Shown here in pieces: positions 1 to 64,000 of a stretch of 64,000 nucleotides of DNA. The notes under the pieces were generated by a model that was not told where the DNA came from, made no database searches, and was given only the letters and a program-made list of their open reading frames with translations. The stretch comes from Oculina patagonica (taxonomy: Eukaryota), in contig NC_135771.1 of the NCBI RefSeq assembly GCF_052425735.1, positions 6,634,001 to 6,698,000 of the forward strand. Direction: 5' to 3'. The position numbers were made by a program, and so were the translations under genes. Each line of letters begins with the position of its first letter. Position 1 is the stretch's first letter.

Positions 1-494
1 TCATCTATGTACATTTTTAATACATAATAGGGGGATATTTTATGTATGTATTTTATGTATGCAGTCGCCAAACTTACTTCGAGCTCAAATAGTCTTTTTC
101 ATATTTTGATCTGAAATTTATTTTAAACAACAGCATGTGTAAGCATGGTTATGGCTTGTGTGTGTGCTTTATAATAATTATTGTCAACGCTGCCTTCTGT
201 TTACATGACTTGATGTAAAAACTCAAGAGAGATTTTTTTAATAGAGAATATACATAAAGGTATTTGTAGCCAGTCGAACTTTTAATATGTTCTAGCCACA
301 TGTAGTATGTCTTTCTCCTAATATTTCATTGCAAATTTTCGTTTTTTATTGTAATACCATATTTGCTGTTATCATTGTTATCACGGTTTAAACTTTATAA
401 ATATTTCAAGATTCTTTTTAAGCATTAAGCCCATGCAAAACAGTGTGTACTAAAAACCGTTGTTGTTATTGTGATTATGGTGTTCATTTCAATT

Positions 495-626
495 NNNNNN
501 NNNNNNNNNNNNNNNNNNNNNNNNNNNNNNNNNNNNNNNNNNNNNNNNNNNNNNNNNNNNNNNNNNNNNNNNNNNNNNNNNNNNNNNNNNNNNNNNNNNN
601 NNNNNNNNNNNNNNNNNNNNNNNNNN
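495..626. other. N gap (others at 16223-16376 and 60870-60998)
   Basis: Runs of N; the first two lie in the homologous simple-repeat-containing intron of R1 and R2. Confidence 0.95.
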
Positions 627-640
627 CTTTATAATGTCAG

Positions 641-3600
641 ACTCTTAGTGGAAATGGTGACAGAAACTCAGAGGTAAAGCACATTCTTAATGAAGGTGTT
701 TTAGCAAGGTATTTGCGATTTCTGCCTGAAACTCACAATGGTGGTATGTGTATGAGAACAGAAGTTTTTGGAGTAAAGCAAAAACCAGGTGATTATTTAC
801 TTGTACTACTACACTTACACATTAATAAAACATTATTTCAACGACTGCAGCCTAAGGTGCTTAGTAGCGGTTTCCGGCACGTTGCAGCTTTTAGACTTTG
901 GTGGGTGACAGTACTACCACTCTTTATAGGTTGCTGTTACACTTATGGTATCAAAGAAATGCTCATTTGTTGGTTTAACTCATTGAACACAACTGACGCA
1001 ATATATCGTTGTCCGTATCACAAGAGTTAGAGGTGACATTTTGCTAAAGAAAATCTGAGGTGAAGGGACTGCAGTACTTCCCAACAGATATTTTCTATAG
1101 AGATCATTTGGGTGTGCCCCTGAGCTCAGTGCCATTGTTAGGATATAAGGGATATATTTTATGTAAGACTTAAAAGTTAATGTTGCTTTGTTTGCAGAAA
1201 ATCTCGCTCTTGGAAGGCCTACAGCTCAGTCTTCAACATATAATAACAGTATATCAGGAAATGCAGTGGATGGCAATCCTGGACACTGTTCATATACACT
1301 GGAAGATAACCCCAGTTGGTGGCAAGTGGACCTTGGCTCACATCACGTGCCAGTCTTTGAAATAAACATAATCAACAAGTTCTCAGCATCCTCAAATATA
1401 CAGAAAATGAGCGAAGACTATAAAATAACATTAGGTGAGTATAGTAACTCTTATTAGAGTGAACTATTTTTAATATACCGTAGAATTCCGGTTATAAGCC
1501 CTGGGCTTATACAACTTCGTAAGGGGTTTTGGGTGGGCTTATAAGCGGAGGGGCTTATATCCGGGAGGGCTTATAAGCGGAATGAAAAAAACGTTTTAAA
1601 ACGAGCCACGGGTGTGTTGATGGAAATAAGTTTTTTAGTTAAAAACGGGGGGGGGGGCTTATAAGCGGGGGGGGGGGCTTAAAACCGGAATTTTACGGTA
1701 TAAGACCATGTGGTGCATGTGATAGTAAAGATTTTATATTACCATATAGTTAGCTGTAAACTGCGAATTATTCTTCAGGTTAAATAAGTGTTTCAACATG
1801 AATCTAACACTCGTACAAAGACATTTTAACAATTTAAGTTAATCAAAAAGAAATCCTAATTAATTAATTAATTGATTAATAAATTAATTAAAACTATTTC
1901 AGGTTATCCTGCAAAGGAATATAACCTACAACAATGCTTCTGAATGTTATTTTATATAATAATTTGATTGTTTTACTTTATAACATATGTCATAACTAAG
2001 ACTACAGTAACCATGTGATATAAACGTTTGCTTCAAACAGCATTGTAGATTTCGTTCCCTATACTAATTAAACCAAGTTAGTGATCAATGTGGTGGGGGC
2101 TTTAAAGACTCTTCTCTTAGTGAGTCTTTTTTTTTTTCGGGAATACTGGGGTGGGGGGCGGGGCTAAGCCCTCCCAGCCCTCACGGCTCCGCGGTCCCTG
2201 CTTTATCAGAGGGAAGGAGCAAAGTTGTTAATCTTCCCAACATTGTCCTATGCTAACTGTATGTCTCAGTTATGACAGAATGTCTGTTTTATAATATTGG
2301 CAGGTAGCTCTCCAACTGTGACAAGCAACCCTCAGTGTATGGGACTCTACAGTTTTAATCAGTTTAAAGTATCAGCTGTATGTTTCACTAATCCTCTGAA
2401 GACTGGTAGATATGTTGGTATAATCACCACAAAGAAACAATTTCTCCAGTTATGTGAGGTGGAAATTTACTCACGAGGTAAATCTCAACACATACTTACA
2501 GTAATAGCTCTGAATGATCATGACCCACTTAATAGAGTAATTGGTGCTATTGCCCTTCGAATGCACTCAAAGAACGGTATAAAGCTTTAAAAAAAGCCCT
2601 TTTCAAAACTAAAGGAAGTAATTAATTGTGTCACATCAACATCAACAATGACGTTAGCAAGCCAACATCTCCATTAAGAAAAACCAAGACCTTGATAAAG
2701 CCGATACCAATTGATCGTGTGTCGACATTAACAAGGAAAATAAGCTTTGAAAAGCCCACTTTACCCTACTGGGACATTTTAATATAACATTTTTTCCCCT
2801 TGAAGAGTGAAAGTGAATGTGCACTCTGAATATCTTTTGAATAAAGAACTTCAAGAGGTATAATTTAATTATTTTGGTCGTCACGGGGAATTCGCAGATT
2901 TTTGGTCTAAACTGTCCTGAAAGTAGTGGTAGGCAACTTAACCCATGAAAAACATTATCTTTGAAAATCAAAAGGAAATTACTTTAATTTGCGGATAGAA
3001 ATCAATCTAGGGCTATAAATATCGATTTTTTGGAAGATGCGCGGAAGCGACTTAAAACGTTAAGGCTTGATTTTTCAAATTGCAATCCATTTCCATCCGA
3101 GCCATCCGCAGCCAAAGACGCTTGTTAACAGTTTCAGTTCTGTAATATAACAATTTGCAATAAAAGTGGACCATTATTTTTAGGTTTCCTACGACACAAA
3201 TATAAATTTTGGCTGTTCAAAAATCTGTTAAAATTCGTGTCAAAGCCCCTTTAATGCAATGTCATGATGTTTCATTCAAGAAAATCTGGCATATGGCAAG
3301 GAAACAGCTCAGATTAGCACAGATCATGATGGCGTAAGTAGCCGAGCAGTGGATGGTATCAGTATAACAAACTACCTGGGAGGATCCAGCTGTACACACA
3401 CAGAACATGGAACCAAACCCTGGTGGAGAGTCGACCTGGGACAAGTTGAGCCTGTTTCTGAAGTGTACATAGTCAACAGAGGAGATGGTTGGCCAGAAAG
3501 ATTATATAAGTTTGAGATCAGAGTGGGTAGGCTAATTCATAGCATAATTTCTGATACCACCATTCATATAGATCTTATTACAAATGCCAATCAGTTCTTC

Positions 3601-6600
3601 TTGAGAGTAATTTTTACATGTAAAGAAATAATAACTTGCTTTGTATTCTGCATTTCTTGTAGGTTCAGCAAACAGTGGTGGGGGTGTGACCAACCCTAAG
3701 TGTGGTGGGACTTATGGAGTTCCTGCAGGAAAAGGTTTATCTTTCTTCTGCCGTCCCCCTTTGTATGGAAGATATGTGACAATCAGAAGTTTACTAAATA
3801 TTGCATTGACAGTCTGTGAAGTTGAAGTATATTCTGAAAAACGAGGTATGATAATAATGTTATTTTTTTATTTATTCCATCAAATATATGTAAAGACTGT
3901 ACACTGTACGTGATGCGAAGATGAAAATTAATCACATCATGGATATGATTGTGAAGCTATTTGCTGGTACATGCAGGTAAGTCATACAGGTTCGTTCCTT
4001 GGTAGAAGGACATTTTCAGGATCCTTTTTCTGAGTATGCTGTGACAGTGACTGAAAAATCGTCATTGTCATCTCTATTCACTATGCAGGCTTTAAAAAAC
4101 AGACCATCACATTTTCATCACTGTGCATATGCCACCCATCAATATTCAAACCATAGCAGTATGCAAGATGTTTGTTATTAATCTGCATTTAGTTCAATGG
4201 CCTAACCTAACTCAAGTCTCTGTAGCTCACTTGTAGATCATCCAGACTAGTTATCATCAGGTCATAGGCTTGGCTACTGTTGGAAAAAAAAAATCATAAA
4301 CCGTGTTTCAGGGTATACCTGCGTCGCTACATGGAAGATCATAGTAATCAAAATACAATAACAGGGGGGGGGGGGGGGGGGGCAAGAAAGTCGGCACTTT
4401 TTTTGGATACAGGATGTGAGTCAATATCAATCAAGCCGTTGCTATGAAAGACGTCACCAAAAGTTTTGTTTTCTCAGAAAGATTTAAATATCAATGACTG
4501 CATGCGTGTGAAATGCGAATAGTGGCGGTGTTTGCGTTTGATGTTTCACGCCACTGATTTCTCAGCTCATGTTTCACGTCACTGAGAATGTTTTGGCGGC
4601 GTGGAATACCAAGCGAAAAATTGGTCACGGTTGACATTTAACAACCAAAAAATGGTAAATCATTTCAGAATCATTGGAGTTATTTTTAATTCGTATAATT
4701 CACAAGTCCTACTTTTGCCAGAATGGACACCGATATCACCGTTTGTTGTTGTGATGTCCGGCAAACTTCAAAAGAACAAGCAAAATGCAAATAGCTATTG
4801 CGTTTTGTGCACGGTCAAGACCAAGACATGCGAACTAGACAATGACTTTGTCAAGCTATTGACTGTGCCCTTAGCAACCGTTCGATAGCTACTGAACACA
4901 TTCGGTTGCCCGGCACCGCTATGTCCCCTTTTTCAGTCGTGTAACAAAGGGAGTTTCTCCCCCCCCCCCCCCTGTACAATAATAATAATTATAAAAGAAG
5001 AAAGAATGAATAGCATGCAACTGGTGTGCACTGGCCATCTGTGCATTTACTTTTCTTTATTTTAAAAAATCATAAAATTGAAATTTCTATATATTATTTT
5101 CTTGAGTTTAAACCAGCATTGTTAACAACTTCGTATTGTTGCTGAATGTAGTATGGCAAGTTTATTTCTGAACCCTGTTTACTATTGGTCATTCCAAGGT
5201 TGCGCAGGGAACTGGGGCGAGTTTTTAATTTAAAGCAATCGATAATCTGACACTACCACATGAAAGAACCCGGTGAGATTGTTCATTTGACTACGTTTGA
5301 TGCTTTTAGGATGAACAGAGACGACGTTATGGGCCTTGAAACATGGTGAAAAATCCATACAAACGTCTCTTATTATGAGACAGCGTCCCGAAAACCGTAT
5401 AAACTCTATTTTTTAATGCATTTCTGGTATACTCTTCAAAATGGGCAAACATAGTGATTTTCATCTTAGTTTCTTTCAAATAATGGATCTTTGGCAGGAT
5501 TTTACAGCTGAAACAAAACGAAAAAAAAGTTTTAAGAGTTTATATGGTTTTGGGGGACGCTGGCTCACAATAAGAGACGTTTGTATGGAATTTTATCCAC
5601 GCTTCAAGGTCCACAACTTCGTTTCTGTTCATTCTGAAAGCATCAAACTTAATCAAATGACCAATCTCACCATGATCTTTAATTTGGTGGTGTCGGATTA
5701 TCGGAACGGCCAATTGTTGCATAATTTGAGAATGTCACACTCACCATAATCTTGCTTGTGAATTTGGGAGGCCGGGTAGTGTGTTTGGATTTTTAATAGA
5801 TCCCGGCAGTTTCAAGCCCTGGATATTCTTGTTGAAATGAGTAATGACAATAATAAATAATAATTTTGCTCTTTATCCACTGCTCCTGATCGAACTGGAA
5901 TTTATATATAATATATCATTCAATTTATTTTTTCCTGGTTCACTTACATGTGCTGTAGTATTAGGCTGGGCCATTGATGCGGTGATAGAAGAGTGTTTAC
6001 TTTTGATTTTATTTCAAGCATGCCAAATTCAGGCTCTTGGTGTGACCAGCAGGGATGTATTTCCAGACAGCAGCTTCTCAGCCTCATCAACAAATGGTAG
6101 TAACGCTGCTTCTAAAGGTCGGCTGAATAAAGTTGGTGCTTGGTCACCCAGTAATGACAGCAATCCTAATGACTATCTTCAAATCAACCTCGAATACGAG
6201 TTCTTTATTTGTGCTGTAGCTACTCAAGGAAAGTCAAATGCTGATCACTGGACAACAAAGTACAAGTTACTTTTATCACTTAACAATGTTGACTGGGTCA
6301 CCTACCAAGAAAACAGTGCTGATAAGGTTCGTTGAAAATACATTAACACAATGCCATGTCTTTCTCATAACTATGAGTACCCAAGCCAAAGTGTTCAAGG
6401 ATGCATGTAGCTGCTGAGAGTGGTATATTTAACAATTATTCTACGAGCGCAAAATGGATATGAGATGGTAGATAGGCAACGAGACGCGTAGCGCCGAGTT
6501 AGCTTTAACGATCTCATATCCAACAAGGGCGAGTGGAATAATTGTTTTATTATAAACGCCCAAAAAATTGCAAAATTTCGTTGACGCGTATCGGCTACTA

Positions 6601-9600
6601 AATTTGTGATGAATTGAATATGAGCTCATATACCATTGCCAGTTAACCAATCAAAACGCAGGAATTGCGATATGCCATTGCTAGTTTTTAATAAAGTCTA
6701 GTAGACACTGCAAGTTCAATTATGATGACAATGGTGCTACAGGGAACCTGAGTGTCTTGACATGACTGGGACTTTCTAAGACTGACTGTGGATGTGGTAA
6801 TCGCTGTTGCAGTGACTAACAGTTATACAGACTCTGCATGGCTCAGCTGTAACTGTGACTTCGTCTGCGACTTTCGCTGAGCAGGTGTAAAGCTTTTTAG
6901 CTTTTTGTTTCTTAAAAAACAAACTCCCCCCACCCCCTTGAATCTGTCTTTGGATTGTAACATATGATGAACATTGATAAAAAAAAATATGTATGAACTA
7001 CAGTTAAACCTCCTCTAATGGATACCTACCATAGGCAGACACCTCCTGTATGCAGGCAATTAGCTATGGCCTCATCTCCCCTTAATGGACACCTTTTCTG
7101 AAAGGCCACTTTTTTTAGGTCCCAGCGGTGCTTACGGGATGTTTAACTGTGTTAACTTATATTGCAGGTCTTCAGTGGTAATTCTGGAAGAAATGACGTA
7201 GTTAAACACAATCTTAAAGAAATTGCAAGAGCACGGTTTATCCGGTTTCAGCCAACAAATTACTCAACTCACAAAGCTCTTAGAGTCGAAGTGTTCGGAA
7301 TTCTAAAGCCCGCAGGTATCTTGCTTCCTTTCACTGTTATCGTTCACATATGCTATTGTGTGCGTGGTAAATCAGTCGTAAAAGTGTCCTGTGACAAACA
7401 AAATGTAAAAGTACATGTAGGTATATATCTTTCAAACATACCTTACATTGGACAGAGGTGTTAACTTGCTTGTTCATTTTTTTATAGCTCCAAGCCAAGC
7501 ACCTGGTAGCTTTTCCGTGACTCCACTGTCTTCCACAAGTGTTAGAGCGACCTGGCAGTTACCACAGACAGGCTCCAGACATGAAGTAATTACAGGGTTT
7601 AAACTTTTGTACGGAAGAAAGGGCTCTGCTGCAGATTCACTAACTATTTTAACCATTGAAAATAATTCCACTTTTACCAGAGATGTCACTGGATTGCGAA
7701 AATGCACAGAATATGAATTCCAAGTGTTAACTTTCACATATGTTGGAAATGGTCCGAAAAGCTCTGTTCAGCCAGTTACAACATTTGGTAAGGTGTCAAA
7801 GATAGCTGTCTAAAACGTTTTAAAGCAACTTAAAGTAAATCAACAATTTATGGAATTTCTTATTAACCGAACTTCACAATTAAGCCTAAGCTTCAATAAA
7901 TGAAGCTCCCAGTTTCACATACTTCAGCAAAAAAATGGTCGCAATATGTTAATATTTCAGGACATAACGTCTATAACAAAACAATTATTCCACTCGCCCT
8001 TTTTGGGTATTTTTATCATAATCAAAATCATAATCAAAGTGTTAGCGTATACATAGGCCAGAACCGCGGGTGGTATACCCTAATATTCATGACGAGGTAA
8101 AAAGTGAGAAGGTATATACCTTAAAATAGAGTTCTGTTATTAATTTGAAATTAATGGGTTTTGATTCCCATCGGGACTCAGATTTTGTCTTTGTCCCATG
8201 CTCGTATCATTGTTGAACAATTCATCCCCACTATTTATCACCGAACTTAAAATTTATCATCCTTATTATTATTTTACTACACACTTGATGATCTCAGAAT
8301 TGGTGATCCTGGCAGTATGCAAGACGCGTTTCACATATCAACCTAGTAATTATAAATAGCCCAGCTTGTCACAAATCTCTCGTAGCTCAGTTGGGTAGAG
8401 CGTCCAACCGGTATCTTGGAGGCCATGTTTTCGATTCCCGTCAGAGACTCAATTTTTTTTCTTTGTCCCATGCTCGTGTTATTGTTGAACAATTCATCTT
8501 TATTATTTATCACCGAGCGTAAAATTTTCAGATGTTGCTATGAAAAATAAATTTAAACCTGCACTCCTTAACTCTCTAGGGGAACAGGGATGTCACAATG
8601 GGGAGAGCGCTCGCCTCCCACCATTGTGGCCCTGGTTCGATTCCCGGACCTAGCGACATATGTGGGTTGATTTTCCGTTAGTTCTCATCCTTGCCCCTAG
8701 GATTTTTCTCCGGGTTCTCCGGTTTTTCTCTCTCCTGAAAAACCAAACTCTAATTCGATTTGTATTGGGAACCCGCGTAAAAACCAGCTAGGGCTGATGT
8801 GGCTTCCTCTCTATATATAGTAATTATTTTTTTTATTTCCTTATTTTATCTCTCTAAGGTACATGTAAGCCTGTCACCAGAGACCTACCAGAAAGAACTA
8901 TTTTTGCGGTTGGTGAACTAGCAATCCTAACATGTGAGGTCAGTGGATATCCAGAGCCCTCTGTCACATGGATTAAAGATGGAGACACTAACATACCGCG
9001 AGCTCAGTTTAGGAATAATGGACACATTCTTGTTATTCAAGATGTTCGTCCTCTTGACAGTGGCGTTTATGAATGCAAAGCATCAAACAAGCTTGGAGAA
9101 GGCCGTACATCTACAACATTGATAGTCGCTGGTAAGTTGCACTGGCGGCAGTATATGGACTTGACAAGTATTGAGATTTAATTCAATGTTGAAAATCTAA
9201 GTAAAGCTAACCCTAGACTTGCTTACAAAGTGTAAGTAAGCCAAGTGCTTTCCATCCTAGAGACGTGAAGATTGTTCTGTTCAAGCTTAGCGTTCTTGCT
9301 TATAAGTTTTAAACAAAAATGTAATTACTATTTGGTTTTTTAACTCAAGTTGAATGTCGTATCATTTATTAATAACTTCCTTACGTTATTTCAACCATGC
9401 ATTGGGACGTTGCATATTTTTGTTAACAATCTAAAATTCTAAACTCATTAAGGAGTTTATGTGTACATTATTTAAAACATACTGCCGGGGGGGGGCCCAC
9501 CCCACCCGGACGACACACAAGAACAATGAACATATTGTAGCCTATTTTTTGGGGGGGAGGGGGAGGGGTGTCAATCAATTGTTACAATTTAATTTATAGT

Positions 9601-11005
9601 AAATATTAGTAACAGCTTTCACACATGTAAGTAGGTTTGATCGTTCTCTCTTTCTGCAGAGCCACCTATAATAATTGAAGACATTTCCCCACCCTCAGTG
9701 ACATGCGAAAGGCAAGCTATTTGTTCTCTCTCTTGCCACGCAACAAGTGATACACCGTTTAATTTCTCTTGGACAAAGGATGGTCAGGTTCCAGTAGGTG
9801 ATGACATCCAAATCATTAACAACAGCATTGTTCTCACGCCTCAAAGTGAAAAAGATTATGGAGTGTATGTATGCCATGCTTCAAACAGCTTTGGTTCGAC
9901 AGCTTACAAAATTACCCTGTCAGAAGGCCATAAGTGTTCAACAACTACAGATACGATAAAAGGAGATAATAGTAAGTATTGTCAATATATCACATTATTT
10001 GTATGTAGGTGCTAAATAGAGACTGGTTTTCAATAACCAGAAGCACGACCAGGACTGAGTTGCAGCCGGACGTGTCACAAAATCCTCGACTATTTATTTA
10101 TATTTATTTATATTTATAACAACTTTATTACAATTAAAAGGAGAAAATAATAATAATAATAATATTGCAAAAGGGTGTCGGCAGGGAGGAACCCAATCTT
10201 GATATAGAGCCGACCCCCTAAAGAAAAAACACAAAATAAAGTAATAGTAGCATATATAATATATAATATTTATATATAAAGAAAAGTGTTTTACCGGAAG
10301 TTTAGACTGTCTTCGACGCAGGTTAGCACGACCCTGCTACGACTCTATGAACTGAATGGAGTATGACTGGATAGACTGGCATCGTCATTACGATAGAAAT
10401 GTAACGATGATGACAAGTACTTGGTATTTTGATGTTCTTTGTAAAACCTTAGGATTGGAGGTGTGAGTCTATTTTCTTTCCATCAGTTGAGGCATATATG
10501 TGTCGTCTAATGTAGAAAAAGTAATTTGTCACCTCATCGAGTAACTTAGGCCTGACGAACAAGGAAATAATTTGCTTTGAAGCTTTTTAACCTTTTAAAT
10601 ACCTGTTATTCTTTTTTGACAGATGTTAACAGCATTTTAAATGCCACGGTCATCGCTTTGTCCTGCTTTGTTTTTGTGTTGCTTGTTGTAGTCGGCGTGT
10701 TGATATGGCGTCTAAGACGAGCGGTGTCCAACAACAGAACAATGACTATAGATAAGGCCATCACCCATGACATTGTTAAACCTGACTTGCCACGTGATCA
10801 GCACGTGTCAGAACCAGATTCATATATGGAACTCCGCCTCAGGCCTTCGGAAGGGCAGTCGTTTCCGCCTCCTGATTTCAAGAGTGTACACGACACCAAC
10901 CAGAATCCTGGATACTACAATATGGAATTTAACAAAGAAAACATTGGAAACGCAAATGAAGAAACTTACGAGGAAATAAAGAATGTAACCCCAAAGGGCA
11001 TGTAA
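641..11005 (+). CDS. Receptor paralog R1 (5' end upstream of window): [F5/8C]-FTL-FTL-F5/8C-FN3-Ig-Ig-TM-Tyr tail
   Basis: Exons 641-788 (F5/8C-1b), 1198-1434+2304-2477 (FTL1), 3281-3526+3663-3845 (FTL2), 6019-6326+7168-7315 (F5/8C-2), 7488-7787 (FN3), 8859-9131 (Ig1), 9660-9971 (Ig2), 10623-11005 (TM+tail). All introns GT-AG; 2712 nt in frame. Motifs: ENLA..AVDG..C.HT..PWW.VDLG..LCEVEVY (FTL); YLQINL..AVATQG (F5/8C); W.KDG..D.G.Y.C (Ig); TM VIALSCFVFVLLVVVGVLIW followed by RLRR. Confidence 0.88.
1478..1698. mobile_element. MITE, CCGTA termini, TA-flanked (Tc1/mariner-pogo superfamily-like)
   Basis: TIR ccgtagaattccggttataagccc / gggcttaaaaccggaattttacgg; internal gggcttata repeats. Confidence 0.8.
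4362..4974. mobile_element. Non-autonomous hAT-like element
   Basis: CAGGGG..CCCCTG termini; 8-bp TSD TACAATAA at 4354-4361 and 4975-4982. Confidence 0.8.
5190..5750. mobile_element. MITE with long imperfect inverted repeats
   Basis: About 5240-5408 is the imperfect reverse complement of about 5535-5703; outer boundaries approximate. Confidence 0.6.
6428..6695 (+). mobile_element. Hairpin-headed interspersed element A
   Basis: Palindrome aacaattatt..ggatatgagat..GCGTAGC..atctcatatcc..aataattgtt; partial related copy at about 7977-8090. Confidence 0.6.
7001..7149. mobile_element. Short Tc1/mariner-like MITE
   Basis: ta-CAGTTAAAC..GTTTAACTG; ends 18 nt before the exon acceptor at 7168. Confidence 0.6.
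8154..8525 (+). repeat. Two tandem units of a tRNA-like repeat
   Basis: A-box-like gtagctcagttggg, B-box-like ttcgattcc, shared tail ctttgtcccatgctcgt..ttgttgaacaattcatc; same family as 40620-40806. Confidence 0.6.
8579..8849 (+). mobile_element. tRNA-derived SINE inserted in the Ig1 splice acceptor of R1
   Basis: B-box GGTTCGATTCCC, T-rich tail, 7-bp TSD CTCTCTA (8572-8578, 8850-8856); absent in R2 and R3. Confidence 0.8.
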
Positions 11006-11143
11006 ACCTAACAAATTGCTATTTCTTTTTAATTGTCACATGGTCGTTTAGTACTGACTTATATCACGTATGCAAATCTGTATGTTTCTTTTTTTCCAGT
11101 TAAGCCCGTTTGTTTTCATGTTGAACAATTGGCTACAGTTGGC

Positions 11144-11449
11144 TCCGGTTATACGCCCTGGGCTTATACAACTTCGTAAGGGGTTTTTGGTGGCCATGGG
11201 CTTATAAATTCCGGGGCTTATGTCCGGCAGGGCTTATAAGCGGAATATAAATGATTCGAAACGAGCCACGCAAGTGTTGATCGAAATACGTTTTAAAGTT
11301 AAAATATCATAATGAAGCAACATTTAACCCTGTTCAGTATTGCCATCCTGCAGAGGGGGGCTTATAATCGGAAATATTTGTTTTGTTTGTAGGTAGATGG
11401 GCTTGTAACCAGGGGGGTTTATAAGCGGGGGAACTTATAACCGGAATTT
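11144..11449. mobile_element. End-truncated copy of the 1478-1698 MITE family
   Basis: ccggttatacgccctgggcttatacaacttcgtaagggg..cttataaccggaattt. Confidence 0.7.
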
Positions 11450-12369
11450 GTTACCATGAAAAAAAAAATTGGGTTTGAAAACATCGTTATGGTATTTTAA
11501 ATTATCATCGGAAGAAAGCTGTCAAGGCTTGTGTAATATAACACACTTTCAGTACAAAGTTTAGAACTTACTTTTGCTATCTTTGTTTTTAAGTAGTCGG
11601 CCAGAAACAAGCTTTTCTAGTTGTAGTTTAATTCCCCCGACAAAAAAAGAACGCTAAAAACCTAAGCTGCAGGGGCGGATCGAGGGGAAGAGTCAAGAGG
11701 GCCGCTTCTCCCCTCCTTTTTTGATGATGACCCAAAGAGCAGGAAATCTTCCTTTTTATGGGGACCCCACCCTCCTCCACCTCTTTCAGTACCACCGCGG
11801 TTCGGCCACATTTTAATACATTAAGCAACTTAAAGTTGGTAATTAACTAAGTAATTTCGCTTTTATAACTTTTTTTACGGTATTAACTGAACATTCCCTA
11901 TACTTTTTAATAATAAAGTTTCTTAATACTTAGTTTTTTAATAATAAAGCTTTTTCAAAATAAAGTTTTTTGAATAAACCCTGGTATTCTGAAGTCCATT
12001 GAATATCTTCGCTGTGGTCTCATGAAAAACTTTCTTACAGCTGCGATGTGAAATACTGGCTGCAAAACCTGACGATAACAGACCTTCACAAGAAATTATA
12101 TCATATGATTACATCTTAAAAAACGTTATTTGAGAAACTGGAATTGTATGTTTTTTAAAGTTTTTTTTTTTTCAAGAAAACATTTTCGGAGAAGACTTTT
12201 ACAAATACGACAAAAGCCCATTCAACAATACAAAGGCTTAGCATCCTCTGTAAGGTACAAGGGCAGATATCAATTAAATTATCAAGGGACCCATCAAAGG
12301 GGTTTCTTAGACACGTCAAGTCACAACGGATTATGCACGGAGTGGTCACATGAAACAGAAACAGCCAAC

Positions 12370-15300
12370 ATGTCGGAGCTCGATCGGAAGCTATATTTCC
12401 GGGTGGCTTTCCTCGCTTTACTTCTTCCTTTAGCTTCAGGTGAGCCCAGTATTATTCTTAATCTATTTATAAGTTTAAGTGTGTCGGATAAAGCGACTGA
12501 AGTTTGTTTAGACGCGCGCTCTTTGCGATGAAAGAGAACATTACACAGTACTTCACAAAGGGAGATGATGCAATTAAATGAAAAGGAACCTCACAGCCAA
12601 GAACACATCAGTTTTGTAGTTTCTGTAGATCACAGGTTTCTGAAATCGTGGCATTAGTCAGTTACAGCTTATATGCTTGAGTCTCAAAAGAGTGTTGCTT
12701 GTGACTAAAAACGGCGTACCTTAAGATTTGCAGATGCAAAGTAGTGGAAATTGCACAACTGACATCAAAGAGGAGGCTGTCTCTTAATGAAAACAACTTA
12801 AAACGTTACATGGTCAGGCCCAGCGAAAAATCAACTTAGAACTGTGCTAAATTATGTTCAATTGAAAGCGTTTAACGATCGCACTGGTATGTCTGGTTCT
12901 ATTTATATAGTCGCAACTTTTTCATTATTTTCATTGAAAGTGCAGTCAGATGTACCAAAATATAAATATATGACTGTTCACGCACTACAGAAAAAAGTGA
13001 CATTACTGCTATTTTAAAGCATCGTAACCAACAATAACAACATAACTGAAGCAAACATTGTGTTGTAGTTATACACGAGTCATGATGCAATATTCCTGAA
13101 CTTTGCTTCCGTGCAGTTATCTTGCTTATGATCGGTAGTCAAAAGAAAAGTTGCAAGGTTTCTCGGTGTGTGTGTGTATTTTTTAATTTATCCTAGTTGG
13201 AGAGAGAAGCATTTTTCGGAATTTTGCTTACATAGTACCTAAAGACCCGATGACCGTTCTGAATGAGTTGGGCAGAAAAAGCACGATCAAAATTTAACAC
13301 ATAGAGTTTATAAGAACTGATTTAAAGCTAAATATCTGCCAGTGTAAAGCCCGAGGAAAACACGCAAGCTCGATTGGTTAAAAACGCTAGGCGAGGAATT
13401 TTCACGATATTGCATTCCTTTGTTTGTTCATACCTTTTCAGATGATTTTTAAGTAATTTAAAGAAAACCTTCATTATAAGAAATGTAATTGTAGGACGAA
13501 AGTTCTTGTTCTTCGGAGCTTTAAACTTAGCGTGCGTGCGGAAATGCAAGGAGAGAAATGGAATTGCTGCCAAATTTAACCTTTTTGTCAAGTTTTGTGA
13601 TCAGTGCGATATCGATGTTTCTCTTGAAATGTTAAGTGGAATTTGCAAGGGAACCATATTGTGAAATAAGGCCATGATATCAAGCCACGAAATTTGATCA
13701 AATAAACCGGTTTGCTTATGGCAGGTATTCAGTTTTTTGCAGGTTGCAATGTGTTAAACTTGAAGGGGTGACAGGCTCGCAAAATCTCTACCGTCGAAAA
13801 CCTTTTGAAAACCTCTTATATTTTGGCTTTAACGAGCAAATCTTCTAAGAATTTTCCTTTATTATTAGAAATAATTGGTGTTTATTCGAGATGAAGTTGA
13901 ATGAACCCCAATATAAAGGCTAACCTTTAGGGTTAGCTAATTTTGGCTACCTGGAGTGCTATTCAGGCTAACCGAAGTGCTAAGTAGACACGAAAGTCGA
14001 TTTTTCAACCCGCAATTAAGCAACCTGTAAAAAAATACCTGCCCGTTTGCTTGGGTCTTTAATTTACAATGTATCGTTTTCAGTTTGTTGGTATTCCAGT
14101 AGACTTTCCCAAAGTCCATAGATCGCTTCTGGCGCTTCTGGCTCTCATCCATTTATTCGAGATCGAGTTGGAGGAAGTCTAGTATTCTAGACGCTCTTTC
14201 AAACAACCACTTGTCTCATAAATGAAAGTAAATGCTCGTGAATGTTGCAAGCAATGCTTGGAATGAACAAATTCATGAGTGTCGTGTTTTTTTTTCTCAC
14301 GTTTTGCTACAAATCAAATCAATGGAACTCAGTTTGATGGAAAATGCTCTTTTTTCGGTTTAGAGTGTTTTGTGAACTTTGCAGAGTTTTTTGTTTGGTT
14401 TTTATGAATCCAGTTTTCTGGATTCATAACAATGATTCTGCAAGAGCACAACAGAGATTTCGGCAGAAAAACAAAGGACACTTAATATCTATAATTTCCG
14501 CTTCTGCAGTGACCGAAGGAGTTAGGACAAAGTGTGAACCAGCGAGCCATATGAGCCAGAAATCCCAAAGTCCTAATAAAAGACTAACCGCATGTTACTT
14601 AAGCTAACCAAAAATAACATGGAAACTGCGGTGATAAACATTACGGACACCGCAGTTTGCGTGTTATTTTTGGTTTAACTACGATGGCCAAAGAAAAAGA
14701 GTATTTACCTAAACTAACTGTACGCTAACCAGAGTGCTGTTTAAACTAACCGGAGTGCTATATCGGCTAGCCAATAATTATTAAGGATAACCGGAATTAC
14801 GTTCCTGCAGTTCGCCTGAGGTACGAAATACAAGTTTACGTCTTTTGTGACGACCAAGAACTTTACTGCAGGTCCCATACTGTACGGAATTAATTTTGTT
14901 CATCATTCGCAAAGATTACTTTCGACATAAAGGTTAAAAACTGCCATATTTCGTATCTTTAATTCCTTTTGTTTCCGGTCATGTGTCCGCTACTTGCAGA
15001 AGAAATCGAGAAGTACAAGAACAAGTTCAAAAGTAGCCAGGGTTGACACAAAATGTATGTCTGTTATTAAAGCTTAAAATTTGAAGTGTATTACTGTGAT
15101 GAAAATTGAAGCATCAGGCATTAATGAAGGCATAATAGTGTTATTTTAGTTAACAACAAAACGGTATTTTTTAAAAAGTCATTTTTGCCTTCCTTCGTCC
15201 TTTTAGCCTTGTTTTCTTTCTTCTTTCGTTCGGTCGGTCGGTTGTTCCTTTGTTTATTCCTTTGTTTTTCAATTTATTCCTTATGGCAGGAGGTTGCATA

Positions 15301-18300
15301 AATTTGGATCTTGGAATGGAAAGAGGATCAATTCCGGACAGTAAAATAACTACTTCATCTGTACAAAGTGCCAACACACCAGCCAAGAATGGTCGACTAA
15401 ACTTTGCATCAGGATTATCATGGTGTGCAGGAACAAGTTACACTAATCCATATCTACAGATTGATCTACAAACACTTCATATCATCTGTGCTGTGTCCAC
15501 TCAAGGGAATTCCCAAGCTGATCAGTGGGTGACAAACTACACACTACAGTCATCCACAGATGGGTCAACTTGGAAAAATTATACAGAAATTGGAGAAATT
15601 AAGGTAACAAGTAATACGCGCTATACTATTATATATATTTTTTTCTCAACCTCGGAATTGCATTTCTAGCTTCTGATTGTCCTGATCCCGGTACCAGCGA
15701 ACCAGTGACCAAGTGAAATGAGTGCGGAGTCCCCGGGGACCCAAGAATGGGACGAGGGAGGTGAACAAGACGGGACACCGTGACGCAAAAAGGAGAAACT
15801 GACGAACACGAGGAGTGAAGAAGCAGCGACGGATGACACGTCTGTCGCCGACCTCCGGTCCCTTCGGGCCCGCGACGGCGCGCCGCACAGACAGAGGGCG
15901 CGCCGCCCCGGCAGGACCGCCCCGCCCACCCACCAGGGCAGGACCGCGGGAACGAGCGCGGCGCCTCGGGCACCCCGCGCGGGCAGAAATTGTTAAATAA
16001 TTTTTTCATTAGAAAATGTATGATGTTACCCCATCATGAGGCCACGCTATTACAGCTCCAGCTGTAAAAATAATTTCATTTTTTCAAATTGTAATTCCCC
16101 ATTTATTTATTATGTTATTGTTATCTAGGCTATAACTTTTTAAATAGATCGTGAATGCATTTAGGTAATGCAGCGCAATTAACTTTGTACTTAGAATTGT
16201 TGTTGTGGATTATGATGATGATNNNNNNNNNNNNNNNNNNNNNNNNNNNNNNNNNNNNNNNNNNNNNNNNNNNNNNNNNNNNNNNNNNNNNNNNNNNNNN
16301 NNNNNNNNNNNNNNNNNNNNNNNNNNNNNNNNNNNNNNNNNNNNNNNNNNNNNNNNNNNNNNNNNNNNNNNNNNNNAGCTCAGGTTTAATAAATGTTTGA
16401 TTCCCCCAAAACTGTCTCTCATCTCGCATCTTGTTGTAAAATTATTATGCACACCATTTTGTATATAATTATTTTAATGCTCTCTTTTTAATTTTTAGAC
16501 TCTTAAAGGAAATAGTGATAAAAACTCAGAGGTTAAGCACATTCTTCATGAAGTTGTTTTAGCGAGGTATTTGCGGTTTCTACCTAAAAGTCACCATGGT
16601 GGTGTGTGTTTGAGAACAGAGGTGTTTGGAGTGAAGCAAAAACCAGGTAATTATTACTTGTCATACTTAAATACAGCTTCAACATATTACAATTCGACAT
16701 TATTTTTTAACGACCATTTTATTCACTGGATGTAGAATAGTGGTAGTCTTAAAGAGATCTTTGTTTTTCAACAAATGTAAAGCGATATCCGTGCAGTAGC
16801 AGTCTTGCAAGGGGGGATTTATTGCAGATCTCAGGTGTTGCTGTGAAAAATGAATTTAAACCTGCTCTCTCCGGCTCTCCTTTAGGTAAGCCTGTCGCCA
16901 AAGACCTACCAAAAAGAACAATTTTTGCGGTTGGTGAACTAGCAATCCTTACATGTGACATTAGTGGAGATCCAGAACCTTCTGTCACATGGAGTAAAGA
17001 TGGAGACACTAACATACCACGAGCTCAGTTTAGGTATAATAGACACATTCTTGTCATTGAAGATGTCCTTCATGTTGACAGTGGCGTTTATGAATGCAAA
17101 GCATCAAACAAGTTTGGAGAAAGCCGTACATCTACAACATTGATAGTCGCTGGTAAGTTGCACTGGCTGCAGTGTGACTAGATAAGTATTATTACTGGAA
17201 GGCGGGGGAGGAGGGAGAAGGAGCGAAATTACTGTCAGTCGTCACCGCCCCCTGCGCGTCGAGATGTCGGCGATGCGAGCGAGCTGAAGCCAATCCCACA
17301 CTGTGTGATACCTGAACGAGCTGATCGATGGATGCTGCAGGGAGGGCGGTAGACATTCAGGTGAGTGTCACTGACGATCGTCTGGCGTTGGTGGTGCCCC
17401 CCGTCGACTGATGGGCACCAGAGAGGGACCGCACTCCCGCCACCCCGCCCACTGCGCGAGGAGACTCCAAGCCAAGAAGAGGGCCGCGACCAGAAAGTCA
17501 GACTGGACACAGACGACGACAGGATCAGGCGCCCGGACCCCGCCGGAGAAAAAACGCCTATCGCAGGTAAGTATTGATAAGATATGCTTGATTGATATAA
17601 TTTTATTTAATTATTGATATAATTTGATTGACAAAATTTTTTTTATTTATTTATATAATTTAGTTATTTTCACGAGAGACTATTTCTCGAGGCCTGGCAT
17701 TCGCAGACGACGGGGGGAGAATTCGGATGTTTAAATCCCTCGCGTGATCACGCGCAGGGTCGTATTTTTGATGGCGTAGCACGCGCAGAACTGTAAACCG
17801 TTGAAAGCCGTTGACCAAAGTTATTGGTCGAAACGTCTTTAAAGTTTTGATTAACGTTGTTTTAGTGTTAGCACAAGTCAGTGGCGCGCAAGCACAAATT
17901 TTGTATTATGAGTATTACAATACAAACAAGTATGAGTATTACAATATAAACAAAGACGTTTTTTGTTCACAAAAATAGATTGATAAAATTTAATTCGTGG
18001 AAAATGATCTTTAAAAATATATCTGACTTATGAGTGCACTCTTTTCCCACAGTGCCACCTGTTATAATTGAAGACATTTCTCCACCTTCAGTGACATGTG
18101 AAAGGCAAACCCTTTGTTCTCTTTCTTGCCATGCAACCAGTGGTACTACGTTTAATTACTCTTGGACAAAGAATGGTCAGGTTCCAGTTAGTGATAATAT
18201 CACAATCATGAACAATAGCCTTGTTCTCACGCCTCGTGATGCAATGGATTATGGGGTGTATATATGCCATGCTACAAATAGCTTTGGTTCCACAGCTTAC

Positions 18301-19548
18301 AACATCACGCTTTCCGAAAGTCAGAAATCTTCAACATGTGCAGATACGATAAAGGGAGATGACAGTGAGTGTCGTTAACTTGTGTAGATGATAAATAAAG
18401 ACTGTTTTCCAAAAACCACAAGCACAACCAGGTTACGAAAAAAGGCTCCGATTATTCAAAAGGGGTATAAGGCTATCTACAAGAAAGATCATTACCTGGT
18501 GGTATATGTAACAAAACCACTACGGTATTCAATCGATCGTTAATTATCTGGTGCAAAGTGTTACCGATTCTTCGGACATCCAGGACAAGAAAATGAGTAA
18601 AAACCAAAGGAGGCCAAACAGCTTTTCTCTTGACCTCTTGTGCTTATGCATATATTGTTGTTGTTGTTGTTCTATTAGTAGGACGTGTATGACTTAAGTA
18701 TATGAATAATGCACTGAACTATTAAAGTTGCTCCCTTGAATTTTTCAAGAGTACATCTTCCTGAATTTGAACTGTCAGGGCTCCATCACGCTTGCTCCTT
18801 CATCCATTTTGATGACGACTGAATGAACTTTTCAAAACAAGTGGGCTTAGTGACATCAGCGTTGCCATAGCAATACAGCGGATGACGCCATGTATTTTGT
18901 ACATTAGTAAGAAAACACTTAAAATACTTCGGATCGGAACTGCAAGTCTATTTGCTTTCCATCAACAAAGGCACATGGTAATTGTTTAGCTCACCCAGCA
19001 ACTATGGCTTAACGAACAAATTAATTTACTTTGAAGCTTTTAATAATGTTTTCACTATCTGTTATTATTCCTTTTTGGCAGATGCAAACAGCATCATCAC
19101 TTTATCCTTCATCATGTTCGTGTCGCTTGTTGTAAATGGCGTGTTAATATGGCGGCTTAGACGAGCTGTCCGTGACAACAGAACAACGACTGAAGACAAG
19201 GCCATCACGGATGACATTGGTCAACCTGGCGTGTCAGAGCCAAGTTTATATATGGAAATCCGTCCCAGGCCTTCGGAAGGGCGGCCACGTGTACCTTCTG
19301 AGTGTAGGAGTCTTCAGGAAGCCAACAACAATCCTGAATGTTACAATGTGGGAGGCAATGGAAACGAACTTGACTTATCACGTGATCAGCAACTATCTTC
19401 GAAGGAGCAGTCACGTGAACCTCTTGAGGACAAAAGTCCACTGGGAACAAAAGAGAACCCTGGATGTTACAATGTGGGATTTAACAAAGGAAACAGCGGA
19501 AACGAACACGGAGAAATTTCCGATGAAGTTTACATTGCAATGAAATAG
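12370..19548 (+). CDS. Receptor paralog R2, short form: SP-F5/8C-Ig-Ig-TM-tail (525 aa), Tyr-depleted tail
   Basis: Exons 12370-12439 (MSELDRKLYFRVAFLALLLPLASG), 15290-15603, 16499-16646, 16886-17152, 18053-18364, 19082-19548; 1578 nt, open frame. Most exon lengths match R1/R3/R4. Could also be a decaying copy. Confidence 0.85.
15607..16011. other. R2-specific intronic insertion with GC-rich core
   Basis: The homologous R3 intron (25021 onward) lacks it; similarity resumes at about 16013; core 15680-15985 is very GC/CpG-rich. Confidence 0.6.
17191..17567. mobile_element. GC-rich 377-bp insertion with 8-bp direct repeats and no TIR
   Basis: TAAGTATT at 17183-17190 and 17568-17575; R1 and R3 have a single AAGTATT at this intron site. 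Confidence 0.55.
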
Positions 19549-20301
19549 GAAATTCCCAAGGTTGAGTTGTTTCGTTTTATCTTACTATTTTTGTCATTTT
19601 ACTGTGACACCTAAGATATTTTTGAGGTACATTGGTCGGTACCTCATGAGCGACCTTCTCTTTTTTCCCCCAAAAAAACGTACCACATGACGTATGCTTG
19701 TGACTGTGGTGGATGTCATGGGCTGTTTAGAATAGTACTAATAGAAAATGTTTAGAAAATATATATCTGAACCATAGAAGATTAAAAAACGTATCTATGT
19801 TGAATAGAAAATAGAATAGAATAGAATATTTCTAGATAATATATGTAGGCTATATGTGAATGCAAAAACATGTAAGTAGATCATAGAACTGAATAATTTT
19901 ATTTGCAGATAATATAGGTAATATTGTATTCCTAGGACATTTGTGGTTAATGAAATGTTATAAGATCATAAAAAGTATTTAATAACAATAATAGTTATAA
20001 TAATAAAAATAATAAAAATAATAATAATAATAAAAATAGTAATAACATTAAAATAATAATGGTTTATTAACCGGTTGTCCATTTACGTGGCTCTTCGCCT
20101 GTTAACTTACACAGAAGTGACAGTATGAAATATTTTCCCATTTTTTTAAATTGTTATTGCAAGGTTAGCAAGCAAAACCTGAATGCCACAGCCTTTTTAG
20201 AAAAGTACTTGTAGAAATGTTGAGGCGATTTAGAGTATGTAATTGTAAACAATAGCATGTGAGTAGATCATAGAGCTGAATAATTGTGGATAATAAAATA
20301 C

Positions 20302-20999
20302 TATCTTATTATAGCAAATTAACGCTTTTGTTAGTTAAGGTATTTGAAATTAACGCGACTTAAATTAACGCGAATTAAATGAAAAATTACTTCCCAATAA
20401 AGAAAATAAACGCCAAAGAGAGGGTAACATTTCAAAATGAAAGAAATTAACGCGACGTACTCAAAGAAAAACACTTGTTGAGACAACAGGGACAAGTTTA
20501 GTTCAACACTAGGCGTATAGTCCGAGACGGAAACAATGTTCGTGATACTTTAGCCAAACGTTACGCGCTACAGTTTCAGTGATATCAGTAGATTTTCACC
20601 CTGATGAAATAATGCTTTTTCCTAGGAGATTAGAACGTCTTACTGTATCGAGAAATTGAGAAAAAATAATGGAAATTAAGGTCACGGAAATTAACGATCC
20701 ACTTTATTAACGGCGCAGAAATTAACGTTAATAAACATTAACGCGACTTAAATTAACGCGTTAATTTCATGAAACGTTAATTCCCTGTAATAAGGTATAC
20801 AATGGGCGTCAAAAGTCCTTGAGACAGTTGAATGAAATTGATACTATTAAAATTCCCGTTTTCACCTTATCTGCTCCGCCTGAACCACCCCCCCCCTCAG
20901 TTGACTCAAACGAGGCAGTCGCAGAACAAACATGCGGGGGAGGGGGAGGGGGAGGGCAAAGGGACCAAAAGTGCCGACGTCTCAACCTGGCGCTCATTG
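20302..20999. mobile_element. Two adjacent MITEs (20302-20797 with aattaacg repeats; 20800-20999)
   Basis: TIR tatcttattatagcaaattaacg / cgttaattccctgtaataaggta; TIR caatgggcgtca / tggcgctcattg. Confidence 0.6.
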
Positions 21000-21004
21000 C
21001 ATCT

Positions 21005-22250
21005 CTAGGTAATAGGATAATTGTATTAAATGAAATGATAGAAGATCATAAGTAAATGTAGTAGAGAAAAGAGTATTTGTAGGTAAATAAATGAAAGTAA
21101 TTCATTGAATATGTGCATACAGAAGTTTACTAGGTAATGAAATATTTGCAGGTAAAATGTTAGAAGGTCATGGAATATATATCTGGGTAGTAAAATATTT
21201 GTAGTAATCAAAACTGTAGAAGATCATGAAGTATTTTTTGGGGAAGAGACTATTTGTTGGTGGCTAAATGATTGAAAATGATGGAATATGTGTAAACAAT
21301 CAAAGTTCACTAAGTAATAACATATTTGTAGGTAGAATGTTCGGAGGTCAACTAATATATATCGGGGTAAAAGAAAATGTGTAGTATTAAATATAAAAAT
21401 TGATGTATGAGGATCATGAAGTATTTTTCGGGAAAAGGCTATTTGTAGGTAATTAAATGATTGCAAATCATGGAATATGCGTAGACAAAAAAGTTTACTT
21501 AGTAATAAAATATTTGTAGGTAAAATATTATATATTATATTATGGAAGGTATCATGGAATATATATCTGGGTAGTAAAATTTTTGTAGTAAATAAAATTT
21601 TAGAAGATCTTGAAGTGTTTTTCGGGAAAAGACTTTTTGTAGGTGTCGAAATGATTGAAAATCATTGAATGTATGTGAACAATCAAAGTTTACTAAGTAA
21701 TAGAATATTTTTAGGTAAAATGTGAGAAGGTCATACATGTAGAATATATGTATGGATAAAAGAATATTTGAGTAAATAAAATAACAGAAGATCATAAAGT
21801 ATTTAGAGAAAAGACTATTTGTAGATAATTAAATGTTAGAAAAACGTGGAGTATGAATAGACAATATAGTTTTAGCAGCTAGTAAAATTTTTGTAAGTGA
21901 CACTTTAAGAAGACCATAGAATATCTGTGGGTAAAAAAAAAATGGTAGCAGATCAAAATATTTGTAGATAATAAAGTGTTAGTTTATCTTAAAATAGTTT
22001 TAAATAATAGATTATTTGAGGATAATAAAAGGTTTGGAGATAATACATTCTAACATAAAAGATTATTTTAAATCGTGGATAATAGAATGTAAGTAGATTA
22101 TAGAATATTTGTTTGATAGAAAAGTATTTCTGTGTGATAGAATATGTGTAGTAAATAGAACTGTCAGAAGATCATGAAGTTTTTGTAAAGAATAGATATT
22201 TTAAGGTAATAAACTTTTAGTATAAAAGTCATTGAATGTTTGAATAGTCC
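21005..22250. repeat. Degenerate AT-rich satellite downstream of R2
   Basis: Recurring tatttgtaggtaa..aatgttagaagatcat unit; related tracts at about 19730-20300 and 42710-44035 downstream of R3. Confidence 0.6.
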
Positions 22251-23015
22251 TAATTGTTCATTTCAACGGCATGTCCCCGCTATAAGAAGTTTATTATTAA
22301 GATAATTCTAAAAAATACTTATAATTATCTCATTGGCTCAGCTACCCGTATTCTATTCAACGATTAGACAACCAGCCTGCCAGTGACATGGTGCTTACTG
22401 GATTGTGAATTTAAGAAATGCAGATATATTTATGCTGTAAATAATCTTTTGTTTTCCTTGTCTTCCATGACTGTTAACAAATGTCGTGGCATAATGCGCA
22501 TATAACAAAACTTTCCTCGCTTTAGTGAAAACTGCTTAAAAGGAATTACAATTATGGCAATAATATATAGATTTAGGCAAGCATTAAAGCGGAGCTCTCT
22601 TATTTGTAATGTTCTCATTATGGTAAATAAGCGGCCAAAGCACTATGAATATCGTTTTGCGATGTAAGTGATCATAATGAAATGCTGGCCACAAAACTTG
22701 AGGATAACATACATTCACAGGGAAATTTTCCACCTGAGTCCATTGTTTCATCAAATTATTCCTGAAAACGTTATTTAAGAAAACCGAACTACATGCAAGC
22801 TAAATGCAAGAAAGCATTTTGGAGGAGACTTTGAACATTACAACTGCAGCCAACGCGTCAATACACAGGCTTACCATCCTCTGTAAGGTAAAAGTGCTGA
22901 TATCAATTAGTTTTATTTCATGCTATCAAAGGCGACATCAAAGGCGTTTCTCAGGAAAACGTCAAGTCGCAACGGATATTGCGTGCCGTGGTCAGATGAA
23001 ACAGAAACAGCCAAC

Positions 23016-61779: not shown

Positions 61780-63525
61780 CACCCCCACAGAAGGGATTTG
61801 TCCTATGACCCCCCTCTACCGGAAATTCCAAGTTAGCTACACACATTGCTTTAAATTTTTGGGTCTTTAAGACCCCCCCTCCCTGGAATTTCCAGTCCCT
61901 TCTGTGGGGGGAGTACGGATATTTTCTGGAACCACACGTTTCATGCATGAGGTCATTCTCTTTTAATACCAGTTCTCTTTTTTGCGATAGGTTCAACAAA
62001 CAGTAGTGGGGGTGTGAACGACCCTAAGTGTGGAGGGACTTACGGAGTTCCTAGTGGAAAAGGTTTATCCTTCTTCTGCCGTCCCCCTTTGTATGGAAGA
62101 TATGTGACAATCAGAAGTTTACTTGTTTGGTTTGACGCACTTACAATCTGTGAAGTTGAGGTGTATTCTGAAAGAAGAGGTAATTTAATTGACATAAATC
62201 ACTTTAATGTCGCAGTCCCTAAGAATTTATAAGCTAATCCTGCTTGAATTTGATTTTGCAAATGTTGTCTTTTTTGCGGTTGCAGGAAAACTTTTTATTT
62301 ATAAACCGTCCGTCTTTGGGCTTGAGTAGGTGTATGTGAAATTATCTTGGATGTTCCTGAAAAGAGCTTTTAACCTTAAAGTACATTAGGGTGCATTACT
62401 CTAGGGTGCTTTTATAGCCGTGAGAAAACATCTTACAATTAATGCTAATTAGTGAATTAATGTAAACAAAAGGAAAGGATGAGATTAGTGTCTAGTGGTA
62501 TCTATTTGAGTAGTAACTTTTTCTCGGTGGAAAAAGTCAAGTCCTTGTATTAGTTACTACGAGAAAAATGATTATCTATTTGTAACTACTATCGAACAAC
62601 TGGAGCTGGCTAACTGTTTCAAATATTTAATTTTTTTTGGCCTGGAAGCAAAAAAGCACAGGCTTTGTTTCGACAACGCTGACTTGATACTGCAAACTTT
62701 TCTCACTTCTTTTGTTTAAAATGTCTCGTGAGTCTCAGTATACTGAATTGCTTTTGTAAAATCTTTTTTAAACAGATCTCAGTTGATTTTTACTTAAATA
62801 TGATCTCTGGAGTGTGTTTTGCCAAGAACCGGCAAATCTCAGTTTTAGCCGGGCAGTTGTGTCTGAGTCTTTCAGTCTGTTGTGATTTATAATCGCCGTT
62901 TACATATTCCACAAGATTGAGCAGGGTTATTGTTAAATATACGTTCCCATCTGATTTGCTATCTATCGCCCGATTATGTAGGCAAGCACACAAAAAACGA
63001 ATGAAGTCACCTTATTCAATTCAATTTTTGATCAAGATAAATCAATTTTCAATTAGCCATGCATGGTGTTCTGTGATCGCTTTGATTATTGTTTTATTAT
63101 TTTGATGATTATTTTTATACCTTTCATAGTAGTATCATACATGTATTTTGTTTTGGGTTTAACCATTTGTAATCAGACTTAAATAAATTATATATTTATT
63201 TTATGTATCTGTTTCAGCATGCCAAATGCAGGCCATTGGTGTATCCAGCAGTGATGCATTTCCAGATAACAGTTTCTCAGCCTCATCATCAAGTGGTGGT
63301 AATGATGCTTCCAAAGGACGACTGAATGGTGTTGGTGCATGGTCACCTTACAGTAATAATGATGCTAGTGACTTCCTTCAGATCAACCTGAAATATGAGT
63401 ACTTTATTTGTGCTGTAGTTACTCAAGGAAAGTCAAGTGCTGATCACTGGACTACAAAGTACAAGTTACTTTTATCACTTAACAATGTTGACTGGGTCAC
63501 ATACCAAGAAAACGGCATTGATAAG
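47735..63525 (+). CDS. Receptor paralog R4 (3' end beyond window): SP-F5/8C-FTL-FTL-F5/8C...
   Basis: Exons 47735-47804, 51240-51553, 51886-52033, 53502-53771, 56948-57121, 58508-58753, 61991-62179, 63218-63525; GT-AG, no stops seen, collinear with R3. Confidence 0.87.
50991..51170. mobile_element. Short MITE with CCC..GGG termini
   Basis: cccagggggtactccc..gggtacccccc.gcccccggg. Confidence 0.5.
52218..52446. mobile_element. R4-specific MITE with 5-bp TSD
   Basis: TIR cagtgctggaa; TSD GTCAA; empty site in R3 near 26487. Confidence 0.8.
52602..52873. mobile_element. CACTA/EnSpm-like MITE
   Basis: CACTA..TAGTG termini, 3-bp TSD AAT; empty site in R3 near 26643. Confidence 0.82.
53997..55514. 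mobile_element. piggyBac-like MITE containing a LINE fragment
   Basis: TTAA-CCCATTGACTCCT..AGGAGTCAATGGG-TTAA. Confidence 0.75.
54180..55095 (+). mobile_element. 5'-truncated L2/CR1-group LINE (ORF2 C-terminus plus 3' UTR)
   Basis: ORF 54169-54927 with KTKVLLI..LLGLDIDSKLSFNEHV..YYNALIQPIINYGSIVW..LQKRAARVI; ends in AATAAA plus a TTA tail. Confidence 0.85.
55683..56696 (+). mobile_element. Second 5'-truncated, degenerate L2/CR1-group LINE
   Basis: FKYLGIYLDQCLTWNKHV..IYKQTVLPLLDYGCVVW..LQNQAVRII with stops; AATAAA-(TTA)n tail; empty site in R3 near 27880. Confidence 0.85.
57495..58043. mobile_element. Palindromic Kolobok-like MITE
   Basis: TTAA TSD, AGG..CCT termini, arms of more than 200 bp that are near-perfect inverted repeats. 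Confidence 0.82.
58795..60580. mobile_element. Mutator (MULE)-like non-autonomous element
   Basis: TIR gggcgtgtttaaaacacgaaatg, 9-bp TSD CTTTCATGG, (gaaatggc)n repeats, tandemly duplicated left end. Confidence 0.82.
59199..60058. mobile_element. Nested MITE rich in aatcaat repeats
   Basis: TIR cccgacgatt.caatcaatga; flanking direct repeat GTATCT. Confidence 0.75.
60706..61564. mobile_element. Tc1/mariner-like MITE (contains N gap 60870-60998)
   Basis: TA-CAGTCAACGCGCTTCACGCATGAACG..CGTTCATGCGTGAAGCGCATTGACTG-TA. Confidence 0.82.
61755..61938. mobile_element. Short MITE
   Basis: TIR gtgtggttccagaaaatatcc / ggatattttctggaaccacac. Confidence 0.8.
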
Positions 63526-63923
63526 GTAGGTTTGATTCGATACTGTAGTGTGTTTGTAACTGGTTTGCCTGTGTAGGCCCAGCCCTAAGGCATTGTGAGT
63601 ATTGCAAGAAAGGAAGATGGCGGCTTGAAAACGTGTGTGTGTTTTCTTGTCGAGAATCCCCCTGCATCGTGGACCTGTCTGGTGTTCAGACATTACAGAT
63701 ACAGAAAAAAAATAACAAAATAATTTTTCTACTTCTTTGCAGTAGTAGTTACTATAATTTCAAATCATTTTCATGAGTTTGATTGTCTCACGCCACCTTA
63801 CACTGCACTGTAAGTGTCCATGTTCGTTCTAAGTCCTCTCCGAGTGTGGCAAATGATGACAATAGCAGTGGTGGCAGTGACCATTACAACAATGACTAGG
63901 ACTGCTGTACCAATAGTATCATT

Positions 63924-63927
<4 letters not shown>

Positions 63928-63991
<64 letters not shown>
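63928..63991. repeat. (CAT)n microsatellite
   Basis: Direct inspection. Confidence 0.9.
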
Positions 63992-64000
63992 TATTACAAC

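Follow-up and report, generated by a model that had tools for sequence, protein, structure and literature searches.

Patthy's intron-phase rule concerns the extracellular proteins of metazoans, in which symmetrical phase 1-1 modules are shuffled as exons. In vertebrates, tandem clusters of immune receptors include two-domain KIR genes that descend from three-domain genes, as well as paired or decoy receptors. Tandem duplication of receptor and lectin families is also described as pervasive in scleractinian genomes by Noel et al. 2023 (PMC10236652). A receptor array of the coral Oculina patagonica resembles each of these systems and departs from each. As in phase 1-1 exon shuffling, its F-type-lectin-like (FTL), F5/8C, FN3 and Ig modules are bounded by phase-1 introns and can be removed or repeated in frame, but here a block of modules seems to have been lost, not gained, and both intron halves are still recognisable against the paralogs of the array. 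As in KIR-type clusters, one member of a rapidly evolving tandem array, whose Ig-containing receptors have tyrosine-motif tails, has a shortened ectodomain and an altered tail, whereas the host is a cnidarian, the ectodomains carry discoidin and F-type lectin domains, and a deletion of 7.5-13 kb would have removed 7-10 exons at once. Like the arrays of PMC10236652, it groups many copies of a candidate recognition receptor in tandem on a single chromosome, at least 17 of them on C14, while the R1-R4 family introduced below and its module deletion do not appear in that paper, the text of which gave no match for discoidin, domain loss or exon shuffling.

The window, the whole stretch of DNA analysed here, comprises 64,000 nucleotides (C14:6634001-6698000) of the 529-Mb O. 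patagonica assembly, and self-BLAST found in it four paralogs arranged head to tail, R1, R2, R3 and R4. The family extends along C14 with at least 17 matches to F5/8C-1 and 13 to Ig1, located at 6.31-7.02 and 9.53-9.56 Mb; architectures were mapped over about half of the 740-kb cluster and over 3-kb loci around the matches. Copies outside the window are named here by their position on C14, c6573, c6760 and c7023 being those at 6573, 6760 and 7023 kb. Module copy number differs widely across the family: R1 and the copies at 6564 and 6602 kb have 1 FN3 exon each, and the copy ending at 6353 kb has at least 7; this variation was seen at C14:6340005-6349640 and in other copies (loci L032, L006, L014 and L005). 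Within the array, R2 stands out by the intron at 16647-16885 (239 nt), which is a chimera of two introns. Our reading, which we regard as probable, is that one non-homologous deletion in a full-length ancestor fused two phase-1 introns and left R2 still spliced and in frame. Of this reading, we infer the direction (a loss), the occurrence of a single event, the mechanism of joining and any functional consequence.

R3 served as the full-length relative. Its gene model was built from open frames and conserved GT-AG sites; every intron in it is of the GT-AG type, and it reads through 1288 aa without interruption, encoding in order a signal peptide, F5/8C-1 (2 exons), two F-type-lectin-like modules (2 exons each), F5/8C-2 (2 exons), FN3 modules, Ig, Ig, and, in a single final exon, the transmembrane helix and a tail rich in tyrosines. 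Searches of Pfam with single exons confirmed F5_F8_type_C, fn3 and I-set. The FTL exons matched PF22633 and PF00754 (E = 1e-9 to 1e-14), profiles of galactose-binding-like folds of which none is F-type-specific, and they carry ...H..(x)..WWRVDL...NR, which we take to be the F-type signature. In the R3 model the exons absent from R2 measure 270, 174, 243, 183, 308, 148, 306, 303 and 285 nt, which amounts to 2220 nt or 740 codons. The sequence-only reading had described the lost block as FTL-FTL-F5/8C-FN3; the block is indeed absent from R2, but R3 has four FN3 exons and not one, three of them intact and the fourth hit by a transposon. This element of about 1.5 kb, with terminal inverted repeats of about 65 nt, sits at the end of the fourth FN3 exon (37307-38821) and has at least 30 genomic copies at 92-98% identity; a separate repeat of about 420 nt in R3 (34223-34642) has many genomic copies at 97-98%. 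Transposon copies dominated a DNA search of the genome with the R3-only interval.

Table 1. Features of R2 and of its relative R3 that bear on the fused intron (positions are those of the window).
Feature	Position	Strand	Evidence
R2 exon 1, start codon and signal peptide, phase-1 donor	12370..12439	+	Predicted from homology to R3 23016-23085 and R4, translation, GT donor
R2 exon 2, first part of F5/8C-1, phase 1 in / 0 out	15290..15603	+	Pfam PF00754 E 2.1e-14; AG/GT sites
R2 exon 3, second part of F5/8C-1, phase 1 end	16499..16646	+	PF00754 positions 86-127; RNA
Left half of fused intron (about 65 nt)	16647..16711	+	Aligns right after the orthologous donor to R3 26311 to about 26372, R4, R1 and C14:6776596; beats shuffles
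Right half of fused intron (174 nt), with acceptor	16712..16885	+	Matches R3 39589-39752, 88-92%, E 2e-19
R2 exon 4, Ig1 (I-set), 267 nt, phase 1-1	16886..17152	+	PF07679 E 2.9e-19; RNA joints 16646/16886 and 17152/18053
R2 exon 5, Ig2, 312 nt, phase 1-1	18053..18364	+	PF13927 E 7e-12; RNA joint 18364/19082 (X15, X16)
R2 exon 6, TM helix and cytoplasmic tail with fewer tyrosines, stop	19082..19548	+	ORF, alignment to R3; RNA contigs over 19082-19600
R3 left parent, intron after F5/8C-1	26311..26372	+	BLAST, alignment, shuffle test
R3 right parent, intron before Ig1	39589..39752	+	BLAST, alignment
R3 interval without R2 counterpart: FTL1 (2 exons), FTL2 (2), F5/8C-2 (2), FN3 x4, introns, repeats	26373..39588	+	Self-BLAST, exon map, Pfam, gene model

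The six exons of R2 encode an intact product of 525 aa consisting of a signal peptide, one F5/8C domain joined straight to Ig1, a second Ig domain, a transmembrane segment and a tail. Exon 2 scored 54.2 bits against PF00754, above the curated cut-off of 28.2 for this discoidin profile, and exon 3 alone scored 23.1 bits. R2 thus keeps a membrane-distal discoidin domain and may, as far as its sequence suggests, still bind a ligand; the ectodomain had been called lectin-less, which is too strong a word for a receptor that retains one domain with a ligand-binding fold. Alignment with R3 confirmed that the same gene carries a tail depleted in tyrosines, several of those of R3 being gone through substitutions and a gap of 7 codons. 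The dN/dS ratio between R2 and R3 is 0.9 for the transmembrane and tail exon, compared with 0.36-0.41 for the parts that encode the signal peptide, discoidin and Ig. A pseudogene was rejected on the intact 525-aa ORF, the spliced RNA in two studies and the dN/dS of the ectodomain, and a processed retrocopy or a copy of an exon-skipped transcript was rejected on the retention of all five introns and on the position of the junction, which is intronic and 65 nt from the donor.

Comparison of R2 with R3 by window self-BLAST yielded two matching blocks, R2 16436-16681 with R3 26100-26344 (87.4%) and R2 16712-17194 with R3 39589-40056 (85.3%), which flank the R3-only interval. Because the exons could have carried these BLAST scores, we tested the intron halves alone. 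The right half (16712-16885) matched R3 39589-39672 at 88% over 84 nt (E = 2e-19) and R3 39693-39728 at 92%, and its final 70 nt or so are also conserved in R1, c6573 and c7023. The left half, taken without the donor consensus (16653-16711), scored 18 against R3 and 21.5 against the copy at C14:6776596, compared with a mean of about 9 (sd 1.6) for shuffled sequences, 1 of 2000 shuffles reaching the R3 score and 0 of 2000 that of the other copy. The homology of the two parts of the intron to two R3 introns, proposed from the sequence with the first 60 nt or so matching R3 from 26311 and the remainder matching R3 at about 39590-39752, is therefore borne out by BLAST and shuffles with each half aligned alone.

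Under laxer scoring the left homology reaches 16699-16714 in R4, R1 and the copies at C14:6776596 and 6565236, and the right homology begins at 16712. Multiple alignments showed that, past the break, the full-length copies share sequence that is missing from R2, and that R3 upstream of 39589 has no counterpart in R2. These alignments place the break at about 16700-16712, which corrects the interval of 16705-16725 given in the sequence-only reading, and within only about 12 nt; the divergence of 12-15% prevents a finer placement and makes any microhomology or filler at the junction unreadable. The junction is free of N, as that reading had also held: the runs of N in the window are located at 495-626, 16223-16376 and 60870-60998, the nearest being in the preceding intron, 270 nt upstream of the preceding exon.

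The same junction was found in a second contig of the assembly, C985 (1281 nt), which was used only where it aligned to sequenced window bases and which is 97% identical to R2 over 16436-17190 (755 nt). Additionally, we placed contigs of four public runs (X1, X3, X15 and X16; all Logan contigs, not raw or long reads) on 16377-19600. In X1, DNA from a coral metagenome of a separate study, a 291-nt contig (record 2) on 16619-16907 crosses the junction with exactly the variants of the C985 type, and in X3, also DNA, both the C14 type and the C985 type are present at the junction, the latter with 28.3 of a depth of 44.1. X15 and X16, which we took to be RNA and which come from two further studies with two organism labels, showed zero depth over the introns and GT..AG joints at 16646/16886 (skipping 239 nt), 17152/18053 and 18364/19082, so that the RNA joint from 16646 to 16886 expected from the sequence was seen in contigs of two studies. 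Contigs of both runs span 16497-16644 of R2 and then join Ig1, and a loose end at 16497 carries the last codons of exon 2. One X16 contig (record 16) links 148 nt of exon 3 to 127 nt of Ig1 with 0-2 mismatches to R2, while the paralogs differ from R2 by at least 10% in the exon 3 and Ig1 exons. X15 loose ends at 16646 run into an FTL1-type exon in the same phase, and these are transcripts of full-length paralogs. Together, C985, the DNA contigs and the RNA joints establish that the junction is present in two diverged alleles and in independent samples and that the fused intron is functional in splicing. Overall divergence between the R2 versions of C14 and C985 is 3%, and in the fused intron it reaches 4.6%, high values for alleles; only the C985 type is seen in X1, and both types in X3. 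The 3% divergence between C14 and C985 is consistent with old alleles, and C985 and the R2 of C14 may also represent a very recent duplication.

The RNA joints also confirmed the intron phases of R2. The fused intron has phase 1 at its donor (after 16646) and at its acceptor (before 16886), so the frame is kept across the RNA joint, and the R3 introns homologous to the two parents of the fused intron are phase 1 in the model. The statement that all inter-domain introns of the family are phase 1 holds in the R2 and R3 gene models, domains map to single exons or exon pairs by Pfam, and the lost coding length is divisible by three.

A collapse or mis-join of paralogs during assembly could in principle have produced an intron absent from the animal. 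There is a gap of N close by (16223-16376), similar genes in tandem are easily collapsed, and the 400 nt just downstream (17191-17590) lack support from the DNA contigs placed. This explanation was tested and rejected, and we give it almost no weight, since the junction recurs in a contig 3% divergent and in DNA contigs of two separate studies, and since RNA of two further studies is spliced exactly at 16646/16886 with 0-2 mismatches, against at least 10% for the paralogs. While the junction itself is real, its direction had to be sought in the phylogeny, because the homology of the intron halves would look identical after an insertion into a short ancestor. R2 might then be the ancestral short form, the block of lectin, discoidin and FN3 modules having been inserted in the ancestor of all other copies; the intron halves are neutral on this point, nucleotides of the two F5/8C-1 exons give a tree in which R2 sits in a polytomy, and for the F5/8C-1 protein tree rooted with the paralogous F5/8C-2 domains, again a polytomy, a position of R2 outside all the other copies as their sister is not rejected (AU p = 0.377). 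However, the Ig1+Ig2 tree places R2 behind two well-supported branches, in a 5-copy group with R3 and c6760 (96/95) that lies within an 8-copy group (99/98) apart from four distal copies. Synonymous distances, taken from the rows of R2, R3 and c6760 only, are 0.26 between R2 and R3 and 0.28 between R2 and R1, about half of the 0.47-0.50 between R2 and the distal full-length copies (R3 to distal copies, 0.46-0.59). The left intron half of R2 aligns to the proximal full-length copies, whereas distal copies align within the exon only. In the DNA sampled, at least 10 other copies, in both deep clades, have the F5/8C-1b exon followed by the FTL1a exon, and among the sampled copies with a readable junction only R2 and C985 pass from F5/8C-1b directly to Ig1. 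An ancestral R2 would require silent sites to have evolved at least two times more slowly in R2, or gene conversion reaching exactly to the junction on both sides. We therefore consider an ancestral short form very unlikely, and the nested position of R2 in the Ig tree and in synonymous distance makes it very likely that the short form is derived by loss, in family trees without an outgroup root; the loss assumed from the sequence at the outset is supported to that extent. Gene conversion in the array could distort these trees: a tract of about 1.8 kb comprising an intron and the FN3-1 exon (R3 32457-34226) is 96-98% identical to an inverted copy about 90 kb away (C14:6762394-6764538, minus strand) between flanks of 85-86% identity, which from the sequence looks like recent gene conversion.

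Given a loss, the ancestor of R2 would have had a signal peptide, F5/8C-1, FTL, FTL, F5/8C-2, FN3(n), Ig, Ig, TM and a Tyr-motif tail, and a single genomic deletion of about 7.5-13 kb would have removed at least 7 exons. On the left it would have begun about 65 nt inside the intron that follows F5/8C-1, and on the right it would have stopped about 174 nt short of Ig1; the ends would have been joined non-homologously, by end joining or a replication slip. The fused intron would then have received its donor from one parent and its branch site and acceptor from the other, with correct splicing and a preserved frame, and the outcome would be a 525-aa receptor with the membrane-distal discoidin placed directly on Ig1. 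Non-allelic homologous recombination between repeats was rejected, there being no extended identity at the R3 break sites: window self-BLAST (E 1e-10) found no repeat common to R3 at about 26300-27200 and 38900-39600, and the alignments run into unrelated sequence past the break. The parent introns thus lack long shared homology, which argues for non-homologous joining. This would hold equally for an unequal non-homologous crossover, in which the post-F5/8C-1 intron of one paralog was joined to the pre-Ig1 intron of the next, so that the first gene lost its 3' portion and the next its 5' portion, together with the spacer between them, and R2 would be a hybrid. Unequal exchange is expected in a dense head-to-tail array, the unresolved 5' tree leaves room for different ancestries of the two halves, and the left half is best matched by 6776596, R3 and R4 and the long part of the right half by R3 only. 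Such a crossover is nevertheless not required, since both halves fit one R3-like parent, R2 and R3 being 90.5% identical in the 5' exons, 87.7% in the 3' exons and about 75-76% in the non-coding flanks on both sides; the break would still lie in non-homologous sequence and call for the same joining chemistry. We regard the crossover as improbable and prefer a deletion within one gene. As for its size, the R3-equivalent span (about 26373-39588) is 13.2 kb, but includes the transposon of about 1.5 kb, the repeat of about 420 nt and extra FN3 exons, and R1 and the copies at 6602 kb and 6564 kb have 7.5-8.3 kb between F5/8C-1b and Ig1. The span of about 13 kb first proposed is accurate for R3 and overstates the probable original deletion when set against these three copies; the original loss was probably 7.5-13 kb.

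What R2 shows is the ordinary, established way in which phase 1-1 modules behave, in the form of a loss whose scar can still be read, and as the mechanism is already established knowledge the case settles no open question. It is an unusually legible example of remodelling, in which undeleted relatives, both intron halves, two alleles and the spliced message are available from one genome. It indicates that a coral receptor array varies by whole modules, besides point changes in lectin loops, and it offers R2 as a natural 'minus-lectin' variant for probing the roles of the F-type lectin and second discoidin modules. The block deletion and the loss of tail tyrosines might together have made R2 functionally distinct, a short receptor that partners its full-length neighbours as a decoy or modulator, a suggestion that we consider unlikely. 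Were it true, R2 would display the distal discoidin with neither the binding of fucosylated ligands nor the usual signalling, and the coral array would constitute a paired-receptor system independent of those of vertebrates.

Three smaller features of the array were also recorded. The stretch at 17191-17590, in the R2 intron between Ig1 and Ig2, consists of 400 GC-rich nucleotides (62% against 37.6% for the window) that are present only in the C14 haplotype; in their place, C985 and the X1 and X3 contigs of DNA carry 21 different letters. Depth was zero at 17241-17564 in all four runs. It is flanked on both sides by TAAGTATT and ends in cag/gtaagt, one search of the genome found no other copy, and either a polymorphic insertion or an error of assembly may account for it. 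Another GC-rich stretch (71%), at 15740-15985 in R2 intron 2, is unrelated to the first and has no counterpart in R3 or R4. Finally, the Ig1 exon apparently starts 6 nt earlier in R1, c6573 and c6760 than in R2, R3 and c7023, with gt[at][ct]at ahead of gtaagcc (window 8859-8870, L006 and L007), a difference that would be an in-frame acceptor shift of two codons.

Follow-up and report, generated by a model that had tools for sequence, protein, structure and literature searches.

The Alr genes of Hydractinia, like the coral genes analysed here, form a cnidarian tandem array of single-pass receptors of the immunoglobulin superfamily (IgSF) in which the tyrosine motifs of the cytoplasmic tail (ITAM, ITIM, or none) vary between paralogues (Huene et al. 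2022, PMC9546547). Truncated or pseudogene copies are found in both arrays, and Hydractinia also encodes homologues of SHP, SHIP, Syk, and Shark (PMC9546547). The likeness is one of organisation. In contrast to Alr, the coral proteins join an F5/8C domain (in the longer copies also FN3 and further lectin-type domains) to I-set Ig domains, and their tails are built of a repeated 39-aa cassette that fails the strict ITAM consensus. Our literature search returned no description of this coral tyrosine-cassette family, the Alr paper (PMC9546547) being the nearest match.

Linked paralogues with related ectodomains and differing tail tyrosines are likewise seen in KIR, LILR, SIRP, and CEACAM and in Botryllus fester/uncle fester. 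Decoy or opposite-sign copies arise there through a handful of point mutations and frameshifts within the exon for the tail, kinds of change that are also present in R2. The ectodomains of a classical pair are all but identical, and the activating member combines a short tail with a charged transmembrane (TM) residue that recruits an ITAM adaptor. The original prediction for R2, the second gene of the coral array, was that of a paired inhibitory or decoy receptor next to its paralogue R3. The two genes are indeed adjacent paralogues that differ in their tail tyrosines, but R2 is missing ~13 kb of the internal ectodomain exons of R3 and therefore does not look like a classical paired receptor. 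Moreover, R2 has no charged TM residue and has kept a long tail. To our knowledge, no receptor system that balances activating against non-activating signals has been described in corals, and the genes for coral self/non-self and symbiont recognition are largely unknown.

The receptor array and the R2 gene

The window, i.e., the whole stretch of 64,000 nucleotides of Oculina patagonica DNA that was analysed, is animal DNA with a G+C content of ~38%. Repeat families, blastn, and tblastn delineated four paralogous receptor genes, arranged in tandem on the + strand. R1 occupies positions ~1-11005, R2 positions 12370-19548, and R3 positions ~23016-42506; R4 starts at ~47600 and runs past the window end, with its tail outside the window. 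The exons shared by R2 and R3 are ~68-85% identical at the protein level, and the two genes are collinear except that the segment 26344-39589 of R3, which holds the internal domain exons, is absent from R2.

The R2 gene model has six exons and exclusively GT..AG introns, and encodes a signal peptide, an F5/8C domain, two Ig domains, a TM helix, and a cytoplasmic tail. Its open reading frame of 1578 nt (525 aa) is intact, in agreement with the intact ectodomain frame noted in the original prediction. The spliced product is identical to the annotated 'hypothetical protein ACROYT_G043236 [Oculina patagonica]' (P0087), which maps to CM126648.1 of GCA_052425735.1 (locus 6636370-6663548). Exon 1 (12370..12439) carries the start codon and the signal peptide (MSELDRKLYFRVAFLALLLPLAS) and is followed by a GT donor in the model. 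At the N-terminus, an F5/8 type C (discoidin) domain (Pfam PF00754, E=2e-14) begins in exon 2 (15290..15603) and ends in exon 3 (16499..16646), the two being tied together by a loose RNA end. Exon 4 (16886..17152) encodes an Ig I-set domain (PF07679, E=3e-19) and exon 5 (18053..18364) a second Ig domain (Ig_3, E=7e-12). Exon 6 (19082..19548) encodes the TM helix (~19090-19152), followed by a cytoplasmic tail of 131 aa in which both tyrosine cassettes are degenerate, and ends in the stop codon at 19546-19548. The tails matched no Pfam domain. Two further tail exons of the + strand served for comparison: that of R3 (41974..42506), which has two complete cassettes and 10 tyrosines and is present in RNA runs, and that of R1 (10623..11005), a single-cassette outgroup with the motifs YMEL, FKSV, YYNM, and YEEI.

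In Logan contigs from three RNA runs, here coded X1, X2, and X5, coverage falls on the exons of R2 and is zero in the introns. The runs carry three organism labels and may come from very close relatives or from a single species. RNA joints with GT..AG ends were found at 16646^16886, 17152^18053, and 18364^19082, the last of them in all three runs. Thus, R2 is transcribed and correctly spliced, contrary to the possibility, raised in the original prediction, that it might be unexpressed. With its intact reading frame, spliced transcripts in three runs, and an ectodomain omega of 0.38, R2 does not look like a pseudogene. The tails of R2 and R3 were both present in run X1 and in runs from the same studies. 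Contigs of the R2 tail, exon 6 being covered in all three runs, had 0-3 differences in each piece between 19199 and 19510, and up to 9 where they extended into the 3' UTR. None of them had an indel relative to the window in the coding part of the tail, indicating that the deletions, the insertion, and the Cys and Asp codons described below are common to X1, X2, and X5. RNA contigs that match the window with 0 differences, over 19199-19393 in one stretch and 19479-19625 in another, exclude an assembly error as the source of the R2 changes. In X1, a minority contig has G at 19337, A at 19340, and C at 19363, which is the R3-like state and indicates cross-mapping. A loose RNA end at 19496 continues as ...NS-RKKPE, the tail of another O. 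patagonica paralogue, LOC144638288 (P0001).

The tyrosine cassette and its changes in R2

A word-indexed search with the R2 and R3 tails found 8 related proteins, and 64 related clusters were present among 1.84 billion representatives. All relatives whose species was checked belong to stony corals (Stylophora, Pocillopora, Montipora, Desmophyllum, and Oculina). Their automatic names include 'sidekick-2-like', 'Neuropilin-1', and 'uncharacterized', as well as PTPRF-like. In JGI metagenome contigs, 175 pattern matches to R2 relatives were obtained, none of which was confirmed. The tails share a common plan in which a TM helix ending in IWRLRRA is followed by one to three copies of the 39-aa cassette and an acidic end (...EEIYDEVGNAQS). 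The cassette consensus is SEPxxY1MELxPRPSEGQSxxxPEY2xSLQxxxxxxxY3Y4NV, and the family tail closes with an acidic ...EIYDEV motif. A cassette HMM recovered 99 cassettes (94 unique), among them both cassettes of R2. R2 belongs to this family by its phmmer matches (down to E=4e-42) and its conserved cassette backbone, in which Y2 and Y3 are replaced. Outside R2, Y1 is conserved in 82/86 cassettes (95%), Y2 in 81/86 (94%), Y3 in 77/82 (94%), and Y4 in 70/81 (86%). Position +2 of Y3 is Asn in 74/76 cassettes, and position +3 is Val in 57/60 and Ile in 3/60.

According to the original prediction, the R2 tail differs from that of R3 by six tyrosine-removing changes and has 4 tyrosines instead of 10. 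All six changes are present at the predicted positions, and both counts are right. In cassette 1, a Cys codon (TGT) has taken the place of the R3 Tyr codon (TAT) at Y2 (19303..19305, SEYTSL to SECRSL) and again at Y3 (19339..19341, GYYNV to ECYNV). In cassette 2, Y2 has become Asp (GAC for the TAC of R3; 19429..19431, PEYKNL to LEDKSP) and Y3 Cys (TGT; 19465..19467, RYYNV to GCYNV), and Y1 is lost together with the rest of YMEVYPR through an in-frame deletion of 21 nt (19393..19399, with the junction near 19396/19397). Finally, a net insertion of 5 nt (19534..19538), carried by the contigs of X1, X2, and X5, shifts the frame so that the acidic IYDEIGNAQS is replaced by VYIAMK and a stop codon. 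Two more R2-specific in-frame deletions were found in addition to the predicted changes, one of 18 nt (DLPRDQ, junction ~19228) and one of 15 nt (GIFNA, junction ~19092), the latter just outside the membrane. The point losses fall exactly on Y2 (YxSL) and Y3 (YYNV) of both cassettes; the tyrosines kept are Y4, the least conserved one, twice and Y1 once. The tail thus retains one YMEI and two CYNV motifs next to the new YIAMK end.

The sequences closest in plan have not undergone these losses. Two proteins of Stylophora pistillata, XP_022783168.1 'sidekick-2-like' (P0031) and PFX30133.1 'Neuropilin-1' (P0068), and the O. patagonica paralogue P0001 share the membrane-proximal Ig-Ig-TM module and the cassette backbone with R2, and P0031 is, at 534 aa, comparably short. 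Unlike R2, all three keep Y1-Y4 and the acidic C-terminal tyrosine. R2 is the only family member seen to be without Y2 and Y3 in every cassette; both are missing together from 0/80 other cassettes, as against 2/2 in R2 (p=0.0003).

R2 and R3 have in common a GNG.ELDLSRDQQL linker, SKEQSRE, and TTTEDKA, all derived relative to the rest of the family, and are therefore sisters with P0001 outside. Since P0001 and ~80 family cassettes have Tyr at the lost positions, the R2 state is the derived one. In the TM helix, R2 matches P0001 and not R3 at the residues LSF and FVSLVV, so that polarisation by R1 alone is misleading there; the tail counts were therefore redone with P0001, used at the protein level only, and the family majority. 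With the columns after the R2 frameshift excluded, 17 derived replacements of the cytoplasmic tail were assigned to R2 and 8 to R3. Every tyrosine loss, and each of the four indels, maps to the R2 branch.

Selection, drift, and signalling polarity

The selection tests on R2 were all post hoc, chosen after the pattern had been seen, and none is decisive singly. The ectodomain is constrained: the pairwise omega of R2 and R3, a check suggested with the original prediction, gave the value of 0.38 mentioned above, and the R2 branch has 19 nonsynonymous and 13 synonymous changes (19N:13S, p=0.02 against neutrality). The TM and juxtamembrane part has an omega of 0.33, and the pairwise omega of the whole tail is 0.81. 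One way to account for the tail is relaxed constraint, in that the signalling role was gone after the internal ectodomain deletion and the tail has since drifted neutrally, its frame not yet broken. We regard this as less likely than not, but as a serious rival. The loss of so large a part of the ectodomain would fit a gene heading for decay, the derived tail replacements of R2 are about twice those of R3, and the four tail indels compare with none in the ectodomain exons compared (exons 3, 4, and 5). In addition, the R2 tail branch (18N:4S, omega ~1.3) is not different from an omega of 1 (p=0.45), from the R3 tail (p=0.11), or from the R2 ectodomain (p=0.14). However, the cassettes taken together (25.5N:2.5S) have an omega of ~2.8, more than drift by itself would yield, although the value is borderline (p=0.04-0.12 for a nonsynonymous excess); cassette 1 contributes 11.5N:0.5S (omega ~6.8) and cassette 2 with the C-terminus 14N:2S (omega ~1.7). 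The tyrosines were also hit more often than the rest of the tail, a comparison proposed with the original prediction: on the R2 branch, 4/8 tyrosines but 13/115 residues of other kinds were replaced (Fisher p=0.013, or p=0.024 once ambiguous sites are counted in). In neutral simulations that drew on the substitution spectrum of non-coding R2-R3 alignments (3506 sites at 14.7% mismatch), the loss of at least 4 of the 8 tyrosines had a probability of 0.025 with equal branches, rising to 0.07 when 70% of the pairwise divergence was placed on R2 and to 0.19 when 100% was, a rise that speaks for drift. The loss of all four Y2/Y3 sites, on the other hand, had a probability of 0.0006-0.002 (~0.001). 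A mutational A-to-G bias at TAT as the cause of the three Tyr-to-Cys changes was considered and set aside, since only 6/63 non-coding TAT triplets of R3 read TGT in R2, too small a share to account for the 3/5 seen at Tyr TAT codons.

The reading frame bears on the same question. Non-coding alignments of R2 and R3 contain 132 indels in 3.5 kb, of which only 10 are multiples of 3, whereas the R2 tail has three deletions, every one of them in frame, and is free of frameshifts and stops up to the last few codons. For the R2 branch, 6-8 frameshifts would be expected within the leading 449 nt of the tail exon, which contain 0 (P=0.0004-0.002); the non-coding indel rate from blastn is probably inflated, and a conventional indel-to-substitution ratio gives a probability of ~0.05 for the absence of a frameshift. 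Among the shallow RNA variants listed for the R2 tail, the ratio is 6N:5S, with paralogue contamination possible, and the three of X5 at 19533, 19536, and 19539 are all third-position changes, synonymous in the new YIAMK frame. These variants, like the spliced transcripts and the constrained ectodomain, are at odds with a tail left to drift. The excess of tyrosine losses, the kept frame, and the cassette omega make wholesale neutral decay unlikely. Taken together, the evidence from the R2 tail favours remodelling under selection over plain decay, with each test by itself modest in strength. The cassettes show 2.5 synonymous differences in 63 sites, far less than the 15-19% mismatch of the flanks, a pattern suggestive of a conversion tract in which amino acids then changed fast. 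This patchy divergence, and the TM residues that R2 has in common with P0001 and not with R3, would also be expected if the R2 differences had been copied by gene conversion from a tyrosine-poor paralogue that lies, unseen, in another part of the genome instead of arising by independent mutations. Such an origin is very improbable, as the search with the R2 tail gave only tyrosine-complete relatives, none of the 80 other cassettes is without both Y2 and Y3, and the Tyr-to-Cys sites are single-base differences within otherwise R3-identical sequence.

Concerning the polarity of the signal, the near-invariant Asn at +2 of Y3 may mark a Grb2/Shc-type pYxN site (pYVNV), and we take the C-terminal YDEV and the TYEEI of R1 to resemble the Src-SH2 pYEEI class. 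The family motifs YYNV and IYDEV and the R1 motif TYEEI resemble these sites at the motif level; R2 differs in having no tyrosine in the pYxN register in either cassette and no acidic C-terminal context. ITIM and ITAM consensus definitions were used as quoted in PMC9546547. The label 'ITAM-like' given to the R3 tail is acceptable in a loose sense, but the strict form, Yxx[L/I]-x(6-9)-Yxx[L/I], is not matched by any R3 motif: YTSL-x8-YYNV and YKNL-x8-YYNV have Val, not Leu or Ile, at +3, and the spacing from YMEL to YTSL is 14. The original prediction raised the possibility that R2 is a paired inhibitory receptor with an ITIM; in this reading, phosphorylated SLYMEI would recruit an SHP/SHIP-type phosphatase that counteracts an ITAM-like R3. 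SLYMEI (19243..19260), in which cassette 1 preserves its Y1, does fit [SIVL]xYxx[ILV] and is the sole match to that consensus in R2. Its tyrosine is the only strongly conserved one that R2 has kept, the putative activating ones being gone; the expression of the adjacent R2 and R3 in the same RNA run and the phosphatase and kinase homologues of Hydractinia would also suit such a pair. However, the motif arose by one Gly-to-Ser change at -2 of the family-wide YMEL, and the loose consensus also fits 10/78 Y1 and 23/88 Y2 sites of the family (13-26%), including both cassettes of the fully tyrosine-bearing P0001, so that the R2 match lies within the normal variation of the family and does not set R2 apart. 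R3 SEYTSL fits as well, as the prediction itself had cautioned; with SLYMEI gained and SEYTSL lost in R2, the ITIM matches number one in each gene. Considering also that the R3 motifs fail the strict ITAM consensus and that the two ectodomains are not equivalent, we find an ITIM-bearing inhibitory R2 quite doubtful. R2 has lost the core putative docking tyrosines of the family, and a gained inhibitory polarity cannot be claimed. Of the proposed rewiring of signalling polarity by selection, a derived, non-random loss of tyrosines in an intact and expressed gene was upheld, but a specific ITIM or inhibitory polarity was not.

R2 and the biology of coral receptors

The intact and spliced gene, the constrained ectodomain, the targeted loss of tyrosines, and the kept frame make a changed signalling output likely. 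We therefore lean, with some reservation, towards R2 being a functional, signalling-attenuated or rewired paralogue. R2 is an expressed, domain-reduced copy in a coral-specific array of receptors that combine F5/8C, FN3, and Ig modules with a putative phosphotyrosine-docking tail. Since its separation from R3, the tail of R2 has been remodelled with the frame kept: each cassette has been stripped of Y2 and Y3, cassette 2 of Y1 as well, and the C-terminus of its acidic context. The protein would still reside at the membrane, displaying its N-terminal discoidin domain and two membrane-proximal Ig domains, and SH2 effectors that may dock on YxSL and YYNV in the relatives would no longer be recruited. 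R2 may thus act as an attenuated or differently wired receptor, for example as a ligand competitor or decoy, or as a modulating partner of the full-length copies. Phosphorylation of the cassette tyrosines, their use as docking sites, and an effect of the R2 changes on signalling are inferred from the sequences; R2 probably binds its ligand without sending the usual signal. A more far-reaching idea, which we put forward tentatively and consider unlikely on present evidence, is that positive selection stripped the YxSL and YYNV tyrosines to give a dominant-negative or inhibitory partner of the neighbouring full-length lectin-Ig receptors.

So far, R2 is a single lineage-specific case with borderline statistics. 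Together with R3 it constitutes a natural experiment, in which a conserved coral-only tyrosine cassette stands beside an expressed, in-frame paralogue stripped of its best-conserved tyrosines, and the two tails provide a concrete pair for learning what the cassette binds. If R2 is indeed a partner built by selection, stony corals would have arrived at the logic of paired receptors, in which one recognition module exists in an activating and a non-activating version, on their own and apart from vertebrates, Botryllus, and Hydractinia, and the locus would be a candidate for the tuning of non-self, microbe, or symbiont recognition.

Tail cassettes and new C-terminus of R2

The tyrosine cassettes (the repeated 39-residue tail units) of the tandem receptor paralogues R2 and R3 were compared over 19230-19533 and 42155-42490, respectively. 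Only 2.5 synonymous differences were counted in 63 sites, a very low divergence, whereas the flanks of the cassettes differed by 15-19%. This contrast looks like a gene-conversion tract restricted to the cassettes, over which the amino-acid changes would have been laid later. At the end of the tail, the RNA run X5 carried three variants with 3-nt spacing, at 19533, 19536 and 19539. All three are synonymous in the frameshifted frame ending in YIAMK, which hints at constraint on the new C-terminus of R2.

One low-depth contig of the RNA run X2 skipped 80 nt of the R2 tail exon (19167-19248). The skip has GT..TT ends and is not a canonical intron; it probably reflects a paralogue or an assembly artefact.

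A further transcribed paralogue

Some contigs of RNA run X1 depart from R2 at 19496, a loose end, and then read ...NS-RKKPE, the tail of a further family member, LOC144638288, located outside the window on the same chromosome. LOC144638288 is transcribed. Its tail has kept every cassette tyrosine, and it has the transmembrane residues LSF and FVSLVV in common with R2. The tail may belong to R4, the paralogue whose own tail is missing where the gene runs off the window end.

Introns and public gene models

Two R2 intronic stretches, 15629-16009 and 17235-17510, are G+C-rich with long Arg/Gly/Pro-rich ORFs on the minus strand, and probably represent a mobile element or other repeat. In the public annotation of CM126648.1 (window ~2370-29548), R1 is fused to a reverse-transcriptase/endonuclease ORF in a model of 2205 amino acids, and another model, a 2315-residue read-through, covers R1 to R3. 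Both are probably mis-joined.

Ectodomain divergence between R2 and R3

In the second Ig exon of R3 (40945-41253), 17 nonsynonymous and 12 synonymous changes were assigned to the R3 branch, against far fewer (5:5) on the R2 branch. By these counts, the fast-evolving copy of the membrane-proximal Ig domain is that of R3. Between R2 and R3, the exon that opens the N-terminal discoidin domain (R2 15290-15603, R3 24709-25020) gave a dS of 0.09, a dN of 0.08 and an omega of 0.88, whereas omega in the remaining ectodomain exons was 0.16-0.40. This exon could combine conversion with diversifying change in the putative ligand-binding domain.
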